A DNA stretch of 64,000 nt, from contig CAVTCL010000018.1 in NCBI GenBank assembly GCA_963733175.1, positions 39,859-103,858 of the forward strand, in the 5' to 3' direction. Positions 1 through 64,000 of the stretch are shown in pieces (within the stretch, counting starts at the first letter, position 1; every line of letters begins with the position of its first letter). Under the pieces are notes generated by a model. It had not been told where the DNA came from. It saw only the letters and a list, made by a program, of their open reading frames with translations, and did no database searches. Position numbers and translations under genes: made by a program. Origin of the DNA: an uncultured Actinomycetota bacterium. Lineage in GTDB: Bacteria; Actinomycetota; CALGFH01.

Positions 1-133
1 GCTCACGGGCCAGGCGGACCGCCTGCTCGCCGTCGCCGGCCTCGCCGACCACGGTGTGCCCACCCTCCTCGAGGGTCTCGACGATGTCCACCCGGATCAG
101 GACCTCGTCCTCGGCGACGAGCACACGCGCCAT
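1..133 (-). CDS. pdtaR: Response regulator N-terminal receiver domain, PdtaR/ANTAR-type (runs off window edge)
   Basis: Manual translation from ATG at 133: MARVLVAEDEVLIRVDIVETLEEGGHTVVGEAGDGEQAVRLARE, resembling actinobacterial PdtaR receivers. GGAGCAGG RBS upstream. The ANTAR domain itself would lie outside the window. Confidence 0.75.
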   Translation of the reverse strand, partial: MARVLVAEDEVLIRVDIVETLEEGGHTVVGEAGDGEQAVRLARE

Positions 134-225
134 CCTGCTCCTTCCACCAGATGCGTCGGGTAGGCATCGTAGCCCGGAAGCGGCCTGACGCGGAGTCCGA
201 TCTTCGTCCAGGGCCCGCCGGACCG

Positions 226-3200
226 TCATCCGGTGCCCTCGTGGGCCTGCTCGATGGCCGCGACCTCGGCCCGGGGGGCGACCCGCCAGAAGGCGGCGTG
301 GGTGCGCTCCCAGTCCTCCAGGATCTCGCCGGCCACCGCCGAGCCGGTCAGCTCGTGGTGGGCGACGACCAGCTCGCGCAGGAAGACCAGCTCGATCTCG
401 TCCGGCCGGCGGGCCAGCACGAGCTCGTCGTTGAGCTGGTCGAGGGCGGTGCCGTCGGGGTCGTAGAGGAACAGCTCGCCGCCGCTCATGCCGGCCCCGA
501 GGTTGCGGCCGACCGGGCCGAGCACGATCACCGACCCGCCGGTCATGTACTCGCCACCATGGTCGCCGACGCCCTCCACCACCGCGGTGGCGCCCGAGTT
601 GCGCACCGCGAAGCGCTCCCCGGCCCGCCCGGCGCAGAACAGCTCGCCCCGGGTCGCCCCGTACAGTGCCGTGTTGCCGATCAGGACCGGGGCGCCGGCG
701 TCGTCGTCCGGCGGGCGGACGACGATGCGACCGCCTCCCATCCCCTTGCCGACGTAGTCGTTGCAGGCGCCGGTGAGACGCAGGTCAATTCCCGGGGCCA
801 GGAAGGCGCCGAAGCTCTGCCCGGCCGTCCCTTCCAGCTCGATCCGGGCCCGGCCGGCGGGCGGCCGGGAGCCGAACGCCTTGCCGACGGCCACGCCGAG
901 CCGGGCCCCGACCGCCCGGTCGGTGTTGCTGATCGGGTACTGGAGGTGGACCAGGTCGCCGTCGCGGAGGCCCGGCCAGGCGTCGTCGTGGATCTGGTCG
1001 CCCAGCTCGGAGCGGGGACGCTGGATGGGGTCGGAGGCGACGAACCGCCTCGCCGGGGCGGCGCCCTCCTCGGCCCCGGTGGCCAGCAGCGGGGACAGGT
1101 CGAGGCTGTCGGCCCGGGGGTCGCCGGTGGGGCGCTGGGCGAGCAGGTCGACCCGGCCGACGGCCTCGTCCAGGCCGCGCAGCCCCAGGGAGGCCAGCAG
1201 CTCCCTGACCTCGGTGGCCACGTACTCGAGGTAGTGGACGACCATCTCGGGGGTGCCGGTGTACTTGGCTCTGAGATCCGGCCGCTGGGTGGCGATGCCG
1301 ACCGGGCAGTTGTCCTGGTGGCAGGTCCGGACCATGAGGCAGCCCTCGGCCAGCAGGGCGGCCGTGCCGAAGCCGTACTCGTCGGCCCCGAGCAGGGCCG
1401 CCACCAGCACGTCGCGGCCCGTCTTGAAGCCGCCGTCGACCCGGACCTTGCAGCGCGAGCGCAGGTTGTTGGCCACCAGGGCCTGCTGGGTCTCGGCCAG
1501 CCCCAGCTCCCAGGGCCCGCCGCCGTGCTTGATCGAGGACAGCGGGCTGGCCCCGGTGCCGCCGTCGGCACCGGAGATCATGACCACGTCGGCCAGCGAC
1601 TTCACCACCCCGGCGGCGACCGTGCCCACCCCGGCCTCGGCGACCAGCTTGACCGACACCTCGGCCTCGGGGTTGGCCTGCTTCAGGTCGAAGACGAGCT
1701 GGGCCAGGTCCTCGATGGAGTAGATGTCGTGGTGGGGCGGGGGCGAGATCAGGGCCACCCCCGGCTGGGTGTGGCGCAGGCGGGCGATCTCGCCGCTGAC
1801 CTTGTGGCCGGGGAGCTGGCCGCCCTCGCCGGGCTTGGAGCCCTGGGCGATCTTGATCTGCAGCTCGACGGCGTTGGCCAGGTAGGCCGGGGTGACCCCG
1901 AAGCGGCCGGAGGCGACCTGCTTGATGGCCGAGCTGCGCTCGGTGCCGAAGCGGGCCGGGTCCTCGCCGCCCTCGCCGCTGTTGGAGCGGCCGCCGACCC
2001 GGTTGAGGGCGATGGCCAGGGTCTCGTGGGCCTCGGGGGACAGCGACCCGAGGCTCATGGCCGCGGTCGAGAACCGGGCCAGGATGTTGGCCGCCGGCTC
2101 GACCTCCTCCAGCGGCACCGGGGGGCCGGCCGGGGTGGTGGCCAGCAGGTCGCGCAGGGCGGCCGGCCGCCGCTCGTTGACCAGGCTGGCGAAGTGCCGG
2201 TAGCGCTCGAACCCGCCCCCCTTGACCGCCTGCTGGAGCAGGTGGGCGCCGCGCTTGGAGCCCTTCATCTCGGCCCCTTCGCGGACGGTGAAGTGGAGGG
2301 CCTGCATGACCTCGGGGTTGGTGGCGTGGTACTCGCCGCCGGGGCGGTGCTTGAACCAGCCCGGGTTCTCCAGCCGCGCCACCTCGGCCTGGCCGGCCCG
2401 GTGCCGGTCCAGGGCGTCGCAGGCCAGCTCGTCGAACCCGATCCCGCCGAGCGGGGACGGGGTGCCGGCGAAGCAGAGGTCGACGACCTCCTCGTCCAGG
2501 CCGACGGCCTCGAAGATCTGGGCCCCCCGGTAGGCGTCGAGCACCGAGATGCCCATCTTGCTCATGATCTTGAACACGCCCTCCTCGAGGGCGCTGCGGT
2601 AGCGGTCCTGGGCGGCCGCCGGGTCCGGGTCGACGGTGGCCGCGGTGGCCAGGGTGAGCCGGGGGCAGATGGCGTCGGCCCCGTAGCCGAGCAGGGTGGC
2701 CGCCTGGTGGGAGTCGACCGGCTCCCCGGTGTCGGCGACCAGGCTGGTCCGGGTGGCCAGGCCCTCCCGGAGGAGCCGCTGCTGCACCGCCCCGACAGCC
2801 AGCAGCGACGGCACCGGCACGTTGTCCGGCCGTGGGCGTCCGCTCCGGCGTCCGAGACGACCAGCAGGCAGGTGCCGTCGCGGACGGCCGCGGCCGCCTC
2901 CTCGCCGAGGCGCAGGCAGGCGGCGCGCAGCCCGTCCGGCCCTTCGGCCGCCGGCCAGGTGGCGTCCAGCACCCGCGGGCACAGCCCGAGGGCCGGGTCG
3001 CCGAGGGACTCCAGCCCGTCGGGGGTGAGGAGGAAGCCGTCCAGCTCGACCATCCTGGCCGCGTCCGGCTCCTCGGTGAGCAGCGGGTGGCGGCAGCCGA
3101 GCAGCGTCCTGCTCGACAGCACGTGGCGCTCGCGCAGGTGGTCGATGGGCGGGTTGGTGACCTGGGCGAAACGCTGGCGCAGGAAGTGGCCGACCGGCCG

Positions 3201-4741
3201 GGAGGTGGCCCCGAGCACGGCCGGGGGCGTGTCGTCGCCCATGGAGGCCGTCGGCTCCTTGCCGGCGGTCGCCATCGGCCGCAGCACGGTCGTGACCAGC
3301 TCCCGGGTGAAGCCGAAGGTGGCCTGGGCGGCGACCAGGCGGCGCTCGTCGGTGGCCGCGTCGACCGGCCGGCCGGCGTCGACGGCGCGCAGGTGCTCGG
3401 CCACCCAGGCGCTCCAGGGCCGGCTGGCGGCCAGCTCGTCCTTGATCTGGCCGTCGGTGAGCAGCCCGCGCTCGGGGTCGACGCAGAGCATCTGCCCGGG
3501 CCCGAGCCGGCCCCGTTGCACCCGGCCACGGCCGGCGGTGTCGACCGCGCCGGCCTCCGACGCGCACACGACCAGGCCGTCCTCGGTGGCCTCCCAGCGC
3601 ATCGGCCGCAGCCCGTTGCGGTCCAGCGCCGCCCCGACCAGGTGGCCGTCGGTGAAGACCAGGCCGGCGGGGCCGTCCCAGGGCTCGGTCAGGCAGGCGT
3701 GGTAGCGGTAGAAGTCGCGCAGGTCCTGGCGGTCGTCTCCTGGCAGGGGCTCGACCGCCGGGACCAGCATGGCCAGGGCGTGGCGGAGGTCCCGCCCGCC
3801 CCTGACCAGCAGCTCCACCGCGTTGTCGAGCTTGCCGGAGTCGGAGCCGTCCGGGTCGAGCACCGGCCGCAGCAGGTCCTCGTCCAGCTCGCCGGCCCCC
3901 AGGTGCCCCTCCCGGGCCCGCATCCAGGCCACGTTGCCGTCGAGGGTGTTGATCTCGCCGTTGTGGCAGAGGAAGCGGAACGGCTGGGCGCGCTCCCAGG
4001 AGGGCGTGGTGTTGGTGGAGTAGCGCTGGTGGAACACGGCGAAGGCGACCGCGAAGGCGGGGTCGGCCAGGTCGGGATAGAAGGCGGCGAGCTGGTCGGC
4101 CGCGCACAGCGCCTTGTAGGTGACCGTCCGGGTCGAGCAGGAGGCGAGGTACAGGGCGACTCCGGCGGCCCGGGCGGCCGCGGCGGCCCGCCGGGCGGCC
4201 CGGAAGCAGCGGCGCTCGGCGTCCTCGGGGTCCACCGCTCCGGGACCCTCCGTCCCCGGCGACCCGGAACACGGCCTGCTCGATGGCGGGAGCGTTCGCC
4301 CTCGCCACCTCGCCGAGGGCGCCGTGGTCGACCGGGACCAGCCGCCAGCGGAGCAGCTCCAGCCGCTCGGCGACCAGCGCCTGCTCGACCAGCCGGCGGG
4401 CCTCCTTGGCCTCCTCGGGGGCGCGGGGGAGGAAGGCCATGGCCACCCCGAGCCGACCGGGGGGTCCGGGATCGGGCGCCGGCGGCCGGGGGGCCGTCGA
4501 AGAACCCGTCGGGCAGCGGGACCAGGACGCCGGCGCCGTCCCCGGTCCGGGCGTCGGCGGCCACCGCGCCCCGGTGCCGGAGGCGCTCGAGCCCGCCCAG
4601 GGCGGCGTCGAGGATGGCCCGGCTGGCGCGGCCGTGGACGTCGGCCACGAAGCCGATGCCGCAGGCGTCGCGCTCGTCGCGGCGGCGGTCGTACAGCGAC
4701 CGGCCGCGCTGGCCGGGGCCTGGCAGCAGGTGGTCCGTCAT
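226..4741 (-). CDS. gltB: Glutamate synthase large subunit (split over several frames by frameshifts)
   Basis: ERDACGIGF N-terminal nucleophile Cys; HQRYSTNT, HNGEINT and EPWDGPA in the GATase domain; IKQVASGRFGV, QGSKPGEGGQLPGHKV and CLMVRTCHQDNCPVG (3Fe-4S); C-terminal GXGXG domain. Frame changes near 4450, 4235 and 2825. Confidence 0.95.
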
Positions 4742-4787
4742 CTCGCCTCCGGAGGTACTGCTCGGGCGGCGACGGAGCCGAGCGGTG

Positions 4788-4845
4788 TGGACATCGATGT
4801 CCAGGGACACGAAAACGGCGCCGCCTGGGGCGAGCGCCGTTGCTC
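4788..4845 (-). promoter_or_regulatory. ANTAR-type dual hexaloop RNA element in the gltB leader
   Basis: Minus strand: GAGC-AACGGC-GCUC (4845-4832) and UGGAC-AUCGAU-GUCCA (4803-4788). Both are 6-nt loops with A1 and G4. Confidence 0.7.
4808..4841 (-). terminator. Terminator-like hairpin overlapping the first ANTAR hexaloop
   Basis: AACGGCGCUCGCC-CCA-GGCGGCGCCGUU followed by UUCGUG. Its 5' arm uses the loop and 3' stem of the first hexaloop, so the two folds are mutually exclusive. Confidence 0.6.
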
Positions 4846-4855
4846 TCGAACCATG

Positions 4856-4884
4856 AGCGTACGGAGGTGGGTCCAGCACGTCAA
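4856..4884 (-). promoter_or_regulatory. Sigma-A-type promoter of gltB
   Basis: TTGACG-17 bp-TACGCT on the minus strand, immediately upstream of the hexaloop leader. Confidence 0.7.
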
Positions 4885-4922
4885 CACGCTGGTGCGAGCG
4901 GTCGTCCGGCAGCCCCGGGCGG

Positions 4923-7900
4923 CTATCGGGCGCCGCCGGTCCTGGACCGCCGGGCGACCACGGCGCCGGCCCCGGCGGCCAGCGCCAGCAGCACCAGTCC
5001 CACGCCGATCAGCCGCAGCAGCGGGGCCGGGTCGAGCCGGGTCTGGGCCGGGGGGGCGGGCAGGCCGGGCACCGGCTCCAGCCGCATGGCCTGCTTGGGG
5101 ACCAGGCCGAGGCGGACGGCCAGGCGGCCCAGCGCGGCCGGCCGGGCCGGGCCGCCGTTGGCGGGCAGTTCGAGCACGGCCCGCTCGAACGGCTGGCGCA
5201 TGGCCCCGTCCGGCATCATCTGCGGGACGCCGAGAGGCCGGCCGAAGCGGTCGCGGGCCCGCCGGAAGTCCTCGGCCGACGCCGACGCCGGGTCGGTGCC
5301 CAGGTAGGCGCGGGCGATCAGCTCGTCGCTGAGCAGGGTCCGCAGCTGCCGGTTGGTCACCGGCGGCCGCACCGACGGCAGCGGGATGTTGGCGTCGGCC
5401 ACCGCCTCGATGTCCAGCTGGGCCAGCAGCGGCGGCAGCTCGATGGGCCGCACGGCCGGCGGGCCGCTGGCGGTCGGGACCGACCCCAGCACCATGGTGT
5501 CGAACGCCTGCAGGGCCGGGCCGTCGCTGGTCCAGACCGAGCCGAGCGGCCGGCCAAGGACCATCTTGCCGCCGGCCGCCCGGTAGGCGGTGTGGAAGGT
5601 CCCCGCCTGGCTGTCCACGACCCGGTAGCCGCCACAGGCCGAGCCGTTGACGTTGGAGAACAGGCCGTCGGGGACGGGGAGGCTGTCGGCGACCGGGTCG
5701 AGCGGGGCGGCGTCGACGCGCCACAGCTCCACCCCGGACAGGCTCCGCGAGGGATGGGCGGCCATCCTGGTCCCGTGCTGGCGGACCCAGGCGGCCAGCG
5801 ACGGGGTCATGGGACCGCCCCCGGCGCTCCCGCCGGTCAGCACGAAGTAGCGCACGCCGGCGGCGTGGGCGGCCGGCCCGTCGGCGAACTCGGTCACGGT
5901 GACGCCGGCGGCCAGCAGCCGGGCCCGGTCGTCGGGCCCGCTGGCGTTGACCGCCGAGCAGTCCGGCACCTGGTCGCCGACGGTGGCCACCAGCCGCCCG
6001 AGGCCGTCGTCGGCCTGGCCGCCGTACCTCGCCCCCCAGTCGACCCCCTGGGCCACGAGCAGCCCGGCCAGCGCCACCGCGACCCCGGCCCCGATCCACC
6101 GGGGCGGTACCCCGGCGGTCCCCCGGTCCCACCGGACCGCCGCGGCCGCCCAGCCGCCGGCCAGCGCCAGGCTGACGGCCGCGGCGGGCACGGCGAACGG
6201 GAGGGCCTGGGAGGCCGGGTACCCGAGCGCGACCGCCCCCACGGCCCCGGCGGCCGTGGTCAACGTCCAGGCGAGCGCCCGGGCCGGCCCGGGGTGGTCC
6301 CCCGGTGGGTCGGGGTCGGCATCCGGCCTGGCGCCGGACCGGTGGCGCCAGGCCAGGATGGCCGCGGCCAGGCCGGCGGCCACCAGCAGCCAGGTGAGCC
6401 GGTCGTCGGCCAGGGAGGCGACGACGGACCCACGCCCGGGGGGCCGGCCGAGGAGCCATGCGGCCTGCCCGGCGCCCAGCTCCTGGCCCGCCACCCAGAC
6501 CGGCAGGACCAGCCAGAGGCCGACCGCGAGCCCGAGCGCGGCCATGTCCCGCCAGGCCTCCTGGTAGCGCCCCTCCAGCAGCTCGGCCACCACCGGCACC
6601 GCCAGCACCGGCAGGGCCAGCGGGCTGACCAGCAGCGCCAGCCCCCCACCGGCGGCCACCAGCGGCAGCCACCGCAGGGTCGGCCGCGCCGGCACCCCCC
6701 AGGCCAGGGCCAGCGTCACCAGGGCGAGCACCACCGCCAGGATCGTCCCGGTCGCCGCCCGCCCGCTCCGCACGAGCACGGGGTCGAGGGCCACCAGCAG
6801 CCCCGCCAGCGCCGCTCCCCCCAGCCGCCAGAGCCGGTCGCGCCCCTGGCGTTGCGGCGGGGCCGGACCCGGCCCGGCCGCCGCACCGGTACCGGGTCCG
6901 ACCCGCATGAGGAGCAGGAAGAGCAGCACCGTCAGCCCAACCACACCCGCCAGCAGGTACCGGCTCGGCACCCTGGCGTCCCTGATCGCCCCCTCCAGCG
7001 AGGTCCCAGCCTCCGCCCCCCGCAACACCACCCCCACACCCAGCGCATACAACGGCTCGATCGGCCCCACCCGCGGGTCCTGCACCACCAGGCCGCCCTC
7101 GCTCCCCCCGGCAGCCCGCACCACCGCCACCTCACCCGCCCGGCTGTCCGGACCCCCACCCCCACGCCACCCCGCCGCCACCAACCCCACCACCGCAACC
7201 ACCAGCACCACCAGCGCCAGCAGCCCAACCCCCCCAGCCCCAACCCGTGGCGCCGCCACCCCGGCCGCCCGTGCCTGCCGCGCCTCGGCACGAGCCGCCC
7301 CCGCGCCGCCGCCCGAGCCTCGCGCTGCCGCCCAGCCTCCGCCCGGGCACCCTGCGCACCTCGGCCTGCTCGGCCCGCTTTCGCCCAGCCTCGGCGCGGT
7401 CCGCCTCCCGAGCCTGCGCCCGAGCCGCCTTGGCCTCCAGCGCGTGCCTGCCGAGCCGCGGCACTGGCGGCTCGGCGCTCCTCGCACCTGGCCACCCTGG
7501 CCGCTCGAGCCTCGGCCCGAGCCTCCCGCCGGACCTCGGCCTTCGCCGCTTTCGCCTGCCCGGCCTCCACCCGAGCCACCCGCCGGGCCTCGGCTTGGGC
7601 CGCCTTCGCCTGCCGCGCCTCTTCCTGGGCGGCGGCCCGTGCCTCCGCCTGCGCTTCTTCGCCTGGCGGGCCTCCTCCTGCGCCGCCGCCCGTGCCGCCG
7701 CTCCGCCTTGCGGGCCTCCTCCCGAGCGGCGGCCTGGGCTTCTGCCTGCGCCGCCTCACCCGGCGGCCTCCTCCGAGCGGCCGCCGGCTTCCGCCTGGGC
7801 CGCTTTGGCCTGGCGGCCCTCCTCCTGGCGGCGGCCCGTGCCTCCGCCTTGGCCGCCTTCGCCTGGCGGGCCCTCTCCTGCTCGGCCGTCCGTGCCTCCG

Positions 7901-9110
7901 CCTTGGCGGCCTTGGCCTCGCGGGACCTCTCCTGCGCGGCCTTTCGGGCGTCGGTTCGTGCCTGGCGGGATTCCGCTCGGGCGACCTGGCGGGCTTCGGC
8001 CTGGGCGGCCTTGGCCTGGCGGGATGCTTCGCGGGCTGCGGTGCGTGATTCGGCGCGGGCGGCGCGGACACGGGCGACCTCGGCGCGGGCGGCCTGGCGG
8101 GCCTCCTGGCGGGCCGCCCGCTCCTGGCGGGTCTGCTCGCGGCGGGCCTCGGCGCTGGCGGCCTTGGCCCGACCCGCCGCGGCACGGTCGGCGCGGCGTG
8201 CTTCCGCCTCGGCTTCCTTGGCCCGGCGGGCCTCGGCGCGACCCACGGTGGTGCGGCGCTTCCCGGCGGGCTGGCCGGTCTTGCCTGGGGCCTGCCGTCC
8301 CCACCGGCGCAGCCGCTCGAAGGTGGCCTCGTCCATCCCCGGCGCGACCTGGCCGGGGCCGACCACCGGTTCCAGCTCGCGCCCGCTCAGCCCGATCAGC
8401 CGCCCCGACTCGGCGACCGGCAGCCCCTGGCCGGCCACCTCCACCGCCGCGGCCGCCGCTGCCCCTTCGGCCTGGCCCGGTGCCGCGCGGTCGTCCGCCG
8501 CCTCCTCCGCCCCGGCCTCCGGCTCCTCCAACTCCCGCGCCGGCGGGGACCCCGCCTCCACCCCCTGTAGCGGCGGCTCCGCGGGAACCGGCGTCGTCGC
8601 CCCGGTGATCGCTGTCCAGAGCTCGCCGATCTGGAGGGGGCGGTAGAGGACGGCGCGTGTCGGCCCGGCGGGGACGGCCTCGGCGTGCTCGCCCTCCTGG
8701 AGGAGGACCACGGTGCGACCCAGGAACCGGCCGTCGATGACGGCGAAGGTGCGCTCGTGGAGGTTGGGGGGCATGTCGACGATGACCACGTCGGCGTGGC
8801 GGATGGCGCCGTCGAGCTCCTCGCTGTACCAGTCGAGCACCCGGACCCCGCCCGGGGTCTCGATCAGGGAGCGGAGGGCGCCGGCGAGCATGTTGTCGCG
8901 GGAGACCAGGACGACCCGGAGGGTGGGGCCCTCGGGGTCGGGAACCGGTGGGCGGGCCCGTGGGCCGGGGCCCGGGAGCGGCGGGCGCTCGGGCCCGTTG
9001 GAGCGGACCGGGCGGTCGGGCCCCGGCTCGGGGCGGGATGCGGACGGCTCGGTGGTCGAGGCGGTGCGGCCCCCGGACAGGCGCTCGACCCAGCCGCGGC
9101 GGTCGCTCAC
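4923..9110 (-). CDS. Large multidomain membrane protein: receiver-like domain, Ala/Arg/Glu-rich coiled coil, GT-C (ArnT/PMT-like) membrane region, extracellular repeats, C-terminal TM
   Basis: GTG start overlaps the sortase stop (GTGA). LRVVLVSRD...VVIVDMPP...LYRPL CheY-like pattern; AEAR/QAKAA repeats; many TM helices; two G-R-P-L-G...Q-x-F-[DE] units; TM plus basic tail. Likely local frameshifts in the repeat tract. Confidence 0.65.
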   Translation of the reverse strand: MSDRRGWVERLSGGRTASTTEPSASRPEPGPDRPVRSNGPERPPLPGPGPRARPPVPDPEGPTLRVVLVSRDNMLAGALRSLIETPGGVRVLDWYSEELDGAIRHADVVIVDMPPNLHERTFAVIDGRFLGRTVVLLQEGEHAEAVPAGPTRAVLYRPLQIGELWTAITGATTPVPAEPPLQGVEAGSPPARELEEPEAGAEEAADDRAAPGQAEGAAAAAAVEVAGQGLPVAESGRLIGLSGRELEPVVGPGQVAPGMDEATFERLRRWGRQAPGKTGQPAGKRRTTVGRAEARRAKEAEAEARRADRAAAGRAKAASAEARREQTRQERAARQEARQAARAEVARVRAARAESRTAAREASRQAKAAQAEARQVARAESRQARTDARKAAQERSREAKAAKAEARTAEQERARQAKAAKAEARAAARRRAARPKRPRRKPAAARRRPPGEAAQAEAQAAAREEARKAERRHGRRRRRRPARRRSAGGGTGRRPGRGAAGEGGPSRGPAGGSGGGRAGESGEGRGPAGGSGRGSSGQGGQVRGAPSRQCRGSAGTRWRPRRLGRRLGRRTAPRLGESGPSRPRCAGCPGGGWAAARGSGGGAGAARAEARQARAAGVAAPRVGAGGVGLLALVVLVVAVVGLVAAGWRGGGGPDSRAGEVAVVRAAGGSEGGLVVQDPRVGPIEPLYALGVGVVLRGAEAGTSLEGAIRDARVPSRYLLAGVVGLTVLLFLLLMRVGPGTGAAAGPGPAPPQRQGRDRLWRLGGAALAGLLVALDPVLVRSGRAATGTILAVVLALVTLALAWGVPARPTLRWLPLVAAGGGLALLVSPLALPVLAVPVVAELLEGRYQEAWRDMAALGLAVGLWLVLPVWVAGQELGAGQAAWLLGRPPGRGSVVASLADDRLTWLLVAAGLAAAILAWRHRSGARPDADPDPPGDHPGPARALAWTLTTAAGAVGAVALGYPASQALPFAVPAAAVSLALAGGWAAAAVRWDRGTAGVPPRWIGAGVAVALAGLLVAQGVDWGARYGGQADDGLGRLVATVGDQVPDCSAVNASGPDDRARLLAAGVTVTEFADGPAAHAAGVRYFVLTGGSAGGGPMTPSLAAWVRQHGTRMAAHPSRSLSGVELWRVDAAPLDPVADSLPVPDGLFSNVNGSACGGYRVVDSQAGTFHTAYRAAGGKMVLGRPLGSVWTSDGPALQAFDTMVLGSVPTASGPPAVRPIELPPLLAQLDIEAVADANIPLPSVRPPVTNRQLRTLLSDELIARAYLGTDPASASAEDFRRARDRFGRPLGVPQMMPDGAMRQPFERAVLELPANGGPARPAALGRLAVRLGLVPKQAMRLEPVPGLPAPPAQTRLDPAPLLRLIGVGLVLLALAAGAGAVVARRSRTGGAR

Positions 9111-9799
9111 CGTCCGGCCTCCTTGCCGCCGTCGGCCACCCTGATGGCCGACACGACCAGGTTGTCGCGGTAGCTGCCCTGGGCCCGGTCGAAGGTGCCG
9201 GCGCAGGTGATGAGGCGCAGCACCGGCGCGGTGGTGGCCCCGTAGACCTCGTCGTCCGGCAGCGACTGCTTGGGGTAGCTGGCCAGCGACTCGACCCGGA
9301 ACCGGACCACCCGGCGGTCGGCCCTGACCACCCGGATCTGGTCGCCGGGACGCAGGTCGCGGAGCCGGTAGAACACGGCCGGGCCGGTCCTGGAGTCGAC
9401 GTGGCCGGCGATCACGGCCGGCCCGAGCTGGCCTGGCTGGGGACCGCCGGTGAACCAGCCGGCGACCTGGTAGTCGTCGGGCACCTGCATGGTCCCGTCG
9501 GCTTCGAGCCCCAGCCGGACCAGGGGCGAGGACACGCCGATGGCCGGGATCTCCACCCGCACCGGCGGCGAGGAGGGCAGGCGGCGCCACGACCCGACGG
9601 GGAAGTCGATGACCTCGGTGGTCCGGGTCGGGCCGGCCGGCGGCGGGGTGGTCGCCCCGGCGACCGCCGACCGGCTGGCAGGGGGAGCGGCATGCGACAC
9701 CCGCTCCCCCTCCGGCTGGCCCGCGGCACAGCCGGCCGAACCGGCGACCAGCAGCCCCAGCACGACCACCCCCCGGCGGACCCGTTCACCCATGGTCAT
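9107..9799 (-). CDS. Class F sortase
   Basis: PVRVEIPAIGV, PGQLGPAVIAGHVDS (His), LRLITCAG (Cys), YRDN; N-terminal hydrophobic anchor with Cys. Confidence 0.9.
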   Translation of the reverse strand: MTMGERVRRGVVVLGLLVAGSAGCAAGQPEGERVSHAAPPASRSAVAGATTPPPAGPTRTTEVIDFPVGSWRRLPSSPPVRVEIPAIGVSSPLVRLGLEADGTMQVPDDYQVAGWFTGGPQPGQLGPAVIAGHVDSRTGPAVFYRLRDLRPGDQIRVVRADRRVVRFRVESLASYPKQSLPDDEVYGATTAPVLRLITCAGTFDRAQGSYRDNLVVSAIRVADGGKEAGR

Positions 9800-9815
9800 G
9801 GCACGCGAGCAACCC

Positions 9816-10658
9816 CTAGCCGGTCGACCGCCGCTGCTGGACCACGAACCCGGCGGCCGCGGCCAGGCCGCCGCCGATCAGCAGGAACAGCGCGAACCTC
9901 CGACCGCCCGGGCTGGAGCTCGGGCTGGTCCCGCCGGCGCCGGTGGCGACCCCGCCGGCGGCGGACACCGCGGAGCCGGCGTCGCGGATGTCGAGCAGCT
10001 CGAGCTTCTGGCCGATGCCGCCCACCGCGACCAGCGACGAGATGGAGCCGCTGGGCAGCTGCACGTCGCTGGCCTTGGCCAGCACCTCGCCGCTGCCGGC
10101 CTTGCGGACCTCGACGTCGACCGAGCCCGCCGGGACCTCCTGGTAGTCGCTGGCCGACGGGAAGCGCGCGTTCGAGATGAGCACGTCGCCGTTGGTGACC
10201 AGGTCCGCCGCGCCCTCGCCGGGGATGGCCTGGATGAACCGCACCTTGCTCTTGCTGCTGGCGGGGCGCGACAGGTCGTCGGTCAGCAGGGCCGCCTTGA
10301 CGGAGGTGAGCTGCCCGTACACGGCGACGGTGTAGGCCTTGCCGGCCTCCAGGTCGACCGTGGCCGCGATCACCGGGGGCGAGTCGACCGGCTCACCGGC
10401 CTCGCGCACCTCGACCTTGAACTTCCCGGGCTTGACCTTGAGGTAGTCCGAGACGGTCTTGTACGGCACGCCCTTGAGCTGCAGCTTGCCGTCGACGTAG
10501 ACGACGTAGACGTCGCCCTTGAGCAGGCCCGGCGCGAAATGGGCGACCCGCACCAGCGCCTGGTCGTCCGGCTGGGCGCCGGAGGCGGCTCCGGGCATGG
10601 TGAGCAGGGCCGCGGTCATTGCGGCCAGGGCCGCGGCGGCCAGTCGTCGGCGAAACAT
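9816..10658 (-). CDS. DUF4397-domain secreted protein with a probable class F sortase sorting signal
   Basis: Signal peptide; VRVAHFAP and KVRFIQA repeats; GGVATGAGG followed by TM and basic tail (QQRRSTG). Confidence 0.85.
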   Translation of the reverse strand: MFRRRLAAAALAAMTAALLTMPGAASGAQPDDQALVRVAHFAPGLLKGDVYVVYVDGKLQLKGVPYKTVSDYLKVKPGKFKVEVREAGEPVDSPPVIAATVDLEAGKAYTVAVYGQLTSVKAALLTDDLSRPASSKSKVRFIQAIPGEGAADLVTNGDVLISNARFPSASDYQEVPAGSVDVEVRKAGSGEVLAKASDVQLPSGSISSLVAVGGIGQKLELLDIRDAGSAVSAAGGVATGAGGTSPSSSPGGRRFALFLLIGGGLAAAAGFVVQQRRSTG

Positions 10659-10959
10659 TCGCCCCTCCTCGTTGGTCGTTCGTCCGGGGGGACGCGAACG
10701 ACGACGAGTGGTGCGCCCCCCGCGATCCCGCCACGTATGCCGTCACGAGCCGATTCGGTCGTCATTATCGTCGCTGACCCCTCCTGCGAGCGCCCCCAAT
10801 TCTGCGTAGTTCGGATCAGAAGAGCAGGTGAACGGGGTAGTATTCGTTCACCCAATTCTCGTGATACCTGAGCCTCTGGTCACTTGTGCGAGGCTTGAGG
10901 TTTCTGGGCGACTTATTCCAACAGTTCATCGCCGCCCATCAGACGGCTACGCTTGCTCC

Positions 10960-12414
10960 ATGACTGACGTTGCCCCGCCGGTACGGCGCCGGCTGTCCGA
11001 CGACGCGATCGAGCATCTCCACAGCCTGATGGCGGGCTGGCAGCTCATCGCCGACCTCGCCTTCGCCGACCTGCTGCTGTTCCTGGCCGTCGAGGGCAGC
11101 GAGAGCTTCCGCATCGTCGGCCAGCTCCGGCCCTACACCGCCCGGACCCTCTACCCGGTCGACCTGGTCGGCGAGGTGGTCAAGCCGACCTGGCACCCGT
11201 ATGTGGAACGGGCCTGGCGGGAGGGCCGGCGCCAGCGCTCGCTGGAGCCGATCCTGATCGACGCCGAGCCGGTCCGGGTCGAGACCGTGCCCGTCCGCCA
11301 CCAGGGCGAGATCGTGGCCGTGCTCAGCGTCGAGTCCCCGGAGATCCCGGCCCGCCCCACGGGCCGGCTGGAGGCGTCCTACCTGGGCGCGGCCGAGGCG
11401 CTGCTGGAGATGGTGGCCACCGGCACCTTCCCGTTCGTGGAGGCCATCGACCCGACCGCCTCGCCCAGGGTCGGCGACGGCCTGGTCGTGCTCGACGCCA
11501 GCGGCCGGGTCGAGTTCGCCAGCCCCAACGCCACCTCGGCCTTCCGGCGCATGGGCACCAACGCCCTGCCGTTCGGCCAGCCGCTCCCCCACCGGGCCGC
11601 CATCCTGGTCGCCGAGGCCATGGCCGGCGGGCGGCCGGTCGAGTCCGAGATCGAGGCCGCCGGGGCGGTGACCGACGTCCGGGTGGTCCCGCTGCTGCGC
11701 GACACCGGGCGCCGCGGCGCCCTCGTGCTGGTCCGGGAGGCGACCGAGCTGCGCCGCCGCGACCGGGTCATCTCCCGGCGCGAGGCGACCATCCGCGAGG
11801 TCCACCACCGGGTCAAGAACAACCTCCAGACGGTCGCGTCCCTGCTGCGGCTCCAGGCCCGCCGGCTGGGGGACCACCCGCAGGCGGTGGCCGCCCTGGA
11901 GGACTCGGTCCGGCGGATCACCTCGATCGCCCTGGTCCACGAGACCCTGACCGAGGAGTTCGAGGGCGCGGTCGACATGGCCGACGTGGCCAGGCGGGTG
12001 GTCAGGATGCTGGAGGGCTCCCTTGGCCACGAGGACGCCCAGATCGAGCTGCACACCGCCTCGGTGCGGGTGGACGCGGCCGTGGCCACCCCGCTGGCGG
12101 TGGTCCTGAACGAGCTGGTCCAGAACGCGGTCGAGCACGGCCTGGGCGAGGGGCGCGGGAAGGTCACCGTCGAGCTGCGCGGCGGCGGCGACCAGCCGGT
12201 CGTCCTCGAGGTCCACGACGACGGGGCGGCGGGAGCGGGCTCAACCGGCCGTCGACAGCCCCGGGGCGGCCTCAGCTCCGGGGGTGGGCTCGGGTTGCGG
12301 CTGGTCAGGGCGCTGGTCGAGGAGGAGCTGAACGGCCAGTTCACGCTCTCCCATCCCGCCGGCCGGGGCAGCATCGCCACCGCCGTCATCCCCCCGGTCG
12401 AGCGGGCGGACTGA
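10960..12414 (+). CDS. pdtaS: PdtaS-like cytoplasmic sensor histidine kinase (N-terminal GAF-like, PAS, HisKA_2, HATPase)
   Basis: WQLIADLAFADLLL N-terminus, SPRVGDG, EVHHRVKNNLQTVASLLRLQ, NELVQNAVEHG, GLGL. TACGCT lies 6 nt before the ATG (leaderless-like). Confidence 0.88.
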   Translation: MTDVAPPVRRRLSDDAIEHLHSLMAGWQLIADLAFADLLLFLAVEGSESFRIVGQLRPYTARTLYPVDLVGEVVKPTWHPYVERAWREGRRQRSLEPILIDAEPVRVETVPVRHQGEIVAVLSVESPEIPARPTGRLEASYLGAAEALLEMVATGTFPFVEAIDPTASPRVGDGLVVLDASGRVEFASPNATSAFRRMGTNALPFGQPLPHRAAILVAEAMAGGRPVESEIEAAGAVTDVRVVPLLRDTGRRGALVLVREATELRRRDRVISRREATIREVHHRVKNNLQTVASLLRLQARRLGDHPQAVAALEDSVRRITSIALVHETLTEEFEGAVDMADVARRVVRMLEGSLGHEDAQIELHTASVRVDAAVATPLAVVLNELVQNAVEHGLGEGRGKVTVELRGGGDQPVVLEVHDDGAAGAGSTGRRQPRGGLSSGGGLGLRLVRALVEEELNGQFTLSHPAGRGSIATAVIPPVERAD

Positions 12415-12417
12415 CCC

Positions 12418-13470
12418 GTGGCCCCCGTCCAGGTGCTGATCGCCTCGCCGCTGGAGGCCGAGCTGGCGGCCAGGATCCAGGCGGCCGACCCGCGGGCCGA
12501 GGTGCTGTTCGAGCCTGATCTCCTCCCGCCGGCCCGCTACCCGGCCGACCACCGCGGCGACCCGGCGTTCCGGCGCGACGCCGACGGCGAGGCCCGCTGG
12601 CGGGCGCTGCTGGACCGGGCCGAGGTGCTGTTCGGCGTCCCCGGGGACTCGGCCGACGACCTGGCCGAGGTGGTCACCGGCCTGCCCAGGCTGCGCTGGG
12701 TCCACGCCACCAGCGCCGGGGCCGGTGAGCAGGTCCGGCGGGCCGGCCTGCCGGCCGAGGCCCTGGAGCGGGTCGCCGTCACCACCTCCAGCGGCGTCCA
12801 TGCGGTCCCGCTGGCCGAGTTCGCCATCTTCGGGCTGCTGGCCATGGCCAAGGACCTGCCGAGACTCGTCGAGGACCAGCGGGCCAGGGCCTGGCCCGAG
12901 GTCCGCCAGCCCTTCCGCGAGCTGTCCGGGCAGACCCTGTTCCTGGTCGGCCTGGGCGAGATCGGGCGCGAGGTGGCCCGGCTGGGCAAGGCGCTCGGCA
13001 TGCGCACGGTCGGGTTCCGGCGCACCGAGGGCCCGCCGCCCGAATGGGTCGACGAGGTCCACGGCCCCCGGCGCCTGGCCGAGCTGGCCGGCCGGGCCGA
13101 CGCCATGGTGGTCAGCCTCCCGTTGACCGACCAGACGGCCGGGCTGATCGACCGGGCCACCATCGAGCGCCTGCCCCCGGACTGCATCTTCGTCAACGTC
13201 GGCCGGGGTGGGGTGGTCGACGAGCCGGCCCTGGTCGACGCCCTCCGCGACCGGCGCATCGCCGGCGCGGTCCTCGACGTGTTCGCCACCGAGCCCCTGC
13301 CCGCCGACTCGCCCCTCTGGACCCTGCCCAACGTGCTCGTCACCCCGCACGCGGCCGCCCTCTCGGCCCGCGAGAACGAGCGCATCACCGAGCTGTTCGT
13401 GGACAACCTGCGCCGCTACCTCGACGGCCTACCGCTCCGCAACGTGGTCAAGCCGGGCGTCTTCTACTGA
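12418..13470 (+). CDS. D-isomer-specific 2-hydroxyacid dehydrogenase
   Basis: VGLGEIG Rossmann motif, FVNVGRGGVVDE, LDVFATEPL, TPHAA. Confidence 0.9.
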   Translation: MAPVQVLIASPLEAELAARIQAADPRAEVLFEPDLLPPARYPADHRGDPAFRRDADGEARWRALLDRAEVLFGVPGDSADDLAEVVTGLPRLRWVHATSAGAGEQVRRAGLPAEALERVAVTTSSGVHAVPLAEFAIFGLLAMAKDLPRLVEDQRARAWPEVRQPFRELSGQTLFLVGLGEIGREVARLGKALGMRTVGFRRTEGPPPEWVDEVHGPRRLAELAGRADAMVVSLPLTDQTAGLIDRATIERLPPDCIFVNVGRGGVVDEPALVDALRDRRIAGAVLDVFATEPLPADSPLWTLPNVLVTPHAAALSARENERITELFVDNLRRYLDGLPLRNVVKPGVFY

Positions 13471-15304
13471 CGACTGCGGGGGCCTCCGCCCGCATCCCCG
13501 AACCGGACCGATCAGGCCTCGGCTCGGCGCCGTCCGGCACATGACGGGCAGCAAACCGCAGCAGCACCTCCATCTGGCGGATGCGCTCGTTGACGACCAG
13601 GGCGCCGTGGCCGGCGTCGAAGCGGTCGAGCTCGAACGGCTTGCCCAGCTCGGTCAGGCGCTCGGCGTAGTTGAGCACCTGCTGGAGGGGGCAGCGGGTG
13701 TCGTTGTCGCCCACCATCAGCAGCACCGGGGTCTCGACCTTGTCCACGTGGGTGATGGGCGAGCGCTCGACGTACAGGTCGTGCTTGTCCTCGGGGCCGC
13801 CGCCGAACAGGCTGCGGTCGAAGGCCTGCAGGGCCTCGGACTCGTCGGCGTAGGCCGACAGGTAGTCGGCCACCGGGACCACGGCCATGGCCGCCCGCCA
13901 TCCCTCGGGGACGGTGCCGATCGCCTGCAGGGTCACGTACCCGCCCCAGGAGGCGCCGCTGATCACCACCTGGTCGGGGTCGGCCAGGCCGCGGGCGACC
14001 AGGTCGTCCCGGCCGGAGACGACGTCCTCGATCTCGGGGCGTCCGGGGTCGCCCTCGAGCACGTCCTGCCAGGCCTTGCCGTAGCCGGTGGAGCCGCGGT
14101 AGTTGACCAGCCCGACCGCGTAGCCGTGGTCGACGAACGCCTGCACCTCGGGGTCCCAGCTGTCGGCGTCGTGGTGGTGGGGGCCGCCGTGGACGATCAG
14201 GACCGTCGGGTGCGGTCCCGCGCCCGGCGGCACGGCCAGGAACCCGTGGACCTGGTCGCCCTGGGGGTTGGGGAACGTCCAGCTCTCGTAGGCGACGCCG
14301 GAGGGGGCGCGCGGCCCTGGCGGGCGCAGCACGGCCTCGCCGGCGCCGACGGCCCGGACCTCGGGCGCGGCCGCCCCCGAGGAGAGCCGGTACCAGACCG
14401 CCCCGTCGGGCCGCACCCCGGCCCGCTGGATGGAGCCGGCCGGGTGGTCGAGCCGTTCCAGGGCGCCGCTGCGCAGGTCGAGGCGGTACAGCTCGTCGCG
14501 GCCCATGTAGGTGTGGACCAGCAGCAGCGACCCGGCGTCGGGCCACCAGTCGGCCACGTCGACCTCGCCGGGCAGCTCCAGCTCGAGGTCGACCCGCTCG
14601 CCGCCGGCCGGGTCCCAGATGGCCGGGCGCAGCCGCCCGGTCCGGTCGGCGAGCACGACCAGGCGCCCGTCGCCGGCCAGGGGGGAGAACCCGGCCGAGG
14701 CCACGAACAGGCCGAAGCCCTCCCCGTCCCAGAGGTCGGCCACCGGGGCCATGCCCTCCAGCTCGAACGCGCGCAGGGCCGGGTGCAGGTTGTCGCCGTG
14801 CTCGGCGTGGTGGACGACCAGCAGGCGGCCGTCGCGGCTGAGGCCGCCGACGTCGACCATCTCCTGGTGGCGGTAGAGCTCCTCGCTGGTCCCGCCGACC
14901 TCGCCGACCCGGACCGAGAAGCCGTCCCGGCCGGCCAGGCCCACCGCGACCAGTCCCTTGGGGCCGAGGGCGAGCCCGGCGCTCCAGGCCGGCTCGGCGT
15001 CGGTCACCAGCGGGGCCGCCTGGCCGCCCTCGAACGGCTGCTGGAGCCAGCGGCCGACCTCGTCGCCCTTGGAGTCCTCGAACCAGACCACCCGGGCGCC
15101 GTCGGGGGTCAGGCCGCCCGCGACCACGCCGGTCGGGTGGTCCGACACCTGGCGGTGGCGGTCGGCCGCCCGGTCCCAGGCGTGGACCTGCCAGGAGCCG
15201 GAGAGGTTGGAGACGTAGACGAGGTGGTCCGGGTCGTCGGGTGCCCACCGCGGCAGGGTCAGCGAGGGGGCGCGGTAACGCTGCTTCCAGCGAGGCTCGG
15301 TCAT
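13448..15304 (-). CDS. S9 family (prolyl oligopeptidase/acylaminoacyl) peptidase
   Basis: VHGGP, NYRGSTGYG, GASWGG (Ser), NDTRCP (Asp), AGHG (His). The exact 3' end is uncertain. Confidence 0.9.
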   Translation of the reverse strand: MTEPRWKQRYRAPSLTLPRWAPDDPDHLVYVSNLSGSWQVHAWDRAADRHRQVSDHPTGVVAGGLTPDGARVVWFEDSKGDEVGRWLQQPFEGGQAAPLVTDAEPAWSAGLALGPKGLVAVGLAGRDGFSVRVGEVGGTSEELYRHQEMVDVGGLSRDGRLLVVHHAEHGDNLHPALRAFELEGMAPVADLWDGEGFGLFVASAGFSPLAGDGRLVVLADRTGRLRPAIWDPAGGERVDLELELPGEVDVADWWPDAGSLLLVHTYMGRDELYRLDLRSGALERLDHPAGSIQRAGVRPDGAVWYRLSSGAAAPEVRAVGAGEAVLRPPGPRAPSGVAYESWTFPNPQGDQVHGFLAVPPGAGPHPTVLIVHGGPHHHDADSWDPEVQAFVDHGYAVGLVNYRGSTGYGKAWQDVLEGDPGRPEIEDVVSGRDDLVARGLADPDQVVISGASWGGYVTLQAIGTVPEGWRAAMAVVPVADYLSAYADESEALQAFDRSLFGGGPEDKHDLYVERSPITHVDKVETPVLLMVGDNDTRCPLQQVLNYAERLTELGKPFELDRFDAGHGALVVNERIRQMEVLLRFAARHVPDGAEPRPDRSGSGMRAEAPAVVSRRRPA

Positions 15305-15319
15305 GGGAGCATCGTACGC

Positions 15320-16192
15320 ATGGGACCAGGACAGAGCATCCTGATCACCGGCGCCAGCTCGGGCATCGGCCGGGAGGCGGCCATGCGCCTGGTCCGGGCC
15401 GGGCACCTGGTCCTGGCCGGGGGGCGGCGGCCCGACGCCCTGGCCGGCCTGGCCCGCGCGGCCGGGGACCGGCTGGAGCCGGTGGTGCTGGACGTGACCG
15501 ACCCGGCCTCGGTCGAGGCCGCCAGGGAGCTGGTCGAGCGCCGCACCGGCGGCCGCGGCCTCGACGTGCTGGTCAACAACGCCGGCTACGCCCTCCCGGG
15601 GCCGCTGGAGGCGCTGGCCGATGCGGACCTGCGCCGGCTGTTCGACACCAACGTGTTCGGGCTGCTGGCGGTGACCAGGGCGTTCGTGCCCGCGATGCGC
15701 GAGCGGGGCGCGGGCCGGGTGGTCAACGTCGGCAGCATCATGGGCCGGGTCGCCATGCCCCTGCTGGGCGCCTACAACGCCAGCAAGCACGCCGTGGCCG
15801 CCGCCACCGACGCCCTGCGCATGGAGCTGGCCCCGTTCGGGGTCACCGTGGTCCTGGTCGAGCCGGGCGCCATCCGGACCGGCTTCGCGGCCAGGGCCCT
15901 GGCCGCCCTCGCCCCCTACCGCGACCCCGGCTCGCCGTACGCGGCCGCCCTGGCCGGCACCGACGCCGCCTGGGCCCGCGTCTACCGCTTCGCCCCCGGC
16001 CCGGCCGCCGCCGGCCGCGCCGTGGCCCGCGCCGCCACCGCCGCCCGCCCCGCCCCCCGCTACGTCGTCCCCGCCCGCAACCGCCTGGTCGTGGCCGCCC
16101 TCACGGCCCTCCCCACCCCCGCCGCCGACGCCGCCAAACGCCGGGTCATGGGCCTCCCGGGTCGCCCGCGGCTCAGGCGTCCAGGGGGGTGA
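15320..16192 (+). CDS. Short-chain dehydrogenase/reductase
   Basis: ITGASSGIG, LVNNAG, YNASK, VEPG. Confidence 0.92.
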   Translation: MGPGQSILITGASSGIGREAAMRLVRAGHLVLAGGRRPDALAGLARAAGDRLEPVVLDVTDPASVEAARELVERRTGGRGLDVLVNNAGYALPGPLEALADADLRRLFDTNVFGLLAVTRAFVPAMRERGAGRVVNVGSIMGRVAMPLLGAYNASKHAVAAATDALRMELAPFGVTVVLVEPGAIRTGFAARALAALAPYRDPGSPYAAALAGTDAAWARVYRFAPGPAAAGRAVARAATAARPAPRYVVPARNRLVVAALTALPTPAADAAKRRVMGLPGRPRLRRPGG

Positions 16193-16260
16193 CGCGGAGG
16201 TGACCACCTCCCGCGTCGGCGAGCTCCTCGGCCACGACCGCCGCTGGCAGTAGGGTTCCG

Positions 16261-16288
16261 GGGAACCCATCCGGCGGCCGTGGTGTAT
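16261..16288 (+). promoter_or_regulatory. Possible ECF-type autoregulatory promoter
   Basis: GGGAAC-16 bp-GTGTA about 20 nt upstream of the ECF sigma start. Confidence 0.4.
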
Positions 16289-16308
16289 GAGGGGGCGAGA
16301 CCGAGTCC

Positions 16309-16911
16309 GTGGAGGGCCGACCACTGGACGAACAGGAACTCGTCGAGCAGGCACGAGGGGGCGATGCGCGCGCCTATGCGGTGCTGGTCCGGAGGTACCA
16401 GGACCTCGCCTTCCGGACGGCGTTCGTGATCGCTGGCGGGTCGGCCGACGCCGAGGACGCCGCCCAGGAGGGGTTCGTGAAGGCCTGGTACGCGCTGCCG
16501 CGGTTCAGGGCCGGGTCGCCGTTCCGGCCGTGGCTGCTGGCGATCGTGGCCAACGAGGCCCGCAACCGCCGCCGGAGCGGCCGGCGCCGGGACGACCTGG
16601 CCCTGCGGGTCGCCGAGGACCGCCCCTCGGGGGACGCGGCCCCGTCCCCCGAGGCGGCGGCGCTCGCCGGCGAGCAGCGCAAGCTGCTGCTGGACGCCGT
16701 CGGCCGGCTGGGCGAGAACGACCGCCAGGTGATCGCCTGCCGCTACTTCCTGGAGCTGTCCGAGGCCGAGATGGCCGCCGCCCTCGGCTGCCGGCCGGGC
16801 ACGGTGAAGTCGCGGCTGTCGCGGGCCCTGGACCGCCTGCGGGCCGCCATGGCCGAGCCGGGACCGCTGGCCGCCGCCCCCGACGCCAGGCTGCAGGGAG
16901 GTGACCGATGA
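16309..16911 (+). CDS. ECF RNA polymerase sigma-70 factor
   Basis: AEDAAQEGF, FRPWLLAI (region 2), GTVKSRLSRA (region 4). Confidence 0.92.
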   Translation: MEGRPLDEQELVEQARGGDARAYAVLVRRYQDLAFRTAFVIAGGSADAEDAAQEGFVKAWYALPRFRAGSPFRPWLLAIVANEARNRRRSGRRRDDLALRVAEDRPSGDAAPSPEAAALAGEQRKLLLDAVGRLGENDRQVIACRYFLELSEAEMAAALGCRPGTVKSRLSRALDRLRAAMAEPGPLAAAPDARLQGGDR

Positions 16912-17744
16912 GCCAGCGCGAGCTCGACCTGGAACGGGCCCTGACCGACCTGGCCGCCGCCCTCGAGTTCCCGCCCACCCCCGACCTGGCCGCCGCGGTC
17001 ACGGCCCGGCTGGGCGAGGCCCCGGCCGCGGCGCCCGCGCCGCCCAGCTCCGGCGGCCCGGGCCCGGCGGTGGCTGGCCGGCCTGGCCGGCTGGCGGCGG
17101 CTGGCCGCGGCCGGGCTGGCCGCGGTCCTGCTGGCCGCGGCCGTGCTGGTGGCCTCGCCGGGGACCCGCGAGGCGGTGGCCAGGCGGCTCGGGCTGCGCG
17201 GCATCGGCGTCGAGCTCGGCGGGCCGCCACCGCCGACCGTGACCACGACCCCGGGCGGGCGCCTGGAGCTGGGGCTGGGCGACCGGGTCACCCTGGAGGA
17301 GGCCCGCCGCCGGGTCGACTGGCCGGTCCTGGTCCCGCCGCCGCCGGGCTCGGGCAGCCGGACGCCGTGTACGTCAACGAGGCCGTGCCCTCCGGCGGCC
17401 GGGTGGACCTCGTCTACCGGTCCCGCCCGGGCCTGCCCGCCTCCCCCTTCACCGACGTCGGCCTGCTGATCACCGAGTTCCAGGGCCAGCCCACCCCCGA
17501 GTTCCTCAAGAAGGTCACCGCCATGGGCGTGGTCGAGGAGGTCACGGTCGGGGGCGAGCCCGGCTACTGGTTCAGCGGCGAGCCGCACTTCTTCACCTAC
17601 CAGGACGCCGCCGGCACCCTCCGGGAGGAGCAGACCCGCCTGGCCGGCAACACCCTGATCTGGCAGCGAGGCGACCTGACCCTGCGCCTGGAGGGCGAGC
17701 TCCCCAAGGAGGAGGCCATCCGCATCGCCGAGTCGATGCGCTGA
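16908..17744 (+). CDS. Putative membrane-anchored anti-sigma factor (frameshifted)
   Basis: ATGA-coupled to the sigma gene. LERALTDLA..LEFPPTPDLA N-terminus; TM helix in an alternate frame (~17100-17160); C-terminus GNTLIWQRGDLTLRLEG. Confidence 0.6.
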   Translation: MSQRELDLERALTDLAAALEFPPTPDLAAAVTARLGEAPAAAPAPPSSGGPGPAVAGRPGRLAAAGRGRAGRGPAGRGRAGGLAGDPRGGGQAARAARHRRRARRAATADRDHDPGRAPGAGAGRPGHPGGGPPPGRLAGPGPAAAGLGQPDAVYVNEAVPSGGRVDLVYRSRPGLPASPFTDVGLLITEFQGQPTPEFLKKVTAMGVVEEVTVGGEPGYWFSGEPHFFTYQDAAGTLREEQTRLAGNTLIWQRGDLTLRLEGELPKEEAIRIAESMR

Positions 17745-17770
17745 CCGCCAGGTTCCGGCCGCCGGCCGGG

Positions 17771-19216
<1,446 letters not shown>

Positions 19217-19220
<4 letters not shown>

Positions 19221-20426
19221 CCATCCCGGTGGACCCTGGCCCAGGTGCGGGCGGGCAGGCCCCACAGGGCCACGAACCCGCGGCCGGCGTCGTGGTCGAA
19301 GGCGTCGCCGCTCTCGTAGGTGGCCAGGTCGGGCCGGTACAGGGCCCGCTCGGCCCGCCGGCCGGTCGGCTGGCAGCGCCCTGGCGACAGCTCGAGGCGG
19401 ACCTCGCCGGTGACCGCCGCCTGGGTCTCGGCCACGAACGCGTCGAGGGCCGCCTTGAGGGGCGAGAACCACAGGCCGTCGTAGACCAGCTCGGCGTAGC
19501 GGATGTCCAGGCGGGCCTTCTCGTGGAGCACGTCGCGGTCCAGGGTCAGGTCCTCGAGGTCCCGGTGGGCGGCGATCACCGCCAGCGCGCCCGGCACCTC
19601 GTAGACCTCGCGGCTCTTGATGCCGACCCGCCGGTTCTCCATCATGTCGACCCGGCCGAAGCCGGCCTCGCCCCCGGCCCGGTTGAGCGCCGCCACCACC
19701 CCGGCCAGCCCGACCTCGTCGCCGTCGACGGCCGCCGGCACCCCGGCCTCGAACCCGACCACGATCTCGCGGGTGCCGCTGGCCGTGGCCGGCGAGACCG
19801 TCCACTCGAAGGCGTCGGACGGGCGGGGCCTGCCAGGGGTCCTCGAGCACCCCGGCCTCGATGGTCCGGCCCCACAGGTTCTGGTCGACCGAGTACGGCT
19901 TGTCCCCGGTGATCCCGCCAAGGTCGAGGCCGTGCTTGTCGGCGTAGGAGATCGCCTCGGGCCGGCTCATGGCCGAGTCCCTGACCGGGGCCAGGATCTC
20001 CAGCTCGGGGGCCAGGGCGCCGCAGCTCACCTCGAAGCGGACCTGGTCGTTGCCCTTGCCGGTGCAGCCGTGGGCCACCGCGCCGGCCCCCCGGCGACGC
20101 GCCTCCTCGACCAGCAGCTGGGCGATCAGCGGCCGCGACAGGGCCGACACCAGCGGGTAGCGGCCCTCGTAGAGGGCGTTGGCCCGGACCGCCGGGACCA
20201 GGAAGTCGGCCGCGAAGCGGTCCCTGGCGTCCACCACAACGGCGTCGGCCGCCCCCGCGGCCAGGGCCCGCTGGGCCAGGGCCGGCAGGTCCTCGCCCTG
20301 CCCGACGTCGGCCAGCAGCGCCACCACGGCGCGACCCTGCTCGTGGACCATCCGGTGGACGGTCACGGTCGTGTCCAGCCCGCCCGAGTAGGCGAGCACG
20401 ACAAGGTCGGCGGTGGGTGGGGTCAT
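19217..20426 (-). CDS. argG: Argininosuccinate synthase (one frameshift near 19820)
   Basis: LAYSGGLDT, YPLVSALSRP, HGCTGKGNDQVRFE, GRVDMMENRRVGIKSREVYE. Confidence 0.95.
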
Positions 20427-20935
20427 GCGGTCGCTCCTCGGTAGGGTTCGGCGATGGCAGGAGCTCTGCGGGGGTCACGGCGAGGGACGGCGAGCTGGCG
20501 GGCCATGACCCGTCCGGGGGTCCGCTCGGTGCAGACGACCAGGACGGTGTCGTCCCCGGCGACGGTGCCGGCGACCCCGGCCACGCCGGCCCGGTCGAGG
20601 GTCGAGGCGAGCGCGCCCGCGTGGCCGGGCGGGGTGCGGAGCACGACCAGGTTGCCGCTGGGCACGATGGCCAGCAGCGACGCCCCGAGCATGCGGCGGA
20701 CCTCGTCGTGGTCGGCGCCGAGGCCGTTGTCCGGCTCGGGCAGGGCGTAGACGAGCCGGCCGTCCGGCCCCCGGACCTTGACCGCGCCCAGGTCGTCGAG
20801 GTCGCGGGAGATGGTGGCCTGGGTGGCGTCGAAGCCCTGGGCCCGCAGGTGCTCGAGGACCAGGGCCTGGCTGGACACCTGCCTGGTCCGCAGCAGGGCG
20901 GCCAGGGCCCGCTGGCGGGCCGCCTTCAGCGACAC
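20423..20935 (-). CDS. argR: Arginine repressor
   Basis: TQATISRDLDDLGAVK, LRTPPG, GTVAGDDTVLV. Confidence 0.95.
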   Translation of the reverse strand: MSLKAARQRALAALLRTRQVSSQALVLEHLRAQGFDATQATISRDLDDLGAVKVRGPDGRLVYALPEPDNGLGADHDEVRRMLGASLLAIVPSGNLVVLRTPPGHAGALASTLDRAGVAGVAGTVAGDDTVLVVCTERTPGRVMARQLAVPRRDPRRAPAIAEPYRGATA

Positions 20936-22185
20936 AGGCCGGCCTCCTCCAGGGCCGCGCCCAGCCGGGCCAGCCCCTCGTCGATCTCCTCCTCGGTGAC
21001 CACCAGCGGCGGGGCCAGGCGCAGGGCGGTGTCGGTGACCGGGTTGACGACCAGGCCCCGGCCGAGCGCGGCCAGGGCGGCCTGCCTGGCGTCCGCCGGG
21101 GCCTCGGGGCCGAAGTCGAGCGCGAACCACAGGCCCGCCCCCCGGACCTCGGCCCCGGGCAGGCCCTCGTCGGGCTCGCCGGCGGTCGGCGGGGCCCAGG
21201 TGGAGCGGCCGGTGAGGCGGCCCCGCAGCTCCTGGAGCCCGTCGGCCAGCCGGGTCGAGACCTTGTCGACGTGGCCGCCGAGCAGCGGCTCGATCACGTC
21301 AAGGGTGGCCAGGGCGGCGGTGCAGGCGACCGGGTTGCCGCCGAAGGTGGTGCCGTGGTCGCCACGCTGCATGGCGTCGGCGACCTCGGTCCTGGCGATG
21401 GTGGCCCCGATCGGGTAGCCGGAGCCGAGCGCCTTGGCCATGGTGACCACGTCCGGGCGGATCTCGTCGTGCTGGTGGGCGAAGAAGCGGCCGGTGCGGC
21501 CCATCCCCGACTGGATCTCGTCCACGATCAGCAGCACCCCGGCCCGCGAGGTCAGCTCCCGGACCGCCCGCAGGTAGCCGGGGGGCGGGACCCGGATGCC
21601 GGCCTCGCCCTGGATCGGCTCGACCAGCACCGCCGCCGTGTCCGGCCCGATGGCCGCGGCCAGCGCGTCGGCGTCGCCGAAGGGGACGTGGGAGAACCCG
21701 GGCGGCAGCGGCTGGAACGGGGCGTGCATCTCAGGCTTGCCGGTGGCGGCCAGGGTGGCCAGGGTGCGGCCGTGGAAGCCGCCAAGGGTGGCCACGATCC
21801 CGGTGGCCTGCTCGCCCCGGTTGGCCCGGCCCCAGCGCCTGGCCACCTTGATGGCGGCCTCGTTGGCCTCGGCCCCGGAGTTGGACAGGAACACCTTGGC
21901 GTCGCCGCCGAACAGGCCGACGAGGCGTTCGGCCAGCTCCACCTGGGGCCCGGTGAAGTACAGGTTGGAGGTGTGGCCGAGGGTGCCGAGCTGGGCGGTC
22001 ACCGCCTCCACGACCCTCGGGTGGGCGTGGCCGGCCGCGACCACCGCGATCCCGCCCAGGAAGTCCAGGTACTCGCGGCCGCGGGCGTCCCACAGGTGGA
22101 CCCCCTGGCCGCGGACGAACTCGACCTGGGGCCGGACGTAGGTCGGCCACAGCACCGCCGCCTCCCGCTCGGGCAGGTTGGTCAT
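20926..22185 (-). CDS. argD: Acetylornithine aminotransferase
   Basis: NSGAEANEAAIK, FHGRT, EPIQGE, DEIQSGMGRTG, AKALG, HGTTFGGNP. Confidence 0.95.
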   Translation of the reverse strand: MTNLPEREAAVLWPTYVRPQVEFVRGQGVHLWDARGREYLDFLGGIAVVAAGHAHPRVVEAVTAQLGTLGHTSNLYFTGPQVELAERLVGLFGGDAKVFLSNSGAEANEAAIKVARRWGRANRGEQATGIVATLGGFHGRTLATLAATGKPEMHAPFQPLPPGFSHVPFGDADALAAAIGPDTAAVLVEPIQGEAGIRVPPPGYLRAVRELTSRAGVLLIVDEIQSGMGRTGRFFAHQHDEIRPDVVTMAKALGSGYPIGATIARTEVADAMQRGDHGTTFGGNPVACTAALATLDVIEPLLGGHVDKVSTRLADGLQELRGRLTGRSTWAPPTAGEPDEGLPGAEVRGAGLWFALDFGPEAPADARQAALAALGRGLVVNPVTDTALRLAPPLVVTEEEIDEGLARLGAALEEAGLCR

Positions 22186-23123
22186 GTCTCGACCTCCCGA
22201 TCCATCGGGGCACCCCCTTGGGGTTCCCCGAACCCCTCCGGCTCTTCCGCGGCGACCATGGTCCCGACGCCGGAGTCGGTGAACAGCTCCAGCAGCAGGG
22301 CGTGCTCGCGGCGGCCGTCGAGGATGTGGGCCCGGCCGACCCCGCCGCGCAGGGCGGTCACGATCCCGGTGAGCTTGGGCACCATCCCGGCCGCGACCTG
22401 GCCGCCGGCCAGGATGGCCTCGACCTCGGCCACGCCGAGCTGGGGGAGCAGCGAGCCGGGGTCGTCCAGGTCGGCGAACAGGCCCTCGACGTCGGTCAGG
22501 TAGACCAGCTTCTCGGCGCCGAGGGCCGCGGCCAGGGAGCCGGCGGCGGCGTCGGCGTTGACGTTGTAGGGCTGGCCCTCGGGGCCGGCGGCCACCGTGG
22601 CCACCACCGGCACCAGGCCCTTGTCGGTGAGGGCGCGCAGGGCCGTGGGGTCGACCGCCTCGACGTCGCCGACGTAGCCGAGGTCGCGCCCGCCCGGGTC
22701 GACCCGGGGCCGGGCCCGGAGCAGCAGGCCGTCCTCGCCGGACAGGCCGACGGCCAGGCGGCCGTGGGTGTTGATCCGGCCCACCAGGGTCTTGTTGACC
22801 CGCCCGACCAGCACCATGCGGGCCAGGTCCATGGTCTCGGCGTCGGTGACCCGGTGGCCGTCGACGAACACCGGCTCCTTGCCGAAGCGGGCCATGAGCT
22901 GGCTGACCTCGGGGCCGCCGCCGTGGACCACGATCACGTCCACGCCCACATAGCGCAGCAGGACCACGTCGTCGACGAAGGCGTCGAACCCGGCCGTGCC
23001 CATGGCCGCCCCGCCGTACTTGACCACCACCGTGCAGCCCGACAGCCGCTTGATCCACGGCAGGGCCTCGTGGACGGCGGCCGCCTTGGCCTGGAGGTCG
23101 TCGAGGGAGGCAGCCCTAGTCAC
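22182..23123 (-). CDS. argB: Acetylglutamate kinase
   Basis: VVKYGGAAM, VHGGGP, YNVNAD, GMVPK, ELFTDSGVGTM. Confidence 0.95.
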   Translation of the reverse strand: MTRAASLDDLQAKAAAVHEALPWIKRLSGCTVVVKYGGAAMGTAGFDAFVDDVVLLRYVGVDVIVVHGGGPEVSQLMARFGKEPVFVDGHRVTDAETMDLARMVLVGRVNKTLVGRINTHGRLAVGLSGEDGLLLRARPRVDPGGRDLGYVGDVEAVDPTALRALTDKGLVPVVATVAAGPEGQPYNVNADAAAGSLAAALGAEKLVYLTDVEGLFADLDDPGSLLPQLGVAEVEAILAGGQVAAGMVPKLTGIVTALRGGVGRAHILDGRREHALLLELFTDSGVGTMVAAEEPEGFGEPQGGAPMDREVET

Positions 23124-23180
23124 GATGACTCCTCCGGGGCCATCCGGCGGCGATGGACCGGATCCGTCGCCGGCTGGGCC

Positions 23181-24458
23181 TCATGTGGTGTACTCCGAGT
23201 TGAGGCGGACGTACTCGGGGGTGAGGTCGCTGGTCCGGACCTCGGCCCAGGGGCCGGTCCCGCCCAGGTGGAGCCGGACCTCGACCTCCCGGGCGGCCAT
23301 GGCCGCGCTCGCGTCGGCCCCCGTGGGCCGGCCCTGGCTGACCAGCAGCACCCGCTCCAGGGGCCCGGCCGGCGGCTCGATCCCGGCCGCCCCCGGCCCG
23401 CCGGCGACCTCCAGGCGGGCCATGCCCGGGTCGAACCCGACCCCGGCCGTGCCCGCGGCCTGCAGCACCCGCCCCCAGTTGGGGTCGCCGCCGTAGACGG
23501 CCGCCTTGACCAGCGGGCTGTCGGCGACCCGGCGGGCAACGGCCAGCGCCTCGGCCTCGCCGGCGGCCCCGCCGACCTGCACGCTGACCACCTTGGTCCC
23601 GCCCTCGGCGTCGGCCAGCAGCTGCCCGGCCAGGTCGTGGCAGACCGCCCGCACGGCCCCGGCCAGGTCCCCCGGGTCGGGCCGGGCCCCCGACGCCCCC
23701 GAGGCCAGCAGCAGCACCGTGTCGTTGGTCGACTGGGCCCCGTCGACGGTGATCCGGTTGAAGGTGGTCGCGGTGCCCGCGGCCAGCGCCGCCCGCAGCA
23801 CCTCCGGCTCGGCCACCGCGTCGGTGGTCAGCACGGCCAGCATGGTCGCGTGGGCCCCCGCGACCAGCAGCTCCGGGGCCAGCATGGCCGCCCCCTTGGC
23901 CATGCCCCCGACGGTGGCGCCCCCGGCCACGCGCGTCCCCGCCTGCTTGGCCACCGTGTCGGTGGTGCGGATGGCCTCGGCCGCGGCCGGCCCGCCCGAC
24001 CGGTCGAGGGCGCCGGCGGCCTTGGCCACCCCGTCGGTCACCCTGGCCACGTCCAGCGGCACCCCGATCACCCCGGTGGAGCAGACCAGCACCTGCTCGG
24101 CCCGGCAGCCCAGCTCGGCGGCGGCCCGCTCGGCGGTGGCGAGCACGGCCGCCGGACCGGCCGGCCCGGTGCAGGCGTTGGCGTTGCCCGAGTTGAGCAC
24201 GACCACGCGGGCGTCGGCCGAGCCGGCCAGCCGGTCGCGCGACCACACCACCGGCGCCGCCACCACCTGGTTGGTGGTGAACACCCCGGCGGCCACCGTC
24301 CCCGGGTCGCCGACCACCAGGGCCAGGTCGGGCGCGCCCGACGCCTTGAGCCCGCAGTGGACCCCGCTGGCCCCGAACCCGGCCGCCGCCGTCACCCCCA
24401 GCCGCCGGTCGACCCGCACCGCGGCCTGGCGCGCCCCGGTTCCCGCCGCGCTCGTCAC
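23181..24458 (-). CDS. argJ: Bifunctional ornithine acetyltransferase/N-acetylglutamate synthase
   Basis: NSGNANACTG, STGVIG, AIRTTDT, MAKGAAM..ATML, STNDTV, DPNWGR, YVRLNSEYTT. Confidence 0.95.
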   Translation of the reverse strand: MTSAAGTGARQAAVRVDRRLGVTAAAGFGASGVHCGLKASGAPDLALVVGDPGTVAAGVFTTNQVVAAPVVWSRDRLAGSADARVVVLNSGNANACTGPAGPAAVLATAERAAAELGCRAEQVLVCSTGVIGVPLDVARVTDGVAKAAGALDRSGGPAAAEAIRTTDTVAKQAGTRVAGGATVGGMAKGAAMLAPELLVAGAHATMLAVLTTDAVAEPEVLRAALAAGTATTFNRITVDGAQSTNDTVLLLASGASGARPDPGDLAGAVRAVCHDLAGQLLADAEGGTKVVSVQVGGAAGEAEALAVARRVADSPLVKAAVYGGDPNWGRVLQAAGTAGVGFDPGMARLEVAGGPGAAGIEPPAGPLERVLLVSQGRPTGADASAAMAAREVEVRLHLGGTGPWAEVRTSDLTPEYVRLNSEYTT

Positions 24459-25507
24459 GGGCCCGGCGGGACGAGGTCGAGGCCGGCCGTCTCCGGCAGG
24501 CCGAGGGCGAGGTTGGCGCACTGGACGGCCTGGCCGGCGGCGCCCTTGACGAGGTTGTCGATGGCCGCCGCGGCCACCACCTTCCCGGCCCGCCGGTCGG
24601 CCGCGGCCGCCACCTGGGCCCGGTTGGTGGTGGCGACGGCGCGCGTGGCCGGCCAGCCGGCGGCCGGCTCGAGCAGGTCGACGAACGGCTCGCCGCCGTA
24701 GGCGGCGGCGTAGCAGGCGGCCAGCTCGTCGTCGCCGGCCGACGGGGCCAGGGTGGCGTAGCAGGTGGCCAGGAGGCCCCTGGTGGTGGGCACCAGGTGC
24801 GGGGTGAAGGTCACCGTGACCGGGGCGCCGGCGGCCAGGGCGAGCTCCTGCTCGATCTCGGGGGTGTGGCGGTGGCTCCCCACCTTGTAGGGGTTGACGT
24901 TCTCGTTGGCCTGGACGAACAGGTTGCCGTCGGCCAGCGAGCGGCCGGCCCCCGACAGCCCCGACTTGGCGTCGACCACGATCCCGTCGGTCGCGACCAG
25001 CCCGGCCGCGACCAGCGGGGCCAGCGCCAGCAGGGCCGCGGTCGGGTAGCAGCCGGGCACGGCCACCCGGGCGGCGCCCCGCAGCTCCTCGCGGTGCAGC
25101 TCGGGCAGGCCGTAGGGCCAGGCCCCGAGCTGGTCGGGGAACGGGTGCTCCGCCCCGTACCAGGCGGGGTAGGCACCCGGGTCGCGCAGCCGGAAGTCGG
25201 CCGAGAGGTCGACGACCAGCCCGGCCGCGGCCAGCGCCCGCGGGGCGAGCTCGGCCGCCCGGCCGTGCGGCAGGGCGCAGAACAGCACGTCGGCGCCCTT
25301 CTCCAGGCCCTCGGAGACCGAGCAGAAGGCGAGCTCGCCGTAGGCGGCGCGCAGGCCCGGGTAGCGGGAGTGCAGCGGCTGGCCGGCCGCCTGGTCACCG
25401 GCGGCCCAGGCGACGTCGAGGTCGGGGTGGCGGGCGAGCAGCCGCAGCAGCTCCGCCCCGGCGTAGCCCGAGGCGCCGAGCACGCCGACGTTGCGAGGGG
25501 AAGTCAT
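24455..25507 (-). CDS. argC: N-acetyl-gamma-glutamyl-phosphate reductase
   Basis: GASGYAG, DLSADFRL, PGCYPT, SGAGR, HRHTPEI, DNLVKGAAGQAVQ. Confidence 0.95.
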   Translation of the reverse strand: MTSPRNVGVLGASGYAGAELLRLLARHPDLDVAWAAGDQAAGQPLHSRYPGLRAAYGELAFCSVSEGLEKGADVLFCALPHGRAAELAPRALAAAGLVVDLSADFRLRDPGAYPAWYGAEHPFPDQLGAWPYGLPELHREELRGAARVAVPGCYPTAALLALAPLVAAGLVATDGIVVDAKSGLSGAGRSLADGNLFVQANENVNPYKVGSHRHTPEIEQELALAAGAPVTVTFTPHLVPTTRGLLATCYATLAPSAGDDELAACYAAAYGGEPFVDLLEPAAGWPATRAVATTNRAQVAAAADRRAGKVVAAAAIDNLVKGAAGQAVQCANLALGLPETAGLDLVPPGP

Positions 25508-25509
25508 GA

Positions 25510-25607
25510 GGATAGTTATGCAGAAGACCCTGAGAATATGCAACACCCCGCAGAACCTCGCATTCCTGCAGCAGTGCCGCTGTTGCGGACACCGCATGGA
25601 TATGCAA
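25510..25607. promoter_or_regulatory. Three ARG-box-like ArgR operators between argC and lysA
   Basis: Minus strand: CTGCATAACTATCC (25523-25510), TTGCATATTCTCAG (25543-25530) and TTGCATATCCATGCG (25607-25593). They resemble the actinobacterial TGCATA-N-ATGCA consensus and sit in an AT-richer patch. Confidence 0.75.
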
Positions 25608-25715
25608 GGCTCGACCCGGACAGACGCGTCAGGACGCGGCGGCAGCCCGCTCGGGCGGCCGCCGATTCGCGTGTCGTCCTCCGACTCCGCTGACCCGTCA
25701 TCGAGGCCTGCTGCC

Positions 25716-27101
25716 ATGACCAAGTCACCGTCAGCCCTCCGCCACCCGGCGCCCACCGGGGCCGCCCCGGCCACCGACGGCACCCCGTCCCGCCGCGTCC
25801 CCTGGCCGCCCGACCCCTACCACTACCTGGACGGGCGCCTGTGCGTGGGTGACCTGCCCCTGGAGGAGGTGGTGGCCGACACCGGCACGCCCGCCTACGT
25901 CTACGACCTGGACGCCGTCGCCGCCGCCTACCGGCGGGTGGCGGCCGCCTTCGAGCCGCTGGGCGCGCGGGTCCTGTACGCGGTCAAGGCCAACGCCAAC
26001 CTGGCCGTGCTCGGCACCCTGGCCGGGCTGGGGTCCGGCTTCGACGTGGTCAGCGGCGGGGAGCTGGTCCGGGTGCTGCGGGCCGGCGGCGACCCGGAGG
26101 CGTGCGTGTTCGCCGGCGTCGGCAAGACCAGCGAGGAGCTGGCCCTGGCCGTCGGCCACGGCGTCACCGTGCACGTGGAGTCGGCCGACGAGCTGGACGC
26201 CCTCCAGGCGGTGGCGGCCCGGCTGGAGCGGCCGGCCCGGTTCGCGATCCGCGTCAACCCCGACGTCGAGGTCGACACCCACGTCAACATCCAGACCGGC
26301 CACGACGAGGCCAAGTTCGGCGTCCCGGTCGCGGTGGCCCACGAGCTGCTCGGCCGGGCCGCCCGGGGCGAGCTGCCCCTGTGCGACCCGGTCGGGGTCC
26401 ATGTCCACGTCGGCTCCCAGCTCCCCGACCCCGAGGGCGTGGCCGCCGGGGCCAGGGTCGGGCTGGAGGTGCTCGAGGCCGGGCGGGCGGCCGGCCTGGA
26501 GCTGGACTGGCTGGACGTCGGCGGCGGGCTGCCGGTGGACTACGCCGGAGGGTCGGCCCTCGGGCCCGAGCTGTTCGCGGCCGCGCTGGCGCCGCTGCTG
26601 GCCGGCGGGAACGTCCGGCTGGCGGTCGAGCCGGGCCGGGCCCTGGTGGCCAGGGCCGGTGTCCTGGTGGCCAGCGTCCTGTACCGCAAGCACCGCAGCG
26701 CCGGGCGCATGCTGGTGGTCGACACCGGCATGCACCACCTGCTGCGGCCGGCCCTGTACCAGGCGGTGCACCGGGTGCGGCCGCTGCGGGCGGCCCCGCT
26801 GGCCGGCCCGACCGAGGTGGTCGGCCCCATCTGCGAGTCCACCGACGTGCTCGCCACCGAGGCCGACCTGCCCGACCTGGCCCCGGGCGAGCTGGTCGCC
26901 TTCATGGACGCCGGCGCCTACGGCATGACCATGGCCAGCAACTACAACGGCCAGCCGCGCCCGGCCGAGATCGTGGTCGCCGGCGGCGTGGCCAGGGTCG
27001 CCCGCCGCCGCGAGACCTGGGAGGAGCAGCTGGCCTGGGAGACGGGGACCGGCGCGGCCGTCGCCGCCACCCGCGGACCGGCCGGCACGCTCGGCTGGTA
27101 G
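25716..27101 (+). CDS. lysA: Diaminopimelate decarboxylase
   Basis: TPAYVYD, YAVKAN (PLP Lys), FDVVSGGE, HVGSQ, EPGRALV, GPICES, GAYGMTMASNYN. Confidence 0.93.
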   Translation: MTKSPSALRHPAPTGAAPATDGTPSRRVPWPPDPYHYLDGRLCVGDLPLEEVVADTGTPAYVYDLDAVAAAYRRVAAAFEPLGARVLYAVKANANLAVLGTLAGLGSGFDVVSGGELVRVLRAGGDPEACVFAGVGKTSEELALAVGHGVTVHVESADELDALQAVAARLERPARFAIRVNPDVEVDTHVNIQTGHDEAKFGVPVAVAHELLGRAARGELPLCDPVGVHVHVGSQLPDPEGVAAGARVGLEVLEAGRAAGLELDWLDVGGGLPVDYAGGSALGPELFAAALAPLLAGGNVRLAVEPGRALVARAGVLVASVLYRKHRSAGRMLVVDTGMHHLLRPALYQAVHRVRPLRAAPLAGPTEVVGPICESTDVLATEADLPDLAPGELVAFMDAGAYGMTMASNYNGQPRPAEIVVAGGVARVARRRETWEEQLAWETGTGAAVAATRGPAGTLGW

Positions 27102-27164
27102 CCAGGCGGTCGGACCGGTGGGCTACCATGGTCAGGGCACAGGTCTGGTGGTGGTTGCAGCGGC

Positions 27165-28322
27165 ATGGCCGACGTCCTGCTCGACGATGTCTCCCGGGTG
27201 TTCCCAGACGGCTCCGCGGCCGTCTCGCACCTGAGCCTGCACGTCCGCGACGCCGAGCTGCTGACGATCGTCGGCCCCAGCGGCTGCGGCAAGAGCACCG
27301 TCCTGCGGCTGATCGCCGGCCTCGACCCGCTCGGCGGCGGCACCATCAGCATCGGCGGCCGGGTGGTCAACCAGCTGACCCCGGGCGAGCGCAACGTGGC
27401 CATGGTGTTCGAGGCCGCCGCCCTCTACCCGCACCTGACCGCCGCCCAGAACCTCCGCTTCGGGCTGGCCATGCGCAAGCTGCCGGCCGACGAGATCCAG
27501 CAGCGGGTCGAGGCCGAGACCCGGGTGCTGCGGCTGGGGCGCTTCCTGGACCGCAAGCCGAAGACCCTGTCGGCCGGGCAGCGCCAGCGGGTGGCCGTCG
27601 GGCGGGCCACCGTGCGGGTCCCGGACGTGTTCCTGCTCGACGAGCCGCTCACCCACATGGACGCCGGCGAGCGCATCCGGCTCCGCACCGAGCTGGCCCA
27701 GCTCCAGCACGGCCTCGGCGTCACGGCCATCTACGTCACCCACGACCAGTCCCAGGCCATGGCCATCGGCGACCGGGTCGCGGTCATGCGGGCCGGCCGG
27801 ATCGAGCAGCTCGACGAGCCGCGGACGCTCTACCTGCGCCCGGCCAACACCTTCGTGGCCAGCTTCATGGGCGAGCCGGCCATGAACCTGGTGGCCGGCT
27901 TCATCGAGGAGGAAGCCGGCCGGGCCTTCGTGGTCCTGGGCGGCCAGCGCCTGCCCTTCCCGGGCACCCCGTCGGGGCTGCTGCGGGGCCGGAGCGGGCC
28001 CGTGACCGTCGGCATCCGGCCCGAGCACGTGACCGACGCCGGCTCCGAGCCCGGCCTGCCGGTGCTGTTCTCGACCGCCGCCCGGATCGAGCGCCTCGGC
28101 CACGAGCTGCTGGTCAGCTGCCCCATCGCCACCACCTCGGTCACCGTCGTCGACCACCCGGGGGTCGAGCAGCGCCCCGGCGGCCAGGCCCACCTGATCG
28201 CCCGCTTCCCCCGCGGCCACCCCGTCCGCCGCGACGACCGGGTCGAGCTGGCCGTCGACGTCAGCCAGCTGTCCCTGTTCGACCCCGCCACCGGCCAGGC
28301 CCTCTGGAACCCGGCGTCCTAG
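27165..28322 (+). CDS. Carbohydrate-type ABC transporter ATP-binding subunit (MalK/MsiK-like), orphan
   Basis: GPSGCGKS, LSAGQRQR, LLDEP, YVTHDQ, C-terminal GIRPE/TOBE region. Confidence 0.9.
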   Translation: MADVLLDDVSRVFPDGSAAVSHLSLHVRDAELLTIVGPSGCGKSTVLRLIAGLDPLGGGTISIGGRVVNQLTPGERNVAMVFEAAALYPHLTAAQNLRFGLAMRKLPADEIQQRVEAETRVLRLGRFLDRKPKTLSAGQRQRVAVGRATVRVPDVFLLDEPLTHMDAGERIRLRTELAQLQHGLGVTAIYVTHDQSQAMAIGDRVAVMRAGRIEQLDEPRTLYLRPANTFVASFMGEPAMNLVAGFIEEEAGRAFVVLGGQRLPFPGTPSGLLRGRSGPVTVGIRPEHVTDAGSEPGLPVLFSTAARIERLGHELLVSCPIATTSVTVVDHPGVEQRPGGQAHLIARFPRGHPVRRDDRVELAVDVSQLSLFDPATGQALWNPAS

Positions 28323-28367
28323 TCGACCGCGGAGCCGTCAGGCTATCGGTCGTCGGCCGAGGCCGAC

Positions 28368-29726
28368 TCAGCCGTCCCGGTCGACCCGCATCAGCATGGG
28401 GGCGCGGGGGCGCAGGGTGACGGCCGCCTCGACCTCGGCCGGGCGGGCCGGGAGCAGGCTGAGGCGGTAGCGCTGGGCGACCATGGCCACCACCAGGGGG
28501 AGCTGGAGCATGGCGAAGCCCTCGCCGATGCAGCGGCGGGGGCCGCCGGAGAAGGGGAAGAAGGCCATGCGGTGGCGCCCGCGGGCCGCCTCGGGGGCGA
28601 ACCGCTCCGGCTCGAAGCCCTCCGGGTTGTCCCAGAAGCCGGGGTGGCGGTGGGTCACGTACGGGCAGAGGGCGACGTTGGCCCCGGCCGGGATGCGGTA
28701 GCCGCCGACCTCGTCGTCGGCGGCGGCCCGGCGCAGCACCAGGTAGATGGGCGGGTACAGGCGCATCGCCTCCTGCACGACCATGGAGGTGTACGCGAGG
28801 CGGCCCAGGTCGGCCACGGCCGGCGGGCGGCCGCCGAGGACCTCGTCGACCTCGGCCCGCAGCCGCCGCCAGGCCGCCGGGTGGGTCGAGAGCAGGTACC
28901 AGGTCCAGGTCAGCGCCGAGGCGATGGTGGCGTGGCCGGCGATGAAGAAGCTGATCGTCTCGTCGCGGACCTGCTTGTCGGTCAGGCCGGTCCCGGTCTC
29001 CGGGTCGGTGACCTCGACCAGCATGCTGACCAGGTCCTCGCCGCCGGGCGAGCGCCGGCGCTCGGCGATCAGCGGGTACAGGATCGAGTCGAGCAGCTCC
29101 AGGCGGCGCTCGAAGCGGCGGGTCGAGGGCAGCGGCAGCCGGGCGGTGTCGACCACCGAGGTCAGGCGCCGAGTTGGCGAAGGCCAGGATGTCGCCGACG
29201 GCCGGGCCGGCCCGGTCGAGGTCGCGCCGCCAGTCGGTCTGGAACAGGGACGCGGCCAGGTTGGCCAGGCTGACCCTGACCATCGCCGACTCGACCTCCA
29301 GCGGCCGGCCGGTGTCGGCGTTGACCGCCCAGGAGTCCAGCACCTCGGAGGTGGCCTCGACGAACTGCCGCCCGTAGCCCTCCAGCGAGTGGCGCCGGAA
29401 CGCGGGCTGGGCCATGCGCCGGGAGCGGACCCAGCCGGCCCCCTCGGCCCCGACCAGGCCGCCGCCCACGATCGCCTGGAGCCGGTCGCGCACGAACGGC
29501 GGCCGCGGGTAGTTGGCCGCGTTGTCCTGCAGCACCTGCTTGACCGCGTCCGGGTGGGCCAGCAGGTACAGGGTCAGGGGGCCGCGGAAGCGGACCGTGT
29601 CGCCGTAGCCCCGCCAGGCGTCCAGGAACGCGTGCACGTTGTCCCGGCGGATCTCGGGGATGCTCCCCAAGAACAGATTTCCCCTGGGCCCCGGGGGCGT
29701 GCGGCCGTCCGCCGTCGCGACCAGCT
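28368..29726 (-). CDS. Cytochrome P450 (frameshift near 29170; start uncertain)
   Basis: PPGPRG N-terminus, IAGHAT I-helix, [22 protein letters not shown] heme motif. Confidence 0.9.
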
Positions 29727-29826
29727 CGCCCTCCGTCTGCTCGTTCCCGATGATCGGCGCCTCCGGGAGCTACGACCTGTTTACCACTTCCCTCCGCATC
29801 CGGGAACCACCCCCGACGTGCGCCGG

Positions 29827-31383
29827 TCAGCTCGGCAGGAGCTCGACGATCTCGGTGGCGATGCGCTTGTGGCCGTCGGGGTTGGGGTGCGGCCAGCCCG
29901 GCAGGTCCTGCTGCAGCTCGGTGTTGCGATGGTCGAGGCCGGTGGACACCATCCGCGCGTTCCGCCAGTACCGGGAGGCGTCCACCCCGTCCCGGTAGAT
30001 CGTGACCCTGTTCAGCAGGACGAGGCCGTCGTCGACCGCGCCGGCGCACGCCATGGGCAGGCTGGAGAGGAGGCCGCCGGTCCCGGCCATGTTGTAGTAC
30101 TCGACCCAGTAGATCTCGACGTTAGGGTCGGCGTCGCCGAGCTGGTCGACGATCTTGACGACGTTCTCGGCGATGGTCGCCATCTTCCCCGGTCCGTCCC
30201 ACGTGGCGTTGGTCACGTTGTTGCCGCCGATCATCGCCGCCCCCTTGAAGACCAGGTCCCTGCACTGGGCCGCGGTCACCCCGTTCAGCCTGCCCCTGAG
30301 GCTGCTGAAGGCGAGGCCGCCCAGGACCTCCGTCCAGTTGGTGTCGTTGATGCCGGCGGTGATCACCACCTTGTTGCCGCGAACGCCCTTGTCGGCGCGG
30401 GCCTTGAGGAGCGCCACCGCCTGGACGATGGGCGTGTCGAACGCGGTCTCCTTCATGCAGGCGGTCGTGCCGCCGTCGAGCACCCCGCCGGCTACCGTGC
30501 CCTTCGGCCAGAAGGCCTTGCTGGTGCCAAAGCCGCTGTGGGCGAGGTTGTGGTACTGGCCCGGGTCGGCCCAGACCTTGCCGGGCCTGGCGGCCAGGCG
30601 CCGGTAGACCTCGGCGGCGTAGCTGTAGTCGGGTGCGTCGCAGATGAGCTTGACCTGTCCATCCTGGTGCAGGTGGTGATGGCCCGAGGTGATGGAGTCG
30701 CCCAATGCGATCAGCACGGGCTTGTCGGCCAGCGGGTCGTTCCCGCCACCGCCCCCACCACCGGGCGGCCGCCCGGTGGTGGGCGGTGCGGTCCTGCTGG
30801 TGGACGGGATGCTGCTGCTCGTGGACGACGTGGTGGTGCTGGTCGGGGGGACCGTGGTGCTGGTCGGGGGGACCGTCGTGCTGGTCGGAGGAGCGGTGCT
30901 GGAAGGCGGAGCGGTGCTGCTGGTCGGCGAGGTGGTACTGCTGGTCGGCGGGACGGGGTCAGCACCGCCGAGGAGGCGTTGCAGGTAGTCGCACAGCCCG
31001 TCGAGTTGCCCATCGAATGCGGCTTCCAGGACCGCCATCAGCTCGTCGTCGATCCGCACCACCACGTTCGCCGTCGCCAGCGGCAGGCCGCAGACCATGA
31101 GGTAACCGTTGAGGTCCTCGGGCGTGAGCGTCATCGTCGCCGGCTCCACCACGCTGGACGAGGTCGACGATGCCGGAAGGCTCGTCGTGGTCGGCACGGT
31201 GGTGGTGGTCGGCTCGACGGTCGTGGTCGGCGCGAGGCTGGTGGACACGGCCGTCGCGGAGCCGGTGACGGGCTCGCCAGCCGTGAGGCCCTCGCCGACC
31301 ACGTCGTTGCCGCGGGCGAAGCTGGCCCCACCCACCAACAGCGCCACCATGAGCAGGGAGAGCAGTCCGCGTCGCCACATCAT
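29827..31383 (-). CDS. Secreted SGNH/GDSL hydrolase with Thr/Ser/Pro-rich linkers
   Basis: Signal peptide, PPTSTT repeats, [18 protein letters not shown]. Confidence 0.8.
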
Positions 31384-31539
31384 CGGGTCCTCAGCGCCAG
31401 GTGCCGGGCCGGAACGCCGCCGGGGCGGAGGCGTCCTCAAGAGACATACGAGCGGGCCAGGCTCCCGGATCAGTCAGTGGGACGGCCGCCACCGCCCGGG
31501 CGCGCGGGCCCGGTCGCGGGTTCGCGATACGATCCGGCC

Positions 31540-32190
31540 ATGCGCCTCGTGATCGCCCGTTGCAGCGTCGACTACACGGGACGGCTCAGCGCCCACCTCC
31601 CCCTGGCGACCCGGCTGCTGCTGGTCAAGGCGGACGGCTCGGTGCTGGTGCACTCCGACGGCGGGGCGTACAAGCCCCTCAACTGGATGTCGCCGCCGTG
31701 CACCCTGGTCCAGGAGCCCGGCGCCTGGCGGGTCACCAACCGGACCGGCGAGTCGATGACCATCCAGATCACCGAGGTCCTGCACGACTCCTCCCACGAC
31801 CTCGGGGTCGACCCCGGCCTGGTCAAGGACGGGGTCGAGCGCCACCTCCAGGAGCTGCTGGCCGACCGCTGCGCCGTCCTCGGCGACGGCTGGTCGCTGG
31901 TCCGCCGCGAGTACCCCACCGACATCGGCCCGGTCGACCTGCTCTGCCGCGACGACCAGGGCGCCTACGTCGCCGTCGAGATCAAGCGCCGCGGCGAGAT
32001 CGACGGCCTGGAACAGCTCGCCCGCTACCTGGAACGCCTCCGCCCCGCCCTCGGCGACCGTCCGCGGCGTCCTCGCCGCCCAGGCCTTCACCCAGCAGGC
32101 CAGGACCCTGGCCGCCGCCCGCGGCATCAACTGCGTCGCCCTCGACTACGACGCCCTCCGCGGCATGGAGCCGAAACTCAGCTCTTATGA
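31540..32190 (+). CDS. nucS: Mismatch endonuclease NucS/EndoMS (frameshift near 3' end)
   Basis: [68 protein letters not shown] lies 6 nt before the ATG. Confidence 0.95.
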
Positions 32191-32339
32191 GAGTGGATAT
32201 ATTTGCGTAGTTTGACGGTGAGTAGAGCGGCCCTTGGGTGGAATGTGGGGTGGCAGTGGTAGGCGCTGGCGAGTGGCTGATCGGAAGGGGCTGAGGCGTC
32301 AGGAGGAGGTTTCAGAGTGTACGTGGCTGATGTGTAATT

Positions 32340-33145
32340 GAATGAACGGACGGCGGCCGATGGCGGTGAACATCGGGGCGAGAAGTGGGCGGGCGAGGCG
32401 CCGTCGCCTCGAAGGCACGCTCCCAGAGCCGGAGATCCTCGGCGGATAGCCATGACGGCCGCGACCATCGCCTCCAGGGCCGCCCACGCGGGCGACCGCA
32501 GCCTGGGCGACAGCTCCCGGATCACATAGCGGCCGCGGAACTCGACCAGCTCCAGGCCGGCCCGGACCAGCCGCTCGGCCAGGCGCAGACCGGCTGCGTT
32601 GTAGTCACCGATGGCGGCGCGGAAGGCGAGATACTGCTCCTGCAGATAGACCAGGTCGAGGTGCTCGGCCTGGGGGATGACAGAATGGCGGTGAGGTAGG
32701 CGTCGACCAGGTACAGGCAGCCACCGGGGCGCAGCAGGGTGGCCAGGTGGGCGACGATGGCGTCCTCGGCGCCGCCGTTGTGGGCCAGCACGTGCCGCAG
32801 CATCACCACCTCCAGCGACCCGGCCGCCAGGCCGGTCCTCGGCCCGACCCTGCTGGACGGCGACGTTAGCCGAGGACGGCGGCGGCGACCAGGGCGGTGG
32901 CGGCGGCGAGCCGCTAGGGATCGGCGTCGACGCGCCGTGACCCGCCCTACAGGCCCGACGGCGGCGGGCGAGCGCGGGGAGCATCGCGCCAGGACCGCAG
33001 CCGACGTCGGCGACGCGAGCCCCGGCCACGATGCCGGCCGGCTACCACAGGTCGGCCTCGGCTTGTCTGGCCGCCTCGGCCATCGTCTGGTAGCGCTCGA
33101 CTCGGCCTGGTCGAGCTCCAGGGGGTAGCGGCGGTCAGGGCTCAC
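32340..33145 (-). pseudogene. SAM-dependent methyltransferase, multiply frameshifted
   Basis: VADVGCGPG, MLRHVLAHNGG, LRPGGCLYLVD and FTAIGRR spread over several frames. GTG overlaps the MFS stop. Could be assembly error rather than decay. Confidence 0.65.
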
Positions 33146-34917
33146 CAGACCGTCACCGCCGCCCCGGGCCGTGCGCCGGCTGGACAAGTCTGTAGGCGGG
33201 ACCGGTTAGATCGGCCTGTGGTTGTTGCTTGCTGAACTCCTCGGCTCCAACCGGTACTGGACCGCTGGGGGTCCCCGACCAGACTCGGACGGTGGTTGCT
33301 CGGCGCCTGGTCCAGGGTGCCGACCAGCCGGTGCGGGTAGCGGATCCCGAAGCCGTTGACGGCGGCGCCTGCCATGAGCAGTCCGGCGGCGACCAGCATC
33401 GCGAGGTGGAAGGCATCGGTCGAGGCCGCTGAGCGGCGGCGCGGACCTCGGGCGAGACTCCGCCGACGGCTGGTTGAGGGGCGCCAGGCGTTGCGGAACG
33501 CGCGGGAGCCGGTGTCGACGCTGGGCACCTGCTGGCTGATGGTGGCGTAGAAGCTGGCGGCTACAGCCACGAAGATCAAGGCGTTCACCAGTGGGGAGCC
33601 GACGCGAGAGATGGCGTTGTTGATAGCCGAGGCTACGCCCGAGTTCCGCGCTGGGACCGAGGTCATCAGGGCGGTCGTGAGAGGGAGCGACCATGATGGA
33701 CAGCGCGATCCCGAACACGAGGAGCCGGGGAGCAGGTCGAGTGAGTAGTCGGCCGGCGGCAGGATCGACGCCGACCGGCCAGCCGCCGAGCATCCAGCCC
33801 TGGCTGTCGGCTGGGATCCGCGCGAGCCACAGCAGGCCGAGCGCCATGATGGCCGGGCCGAGGCTCATGAAGAGCCGTGGGCCGAACCGTGCCGCGAGCT
33901 TCCCGATACGCGAGGAGAACAACACCAGGAACAGGGAAGCTCGGAGACCAGTGCGATGACCGGCGGCCTGTTCGTTGTAGCCGAGGGTGCCGATCATGAA
34001 GATACCCAAGGAAGGTGAGCGTCACGTACAGCGCGCCGTAGATGACGAACGTCGAGATGTTGGTCACCGTGAAGTTCCTGGATCGGAAGAGCTTGGTGGC
34101 ACCAGCGGGTCGCTGCGTCGGGTCATCAGCAACGGGAGGGCGATCGCCGCGACCGCGCCGACTGCCAAGCTCACCGACGGCGATCGGCTCGCTCCAGCCG
34201 TGCTGCTGGCCGCGGATCGTACCGAAGGCGAGTCCGGCCGACGGCGACGGCGACCACCAGCGAGCCGAGCCAGTCGAAGCGTCCGGTGGCCTGCTCGTCG
34301 CGGGATTACGGCACGAACCGGACGGTGGCGAGGTAGGCGATCAGCAGGAAGGGAAGGTTGATCAGGAACGCCATGCGCCAGGAGATGGTGTTCACCAGCA
34401 GACCGCCGACGAACGGGCCGAGGATGGTCGTCGCGAGCTGACGCGCCGGCCCACAGGCCGAAGGCCCGTCCCTGCTCCTCGCTCTGGAAGCTGGCGGTGA
34501 TGATGGCGAGCGAGCTCGGGCACCAGGACGGCGCCGGCGGCGCTCTGCAGGATCCGGCAGACGATCAGGAACTCCACGTTGGTGAGATCCCGCACAGTAG
34601 CGAGGTGGCGGCGAACTCTACGAGGCCGATGCGCGAACATGCGCCGGCGGCCGAAGTAGTCGCTGAGCGCCCCGGCCAAGATGAGCAGTGCGCTCAGTGT
34701 GACGAAGTAGCTGTTGGCGACATAGGACTGCGCCTAGAGCGTCTAGAACAGGTAGGAGGACAATTCCTCGCCGATCCTCGGCAGGGCGAGGTTCACCACC
34801 GAGGTGTCGAGGAAGACGATGACTGAACAGAGGATGACGGCCAGCAGCGTCCAGCGTTTCCGTGCTGGCGTGAGAGAAGGCTGCCTCGGCGACTAGGGTA
34901 CCACCTGCAGTGCTCAT
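33142..34917 (-). pseudogene. DHA2-type MFS transporter, heavily frameshifted
   Basis: VFLDTSVVNLALP, GALSDYFGRRR, ISTFVIYGAL, GVASAINNAISRVG in different frames. ATGA overlap with the MBL gene. Confidence 0.7.
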
Positions 34918-35921
34918 GACAACTTCGTTTCTGGTGCGGCTAGCAGCTCGAACCGGCTGCCGACCGAGTTCGGCTGGTACGCCTGAGGCATCGCCTCGTA
35001 CAGGGCGTGATGGGCCAGCCAGCTGGTGCAGTGGGCGGGCACGATGAGTTGTGGCTGTTCCTCGGTCAGCGCCGTCACCGTCGTCGCCAGCACCGGGCCG
35101 TCGCGCAAGTGCAGACCTCCGGTCACCAGGTAGATCTGGTCGACGCCGGTGAGCCGTTTCGCCTGGCGGACGATGTTGACGATGCCGGCGTGGCCGCACC
35201 GGTGATGATCACGAGGCCGCGGCCGCGGACGTGCGCCACCAGCGCCTGGTCTTCGTGGACCAGCGGGTCGTGCCGCCACTGGCCATCCACCCATGCCTGG
35301 TGACCTGGCGGCAGGCCGGTCTCGAACGCCGTACTGCGCGGCACCTCGCCGGTGACCAGCAGCACACCGCCGAGAAGGAACGACGGTTGCCGGTCCTCGA
35401 CCAGGGCGAAGCCGGCGTCCTCGATGCCTGCCGGCTTGGCGTCGGCAGGTCGACAAACCGGTCCGGCGAGGCGATCCGCCGGCGCGTCCAGAAGTCCGGG
35501 ATGGAGCAGGACCGGCAACTTCCGGCACCCCGATCCGCTTGATCAGCCCGTGCAGCCCGGCCACGTGGTCGAAGTGCCCATGACTGAGCACAATCGCCTG
35601 GAACGTGTCCGGCGAGATGCCCAGCCGGTCCAGGTTCTCGACCAGACCGAACGGGCTGACACCGGCGTCATACAGGACACGATGCATCCGCCCACCCTGG
35701 TACACATCGATCAGCGCCGAGTAGCCGTGCTCGGCGCGCAGGAAATCCAACGTCGACCCGCCGACCGCCACGCCGCTGGGCGCGACCGGCAGCGGCCCGC
35801 TGGTACCAGACAGCCCCCAACGGCGCACCGGCCCCACGTCGGGCAGCAGCATGTCGGCGGTGTTGTCCACCAGGGTGGTCACGTCGACCCGATCGACCGG
35901 CTCAAGATTAAGAAGCGTCAC
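34914..35921 (-). CDS. MBL-fold metallohydrolase (COG1237-like), frameshifted
   Basis: TLVDN, AEHGYS, LYDAG, LSHGHFDH, CGHAG, GGLHL, AHCT. Confidence 0.8.
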   Translation of the reverse strand: MTLLNLEPVDRVDVTTLVDNTADMLLPDVGPVRRWGLSGTSGPLPVAPSGVAVGGSTLDFLRAEHGYSALIDVYQGGRMHRVLYDAGVSPFGLVENLDRLGISPDTFQAIVLSHGHFDHVAGLHGLIKRIGVPEVAGPAPSRTSGRAGGSPRRTGLSTCRRQAGRHRGRRLRPGRGPATVVPSRRCAAGHRRGAAQYGVRDRPAARSPGMGGWPVAARPAGPRRPGAGGARPRPRPRDHHRCGHAGIVNIVRQAKRLTGVDQIYLVTGGLHLRDGPVLATTVTALTEEQPQLIVPAHCTSWLAHHALYEAMPQAYQPNSVGSRFELLAAPETKLS

Positions 35922-35964
35922 TGCCGAACCCCTCCACAGATCTCGGCGCTGATCAGCGCCACGG

Positions 35965-37035
35965 TCAGGGGCGAGCCTCGTAGACGAGGTTGAACGGTGT
36001 TTCCGCCACCCGACGAAACGTACGGAATCCGGCCGCCTCCACCACATCGCCGATGGCGGCTTCGCCGGCCTGGTTGCCCAGCGCGTTGTCGGCGCCTTCG
36101 GAGATGGCGTGCGGCACGCAGAGGAAAGTGGAGAACGAGTAGTAGACCCTGCCCACTGGGGTCAGGTTCTCTGCCACCGAGCCGCCTGCATAGGGTTCGA
36201 CGATCAACCAGACGCCGTCCGCGGAGAGGGCCGACCGGATGTGACGGGCGGCACCGATCGGGTCCCCCATGTCGTGCAGGCAGTCGAACGTTGCCACCAG
36301 CCCGTAACCGCTGCCGGGAAAGTCCTGCGCCCGGGCCACAGCGAAATCGCACCGGTCAGCCAGGTCCGCCTCCGCGGCCGCCTTACGGGCAAGCTCGATC
36401 GATTCCAGGTGTGGGTCGAACCAGAGGACAGACGAGGTCGGGTAGGTGTCGGCCAGGATGCGGGTCGACGCTCCCAGCCCGCAGCCGACATCGGCGACAG
36501 GGATGCCCGCGACCAAGCGCTCCCGAAGACCGGCGACCGCCGGGATCTATGAACTCACCAGGTTCGCGACATAGCCGGGCCGGAAGAACCGCTCTGTGCC
36601 GGTGAAGACGTCCGGGTCATGCTCGCCCCAGGCCACCCCGCCGCCAGTCCTGAACGCGTCCAGGATCATCGACTCGTCGGACAGGCACGCCACCGCAAGC
36701 TGGAACGCCCCCGGTAGCACCAGCCCAGCCGGGTCGGCGAAGGCGAGCGCTTGCGCCTTGGTCATCGAGTACCGGCCGGTCTCGGCGTCGTACGAGATGT
36801 AGCCGCCCGCTGCCTGACCAGGCAGCCATTCGCGAACATACCGCTCTGCGGTCGAGGTGTACGCCGCCAGCTCGCTGGGCGTGAGCGGTCCGGCCTCAGC
36901 CAACGTCTGGTAGAGGCCCAGCTTGTCTCCGATGAGCACGTTGCCGGCCGAGATGGTCGCGCCGAGGTCGTTGACGAAGCGGCCGAGAAGCTCAGCGACC
37001 TGCTCCTCGTCGATCGTTGCCGTGTCGGTTCCCAT
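35965..37035 (-). CDS. Class I SAM-dependent methyltransferase with N-terminal wHTH (Rv2258c-like), frameshift near 36545
   Basis: IGDKLGLY, ERYVREWL, ERFFRPGY, VADVGCGLG, FDCLHDMGDP, TPFNLVYEARP. GGAGG RBS. Confidence 0.85.
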
Positions 37036-37057
37036 GTCATCCTCCAGGCGGTGCGGT

Positions 37058-37191
37058 GATATGCGATGCCTGAAGCATGGGCCGCCGACCTTGCGGCAAC
37101 GTGGATTGAACGTTGCCGCAACGTTGGCCAGACCTTGGCGTGAGCTAGGCGAGGAGCTTGGTGTGGGCGTCCTGGACCGCCTGGCTCGGGT
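37058..37191. repeat. Copy 1 of a perfect 134-bp inverted repeat (partner 38124-38257)
   Basis: Base-by-base reverse-complement identity checked manually. Contains the internal palindrome TTGCGGCAACGT-GGATTGA-ACGTTGCCGCAA. Confidence 0.95.
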
Positions 37192-37900
37192 TGACGCCCA
37201 GTTCCTCGCGCAGCAGGACCCGGAGGCGTTCATAGGCGGCAAGCGCCTCGGCCACGTTGCCTCTCGCCGCCAGCACTTGCATCAGCAGCAGATGGCCTGT
37301 CTCACGGAGCGGTGCGACTTCCAGCAGTTCCCGCGCTGCCCGCTCCGCTCCCGGCAGTTCCGGTCCACCTAGCTGGAGGCACGCCGTCGCGTAGCATTCC
37401 AAGGCACGCGCGTGCATATCGGCGAGGCGACGGCGCCACGACTCGGCCCACGGCGCGTCGGCCTCGGGTAAGAACGGTCGGCGTGCCACAAACAGCGCGG
37501 TCTTCGACGAGCGACCACGCCCGCCGCCAGTCCTGCCGGGCAACAGCGGACTCGGCCGCGTGCAGCGCCGAAGGTGGCCGCCTCGACGTCAACATGCGCC
37601 GGCTCGGGCAGCGCCACCGACAGCTCCGCACGTCCCCGGAGAACCTCCGGCCCGACCGCTGCGCGCACCTTCGAGATCAGGGCATTGAGCGCGGCGCTTG
37701 CGGCGGCGGGCGGGTTGTCGCCCCACAGGACATCAACGAGACTGATCGCGTGGAACTCGCTGAGACCGGAACAAGACCAGGTAGCTGAACAGCAGCCGGG
37801 CCTGCCGGCCAGGAAACGCCTGGTCGACCCGCCGGCCGGACAACTCCACGGCGAACGTCCCGCACAACTGCACACGGGTGGATCCGGGTTCGTCCTGCAC
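37145..37900 (-). CDS. SARP/BTAD-family transcriptional regulator (wHTH + BTAD), frameshifted
   Basis: RVQLCGTFAV, GRQARLLFSYL, LVDVLWG..LNALISKVR, APLRETGHLLLM, LREELGVNPS. Confidence 0.8.
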
Positions 37901-37959
37901 GTTGCACACCTCGACGCATTGGCGCTAGACCTAGAAGGATACGTCCGGGAAGGAGTCCG

Positions 37960-38124
37960 ATGACTCGCCAGGTTCGATGTGAATGCGGCTACACGGCTCG
38001 CGGCGAAACCGACGCCGCGGTGATCGCCCTGGTGCTGGCACACGTCGCGGCCGACCATCCCGACCTCGCCGGATCCGAGACCGCAGACGACATCCGGGGC
38101 TGGATCGAGCTACTCCCAGACTGA
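37960..38124 (+). CDS. Small CxC/His putative metal-binding protein (DUF1059-like), 54 aa, absent from ORF track
   Basis: MTRQVRCECGYTARGETDAAVIALVLAHVAADHPDLAGSETADDIRGWIELLPD; GAAGGAG RBS. Confidence 0.75.
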   Translation: MTRQVRCECGYTARGETDAAVIALVLAHVAADHPDLAGSETADDIRGWIELLPD

Positions 38125-38257
38125 CCCGAGCCAGGCGGTCCAGGACGCCCACACCAAGCTCCTCGCCTAGCTCACGCCAAGGTCTGGCCAACGTTGCGGC
38201 AACGTTCAATCCACGTTGCCGCAAGGTCGGCGGCCCATGCTTCAGGCATCGCATATC
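38124..38257. repeat. Copy 2 of the 134-bp inverted repeat
   Basis: Reverse complement of 37058-37191. Begins at the last base of the stop codon of the small CxC gene. Confidence 0.95.
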
Positions 38258-38349
38258 GCCACACCGGAAGGAGGAGACACTTGGCCTGCCTAAGATCAGC
38301 CGTTCGCCGTCGCCTTCCGCTGCTGACGGCCCATTCAGAGGGGAGTCCC

Positions 38350-39344
38350 ATGGGGATGCCACGACGGTCCGGATGGCTGCTTCTCCTCCTGCTGGCGCTG
38401 CTCGCATCGGTCGTGCCGTCGGCGGCCACCGCCGCGGGACCCTCCGGGGACGCGACCGCGCACCGCTTGGTCGCCGGGCCTGGAGGGTGGCTCGGGCAGC
38501 ACCATCGGCCCCGATGGGGCGCTGTATGTCACCGAGAACGCCGCCGGCAGGATCACCCGGGTCGATCCCAGGACCGGGGCCACCACGACCTATGCCAGCG
38601 GGCTGCCGAAGTTGATCCCCGCCGTCGGCTTCGGTGGGCCGGTCGACGTCGCCTTCCTCGGCCGGACCGCCTATGTGCTGGTCACCCTGGTCGGCTCCGA
38701 CGTCGGCGGCAGCGACGTCGTCGGCATCTACCGGGTGGAGGGGCCGAACAGCTTCACCGTGGTCGCCGACATCGGCGCGTTCTCCATCGCCAACCCGCCG
38801 GCCACCGACTTCTTCGTGCCCAGCGGCGTCCAGTACGCCCTGCAGGCCGTATCGTGGCGGGTTGCTGGTGACCGATGGGCACCACAACCGGGTGCTGCGG
38901 GTCACCGGCGACGGCCAGATCACCGAGCTGCGAGCGTTCGGCAACATCGTCCCCACCGGACTGGAGGTGCGGGGCAGGACCATCTACATGGCCGAGGCCG
39001 GCCCCGTCCCCCACCTGCCCGAGGACGGCAAGGTGGTGGCGTTCCGGCCCAGGTCGACCACGGTGAGGGAGGTGGCAGCTGGCAGCCGCCTGCTGGTCGA
39101 TGTGGAGTTCGGCCGCGGGCACCGGCTGTACGCCCTTTCCCAGGGCGTCTTCACGCCCGGGAACCCTGAGGGCTCGCCCGCGGAGCCGAACACCGGCGCC
39201 CTGGTCAAGGCCAACCGGGACGGCACCTTCACCGTGCTCATCGACCGGCTGAACCAGCCGACCTCGCTCGAGTTCATCGGCAAGACCGCGTATGTCGTCA
39301 CGCTGAGCGGGGAGATCTGGAAGATCAATGGAGCCCGCATTTAG
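38350..39344 (+). CDS. Secreted ScyD/ScyE-like beta-propeller protein (frameshifted)
   Basis: Signal peptide, GPDGALYVTE, LLVTDGHHNRVL, IVPTGL, LNQPTSLEF..AYVVTL. Confidence 0.7.
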
Positions 39345-39378
39345 GCCCCGCAGGGCAGTGCTTTCCGAGGAGATCCTC

Positions 39379-40044
39379 ATGCACAGCGTCGCCGTCCCCA
39401 CCGACCCCAAGCCATCCGACGCGGGCGTCACCGGGGCCTCCACGCCGCCAATCGGCCGCTACCTGCCCGTGCCGGTCCAGGTCCACCAGGCCGACCCGGA
39501 CGCCCCCGAGGTCGCCAGGTGCCTGATCGCGCTCATCGCCACCCGCTGGCCTGCCACTCCGGCCGAGCACGTTGGCAGCTCGGCGGTGCCCGGCCTGGCC
39601 GGCAAGAACATCATCGACCTGCTCCTGGCCGCCGAACCAGCCGACATCTCGGCCATCACCCAGGCCCTGCTCGAGCTTGGCTTCCAACCCCAGGTCCCGG
39701 CGGCGTTCCCGGCCACCCGGCCGATGCTGTGGGGCGCCTTCCGCCACGGACTCACCGACCTACCGGGTCCACGTCCACATAGTCCCGACCGACAGCCCCG
39801 AGGTCGCCGCCATGCGCGGCTTCCGGGACGACTCTGCGCGCCGACCCGGTCCTGCGCCGGCGCTATGCGGCCCTCAAGCGGGCCATCGCGGCAGGCGGCG
39901 CGGATCGATCTGGTGACCTACACCAAGGCCAAGCACGACTGGATCGCCGCCACCCTGGCCCATCTTGGCCTGGCGGGCCACCAGCCGCGCCGCCTCTACC
40001 AGGACGACCCGGACCTGGACAGGTCCCACCGACTGGCCTCATGA
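39379..40044 (+). CDS. GrpB-family (UPF0157) protein, frameshifted
   Basis: EHVGSSAVPGLAGKNIIDL, HVHIV, FRD, YTKAKHDWI. Confidence 0.75.
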   Translation: MHSVAVPTDPKPSDAGVTGASTPPIGRYLPVPVQVHQADPDAPEVARCLIALIATRWPATPAEHVGSSAVPGLAGKNIIDLLLAAEPADISAITQALLELGFQPQVPAAFPATRPMLWGAFRHGLTDLPGPRPHSPDRQPRGRRHARLPGRLCAPTRSCAGAMRPSSGPSRQAARIDLVTYTKAKHDWIAATLAHLGLAGHQPRRLYQDDPDLDRSHRLAS

Positions 40045-40186
40045 CCCACCCACCCTTCTCGCACGCGTGCCTAGTTACCGGGGCGGCAAATACGGGTGGA
40101 GAGGCGCTGCGACGAACGACAGTTCGCCACGCTCCACCCGGCCCTCGATCGCGGAAAGGGCGCCTTCTCACGGAGGAGGCTAGCTC

Positions 40187-40900
40187 GTGGCTGAGGGTGT
40201 GCTGGTGGGACGGGTGGCAGCGGTGCTGCGCTATCCGGTCAAGTCGATGGCCGCCGAGCCCGTCGAGGACGTCGACGTGTCATGGCACGGCCTGTCCGGA
40301 GATCGACGGTGGGCATTCGTGCGACCCGACCTGCCGAGCAACGGCTTCCCCTGGTTGACGCTGCGGCAGCGCAACGACCTCAACGACTATCACCCTTGTT
40401 GGACGGAGCGGGAACGCCCAGACGCATCCGCGGTCATCGTCCGTACCCCGGCAGGTGCCCGATTCGATGTCACTGCGCCGGCTCTCGCGGCCGAGCTCGG
40501 TGAAGGCGTACGGGTGATGAAGCTGAACCGGGGAACGTTCGACACCATGCCGCTGTCGCTGATCACCACGCGCACCGTCGAGAGCCTCGGCGCGCTGCTG
40601 GGCACCGATCTGGACGTGCTGCGTTTCCGGCCGAATCTGGTGATCGAGGCGTTCGGCGCGGCGGCGTTCCCGGAGGACGAGTGGGTCGGACAGGCCCTGA
40701 CGGTCGGCACGACGTGGATGCGGATCGACGGGCGTGACAAACGGTGCGTTGTCGTCAACGTCGACCCGGTCACCGGCCGCCGCGACCCAGAGGTGCTACG
40801 CGCTATCGCCACCCACCGGGAGACATGCCTCGGCGTGTACGGATCGACGATTCGTCCCGGGCGGGTCGCGGTCGGCGATTCCGTGGTTCTGCAGCCATGA
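40187..40900 (+). CDS. MOSC-domain protein
   Basis: RYPVKSM, DRRWAF, RFRPNLV, RCVVV, LGVYG. Confidence 0.88.
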   Translation: MAEGVLVGRVAAVLRYPVKSMAAEPVEDVDVSWHGLSGDRRWAFVRPDLPSNGFPWLTLRQRNDLNDYHPCWTERERPDASAVIVRTPAGARFDVTAPALAAELGEGVRVMKLNRGTFDTMPLSLITTRTVESLGALLGTDLDVLRFRPNLVIEAFGAAAFPEDEWVGQALTVGTTWMRIDGRDKRCVVVNVDPVTGRRDPEVLRAIATHRETCLGVYGSTIRPGRVAVGDSVVLQP

Positions 40901-40995
40901 AGGATCCACGGTCCACACGGTCTGGAACCCGCCACCCCGACCCTGTTCTAGACCCCGGGTGGTTGACAGCCGGAGTGGGCGGGACGATCCTTGCC

Positions 40996-41200
40996 GGGCG
41001 CTGGTCTTGCAACGAGGGAATCCGGTGTGAATCCGGAGCTGCCCCGCAGCGGTATGTGGGAACGACAGCCGTCACCGAGGCGCCGAACGCGCCTCGGTCA
41101 AGCACTGAGCCAGACAGTCTTGGGAAGCGACGGCCGGTAGGAACCCGGCGCGGCATCGACCGCGCCGCCCGCCCACGAGCCCGAAGACCTGCCAGCGCCC
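40996..41200 (+). ncRNA. Cobalamin (AdoCbl) riboswitch
   Basis: AGGGAATCCGGTGTGAATCCGGAGCTGCCCCGCAGCGGT, CACTG...GGGAAG, B12 box GAGCCCGAAGACCTGCC, P1 arms GGGCGCTGG/CCAGCGCCC, directly upstream of metE. Confidence 0.93.
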
Positions 41201-41241
41201 GCGCGGCGAGCGCGGCCAGTCCAGGCCTCGAGGGAGGGCTC

Positions 41242-43579
41242 ATGACAAGTCGTTCGACCGTTCACGGGTTCCCGCGCATCGGAGACCGCCGGGAGCTGAA
41301 GACCGCCACCGAGGGCTACTGGGCGGGCCGGGTGCCGGCCGAGGAGCTGGAGGCGACCGCCAGGGAGCTGCGCCGCCAGGCCTGGACGTTCCTGCGCGAC
41401 GCCGGGGTCGGGCAGGTCCCCTCCAACCACTTCTCGCTGTACGACCAGGTGCTCGACACCTGCGTCCTGGTGGGCGCCGTGCCCGAGCGCCACGGCGGCG
41501 CCGGCGGCGACGTCGACCTGGACACCTACTTCGCCATGGCCAGGGGGCGCGCCGACGCCACCGCCATGGAGATGACCAAGTGGTTCGACACCAACTACCA
41601 CTACCTGGTCCCCGAGCTCGGGCCGGCCACCGGGTTCCGCCTGGCGGCCAGGCCCAAGCCCCTGGTCGAGCTGGCCGAGGCCCGCGAGCTGGGCATCGCC
41701 ACCCGCCCGGTCCTGCTCGGCCCGGTGACCTTCCTGCTGCTGGGCAAGCCGGCCGACGGCGCCCCGGCCGCCTTCGACCGCCTGGAGCTGCTCGACCCGC
41801 TGCTGGAGGTGTATGCCGAGCTGCTGGACGAGCTGGAGGCCGCCGGGGTCGAGTGGGTGCAGCTCGACGAGCCGGCCTTCGTCCAGGACCGGTCGCCGCG
41901 GGAGCTGGACGCCCTCGGCCGCGCCTACGACCGCCTCGGCCAGGCCCCGATCCTCCGGGGGACCACCCCGGCGGTCCCCCGGACCCCCCGGCCAGGCCCA
42001 AGCTGCTGGTCGCCAGCTACTTCGACCACCTGGGCGACGCCCTCGGGGTGCTCGCCGGCGCCCCGGTGGAGGGGATCGGCCTCGACCTGACCCGGGACGG
42101 CGCCCGCAACCTGGACCTGCTGGCCGCGGCCGGCGGCATCGGCGACCGGACCCTGGTCGCCGGGGTGGTCGACGGCCGCAACGTCTGGGTGAACGACCTG
42201 GAGCGGTCCCTGTCCACCCTGGCCACCCTGCTCGGCCTGGCCGGCGAGGTGGTCGTGTCCACCTCCTGCTCGCTCCAGCACGTCCCGATCGACCTGGACG
42301 CCGAGCAGGCCCTCGACCCCGAGATCCGGCCCTGGCTGGCCTTCGCCCGCCAGAAGGTCGCCGAGGTGGTCACCCTGGCCCGCGGGCTGGCCGAGGGCAC
42401 CGAGGCCATCGCCGAGGAGCTGGAGGCGAACCAGCGCACGCTGGCCGCACGCCGGGGGTCGGGCAGGACCCACGACCCGGCGGTGCGCCGGCGCCTGGAC
42501 GCGATCGGCGAGCCCGAGCTGCACCGGGCCAGCCCGTACGAGGTCCGCGAGAAGGCCCAGCGGGCCCGGCTCGGCCTGCCGCCGCTGCCCACGACCACCA
42601 TCGGCTCCTTCCCCCAGACCGGCGAGGTCCGCAAGGCCCGGGCGGCCCGCCGCCGGGGCGAGCTGGACGAGGCCGGCTACCAGGCGCGCATGCGCGACGA
42701 GATCGCCGAGGTCATCCGGATCCAGGACGAGCTGGAGCTCGACGTGCTGGTCCACGGGGAGCCCGAGCGCAACGACATGGTCCAGTACTTCGGGGAGCAG
42801 CTCGACGGGGTGGCCGTCACCGAGCTCGGCTGGGTCCAGTCCTACGGCACCCGCTATGTCCGGCCGCCGATCATCTTCGGCGACGTCGCCCGCCCGGCCC
42901 CGATGACCGTGGAGTGGCTCACCTACGCCCAGTCGCGCACCCGGCGGCCGGTCAAGGGCATGCTGACCGGTCCGGTGACCATGCTGAAGTGGTCGTTCGA
43001 GCGCGACGACCAGCCGCGGGAGGCGACCGCGCGCCAGCTCGCCCTGGCCATCCGGGACGAGATGGCCGACCTGGAGGCGGCCGGGATCGGCGTCATCCAG
43101 GTCGACGAGCCGGCCCTGCGCGAGGCCCTGCCCCTTCGCCGCGACCGCCGCCAGGCCTACCTGGCGTGGGCGGTGGAGGCGTTCCGGCTGGCCACCGCCG
43201 GGGTCCGCGACGAGACCCAGGTCCACACCCACATGTGCTACTCGGAGTTCGGCGAGATCCTGCCCGCGATCGACGGGCTGGACGCCGACGTGACCTCGAT
43301 CGAGGCCGCCCGCTCGCGCATGGAGCTGGTCCGCGACCTGGAGCAGGCCGGGTACGGGCGCGAGATCGGCCTCGGGGTCTACGACATCCACTCGCCGCGG
43401 GTGCCGCCGCCCGACGAGATGGCCACGCTGCTGTCCGAGGCGCTGGAGGCGGTCGGCCCGACCCGGCTCTGGGTCAACCCCGACTGCGGCCTCAAGACCC
43501 GCGACTACCCGGAGGTGCTGGCCTCCCTGCGCAACATGGTCGCGGCGGCCAGGACGGTCCGCGGAGGGTGCTCGGCTAG
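41242..43579 (+). CDS. metE: Cobalamin-independent methionine synthase (frameshift near 41990)
   Basis: [59 protein letters not shown]. Confidence 0.96.
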
Positions 43580-44405
43580 TGGCGGTCTGCTTGGTGGCCT
43601 TGAGCGAGTACAGCAGCGGCAGGCGCGCGTCGTCGGGCTCGGGCAGCCGCCAGACGCCGGAGGAGGGCTCGGTCTCGACCATGAACGGGAACATCTTCCA
43701 GGGGACCCAGGGATGCTCGTGGAGGTACTCGATGCGCAGCCCGGCCGCCGCCAGCGAGGTGATGATCTCGCCCATGCTGTGCTGCCAGGCGTACTCGAAC
43801 GGCTCCTCCACGGGGGCGTCCGGGTCCGCGTAGGACCCTTCGTTGGGGAACACCAGCGGGTCCGGGGACGGCCAGTAGTGGTAGCGGAGGCGCAGCTCGG
43901 TGGCCGTGTCGTCGTCGTCGAAGGCCCAGGCGAACGGGTGGGCCTCGGCGATGTAGAAGAAGCCGCCCGGGCGCACGAAGTGGGCGACCACCTCGGCCCA
44001 GCGGGGAAGGTCGGGCAGCCAGTTGAGGGCCCCGAAGGAGGTGAACACCACGTCGAAGTCGCCCTCCAGGTTGTCCGGGAGATCGACCACGTCGGAGACC
44101 ACGAAGCGGCCGTCCAGGCCGGTCTCGCCGGCCAGGACGCGGGCCTGCTCGATGGCCCGCTCCGAGATGTCGGCCCCGGTGACCCTGGCCCCCCGCCTGG
44201 CCCAGGCGAGCGTGTCCAGCCCGAAGTGGCACTGCAGGTGGAGCAGGTCCTTGCCGGCGACGTCGCCGACCTCGGAGACCAGCAGGGGGTACAGGTCGGC
44301 CCGCCCCCCGGACTTCCAGCCCTCGACGTCGTAGAACGCCGAGCGGACGTGGATCGGCGTCCACTCGTTCCAGAGGGCGCGGTTGGCGGCGACGCGCGGG
44401 TCCAT
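43576..44405 (-). CDS. Class I SAM-dependent methyltransferase
   Basis: [37 protein letters not shown]. The 3' end is uncertain (stop appears in another frame at 43576). Confidence 0.85.
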
Positions 44406-44670
44406 GGCGGGAGCGTGGCACGTGGCCGGGCCCGGCGCACGGGATTTGCGCCGCCCGGCGTGGCCCGGTGGGGCGGGGCCAATAGTCGGGAGTCCAAACC
44501 CGGATGAGCGCAACGCTCCCCGGCTGAAGGGCAAATCCCCCGCTCGCCCCGCCCCACCGGACGACCACGGTGCAAGGGTACCGCGCGGGCCCGTCTTTGA
44601 CGGCAGGCTTACGTGGTTTCGAGGATCGTGGCAGCCTAAGGGGAAGACATCGCGAGCCTGGAGCTGCCAA

Positions 44671-45731
44671 ATGACGTTTGCCACCCCCTTGGCGCTCCTG
44701 GCGTTGCCCTTGATCCCCCTCACCATCCTCGCGCTGGTCATGGCCAGGCGGCGGCGGATCCGCTACGCGATCCGCTACCCCGCCCTGGACGTGCTCGCCG
44801 GGGTGGTCGAGCGGGAGCGGCGGGGCCGGTGGATTCCCGCCGCCCTGCTGGTCCTCGCCCTGGCCGCGCTGCTGCTGGGCGCGGCCCGGCCGATGGCGCG
44901 GGTGCCCGTCCCCCGCGACGAGGCCACCGTCATGCTGGTGATCGACGTGTCCGGGTCGATGAACGCCGACGACGTCGACCCGACCCGCATGGAGGCGGCG
45001 CAGCGGGCGGCCACCCGCTTCCTGGACCGCCTCCCCGAGCGCTTCCAGGTGGGGCTGGTCACCTTCTCCAGCGAGGCCGAGACCCTGGTGCCGCCGACCA
45101 CCGACCGGGAAGCGGTGCGCAGCGCCCTGGCCACGCTGAACGCCAACGGCGGGACGGCCATGGGCGACGGGCTGGCCCGGGCCCTCGACGTGATCGAGGC
45201 GGCCCGCCAGGAGGCGGTCGGCGGCCCCGGCCCGACCACCACCGTCGACCCCAACGCGCAGGGGGGCACGCCCACCCCGAGCACCCGGTCCCGAGCACCC
45301 CGGACCAGGGGGCCCAGCAGCCGGCCGTGCCGCCGGCGGTGACGCTGCTGCTCTCGGACGGGGCCAACTCGGCCGGGGGCGACCCGTTCGTCCAGGCCGA
45401 GCGGGCCCGCCAGCTCAGGGTGCCCGTCTACACCATCGCCCTCGGCACCGCCAACGGGGTGCTGCGGCAGCCGAACGCCTTCGGCGGCACCCGCATCCAG
45501 CCGGTCCCGCCCGACCCGGACAGCCTGGCCAGGATCGCCGAGACCAGCAACGGCCGCTTCTTCCAGGCGCCGACCAGCGAGAACCTGACCGCGGTGTACG
45601 ACAGCCTCGGCTCCCGCATCGGCTTCCGGCTCGAGGAGCGCGAGGTCACGGTGGCGTTCACGGCCGCCGGCCTGCTCCTGCTGGCCGCCGCGGGCGCGCT
45701 GCGGGCGCGCCGTGGCGCCCGGCTTCCCTGA
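44671..45731 (+). CDS. Membrane VWA-domain protein (BatA-like), frameshift near 45280
   Basis: N-terminal TMs, DVSGSM MIDAS, GTAMGDG, LLSDG, YTIALGT, C-terminal TM. Confidence 0.85.
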
Positions 45732-45753
45732 TCCCGACCAGTAAGGAGACCAG

Positions 45754-46777
45754 ATGACCGAGAACGACCAGCGACGCCTCGGCGTTGCCGACCCCGCCAA
45801 CCCCTCGACCGCCCTCGAGGCGGCGTTGTTTGAGATCAAGCGGGTCATCGTCGGCCAGGAAGGCATGCTGGAACGGGTCCTGGTCGCCCTGCTGTCGGGT
45901 GGGCATCTGCTGCTGGAGGGGGTGCCGGGGCTGGCCAAGACCCGCACCATCGCCACCCTGGCCCAGGTCCTGGGGGGCAGCTTCCAACGGATCCAGTTCA
46001 CCCCCGACCTGGTCCCCTCCGACCTGGTCGGCACCCGGATCTGGCGGCCCGACCAGGGCGGCTTCGAGACCGAACTCGGCCCCGTGCACTGCAACTTCCT
46101 GCTCGCCGATGAGATCAACCGCGCCCCCGCCAAGGTCCAATCGGCCCTGCTGGAGGTGATGCAGGAACACCAGGTCACCATCGGCAAACAAACCTTCCAG
46201 GTCCCCGCCCCGTTCCTGGTCCTGGCCACCCAGAACCCGATCGAGTCCGACGGCACCTACCCCCTCCCCGAAGCCCAGGTCGACCGCTTCCTCATGAAAG
46301 TGGTGGTCGACTACCCCAACTTCTCCGAAGAGATGACCATCGTCGCCCGCAGCCTGGTCGACCCCCCACCATCACCCAAATGCTGTCAGCCTGGAACAGC
46401 TCCAGGCCCTCCAGGCCCACACCGCCACCGTCTATGTCGACCGCCTGGTCGCCGAGTACGCCGTCGCCCTGTGTGACGCCACCCGCCACCCCGCCACCTA
46501 CCAACTCCCCGACCTCGCCGGCTACATCGCCTACGGCGCCAGCCCGCGGGGCTCGATCAACCTGGTCGCCGCCGCCCGCGCCCTGGCCGTGCTGCGGGGC
46601 CGCAGCTACTGCCTGCCCCAAGACGTCCAAGAACTCGCCCGCGACGTCCTGCGCCACCGCCTGGTCCTGACCTACCAGGCCCTGGCCGAACAAGTCACCC
46701 CCGACAGCCTGCTGACCGCCGTCCTGGCCGCCATCCCCCCACCCCGCATCGACCTCGCCAGAGAACAACCCGCATGA
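45754..46777 (+). CDS. moxR: MoxR-family AAA+ ATPase (frameshift near 46370)
   Basis: LEGVPGLAKT, RIQFTPDL, LADEINRAPAKVQSALLE, ATQNPIE, YGASPRG, LRHRL. Confidence 0.9.
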
Positions 46778-47673
46778 GCTTCCGCTGGCCCGAGCTGCTC
46801 TGGGCGGTGCTGCTGGTACCGCTGGTGCTGCTGGTGTGGATGCGGGGCGAGCGCCGCCGCGGGCAGCGGGCGGTCGCCTTCGGCAACCCGGCGCTGCTGC
46901 CCAACATGGTCACCGCCCGGCCCGGCTGGCGGCGGGTGGTCCCGATCATCCTCTACCTGCTGGCCGCCACCGTGCTCCTGCTGGCCCTGGCCCGGCCCGA
47001 GGCCACCGCCCAGGTGCCGCGCGACCAGGCCACCATCATGCTGGTCATGGACACCTCGCGGTCGATGCTCAACACCGACGTGTCGCCGACCCGCATCGAG
47101 GCGGCCAGGGAGGCGGCCGACGCCTTCCTCGAGGAGATCCCCGACCGGTTCCAGGTCGGGCTGGTCACCTTCGCCGGCGCCCCCAGCGTCGAGGCCCTCC
47201 CGACCACCGACAAAGAGGTGATCCGGACCGCCCTGCGCAACGCCCCGCTCCGCCGGGGCACCGCCGTCGGCGACGCGGTCATCCGCGCCCTCCAGGCCAG
47301 CCGGCCCCGCAACGCGGCCAACGACGAGCGCCCCCCGACGGCCATCCTCCTGCTCACCGACGGCGAGAGCCGCAGCGGCATCCCCACCGTGGTCGCCGCC
47401 CAGCAGGCCCTGGAGGAGAAGGTCCCGGTCTTCACCGTGGCCCTCGCCTCCCTGCCGCCAGCCGAGCTCGAGCAGATCGCCGAGATGAGCGGCGGCCAGG
47501 CCTTCACCGCCCCCACCAGCGAACAGCTCACCGCCGTCTACCGCGACCTCGGCTCCCGCCTCACCTACGTCGAGGAGAAGCGCGAGCTCACCTCCTACTT
47601 CATGGGCGGAGCCGCCGTCCTCCTCCTCCTCGGCGCCGCCGCCTCCATCACCTGGTTCCTCCGCCTCCCCTGA
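46774..47673 (+). CDS. Membrane VWA-domain protein, copy 1
   Basis: DTSRSM MIDAS, GTAVGDA, LLTDG, TMs at both ends, ATGA coupling. Confidence 0.9.
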   Translation: MSFRWPELLWAVLLVPLVLLVWMRGERRRGQRAVAFGNPALLPNMVTARPGWRRVVPIILYLLAATVLLLALARPEATAQVPRDQATIMLVMDTSRSMLNTDVSPTRIEAAREAADAFLEEIPDRFQVGLVTFAGAPSVEALPTTDKEVIRTALRNAPLRRGTAVGDAVIRALQASRPRNAANDERPPTAILLLTDGESRSGIPTVVAAQQALEEKVPVFTVALASLPPAELEQIAEMSGGQAFTAPTSEQLTAVYRDLGSRLTYVEEKRELTSYFMGGAAVLLLLGAAASITWFLRLP

Positions 47674-47686
47674 CCAGGGCCGTTCG

Positions 47687-48022
47687 CCGCCTGGTGCCGA
47701 GTACGCCGTCGCGCTGTGTGACGCCACCCGCCACCCCGCCACCTACCAGCTCCCCGACCTCGCAGGCTACATCGCCTACGGCGCCAGCCCCCGAGGCTCG
47801 ATCAACCTGGTCGCGGCCGCCCGCGCGCTGGCGGTGCTGCGGGGCCGCAGCTACTGCCTGCCCCAAGACGTCCAAGAACTGGCCCGCGACGTGCTGCGCC
47901 ACCGCCTGGTGCTGACCTACCAGGCCCTGGCCGAACAGGTCACCCCCGACAGCCTCCTCACCGCCGTCCTGGCCGCCATCCCCCCACCCCGCATCGACCT
48001 CGCCAGAGAACAACCAGCATGA
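47687..48022 (+). pseudogene. Duplicated 3' fragment of moxR
   Basis: Encodes YGASPRGSINL...LRHRLVL...LAREQPA without the AAA core. Confidence 0.8.
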
Positions 48023-48918
48023 GTTTCCGCTGGCCCGAGCTGCTCTGGGCGGTGCTGCTGGTACCGCTCGTGCTGCTGGTGTGGATGCGGGGCGAGCGCC
48101 GCCGCGGGCAGCGGGCGGTCGCCTTCGGCAACCCGGCGCTGCTGCCCAACATGGTCACCGCCCGGCCCGGCTGGCGGCGGGTGGTCCCGATCATCCTCTA
48201 CCTGCTGGCGGCCACCGTGCTCCTGCTCGCCCTGGCCCGGCCCGAGGCCACCGCCCAGGTGCCGCGCGACCAGGCCACCATCATGCTGGTCATGGACACC
48301 TCGCAGTCGATGCTCAACACCGACGTGTCGCCGACCCGCATCGAGGCGGCCAGGGAGGCGGCCGACGCCTTCCTGGAGGAGATCCCCGACCGGTTCCAGG
48401 TGGGGCTGGTCACCTTCGCCGGCGCCCCCAGCGTCGAGGCGCTCCCGACCACCGACAAAGAGGTGATCCGGACCGCCCTGCGCAACGCCCCGCTCCGCCA
48501 GGGCACGGCCGTCGGCGACGCGGTGATCCGCGCCCTCCAGGCCAGCCGGCCCCGCAACGCGGTCAACGACGAGCGCCCCCCGACGGCCATCCTCCTGCTC
48601 ACCGACGGCGAGAGCCGCAGCGGCACCCCCACCGTGGTCGCCGCCCAGCAGGCCCTGGAGGAGAAGGTCCCGGTCTTCACCGTGGCCCTCGCCTCCCTGC
48701 CGCCAGCCGAGCTCGAGCAGATCGCCGAGATCAGCGGCGGCCAGGCCTTCACCGCCCCCACCAGCGAACAGCTCAACGCCGTCTACCGCGACCTCGGCAC
48801 CCGCCTCACCTACGTCGAGGAGAAGCGCGAGCTGACCTCCTACTTCATGGGCGGAGCCGCCATCCTCCTCCTCCTCGGCGCCGCCGCCTCCATCACCTGG
48901 TTCCTCCGCCTCCCCTGA
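48019..48918 (+). CDS. Membrane VWA-domain protein, copy 2
   Basis: 299 aa. Differs from copy 1 at about 8 residues (e.g. DTSQSM, LRQG, SGTP). Confidence 0.88.
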   Translation: MSFRWPELLWAVLLVPLVLLVWMRGERRRGQRAVAFGNPALLPNMVTARPGWRRVVPIILYLLAATVLLLALARPEATAQVPRDQATIMLVMDTSQSMLNTDVSPTRIEAAREAADAFLEEIPDRFQVGLVTFAGAPSVEALPTTDKEVIRTALRNAPLRQGTAVGDAVIRALQASRPRNAVNDERPPTAILLLTDGESRSGTPTVVAAQQALEEKVPVFTVALASLPPAELEQIAEISGGQAFTAPTSEQLNAVYRDLGTRLTYVEEKRELTSYFMGGAAILLLLGAAASITWFLRLP

Positions 48919-48926
48919 CCAGGGCC

Positions 48927-51900
48927 CTACGTGGTGAGCACGATCCGGCCCTCGATCTGGCTGGTGAAGGGGGTGGGGAGGGCCTCGACGTACTCGACCA
49001 GGGCGTCGAGGTCGACCGGGCCGACCACGCGGTTGGTGCCGTCGCGCAGGACGGTGAACCCGTCGCCGCCGCCGGCCAGGAACGAGTTCACCGTGACCGT
49101 GTAGGTGACGCTGGCGTCGTTGGGCACCGGCGTGGAGTCGTCGCCGGGTGGGCCGACGAAGACCGCGTCGATCACCCCGGTGGTCGGCGAGGTCAGGTGG
49201 TAGCGGTAGTGGAGGCCTGAGATCTCCAGGATCCGGTTCGACGGCGTCTGGAACTGCTGGCCGAGCAGGGTCCAGACCTGCGCCCCGGTCAGGTCCATCT
49301 TGACCAGGTCGTTGGCGAACGGCTGGACCGTGAACAGCTCGCCCCAGGTGACCTCGCCGGCCTGGATCCTGGCCCGGATCCCGCCCGGGTTCATGAACGC
49401 GAACTGGGTGCCCATCTCGGCCCGCTGGGCGTCGGCGATCAGGTTGCCCAGCGGCGACTCCCCGGCCGCGTTCGCCCCGCCGTCGCGGCCGGCCAGCAGG
49501 TCGGTGGCGGCGACGTTGACGACCCGGTTGACCAGCGGCGCGACCTGCTCGACGGCGTCGTCGACGATCGCCTGGACCGCCGGGTCGCCGGCGACCTGGT
49601 GGGCCGGGTCGGCGATGTCGGGCGGGTTGTAGGTCCAGGCCCCCTGCAGGGTGGCCGAGGCCGCCGCGACGTCCCTGGTCTTGCGGTCCAGGGTGAGGCG
49701 GACGTCCTCGAACGCGCGCCCGAACGACGACGCCTGCACGACCAGGCGCCCGTCGACCCGCGAGTTCAGGGCGGTGTGGGAGTGCCCGGCCATGACCACG
49801 TCGACCTCGGGGTCCAGGGCCCGGGTGACGTCGCTGATCCGGGGCGAGATGGTGCCGAAGGGGAACCGGTCCTGGGTGCCGCCCTCGTGGATCAGCAGCA
49901 CCATCGCCTCCACGCCCTTGGCCTTGAGCTCGGGCACGTAGCTGTTGACCGCCTCGGCCTCGTCCAGGAACTCGAGGCCGTCGACCGCCCCCTGCTCGAC
50001 GATGGTCGGGGTGGTGATGGTGGTGGCGCCGATGAAGGCGATCGGGACGCCCTTGACCCGCTTGATCAGGTAGGGCTCGAAGATCGGCTCCTGGGTGTCG
50101 GCGTCGACGATGTTGGCCGACACCAGCGGGAAGTCCTGGCCCTCGAAGGTGCTGCCCGGCGGGAACTGGGACGGGCCGCCGTCGAGCAGCCGCAGCAGCT
50201 CGTCCAGGCCCTCGTCGAACTCGTGGTTGCCGGGGGCGCCGACGTCGAAGCCGATCTCGTTGAGGACGCGGATGGTCGGCTCGTCCTGGAGCAGCCCCGA
50301 CTCGGGCGGGCTGGCCCCGATCATGTCGCCGGAGTGGACCAGCACGGTGGTGCCGGGGTTGGCCCGCTTGCGCTCCAGCAGGTAGCGGGCGAGCACGGCC
50401 GCGCCCCCGGCCGCCCCGCGGAACCCGCTGTAGGGGTCGGTGTAGATCTGCCCGGCCCCGGTGAGGTTGCCGTGGAAGTCGTTGATCCCCAGCAGGTGGG
50501 CGTCGAAGTAGCGGTCGCCCCCCTCGAGCATCTCGAACAGGATCCGGCCCTGGGCGGTCTGCGGGCCGGGGATGCCCATGAGGAAGGCCAGGGTCGGCGC
50601 GACGTCGATGGCCTCGATCCCGGCCACCGGCCCGCGGTTGCGGATCCCGGGCCCGGCGGCCACGAAGGTGCCGTGCATGTTGAGGTTCCGCCGCATGTCG
50701 ACCATGTCCGGCCGGTAGCCGTGCTGGCCGAAGAACTCCGAGGGCGCGATGGCCACGCCCGGGGTGGCCGCGTCGAACTGGTAGGGCGGCCGGGCGATCA
50801 CGACCACGTCGCCCGAGCGGGTCGGGTGCTGGGAGTCGCTGCCGTCGACGTCGGTCAGCTCCTCCTTCTTGAGCACGTCGAGGATGACCTCGCGGCCGGG
50901 CGTCCTCGGGTCCTCGAGCCCCTCGAAGGCGGCGATGATCTGGTCGCGGACCTTGTCGTACTGGTCCAGCGGGACCAGGCCGGGCTGGTCGCGGCCGGCC
51001 AGGTTCAGGTAGATCTGGGCCGTCCCGCCGGCGTAGCAGGCCTTGGCCTTGGTGGTGGTCGCGGCGGCGGCGTCGAGCCGGCAGTTGCCCGGCTGCTCGC
51101 TGGGCTGGAGCCCGATGTCGGTGAGGACCTTGCCGGCGTTGATCGCCTCCCAGGCGGCGGCGAACCCGTGGTCGGAGCTGGCCATCACGACCGCGTCGTC
51201 GGGCATGAACCGCCTGGTCAGCCCCAGCTTGTCGTCGGCCCCGTTGTAGGCGCTGCGGATGAAGCGGGAGCGGACCCCGATGCGGCCGTCGCGCGGGCCC
51301 TCGCCGTCGACGTTGTCGAAGAACGGGTTGGGCCGGCCGTCCAGGTCGGTCGGGGTGAGCAGGCCGAGGAACTGGTGGCTGAACTCGTCGGTGACCGGGA
51401 ACCCGACCATGGCCAGGTCGGTCTCGGGCTGGAGCTCGCCGAGGACGAAGCGGACGACCGCGTCGCCGTAGCGCGATTCCAGATCCAGGCCCTGCTCGAC
51501 GTAGGTCTCCTCGTCGATGATGTGGGCCTCGAGCGGCGCGAAGTCGGCCGCGATCCAGGACGGCAGGTTGTCGGCGATGTACTTCTCCAGCGGGTCCTCG
51601 CCGGCCCCGCCGGCCGGCAGGGCCGCGCAGGCGTCGGTCCGGCAGGTGGCGTTGGCCCTGGCCACCGAGGTGAAGTAGATCTTGAAGCCGGACAGGTCGG
51701 CGGCCAGGTCGGTCAGCTTCACGTAGAAGCCCGCGCTCTGGCCGGCCCTGGCGCCGATCAGGCCGTCGGCGCCGCGCAGCTTGACCTCCTCGAACCGGCC
51801 CTCGCGCAGGGTGGCCGCGGCCTGGCTGGCGTCCTTGGCGGCGGCCGCCGGGACCAGCAGCACGCGGTCATAGGCGCGCCGGTTGTCGGCCCGGGAGTCG

Positions 51901-52642
51901 AACACGTAGACGTCGTAGACCCGGTCGGGGTTGGCCGCGGCGAAGGTGGAGGCGACGGTCAGGGTGGTCTGCTGGGGCGCGGTGGCCGGGTCGCCGGCGG
52001 GGACGTTGCTCCAGCCGCTGGCCGGCTCGAACTCGGCCAGCTGGTAGGAGAGGCCGAAGCGGGCCGCGCCCGCCTGCTCGTCGGGGTCGGCCGGGGCGGT
52101 GAGCACCCCGCGGGTCGAGAAGAAGGTGGTGAAGTCGACCGTCGGGCCGGCGATGTTCGCCTGGCGGCCGGCGACCCAGTCGAGCTGGGCGACCTGGCGC
52201 CCGGCCCGCTCGGCGGCCGAGGCGATCGAGTCGGCCTGGAGGACCCCGGTGGCCGAGAAGCTGGTCCCGCGGGAGAAGTCGGTGCCGGTCTGGTGGAAGG
52301 TGTTGTTGGTGGAGCCGTGCTTGCCCGGCCAGGCGCCGGTGGCCAGCGAGTACCAGCCGACCCCGGTGTTGGGTGGGAAGCCCTGGGTGAGGCCGTTGCG
52401 GCCCTGCACCCCGCGCCGCTTGAGCTCGCGCATGTTGGGCATGGCCCCGCTGGCCGCGAAGCGGTCGACCAGGTCGGGTCGCATGCCGTCGGCGGCGAAC
52501 AGGATCGCCGACTGCTCGGCGGGGGCGGCCTGGGCGGCCGCGGGCTCGCCGGGGCGGGGGCCGCGGTGGCCAGCAGGGCGGCCAGGACGGCGACGACGAG
52601 GGCGATGGCGGGGAGACCGCGGGAGCGGCGGCGAGCGACCAT
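48927..52642 (-). CDS. Secreted fusion: alkaline-phosphatase-superfamily (NPP-like) domain plus calcineurin-like 5'-nucleotidase
   Basis: Signal peptide [17 protein letters not shown] (frameshift after it). ADGMR, PPNT, TDEFSH, SDHG, GQHG; then [45 protein letters not shown]. Confidence 0.85.
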
Positions 52643-52840
52643 GGGGCACCTTCCTGGAACCGGCGCTGGATGCAGGCGGTGGAGCTGAACCCGGAGACCC
52701 GGTAACGCTTCCGTACCGGGCATACCGTGTCAAGAACCCATCAGTTGGGCATTGAAAGCGACGGTTGCGGCGATGGACACTACTGGCCATGGCTCGTCGG
52801 GCGAGGCAACTCGCACCCGCCCCAGCGGAGGTGGCTCGGG

Positions 52841-55316
52841 ATGGAGCTCTCACGGAGGCAGTTTCTCGCGTTCCTTGGCGTGACCGGAGGTGCCGCCGCC
52901 GCCGACACGCTGCTGGTGACCGCCGCCGTCGGGGCGGAGGTGTCGGTGGGCGACTTTCTCGGGCGGGGCGCCACGCCGGTTCGGCTCCCGCATCAGCTCC
53001 CGATCTATCTGAGCAGCGAGAGCTTCCTGCCCACCTCCGGCCAGGTGGGCGACTTCGGCGCACCGCTGGCCGAGTACAAGGTGCTGGACGACGTGGTCGT
53101 CGCGCCCGAGTTCGAGCGGTATCTCATCGTCGCCTGGGGCGACCGGGTGTTCGACGACCGCGACCAGTACGTCGGCTACAACGCCGACTACACGGCGTTC
53201 CGCCGGCTCCGCGGCTCCGGCGACGGGTTCCTGTGGGTGAACCACGAGTACATCTCGTTCCCGCTGTCGCTCGGCGCGCCGGAGACGCCGGCGACGCTGC
53301 AGACGGCCAACCCACGCCCCGCGACCTCGTTCCCGGCCGTGGTGGGCTTCGACATCGACGGCCCGACCGTGCCCCAGGGGACCCGCTGGGGCGAGTTCCT
53401 CTACAACATGGGCGGCACGATCGTGCGGCTCCGCAAGGGCCACAGCGGCCGCTACGCCCCCGTGGCCGACCGGCGCAACCGCCGCATCCACGGCCTGTCC
53501 GGGCTGGCCCTCAACGCCGGCCGGAGCGACCTGCGCCCCGACGGCACGCCCTTCTCGTCGCTGGTGTCGTGGGGCGACCGTCCCCACCAGCAGGGCGACC
53601 GGAGGTATCTGATCGGCACCGGGCCCGCCGCCACCGAGGTCATGCCCCACTCCAGCGACGGCCTCGGCAACCGGATCATCGGCACCGGCTTCGGCTGCTC
53701 CGGCGCGCTGACCCCATGGGGCACGGTGCTGTCGTGCGAGGAGAACTTCCAGGGCGGCGCCGGCGCCTTCTTCGTCGGCGTGCAGGAGAACGTGCTGCCC
53801 GACGGCACCCAGACCGGCTACGTCGTCGGCACCCCGGCGACCGTCACCGACCCCGTCAGCGGCCAGACGTTCCACAACTACACCACCGGGACCTTCTTCG
53901 GGCTGGTCGGGGAGAAGTACGGCTGGGTGGTGGAGATCGACCCGGCCGACCCAACCTGGCGCGCGCGCAAGCACACCGCGATGGGCCGGGTGCGTCACGA
54001 GAACGTGGCCATGCGGGCCGTGCCCGGCCGCAAGCTGGTCGCCTACATGGGCGACGACCGCCGCGGCGGCCACATCTGGAAGTACGTCAGCGACGGGAAG
54101 GTCCATGACCCCGACAGCCGCTCCACCTCGCGGCTGCTGGAGAAGGGCACGCTGTACGTCGCCCGCCTCGACCCGGGCGCCACCGGCGGCACGGGCGAGT
54201 GGATCCCGCTGGTGGCGGACACCCCCGTCGACCCGATCGCCCCGTCGGCGCTGGCGGCCGCCGAGGCGGCGGCCCGCGGCGTCCCGGTGGAGACCGTCAC
54301 CGCCGCCAAGATCCGGCTGCCCAAGCGCGCCGGCGTGGCCGGCCAGACCAGCGACGGCGGCCCCTACGACGTCTTCATCGCCACCGAGGCGGCGGACCTG
54401 GCGTCGTACCGGACCAAGGGCGGCACGGTCGCCGCGGCCACCCTCGGCGACTACTACACCAGCCAGGGCGCGATCCTGGTCGACGCCTTCCTCGCCGGGA
54501 ACCTCGCCGGCGGCACCCCGTCGGCCCGGCCGGAGGACCTGGAGGTGAGCCCCCACAACCGGCGCGAGACCTTCATCGCCTACACCGACGGCGCCCCCGG
54601 CGGCGACGGCTACCCCGACTCGCGGGTGTTCGTCGTCGGCAAGTACACCCCGGAGGTGGACGACACCCAGCAGTTCGGCGGCCTCTACAAGATCAGGGAG
54701 GACAGCCACGACTCCACCGGCACCACCTTCCGCTGGGAGCGGTTCCAGCAGGGCGGCGAGTCCGGCGCCGAGGACGGCGACGGCTTCGCCAACCTGGACA
54801 ACCTCGCCTTCGACGAGGACGGCAACGTCTGGGGCGTGACCGACATGTCCACCGCGCTGCACAACGGCTTCACGACCGTCTACAGCGGCCCGACGCTCCA
54901 GCCCGGCACCACCGCCATCGACCACACCTCGACCGGCTCGGCGGCCGGCAACCTGGTCGGCACCTTCGGCACCAACTGGATCTTCTACCTGCCGGTGCGG
55001 GGACGCGCCGCCGGCGTGATCCACCCGTTCGGCTACGGTCCGCCGCGCTGCGAGATGACCGGGCCCACCTTCGTCGGCGACACGCTGCTGCTGTCGGTGC
55101 AGCACCCCAGCGAGGACTCGCCGATCAACGGCGACCCGAACGCCGGCGGGGTCGCCGCGTCGATCCTGACCCGGCGCGGTCGAGATGCTCGACCTCGCCG
55201 GCGGCCTGTACGTGCAGGTCCGCACGGTCCCCCGCGGCAGCAACTGGCCCAACACCGGGCCGGCGGAGCCTCCCAAGCCGTCGGTGATCGGCATCCGGCG
55301 CCTGGGCGGTAAATGA
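52841..55316 (+). CDS. phoX: PhoX-family alkaline phosphatase (DUF839), Tat-exported; frameshift near 55180
   Basis: SRRQFL Tat motif, [47 protein letters not shown]. Confidence 0.88.
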
Positions 55317-55446
55317 AGCCACGTCCGTTCCGCCGCGGCTGACGAACGAGCCCCGCCGACGCCGGAAGGAGCCGACCCAGGCGCCGGATCCAAGGCCGCT
55401 GCTCTAGAGTGCCTGGACGGCAACCACACCCAGGGCGACCTGCAAC

Positions 55447-56775
55447 GTGACCTCGACCGGGGCGCCGGGGCCGTCGCCGCCTGGCGACCCCGGCGCCGAC
55501 GCCTCCTCCGCCCGCCGCATCCGGCTGCACGGCTGGCACCATCCGGCCATCCTGGCCGTGGCCGCGGCCACCGTGGCCGCCGGCTTCGCCCAGTTCGGGG
55601 CCACCACCGCCCTTGGCGACGTGGCCCGGGCCTTCGGCGAGACCAGCGACGGCACCTCGGTGGTGGCCAGGGTCGGGCTGTCCGGCACCACCCTGGGGAT
55701 CGGGCTGGCCATCGTGCGCCTGGCGTCCCTGGCCAGCCTGCCGCTGGCCGCCCTGGCCGACAGCTACGGCCGCCGCCGGATGCTGCTCGGCTGCGTGACC
55801 GGCGGCCTGGCCGTCACCGCCCTGGCCGCCCTGAGCCCCGGCTACTGGTGGTTCGTGGCCCTGTTCGCCTTCGGCCGGCCGATGCTGTCGGCCACCAACG
55901 CCATCGCCGTGGTGGTGGCGGCCGAGGAGACCGAGACCCGCGACCGGGCCAAGGCGATCGCCCTGATGACGGCCGGGTACGGCATCGGCGCCGGGCTGAC
56001 CGCGCTGGTCCGCGGGGTCGCGGGCGACGGGCTCGGGTTCCGCGGCCTGTTCGCCCTCGCCGTGGTGCCCCTGGCCGCCATCCCCCTGCTCGCCCGCCGG
56101 CTCGAGGAGCCCGACCGCTTCCAGCGGCTCCGGACCGCCGAGGACCCCGAGCTGGCCGCCGCCCGACCCGCCGTCCTCGGGAGGGTCAGGGCCGACCTGC
56201 GCCCCCGCCTGTGGCTGCTGGCCTCGCTCGCCTTCGCGATCGCGTTCGTCACCGGGCCGATGAACACCTTCCTGTTCGTGTACGCCGAGAACGCGCTGGG
56301 GATGTCCCGCTCCTCCACCGCCGCCATGGTCCTGGCCGCCGGGCCCATCGGCCTGGCCGGGCTCCTGGTCGGGCGGTGGGCGGCCGACCGGCTGGGGCGC
56401 CGGATCACCGCCGCGAGCGCCCAGGCGATGGTGGCGCTGGCCGGGATGCTGACCTACAGCGGTTCGCGGGCCGCGGTGGCCGCCGGCTACCTGGCGGCGA
56501 TCCTGGTCGCCTCGGCCTACGCGCCCTCCTTCGGCGCCCTCAGCGCCGAGCTGTTCCCGACCAGCGTTCGGGCCACCGTCGCCGGGTGGCTGGTGGCCGC
56601 CGGTGTCCTGGGTGCGGTCGCCGGGCTGGTCGCGTTCGGCCTGCTCACCGACGCCCTGGCCAGCTTCGCGACCGCCGCCGTGCTGATCTGCGCCCCGGTG
56701 ATCCTGACCTGCGTCCTGTTCGCCCGCCTGCCCGAGACCCGCGGGCTGGAGCTGGAGCAGTCGGCTCCCGACTGA
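55447..56775 (+). CDS. MFS transporter
   Basis: ADSYGRRR and ADRLGRR motifs, ELFPT, LPETRG, about 12 TM. Confidence 0.88.
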   Translation: MTSTGAPGPSPPGDPGADASSARRIRLHGWHHPAILAVAAATVAAGFAQFGATTALGDVARAFGETSDGTSVVARVGLSGTTLGIGLAIVRLASLASLPLAALADSYGRRRMLLGCVTGGLAVTALAALSPGYWWFVALFAFGRPMLSATNAIAVVVAAEETETRDRAKAIALMTAGYGIGAGLTALVRGVAGDGLGFRGLFALAVVPLAAIPLLARRLEEPDRFQRLRTAEDPELAAARPAVLGRVRADLRPRLWLLASLAFAIAFVTGPMNTFLFVYAENALGMSRSSTAAMVLAAGPIGLAGLLVGRWAADRLGRRITAASAQAMVALAGMLTYSGSRAAVAAGYLAAILVASAYAPSFGALSAELFPTSVRATVAGWLVAAGVLGAVAGLVAFGLLTDALASFATAAVLICAPVILTCVLFARLPETRGLELEQSAPD

Positions 56776-56898
56776 GGCCCCCGGTCCCGTATCCTGCTGC
56801 GGCGCTGCGGCTCTGCCCGGTTAGGCGGGTCCGCTCGGGGGGCAGTGAGGGTGGGCGTCGCCGAACGGCGCGGATTGGCAAGAGCAAGGAGGACGGGC

Positions 56899-58110
56899 AT
56901 GGCGGCCTTCGACCCGGCGACCCTCGACCGCTGGCGGGCGCTCGCGATCGTCGACCGAGACGGCAGCACGGTCGGGACCATCAGCGAGTTCTACCTGGAC
57001 CGCGAGACCGGCCACCCGACCTGGGCGCTGGTCAACACCGGCCTGTTCGGCACCACCCAGACGTTCGTCCCCCTGGTCCACGCCACCGAGATCAGCGACG
57101 GCCTCCAGGTCCCCTACGAGAAGCGCCACATCAAGGACTCCCCCAGGGTCGACCTCCACGACGAGCTCAGCCCGGACGAGGAAGCCACCCTGTTCGCCCA
57201 CTACGGGGTGGAGTACCAGCTCCACCCGCCGACCGACGCCGAAGCCGGCCCCGCGGACACCGAACACGAGCCTGGCGAGGCCCCCGACCCGGCCCCGGCG
57301 GGAGCAGGGCTCACCGGTTCGCCAGCCGCCGCCGACCCCGAGCCCGATCCCGGTCCCGGCGAGCCCCCCGGCCCGGTCCCGGCCGACCCAGGGTCGGTCG
57401 ACACCGAACCGGGGTCCGCTCCAGCCGCCACCACCGAACCGGTCCCCGACGAGCCCGGCACGACCGGGGACGACACGACTCTGGCCGGGGACGGGTCCGG
57501 GTCGGCCGACGGCCTCTCGTCGGCCGAGCACCCCGAGGGCACCGGGATCCCCGAAGGTCCCGGGATCCCCGAGCGCCCGGACGACCCCGATCCCGCGCTG
57601 ACCACGGCGGACGGCTCTGGCTTCGACTCGGCCCAGGCCGGGCCGGCCGACCCCGACCTCGCCCGGACCGCGCCGGTGGCCCACGGGCTCCCCGGGTCGA
57701 CCGCGGCCTCTCCGTACGGGTTCGGCCCGCCGACGATCGACAAGGGCGCCGACCCGTCCGAGCTCCCCGCGGAGGAGCCCTCCCGGCCGCCCGCCGAGGC
57801 CGGCTGGGCGCCGGGCGCCGCCGGGAGCTTCGAGGAGCACGAGCCGGTGGACCGCCCCGCCGGCGCCAGCGACCGCTGGCGCGAGGCCAAGGCGGCCGCC
57901 GAACGCGAGCGGATCGCACGTGCCGCCGCCGCCCAGCCCGAGGAGCGCTCTCCCCTCGAGCGGGCCAGGCGCCGCCTGGAACGCCTCGTCGGCGGCGGCC
58001 AGGACCACCCCGACCCCGACGACATCTCCCCCGCCGAACGCGAAGCCGCCGAACGCGCCCGCCGCGCCCGCCTCGGCCTCGACGAGGAAGACCACCGCCG
58101 CAAGCGCTGA
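56899..58110 (+). CDS. PRC-barrel domain protein with acidic Pro-rich linker and Arg/Glu-rich tail
   Basis: VDRDGSTVG, YLDRETG.P.WALVNTGLFG, LQVPYEK..IKDSP, LFAHYG. AGGAGG RBS. Confidence 0.8.
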   Translation: MAAFDPATLDRWRALAIVDRDGSTVGTISEFYLDRETGHPTWALVNTGLFGTTQTFVPLVHATEISDGLQVPYEKRHIKDSPRVDLHDELSPDEEATLFAHYGVEYQLHPPTDAEAGPADTEHEPGEAPDPAPAGAGLTGSPAAADPEPDPGPGEPPGPVPADPGSVDTEPGSAPAATTEPVPDEPGTTGDDTTLAGDGSGSADGLSSAEHPEGTGIPEGPGIPERPDDPDPALTTADGSGFDSAQAGPADPDLARTAPVAHGLPGSTAASPYGFGPPTIDKGADPSELPAEEPSRPPAEAGWAPGAAGSFEEHEPVDRPAGASDRWREAKAAAERERIARAAAAQPEERSPLERARRRLERLVGGGQDHPDPDDISPAEREAAERARRARLGLDEEDHRRKR

Positions 58111-58158
58111 CAGGCCCGGCCCCGTCCCCGGAACCTGCTCCAGCTGGCGGGAGGGCGC

Positions 58159-60234
58159 TCAGGCGGGTTCGGGGGATGCGGGTGCCTGGGTCGAGGGTTC
58201 GGCCAGTCGACCGGCCGCGGTCGAGGCCAGTTGCCGGAGCGCCGCCGGGCGGTCGGCGACCTGGCCCCCCTGGAGACGGATCGACACGGCGACCTCGCCC
58301 CGGACGACCGCGATCATGTCACCGCGCAGGAAGGCCTCGTCGCCGACGCCCGGGACGGCCTCGCCGAAGCGCCGGTTCACGCGGACCAGCAGCCTGACCA
58401 GGTCCCCGGCCGCCGTGAACACGGACACCGATCCACCGCCCGACGCCGCCCGGTACTGGCACCCGCGCATCCGCCCCACCGGCAGCGGCTGCTCGACGAG
58501 CGGCCGAGCCGCCTCCACCGCCTCCCCCAGGGCGAGCGCGGCATCCTCCCCCGTCACCACCCTGGCCGGGTCCACCCCCGGATCGGCCAGAGCTCCAGCG
58601 ACCCCGGCCACCCACGCGGCCCCCGCCGGGACCCCGTCCCGGTCGGTCCCCGTCGCCACCAGGTCCCCATCCAGCCCCGCCCCGGCCCCTTCCGGCCCGG
58701 CGTCCTGCCCGGCATCCGCCGGCTCCCCGGGCGCCGCGACGGTCCCTCCCTGCCCAGCCCCTGCCGGCACCCCGGACGCCGTGGGGGCCCGGCCCTCGCT
58801 GACGAGCTCGACCCGGAAGACGTGCCCCAGCCGCGGCCCGATGGTGGCCCTGACCACCCCGCCCTCCCGGAAGCGGCCATACACGTCCGCCGGGACCAGC
58901 CACGCCTTCACCTTGTCCGAGCGCCCGGAGTCGACGGCCATGAAGTGGGCGAGCTTGTCGTTCCCCCGGCTGTAGGACCGCCTGCGCACGACCTGCCCCT
59001 CGACCTCCCGCCTGGACACGAGGTCGAGCACGGCCCTGAGCATCGTCCACACGCCCCACCCGGCGACCAGCAGGGCGGCCACGGCCAGCAGGGTCGATGC
59101 CGTGCGGACCCACCGGGCCGCCTGGTCGGCCTCGGCGTACCCGTCGGTCCAGCCGCGCAGGCCGAGCATCAGCCGCAGGCCCACGTAGCCGGCCACCGCC
59201 TCGACCAGGCCGACGAGGAACGCGAGCGGCGGCTTGCGACCCCAGGCGAACCCGAGCCGCGGGTACCTGACCTTCACCACCCGCCAACGTCCGCCAAAGG
59301 CGGACCAGGCCCGATGATCGTCCTCGGCCCCCATCGGCAGGGCATGCACCGCCGCCGTGGCCACCCCCAGGGCGGCGCCGTAGCCCAGATACCGGTCCCA
59401 GATGGCCACCGACGCCGGCGGCAGGGTCGGGAACACCTCGTTGCGCCCGAGGTAGTCGCGGACGCCGAGCCACCGGGCGGCCGCCTCCGCCCCGGCCGGC
59501 GTGTCCCGCTGGTCGCCGAAGAGCTTGATCGACGAGGTGAGCACGACCCAGATCACCAGCCCGGCGCCGATGGTGCCGAAGTCCAGGCCGCCGGCGGCGT
59601 TGGCGTACAGGACCCCGAGCCCGGCGGGCACCAGCGCGGCCGCCCGGAGGATCGCCTTGGCCGACCCGCTCCAGCGGTCGCGGGCCAGCCCCCGTCCGCG
59701 AGCGTCGCCGACCACCGCGCGCTGGAACGCGCGCCACCACCTGCTCGACTGGTCCTGTGGACCGGTGGTGAGCGCCTCCGCCGGCACGACCCCGTCCACG
59801 GCCAGCCCGGCGACGTGGTCGAGCACCATCCGCTCGTAGGCCTCCAGCCCCTCGCCGGAGGTCCGGCGGACCCGGCACACCGTCCGGCCCGGCCCGTACT
59901 GCTCCAGGTCCACGTAGTCGCGGGCCGCCAGGTCGAGCAGCGTGGCCGGAATGGCGTCGGCCGTCACCCGCCAGTCGTTGGTCAGCAGATCGACAACCGC
60001 CGGCGGCTCTTCGCCCAGCTCCATGGTCGCCGGTCCCGGATCGACGCCCCGGGCCCGGGTCGCGAACGCCATCCCGAGCAGCAGCAGTACCCACAGGACG
60101 ACCGCCGCCACCGTCGCCACCAGCAACGGCGTCGCGAACTGCGGGAAGGTGAGGGCCCCGTCCTCGGCCGCAAGCAGCCACGAAGGGTGGAGCGCCTGCT
60201 CGGCCAGTGCCGCGGCCACCTGCTCGTCCGGCAC
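58159..60234 (-). CDS. DUF2207-family membrane protein
   Basis: EPPAVVDLL, ATLLDLAAR, WDRYLGYGAALGV, TM helices; downstream of lemA as is typical. Start uncertain. Confidence 0.75.
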   Translation of the reverse strand: MPDEQVAAALAEQALHPSWLLAAEDGALTFPQFATPLLVATVAAVVLWVLLLLGMAFATRARGVDPGPATMELGEEPPAVVDLLTNDWRVTADAIPATLLDLAARDYVDLEQYGPGRTVCRVRRTSGEGLEAYERMVLDHVAGLAVDGVVPAEALTTGPQDQSSRWWRAFQRAVVGDARGRGLARDRWSGSAKAILRAAALVPAGLGVLYANAAGGLDFGTIGAGLVIWVVLTSSIKLFGDQRDTPAGAEAAARWLGVRDYLGRNEVFPTLPPASVAIWDRYLGYGAALGVATAAVHALPMGAEDDHRAWSAFGGRWRVVKVRYPRLGFAWGRKPPLAFLVGLVEAVAGYVGLRLMLGLRGWTDGYAEADQAARWVRTASTLLAVAALLVAGWGVWTMLRAVLDLVSRREVEGQVVRRRSYSRGNDKLAHFMAVDSGRSDKVKAWLVPADVYGRFREGGVVRATIGPRLGHVFRVELVSEGRAPTASGVPAGAGQGGTVAAPGEPADAGQDAGPEGAGAGLDGDLVATGTDRDGVPAGAAWVAGVAGALADPGVDPARVVTGEDAALALGEAVEAARPLVEQPLPVGRMRGCQYRAASGGGSVSVFTAAGDLVRLLVRVNRRFGEAVPGVGDEAFLRGDMIAVVRGEVAVSIRLQGGQVADRPAALRQLASTAAGRLAEPSTQAPASPEPA

Positions 60235-60264
60235 CGGGCCCGCCTGCCCGCCGCTCCCGGTCGC

Positions 60265-60870
60265 CTAGAACTGGACCCGGACCGGCCCCCGCTCCTCGCC
60301 GCCGACCTGGAAGTACTCCCGGGTCCGGAACTTGAAGATCGCCGCGAAGATGCTCTGCGGCACGGTGGTGACGGCGTTGTTATAGGTGAGCACGGCGTCG
60401 TTGTAGTACTGGCGGGCGTAGGCGGTGCGGTCCTCGGTGGCCGACAGCTCCTGTTGCAGCTCCAGGAAGTTCTGGCTGGCCCTCAGGTCCGGGTAGGACT
60501 CGGCCACCGCGAACAGGCTCTTCAGCGCGCCGGTGAGCCCGTTCTCGGCCGAGGCCTGGTCCGCCGGGCCCTGGGCGTTGATCGCTCTGGCCCGCGCCTC
60601 GGTGACCGCCTCCAGCGTGCCCCGCTCATGGCTGGCATACCCCTTGACCGTCTCGACCAGGTTGGGGATCAGGTCGTAGCGCCGCTTGAGCTGCACGTCG
60701 ATCTGGCTCCAGGCGTTGTCGACCTGGTTCCGCCGCCGCACGAGCCCGTTGTAGATCAGCACCGACACGACCGCCACCACGACGACGACCGCGAGAACGA
60801 TGAGAGTGGCGGTCACGAGCAGTCCTTTCGCCCTCCAGAAGGGACCACGGTTCCAACCCGGCCAAGTCAC
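60265..60870 (-). CDS. lemA: LemA family protein
   Basis: YNGLV, AWSQIDVQLKRRYDLIPNLVETVKGY, ESYPDL, RQYYN. The true start may be ~60815. Confidence 0.93.
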   Translation of the reverse strand: MTWPGWNRGPFWRAKGLLVTATLIVLAVVVVVAVVSVLIYNGLVRRRNQVDNAWSQIDVQLKRRYDLIPNLVETVKGYASHERGTLEAVTEARARAINAQGPADQASAENGLTGALKSLFAVAESYPDLRASQNFLELQQELSATEDRTAYARQYYNDAVLTYNNAVTTVPQSIFAAIFKFRTREYFQVGGEERGPVRVQF

Positions 60871-60950
60871 AAGCCCCCGACCAAGCGCGCCCCGACCAGG
60901 ACCGGCTCACCGCAGGCTATCCCAAAGCAAGCCAGCCGAGGAACCCCGCC

Positions 60951-61788
60951 TCACCCCGTCAGCACCGTCCGCAACTCCGCCACCGGATACGTCGTCTCCG
61001 CCCCCGACACCAGGTCGTCGACCTCCCCAACCCTCCTCCCATCCAGATACGCCTCAGCCACCCAAACCACCGTCACCCCAACCCGATAGACACCCCGACG
61101 CCGGAAGGTGGTGTTCACCTCACTCTCCAGACCCCGGAGTCCCCGGCCCCTCGGTCACCAACGTCTCCCTTCGCCCGAACGCTCCACCGGTACTCCACCA
61201 CCCGAAACTCCGCCCGCAGCATAGATCCGCCAATGTAGCTGCACCGGCGGCTGCGATCGCACCTTCCACCCAAAAGAACGACTTCAGGTTCGCCAAGTCC
61301 TTCATCTCGGAGCTCACCCCAATCTCCCCGCCCGGCAGTCTTCACCCTCCGCATCGCCGCAAACACTTGAGACAGTGTCACACCGGAGGTGGCAATCTAG
61401 CTTCTCGAGGGTTGAGACACGCAGATCCAGCTGGCTCTTCACGGCCGTCAGGGAAGTGGAGATTTCGCAATGCGAAAGCTTGATTCGTCTGAAGACATGG
61501 CGCCACAGAGCACAATGTTCCAGGGCCTTGTTGACTGCTTGGATCGCAGAGAACTTCGTAGACATAGGACGGCCCAAGGCTGACATTCGCACGCCCTACC
61601 ATTGACGGATGACACTGATAGACTCTTTGCCTGAGCGACAGCATAGCCCCGTTTCCTTGGCTCGAGATATTAGCTCTCAGAGATCCTCGGGAGCATTCCT
61701 CAGCCCACGCATCGGAATTTCCTGGAGAGCTACTGCCCACAAGAATAAGGACTAGGACAACACTGGCAGTCAGAGCAATTCTTGTCAT
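60951..61788 (-). CDS. Secreted Cys-rich protein with C-terminal PKD-like beta domain (frameshifted)
   Basis: Signal peptide MTRIALTASVVLVL, several Cys. C-terminal pieces YRWS.G.GET, GVYRVGVTVVW, YPVAELRTVLTG*. Confidence 0.55.
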
Positions 61789-62370
61789 CAGTCAGCCTTC
61801 CACGACGGACGCCCGGCCAAGGAGCCAACGATGCGCATCTCTTGGTTTCACCAAGGTAAACTCAAACAGATCGCTTCCCGCTGGTTCCTGTACGAATCAA
61901 TTTCCCATTTTCCGTCTCGATCCGAAGGGCCTTCGAGCTAAATAATGCGGTTACCGTCCAAAGTCGTTCGTGGAGCTTGGTAACGCGTCTTATCTCGATG
62001 GACGTCTCTATCCCATCCCACATATAGGCGCGTTGCAACAACTCGTAGATTGCTTTCTCGTCGCTCACCAAGCAAGGGCAATCGCTCGAGTAGATCGAGA
62101 GTAATAGGTCAGGATTTCGAGAACGGTAGGCCGCTTCACGGATCCGCAAGATTTCTCTAAGGCGCGAGACTACTTCTCAGGCGTTGAAGTTGATCGAACT
62201 GCTGCGGATGTGGATGGCTCTAGGTACTCAGGCGTTGTCAATGTGACCTGGTCGTCCTCGCCAGCGATAGAGATGACTACAACTGAGGACCGCCGCCAGC
62301 GAGGCTGCTAGGCCTATGGTGATAAGGCGTCGGGTAGTACTCGACGGAGCCAAGGGATCTCCGAGCGGCA
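61788..62370 (-). CDS. Putative secreted/lipoprotein hypothetical protein (frameshifted)
   Basis: RRLITIGLAASLAAVLSCS hydrophobic leader, then IREAAYRSRNPDLLLSIYSSDCPC. Low-GC codon usage. Confidence 0.45.
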
Positions 62371-62816
62371 TGGTCTTCCTCTTGGTGGGGCTGGATGGTA
62401 AGTGACCAGCTAGGCGCCTACAACCGGCAATGATGCTGTTGTGGACAAACGATCCACTCATCGAGCGGCAGTACTCAAGGGTATAGGTGTGACTTTACTA
62501 CCAATTGGGTCCAGAGGAGGTCAGGCCAGGCCGTGCATCGCATGATCGGCCAGCCGACGAGTGGCGGCGGGCAACGAAGCGGGCTCCGGTGCGTGAAGCG
62601 GGTGGGTCGCATAGGGGTACCCGGCGGCCCCGAAGTCTAGGTCGACTGTCGCGGCGAGGTCCTCGCGAGACAGTCCTGCGCATTAAGGTCGACTCCATCC
62701 ATGGCGGAATTGCAGCGCAAGCTGCATCGAGCCGAAGTGTCGGGAACAGCGGGAATACTGGTGAACAGCTGGACGCTGGGGCTGCTGAGTGTTGCCGAGG
62801 GGCTGAGGGGCTGAGG

Positions 62817-63580
62817 ATGGAGTACTGGACTCCGGCGAGGGCGCTGGTGGTGGTGGCGCATCCGGATGACATCGAGTTTGGGTGTGCGGGAACGGTGGCG
62901 CGGTGGGTTCATGAGGGGGCGCACGTCACCTATGCGTTGGTGACCAATGGGGCTGCGGGGTCGAGTGACCCGGAGATGACGCGGGAACGGCTGGCGGAGT
63001 TGCGGGAGGCGGAGGCGAGGGCGTCGGCCAAGGTGGTGGGGGTCGACCAGGTGGAGTTCCTGGGGTATGAGGATGGGCTGCTGGAACCGACCCTGGAGGT
63101 TCGGGAGAAGATCGTGCGGCTGATCCGGCGGGTGCGGCCGGAGGTGGTGGTGACGACCGATCCGACGACCCGGTACTTCGCGGACCGGTACATCAACCAT
63201 CCGGACCACCGGGCGGCCGGGGAGGCGACGCTGGCGGCGGTGATCCCGGGGTCGGACACGCGGCTGGCCTACCCGGAGCTGATGGAGGAGGGGCTGGAGC
63301 CGGTCAAGCTGACCGGGGTCTGGGTGATGATGAACATCGAGCCGAACCTGGTCGTGGACATCGGCGAGTTCATCGACAAGAAGATCGAGAGCCTTGCCTG
63401 CCACGTCACCCAGGTCGGCGAGGACCTGGGTGAGGATGCCGCGGGTTCGTGCGCGGCATGGCCGAGTTCTCAGCGGCCGACCAGCCGTTCCGCTACGGGG
63501 AGGCGTTCCGGGTGTTCCGGTTCGACCTGCCCTGGGAGCCGCCCCGCGCCGACCCGGAGGCCCCGCTCAGCGAGGCCTGA
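62817..63580 (+). CDS. PIG-L/LmbE-family deacetylase (frameshift near 63445)
   Basis: VVAHPDD, REAEA, HPDHRA, CHVTQ. Confidence 0.88.
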
Positions 63581-63606
63581 CCGGTCCGACCCCGCTCCCG
63601 TCCGGG

Positions 63607-64000
63607 TCAGAGGACGGTGAGGCGGACGTCGACGTTGCCGCGGGTTGCCCGGGAGTAGGGGCAGCGGCGGTGGGCCTTGGCGACCAGGGACTCGGCCTCG
63701 TCGGGGGGGAGGTTGGGCACGGTGACCCGGAGCTCGACGTCGATGGCGAAGCCGCCCTCGGGGTGCTTGGCCAGGGCGACCAGGGCGGTCACCGAGGTCT
63801 GGCCGGGGTCGAGCTTCTCCATCCGGGCGACGGTGGCCAGGGCGTTGTCGAAGCAGGCGGCGTAGCCGGCGGCGAACAGCTGCTCGGGGTTGGTGCCCTC
63901 GCCGGAGCCGCCGACCTCCTTGGGGGGATTGATCTGGACGTCGATGGCGCCGTCGGAGGAGTAGGCGCGGCCGTTCTTGCGGCCGCCGGTGGCGGTGGCT
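63607..64000 (-). CDS. ohr: Organic hydroperoxide resistance protein (5' end off window)
   Basis: ATGGR, GTNPEQLFAAGYAACF, AHRRCPYSRATRGNV. Confidence 0.93.
   Translation of the reverse strand, partial: ATATGGRKNGRAYSSDGAIDVQINPPKEVGGSGEGTNPEQLFAAGYAACFDNALATVARMEKLDPGQTSVTALVALAKHPEGGFAIDVELRVTVPNLPPDEAESLVAKAHRRCPYSRATRGNVDVRLTVL

What the first reader, a model, noticed from the sequence alone, without database searches (positions are those of the whole stretch)
1..4884. ANTAR antitermination switch on gltB, co-transcribed with a PdtaR-like regulator: candidate autoregulated nitrogen-assimilation circuit
Seen: promoter TTGACG-17-TACGCT; hexaloop GAGC-AACGGC-GCUC; an alternative terminator-like stem that consumes that hexaloop; a second hexaloop UGGAC-AUCGAU-GUCCA 28 nt downstream; then gltB and, 92 bp after it, a PdtaR-like receiver gene. 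A PdtaS-like kinase lies at 10960-12414. Known: ANTAR proteins (EutV, NasR/NasT, PdtaR) bind twin A1/G4 hexaloops. In the classic Firmicute/proteobacterial leaders the terminator overlaps the second loop, and actinobacterial ANTAR RNAs have been described mostly as translational. Inference: here the geometry is inverted (the terminator overlaps the first loop, the second loop lies beyond it), and glutamate synthase plus the regulator itself would be under positive-feedback ANTAR control.
Basis: partly seen in the sequence, partly recalled or inferred. Interest (0 to 1): 0.8.

Follow-up and report, generated by a model that had tools for sequence, protein, structure and literature searches.

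The report
Conserved glutamate-synthase leader with ANTAR-type hairpins
The stretch in front of a glutamate synthase gene encodes a conserved RNA switch (a small hairpin competing with a terminator-like hairpin, plus a second hairpin) whose loops look like binding sites for the RNA-binding regulator encoded just after the gene, which would give that orphan regulator family a concrete candidate target in nitrogen assimilation.

Summary
The promoter TTGACG-17-TACGCT, hairpin P1 (GAGC-AACGGC-GCUC), a 12-bp terminator-like hairpin T that consumes the P1 loop, and hairpin P2 (UGGAC-AUCGAU-GUCCA) 28 nt further on are all present. gltB follows, then a gene with REC and ANTAR domains whose best solved match is Rv1626 (PdtaR). 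A PdtaS-type kinase lies 6 kb upstream.

Twin A1/G4 hexaloops alone are no more than chance in this 74% GC genome. Conservation makes the case.
- P1/T precedes gltB in at least 10 families of Actinomycetota.
- T covaries, and the outer P1 pair changed G-C to A-U twice independently.
- P2 exists only in the window's family, where its stem covaries and its loop keeps A1 and G4 in 60 of 60 leaders.
- In that same family the regulator gene follows gltB.

Best reading (about 0.5): an ANTAR-controlled attenuator with an added translational layer.

Main doubts:
- There is no upstream recruitment hairpin.
- P2 lies beyond the U-run.
- P1/T also occurs without P2 and without an adjacent ANTAR gene.
- One family has G at loop position 1.

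Binding is untested. ANTAR control of glutamate synthase genes was already predicted in a Firmicute, so this is a new variant of a known kind.

The parts
4856..4884 (-). Promoter: -35 TTGACG (4884-4879), 17-nt spacer, -10 TACGCT (4861-4856)
   Evidence: Read. TTGACG-17/18-TANNNT is present in 19 of 19 family leaders. The -10 ends 7-18 nt (mostly 10-12) before GAGC, so P1 sits at the extreme 5' end of the mRNA. The simple consensus scan does not call it.
4832..4845 (-). P1: 4-bp hairpin GAGC/GCUC with hexaloop AACGGC; candidate antiterminator
   Evidence: Among 46 distinct gltB-anchored leaders, pair 1-14 is GC 42, AU 2 (double change in two different families), GU 1, AC 1. Pair 2-13 is AU 41, GU 4, CU 1. 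Loop position 1 is A in 42 and G in 4; G4 is kept in 46 of 46. Energy is -4.0 kcal/mol. P1 forms first in prefix folds and is displaced once about 35 nt are made.
4812..4841 (-). T: terminator-like hairpin (4841-4829 with 4825-4814, U4833 bulged, loop 4828-4826) and U-run 4815-4812
   Evidence: -20.8 kcal/mol. It is the MFE structure. Loop length and inner stem vary with pairing kept. Motif position 7 covaries: CG 32, AU 4, GC 1, plus wobble pairs. The U-run is 4 in 39 of 60 family leaders and 0-2 in 8 of 60. By eye it is mostly 4-7 in the other families.
4805..4814 (-). Distal anti-Shine-Dalgarno segment UUUCGUGUCC
   Evidence: RNAalifold pairs it with GGAGGCGAGA in 19 and in 60 leaders. 97.2% of cells are paired, with one-sided changes only. 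Single-sequence folds prefer a proximal partner instead.
4788..4803 (-). P2: 5-bp hairpin UGGAC/GUCCA with hexaloop AUCGAU
   Evidence: Stem covaries: pair 52-104 is UA 30, GC 12, CG 1, UG 5; pair 53-103 is GC 47, AU 8, GU 5. Loop is A1 60/60, G4 60/60, C3 59/60, while positions 2, 5 and 6 vary. The closing C-G pair is kept in 60/60.
4765..4775 (-). Segment X (CCGUCGCCGCC here, CCGGCGUCYGCC in relatives): near copy of the T 5' arm, complementary to the T 3' arm
   Evidence: The 7 core pairs with the T 3' arm are 95.7% paired over 60 leaders, with one-sided changes only. Single-sequence folds place the partner of the SD in this region. Its role is inferred.
4739..4750 (-). Shine-Dalgarno GGAGG (4750-4746) and gltB start codon (4741-4739)
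   Evidence: GGAGGCG is nearly invariant in the family. The predicted probability that the SD is unpaired is about 0.19.
226..4741 (-). gltB (glutamate synthase large subunit), read in three frames in this assembly
   Evidence: Pfam GATase_2, Glu_syn_central, Glu_synthase and GXGXG are spread over three frames. Relatives have open frames of about 1500-1660 aa. The frame breaks lie near 4475-4446, 4250-4235 and 2830-2820, at the spots where contigs of other runs differ by indels.
1..133 (-). 5' part of the REC-ANTAR response regulator gene (PdtaR-like; 193 aa from this ATG, continues beyond the window start)
   Evidence: L001:1052-1633:- has PF00072 (4.9e-26) and PF03861 (1.6e-20). Best solved relative is 1s8n, Rv1626 (6.1e-49); EutV 6wsh scores 7.8e-36. 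The phospho-Asp and the residues matching EutV R142, K143, K147 (as R), Y164 and M172 are kept. It is the only REC-ANTAR among the 5 ANTAR genes found in the genome.
134..225 (-). gltB-regulator spacer (92 nt) with a -10-like GCTACGAT
   Evidence: The spacer is 23-202 nt in the 13 family genomes read. By eye, GCTACNNT is kept in most of them and is missing from the 23-nt spacer of G012. No terminator was seen.
10828..12414 (+). PdtaS-type histidine kinase
   Evidence: PF12282 GAF_PdtaS 1.7e-35, PAS_4, HisKA_2, HATPase_c.

Best explanation
Positions 4884-4739 (minus strand) are the promoter and 5' leader of a glutamate synthase gene.

The leader is a protein-dependent attenuator. At the very 5' end of the transcript, the weak hairpin P1 (hexaloop AACGGC) and the strong terminator-like hairpin T are mutually exclusive.
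- Shown: both structures are kept by compensatory changes across families.
- Inferred: the phosphorylated PdtaR-like REC-ANTAR regulator binds the nascent P1 hexaloop. This blocks invasion by the T 3' arm and lets RNA polymerase pass the U-run.

In the window's family a second layer was added. The U-run region doubles as an anti-Shine-Dalgarno segment. A second ANTAR-type hexaloop hairpin, P2, abuts it. A copy of the T 5' arm (X) lies before the Shine-Dalgarno sequence.
- Inferred: a regulator bound at P1 and P2 keeps the T 3' arm free to pair with X, or otherwise disturbs the sequestering helices. That would open the ribosome site.

Because the regulator gene follows gltB on the same strand, read-through would also raise the regulator (positive feedback), on top of a possible promoter of its own.

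The signal would enter through the PdtaS-type kinase 6 kb upstream. The ligand is unknown.
For: - The regulator has REC and ANTAR domains, with the phospho-Asp and EutV RNA-contact residues conserved. It is the only REC-ANTAR among the 5 ANTAR genes found in the genome.
- P1 and T are alternative structures, and both are supported by natural variants. In 46 gltB-anchored leaders the outer P1 pair changed G-C to A-U in two different families (G084 in f9, G304 in f8). G1-to-A and C14-to-U each occur 3 times and coincide twice (my hand Fisher estimate, about 0.009, from the counts). T covaries at motif position 7.
- The T 5' arm (motif positions 8-12) never changes except one C-to-U at position 10, while its 3' partner takes wobble changes 12 times. 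This fits a second role for the 5' arm.
- P2 stem covaries. Its loop keeps exactly the ANTAR signature: A1 60/60 and G4 60/60, with positions 2, 5 and 6 free. P1 and P2 share C-ANCGNN-G.
- P2 and the adjacent regulator gene co-occur. In family f1 the regulator follows gltB directly in 13 of 21 genomes; one more has a 2.6-kb gap and the rest are limited by contig ends or lack this gltB. It also follows in 12 of 12 metagenome contigs long enough to tell. In 18 loci of other families there is no P2 (genus g16 of f9 has its own AGUGGG hexaloop hairpin) and no ANTAR gene in the roughly 5 kb held after gltB.
- All 15 motif-bearing genomes of other families that were tested have at least one ANTAR gene. 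In G024 and G313 the only one is REC-ANTAR, about 12 kb from gltB.
- A single hexaloop is the minimal ANTAR binding unit (PMC8934654, abstract and Discussion read).
- ANTAR leaders are common at nitrogen-assimilation genes, including glutamate synthase genes of Desulfotomaculum reducens (PMC3369931, passages).
- Loss of PdtaS lowers nitrogen-assimilation genes in M. smegmatis (bioRxiv 10.1101/615575, passages).
Against: - No binding, termination or expression data exist.
- The promoter leaves no room for an upstream recruitment hairpin. EutV needs two hairpins 5-12 nt apart, and extending the linker by 20 nt abolishes its antitermination. Here the linker is 26-30 nt.
- P2 is made after the U-run.
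- P1/T occurs in at least 9 other families without P2 and without an adjacent ANTAR gene.
- Loop position 1 is G in families f50 and f29: 5 leaders, of which 4 are in the 46 counted. This would turn P1 into a 5-bp stem with a tetraloop.
- A1/G4 hexaloop hairpins occur at chance frequency genome-wide.
- Forcing P1 costs on average 8.9 kcal/mol and does not clearly free the SD in thermodynamic models (0.19 against 0.26 unpaired).
- The U-run has only 4 U here and is lost in 8 of 60 family leaders. The simple scan calls no terminator.
- A -10-like element in the gltB-regulator spacer may drive the regulator independently.
- ANTAR genes were found in every genome tested, so their co-occurrence with the motif says little.
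Confidence: 0.5

Rival explanations
1. P1/T is a genuine attenuator of gltB, but it is read by something other than the ANTAR regulator. Candidates are another RNA-binding protein, a small ligand, or a property of initial transcription. The ANTAR protein binds at most P2, a family-specific add-on.
For: - P1/T is conserved in at least 10 families, while P2 and the adjacent regulator gene are confined to one.
- P1 loop positions A2 and G5 are invariant (46/46), which is not part of the ANTAR rule. Position 1 is G in f50 and f29.
- The geometry has no recruitment hairpin and fails the published linker limits.
Against: - No other candidate regulator is conserved next to gltB; the downstream genes differ between families.
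- A 14-nt hairpin is too small for known ligand-binding aptamers (established knowledge).
- P1 and P2 share C-ANCGNN-G.
- A weak hexaloop hairpin overlapping a terminator arm is the textbook ANTAR antiterminator (PMC3369936, passages).
Confidence: 0.25
2. T is a constitutive 5'-terminal stem-loop that stabilises the mRNA or acts as a fixed partial terminator. Control is only translational, through sequestration of the Shine-Dalgarno sequence. The P1 pairing has no function.
For: - T sits within a few nucleotides of the predicted 5' end.
- The U-run is short or lost in part of the family.
- The SD is predicted paired in nearly all leaders, and long-range helices are compatible with all 60 sequences.
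- RNA-library contigs span T, though contigs cannot show ends or rule out DNA.
Against: - Two independent G-C to A-U double changes keep the outer P1 pair.
- GAGC, which lies outside T, is conserved across families.
- The T stem sequence is conserved far beyond what a stabiliser needs.
- By eye, most leaders of the other families show 4-7 U after T, several with the ribosome site right behind.
Confidence: 0.12
3. The conserved sequence is a DNA operator for a transcription factor overlapping the transcription start, not an RNA element.
For: GAGC-N6-GCTC and AACGGCGC...GCGCCGTT are inverted repeats placed just downstream of the -10.
Against: - The distance between the long repeat arms varies from 3 to 30 nt or more.
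- Changes are strand-specific wobble pairs (C-G to U-G, A-U to G-U), which would be mismatches on the other strand or in DNA.
- The 6-nt spacer of the short repeat is asymmetric yet invariant.
Confidence: 0.03

Closest known systems
Dual-hexaloop ANTAR antiterminator leaders (E. faecalis eut, Klebsiella nasF, P. aeruginosa amiE; Ramesh et al. 2012, Walshe et al. 2022)
   Same: - Short hairpins with hexaloops carrying A1 and G4, and conserved closing pairs.
- One hairpin is mutually exclusive with an intrinsic-terminator-like hairpin.
- A REC-ANTAR regulator and a nitrogen-metabolism operon are involved.
   Different: - Here the terminator overlaps the 5' hairpin, not the 3' one.
- There is no upstream recruitment hairpin.
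- The linker is 26-30 nt rather than 5-12 nt.
- The second hairpin lies beyond the U-run, next to an anti-SD segment.
- In most families there is only one hexaloop.
Predicted ANTAR substrates linked to glutamate synthase genes in Desulfotomaculum reducens (PMC3369931, passages seen)
   Same: The same kind of target gene and the same regulator family are proposed.
   Different: - It is a Firmicute with the classic dual-hairpin geometry.
- No sequence relation was tested.
- The details are in figures and supplements that I could not see.
Actinobacterial ANTAR-target RNAs bound by Rv1626/PdtaR (bioRxiv 10.1101/660928; PMC8164766)
   Same: - The same phylum and the same regulator family.
- A translational component is likely.
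- The signature is a hexaloop with A1 and G4.
   Different: - The published motifs overlap the RBS or start codon and were curated to linkers of 2-25 nt.
- gltB and glutamate synthase are not mentioned in the main texts searched.
- Here the hairpins lie 38-95 nt upstream of the SD, and one competes with a terminator.
Classical four-segment attenuators (trp-type 1:2 / 2:3 / 3:4 logic; recalled, no call)
   Same: Four conserved mutually complementary segments (T 5' arm, T 3' arm, X, SD region) could pair in alternative combinations.
   Different: - There is no leader peptide.
- The choice would be set by a protein on segment 1.
- The 2:3 and 3:4 pairings are only compatible with the data, not shown by covariation.

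Membership tests
ANTAR-target RNA (dual hexaloop motif) | Two stem-loops with at least 3 bp each | tested here: met
   P1 has 4 bp and P2 has 5 bp. P2 is supported by covariation. P1 is supported by two independent double changes.
ANTAR-target RNA (dual hexaloop motif) | Hexanucleotide loops with A at position 1 and G at position 4 | tested here: met
   P2 has A1 60/60 and G4 60/60. P1 has A1 42/46 and G4 46/46. The exceptions (G1) are in families f50 and f29.
ANTAR-target RNA (dual hexaloop motif) | Short linker between hairpins (5-12 nt in eut leaders; 2-25 nt in the actinobacterial curation) | tested here: not met
   The linker is 28 nt in the window and 26-30 nt in 60 of 60 family leaders. 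The limits come from PMC3369931 and PMC8164766 (passages).
ANTAR-target RNA (dual hexaloop motif) | The 3' hairpin overlaps the terminator 5' arm (antitermination class), or the motif overlaps the RBS or start codon (translational class) | tested here: not met
   T overlaps the 5' hairpin P1. P2 ends 38 nt before the SD.
ANTAR-target RNA (dual hexaloop motif) | Bound by an activated ANTAR protein; loop mutants lose binding | not testable with these tools
   This needs EMSA, SPR or similar.
ANTAR-target RNA (dual hexaloop motif) | Scores with a published ANTAR covariance model | not tested
   No Rfam family matched at E up to 10.
PdtaR-type REC-ANTAR response regulator | Receiver domain followed by an ANTAR domain, about 200 aa | tested here: met
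   PF00072 covers residues 4-112 and PF03861 covers 131-183 of 193 aa. The protein aligns end to end with Rv1626 (1s8n), 6.1e-49.
PdtaR-type REC-ANTAR response regulator | Phospho-acceptor Asp and RNA-contact residues (EutV R142, K143, K147, Y164, M172) | tested here: met
   My reading of the alignment to 6wsh gives D53, R, K, R (for K147), Y and M all in place. The residue list is from PMC8934654.
PdtaR-type REC-ANTAR response regulator | A cognate PdtaS-type kinase in the genome | tested here: met
   Window 10828-12414 has GAF_PdtaS at 1.7e-35 plus PAS, HisKA_2 and HATPase_c. Phosphotransfer itself is not testable here.
Intrinsic terminator / transcription attenuator | Stable G+C-rich hairpin kept by covariation | tested here: met
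   -20.8 kcal/mol. The inner stem and loop vary with pairing kept, and position 7 covaries.
Intrinsic terminator / transcription attenuator | U-rich tract directly after the hairpin | tested here: inconclusive
   The run is UUUU here and has 4 U in 39 of 60 family leaders, but 0-2 in 8 of 60. By eye it is mostly 4-7 U in other families. The consensus scan does not call it.
Intrinsic terminator / transcription attenuator | A mutually exclusive antiterminator structure | tested here: met
   P1 shares 10 of its 14 nt with the T 5' arm. Both structures are supported by variants.
Glutamate synthase large subunit (GltB) | GATase_2, central, FMN (Glu_synthase) and GXGXG domains in one open frame | tested here: inconclusive
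   All four domains are present, but they are spread over three frames in this assembly. The frames are intact in relatives. The breaks coincide with indel-variable spots in other runs.

The most novel reading that the evidence does not exclude
The 45-nt P1/T module is a minimal ANTAR antiterminator with a single hexaloop at the 5' end of the transcript. It would be the conserved direct target of the orphan PdtaS-PdtaR two-component system in several classes of Actinomycetota, and it would gate glutamate synthase. In the window's family the regulator gene moved into the operon it controls. The leader then gained a second hexaloop and an anti-SD relay, giving two-tier (transcription plus translation) autoregulated control.
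Probability: 0.3. Interest if true: 0.75.

Novelty: new variant of a known kind. Interest (0 to 1): 0.6.

Why it matters
- PdtaS/PdtaR is a widely conserved actinobacterial two-component system whose direct RNA targets and physiological logic are still poorly defined. A short, strongly conserved leader in front of a central nitrogen-assimilation enzyme, physically linked to the regulator gene in one family, gives a concrete target that can be tested by binding and transcription assays.
- It would also be a natural test of the proposal that one hexaloop is enough for ANTAR action.
- The geometry fails the linker filter quoted from one published ANTAR-RNA search, so that search may have passed over it.
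- Whoever the binding partner is, the P1/T element is a gltB attenuator that Rfam does not hold and that I did not find in the papers searched. It is spread over at least 10 families.

Tried and rejected
- Rfam scan of 4600-5000 at E up to 10 gave only two weak, irrelevant matches (Xoo5, asponA) on the other strand.
- The simple promoter/terminator scan called nothing.
- Regex search of the window's own genome found P1/T only at gltB, so no regulon could be derived.
- The genome-wide count of A1/G4 hexaloop hairpins is at chance level, so a motif-only search for further targets was dropped.
It was mostly chance hits in other phyla; only 11 of 120 loci were gltB leaders.
- Thermodynamic test of coupling between P1/T and SD access: forcing P1 changed the mean SD unpaired probability only from 0.19 to 0.26. 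A first hexaloop finder picked a spurious UUCG/UGGA hairpin and was replaced by column-based counts. A first variant count was polluted by off-target matches and was redone.
- Upstream regions of the REC-ANTAR genes of five other-family genomes show no convincing P1- or P2-like hairpin. These genes follow another gene closely.
- Genes downstream of gltB in other families show no conserved candidate regulator.
- Presence of ANTAR genes in motif-bearing genomes (15 of 15 tested) says little, because every genome tested had them.
- Sequencing runs: all four runs laid are contigs. RNA-library contigs cover 4638-4910 and 4479-4824, but they cannot show starts, ends or strand, and may be DNA.
- Supplements of the ANTAR papers are closed. 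The tables of predicted actinobacterial ANTAR RNAs may already list gltB leaders, and I could not check.
- Literature searches for a gltB leader or attenuator in Actinobacteria listed nothing relevant. PMC1262725 holds no mention of glutamate or gltB.

Full report
WHAT IS THERE

The finding lies on the minus strand. Reading 5' to 3':
- -35 TTGACG at 4884-4879, a 17-nt spacer, -10 TACGCT at 4861-4856.
- Ten nt further on is hairpin P1: GAGC 4845-4842, loop AACGGC 4841-4836, GCUC 4835-4832.
- A 12-pair hairpin T (4841-4829 with 4825-4814, U4833 bulged, loop CCA) uses the whole P1 loop and the P1 3' arm. A run of four U follows (4815-4812).
- Hairpin P2 (UGGAC-AUCGAU-GUCCA, 4803-4788) starts 28 nt after P1 ends.
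- GGAGG lies at 4750-4746 and the gltB ATG at 4741.

ViennaRNA gives P1 -4.0, T -20.8 and P2 -6.1 kcal/mol. In prefix folds P1 forms first and is displaced by T once about 35 nt are made. T and P2 are in the minimum-energy fold.

THE GENES

- gltB carries all four glutamate synthase Pfam domains, but in three reading frames.
- The next gene starts at 133, 92 nt after the gltB stop, and runs off the window. In the genome (the window is G000:C18:39859-103858; a 77% complete assembly of 35 contigs) it encodes 193 aa. These hold a receiver domain (4.9e-26) and an ANTAR domain (1.6e-20).
- Its best solved relative is Rv1626/PdtaR (1s8n, 6.1e-49, aligned end to end), followed by EutV (6wsh, 7.8e-36).
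- My reading of the EutV alignment shows the phospho-acceptor Asp in place. The residues that Walshe et al. found to contact RNA (R142, K143, K147, Y164, M172) are also in place, with K147 as R.
- The genome holds four more ANTAR genes. The two checked by Pfam are GAF-ANTAR, and none of the four aligns with a receiver. The gltB-linked gene is therefore the only REC-ANTAR found.
- ORF 10828-12414 (+) is a PdtaS-type kinase (GAF_PdtaS 1.7e-35, PAS_4, HisKA_2, HATPase_c).

IS IT MORE THAN CHANCE?

Not as a bare motif.
- A1/G4 hexaloop hairpins with stems of at least 5 bp number 3379 in this 74% G+C genome, against 3550-3588 in shuffles. Pairs of them within 2-35 nt number 64 against 54-68.
- The simple scan calls no promoter or terminator, and Rfam holds nothing relevant.

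The case rests on comparison with other genomes.

CONSERVATION IN THE WINDOW'S FAMILY (f1)

- Thirty gltB loci came from 41 related genomes. The N-terminal query hit 29 of them, and 22 of the 29 upstream regions hold GCAAYGGCGCTC. Nineteen of these are from f1, G000 included.
- In those 19 the promoter TTGACG-17/18-TANNNT is present in 19 of 19. The -10 ends 7-18 nt before GAGC, so P1 is at the very 5' end of the mRNA and no upstream hairpin can exist.
- A metagenome scan with a family-specific pattern added 62 loci. Note that this pattern fixes GTGTCC, part of the anti-SD segment. Together the two sets give 60 distinct leaders.
- P2 covaries: pair 52-104 is UA 30, GC 12, CG 1, UG 5; pair 53-103 is GC 47, AU 8, GU 5.
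- The P2 loop keeps A1 in 60/60, G4 in 60/60 and C3 in 59/60, while positions 2, 5 and 6 take 3, 4 and 3 letters. The closing C-G pair is invariant.
- P1 and P2 thus share C-ANCGNN-G. The P1-P2 linker is 26-30 nt in all 60.

CONSERVATION BEYOND THE FAMILY

- The pattern GAGCAAYGGCGCTC-N3-30-GCGCC occurs in 55 of 401 genomes sampled from the phylum, usually once per genome. The reversed control pattern occurs in 7. These counts include six unpublished genomes: G183, G390, G231, G066, G243 and G269.
- Of 20 such loci fetched, 19 lie in front of gltB. L078 and L082 come from the unpublished G066 and G183.
- To avoid the bias of the pattern, I took 40 further gltB upstream regions from genomes that lacked it, none of them unpublished. 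Twenty-five hold the motif within 3 mismatches.
- P1/T therefore precedes gltB in at least 10 families: f1, f3, f5, f8, f9, f11, f28, f29, f50 and f63.
- Named records with gltB-leader hits are titled Nitriliruptoraceae, Nitriliruptorales, Actinomycetota or Actinomycetes bacterium, and one Lysobacterales bin.
- In these families the leader is often minimal: P1/T, a U-run (mostly 4-7 by eye) and, in several, the ribosome site right behind it. P2 is missing. One genus of f9 has a different hexaloop hairpin, AGUGGG.

VARIANTS THAT TEST THE TWO STRUCTURES

Counts are over 46 distinct gltB-anchored leaders. Two further leaders were dropped by my fold filter. One sequence, GCGGAACGGCGCUC, departs at two P1 pairs and may not be a true member.
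- T is supported by compensatory changes at motif position 7 (CG 32, AU 4, GC 1, plus wobble pairs). It is also supported by free variation of loop length and inner stem with pairing kept.
- P1 pair 1-14 is GC 42, AU 2, GU 1, AC 1. The two A-U cases (AAGC...GCUU) lie in different families (G084 in f9, G304 in f8).
- G1-to-A and C14-to-U each occur three times and coincide twice. My hand Fisher estimate from these counts is about 0.009. G1 is not part of T.
- P1 pair 2-13 is AU 41, GU 4, CU 1.
- The T 5' arm at positions 8-12 changes only once (a C-to-U at position 10). Its 3' partner shows 12 wobble changes. This points to a second constraint on the 5' arm.
- Against the ANTAR rule, loop position 1 is G in family f50 and in one f29 genome: 5 leaders, of which 4 are among the 46.

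SYNTENY

- In f1 the regulator gene follows gltB on the same strand, with a 23-202 nt gap, in 13 of 21 genomes (G000 included). G011 has a 2.6-kb gap.
- In the other seven, contigs end, no gltB was found (G010), or gltB is a different, gltD-linked type without the leader (G016).
- Twelve of 12 metagenome contigs with at least 5.6 kb downstream also carry the regulator gene; 50 were too short to tell.
- None of the 18 other-family gltB loci has an ANTAR gene in the roughly 5 kb held after gltB.
- A REC-ANTAR gene (46-54% identical to this one) does lie 12-19 kb away in G024, G313, G120, G279 and G291. It is the only ANTAR gene in G024 and G313.
- All 15 motif-bearing genomes of other families that I tested have an ANTAR gene. 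Since none tested lacked one, this says little.

THE REST OF THE LEADER

- RNAalifold, on 19 and on 60 leaders, predicts T, P2 and a long-range helix between UUUCGUGUCC (4814-4805, directly after T) and GGAGGCGAGA at the ribosome site. That helix is 97.2% paired, with one-sided changes only.
- A further conserved segment X (CCGGCGUCYGCC; 4775-4765 here) is a near copy of the T 5' arm. It can pair with the T 3' arm (95.7% paired, one-sided changes only).
- Single-sequence folds pair the SD with this proximal region instead.
- Neither long-range pairing is shown by double changes. Forcing P1 costs 8.9 kcal/mol on average and raises the predicted SD accessibility only from 0.19 to 0.26.

HOW IT MOST LIKELY WORKS

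Shown:
- P1 and T are alternative, selectively maintained structures at the 5' end of the gltB mRNA.
- P2 is a maintained hairpin with an ANTAR-type loop.
- The regulator is a sequence-competent REC-ANTAR protein encoded in or next to the operon.

Inferred:
- The activated regulator binds nascent P1 and prevents T.
- In f1 it also binds P2, and the freed T 3' arm and/or the bound protein opens the sequestered ribosome site.
- Read-through raises the regulator itself.

Published support, with what I saw of each paper:
- A single hexaloop is the minimal ANTAR binding unit (PMC8934654; abstract and Discussion read).
- ANTAR leaders cluster at nitrogen genes, including glutamate synthase genes of Desulfotomaculum reducens (PMC3369931, passages; PMC3369936, passages).
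- Loss of PdtaS lowers nitrogen-assimilation genes in M. smegmatis (bioRxiv 10.1101/615575, passages).
- ANTAR activation raises nitrogen and sulfur assimilation genes (bioRxiv 10.1101/660928, passages).

Against:
- The same papers show that EutV needs two hairpins 5-12 nt apart and fails when 20 nt are added.
- Here there is no recruitment hairpin, the linker is 28 nt, and P2 comes after the U-run.

COMPARISON AND NOVELTY

- The element works like an ANTAR antiterminator. As a family member it fails two defining features that I tested: linker length, and which hairpin overlaps the terminator.
- ANTAR control of glutamate synthase genes has already been predicted in a Firmicute.
- My searches found no description of this leader. 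gltB is absent from the main texts of PMC8164766, 10.1101/660928 and 10.1101/615575, and 'glutamate synthase' from the first two. PMC1262725 mentions neither. The listings hold nothing relevant.
- I rate it a new variant of a known kind.

OTHER RESULTS

- The three frame changes of gltB in this assembly fall at indel-variable spots. Contigs of other runs differ there by -13 at 4461-4472, by 37 extra letters at 4243, and by a net -2 at 2828-2847. Relatives have intact frames. An assembly or consensus artefact is more likely than a dead gene, but this is not shown.
- A GltD-type small subunit domain (PF14691) was found in only 4 of 21 family genomes, and next to gltB only in G016. The leader-bearing enzyme may therefore work without the classical small subunit (inference).
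- RNA-library contigs cover the leader (4638-4910 and 4479-4824). They cannot show ends or strand and cannot exclude DNA.

Noticed in passing
window 226-4741 (-), near 4475-4446, 4250-4235 and 2830-2820: gltB is read in three frames in this assembly, whereas relatives have one open frame of about 1500-1660 aa. Contigs of other sequencing runs differ from the window by indels at the same three spots: -13 at 4461-4472, +37 at 4243, and a net -2 at 2828-2847. It is either an assembly or consensus artefact, or a strain-specific broken gene.
   Followed up: partly
G000 whole genome; family f1 genomes: The GltD-type small-subunit domain PF14691 was not found in G000. It was found in only 4 of 21 family genomes, and next to gltB only in G016. 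G016 has a divergent gltB with neither the leader nor the adjacent regulator. The leader-bearing glutamate synthase may be a single-subunit (ferredoxin-type) enzyme.
   Followed up: partly
window 134-225 (-); L209-L220: A -10-like GCTAC(G/C)(A/G)T sits about 35 nt before the regulator start codon in most of the 13 family genomes read (by eye). It is missing from the 23-nt spacer of G012. It may be an internal promoter for the regulator.
   Followed up: partly
L070, L075, L076 (family f9, genus g16), about 15-35 nt after T: These leaders carry a different hairpin after the terminator, with loop AGUGGG (A1, G4) and compensatory stem changes (GGGGGACG/CGUUCCCC against GGGCG/CGCCC). Other f9 genera lack it.
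   Followed up: no
L080 (G120), after T: A second terminator-like hairpin with its own U-run follows the first in tandem before the ribosome site.
   Followed up: no
gltB codons for the CGIGF motif (window about 4660-4640; seen in 8 of the 20 loci listed): The codons around the catalytic Cys (TGCGGNATCGGNTTCGT) can fold into a hairpin with an A1/G4 hexaloop purely because of the protein motif. This is a likely false positive for ANTAR-motif searches.
   Followed up: no
window 4923-9590 (-) and 9816-10658 (-): A long ORF ending 80 nt before the leader has no Pfam match and ends in a hydrophobic tail; the tail is conserved in same-genus relatives. A DUF4397 protein lies between it and the kinase.
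   Followed up: no
G000:C18:103923-105206 (-), just beyond the window end: A further ANTAR-domain gene lies directly outside the window's 3' end. Two GAF-ANTAR paralogues lie on C35 and C17, and a short ANTAR ORF on C9.
   Followed up: partly
L323-L327 (G024, G313, G120, G279, G291): In other families the REC-ANTAR gene follows closely behind another gene, whose 3' end looks alike by eye in three of the five loci (L325-L327). It lies 12-19 kb from gltB, which suggests an old shared neighbourhood from which family f1 moved the regulator next to gltB.
   Followed up: no
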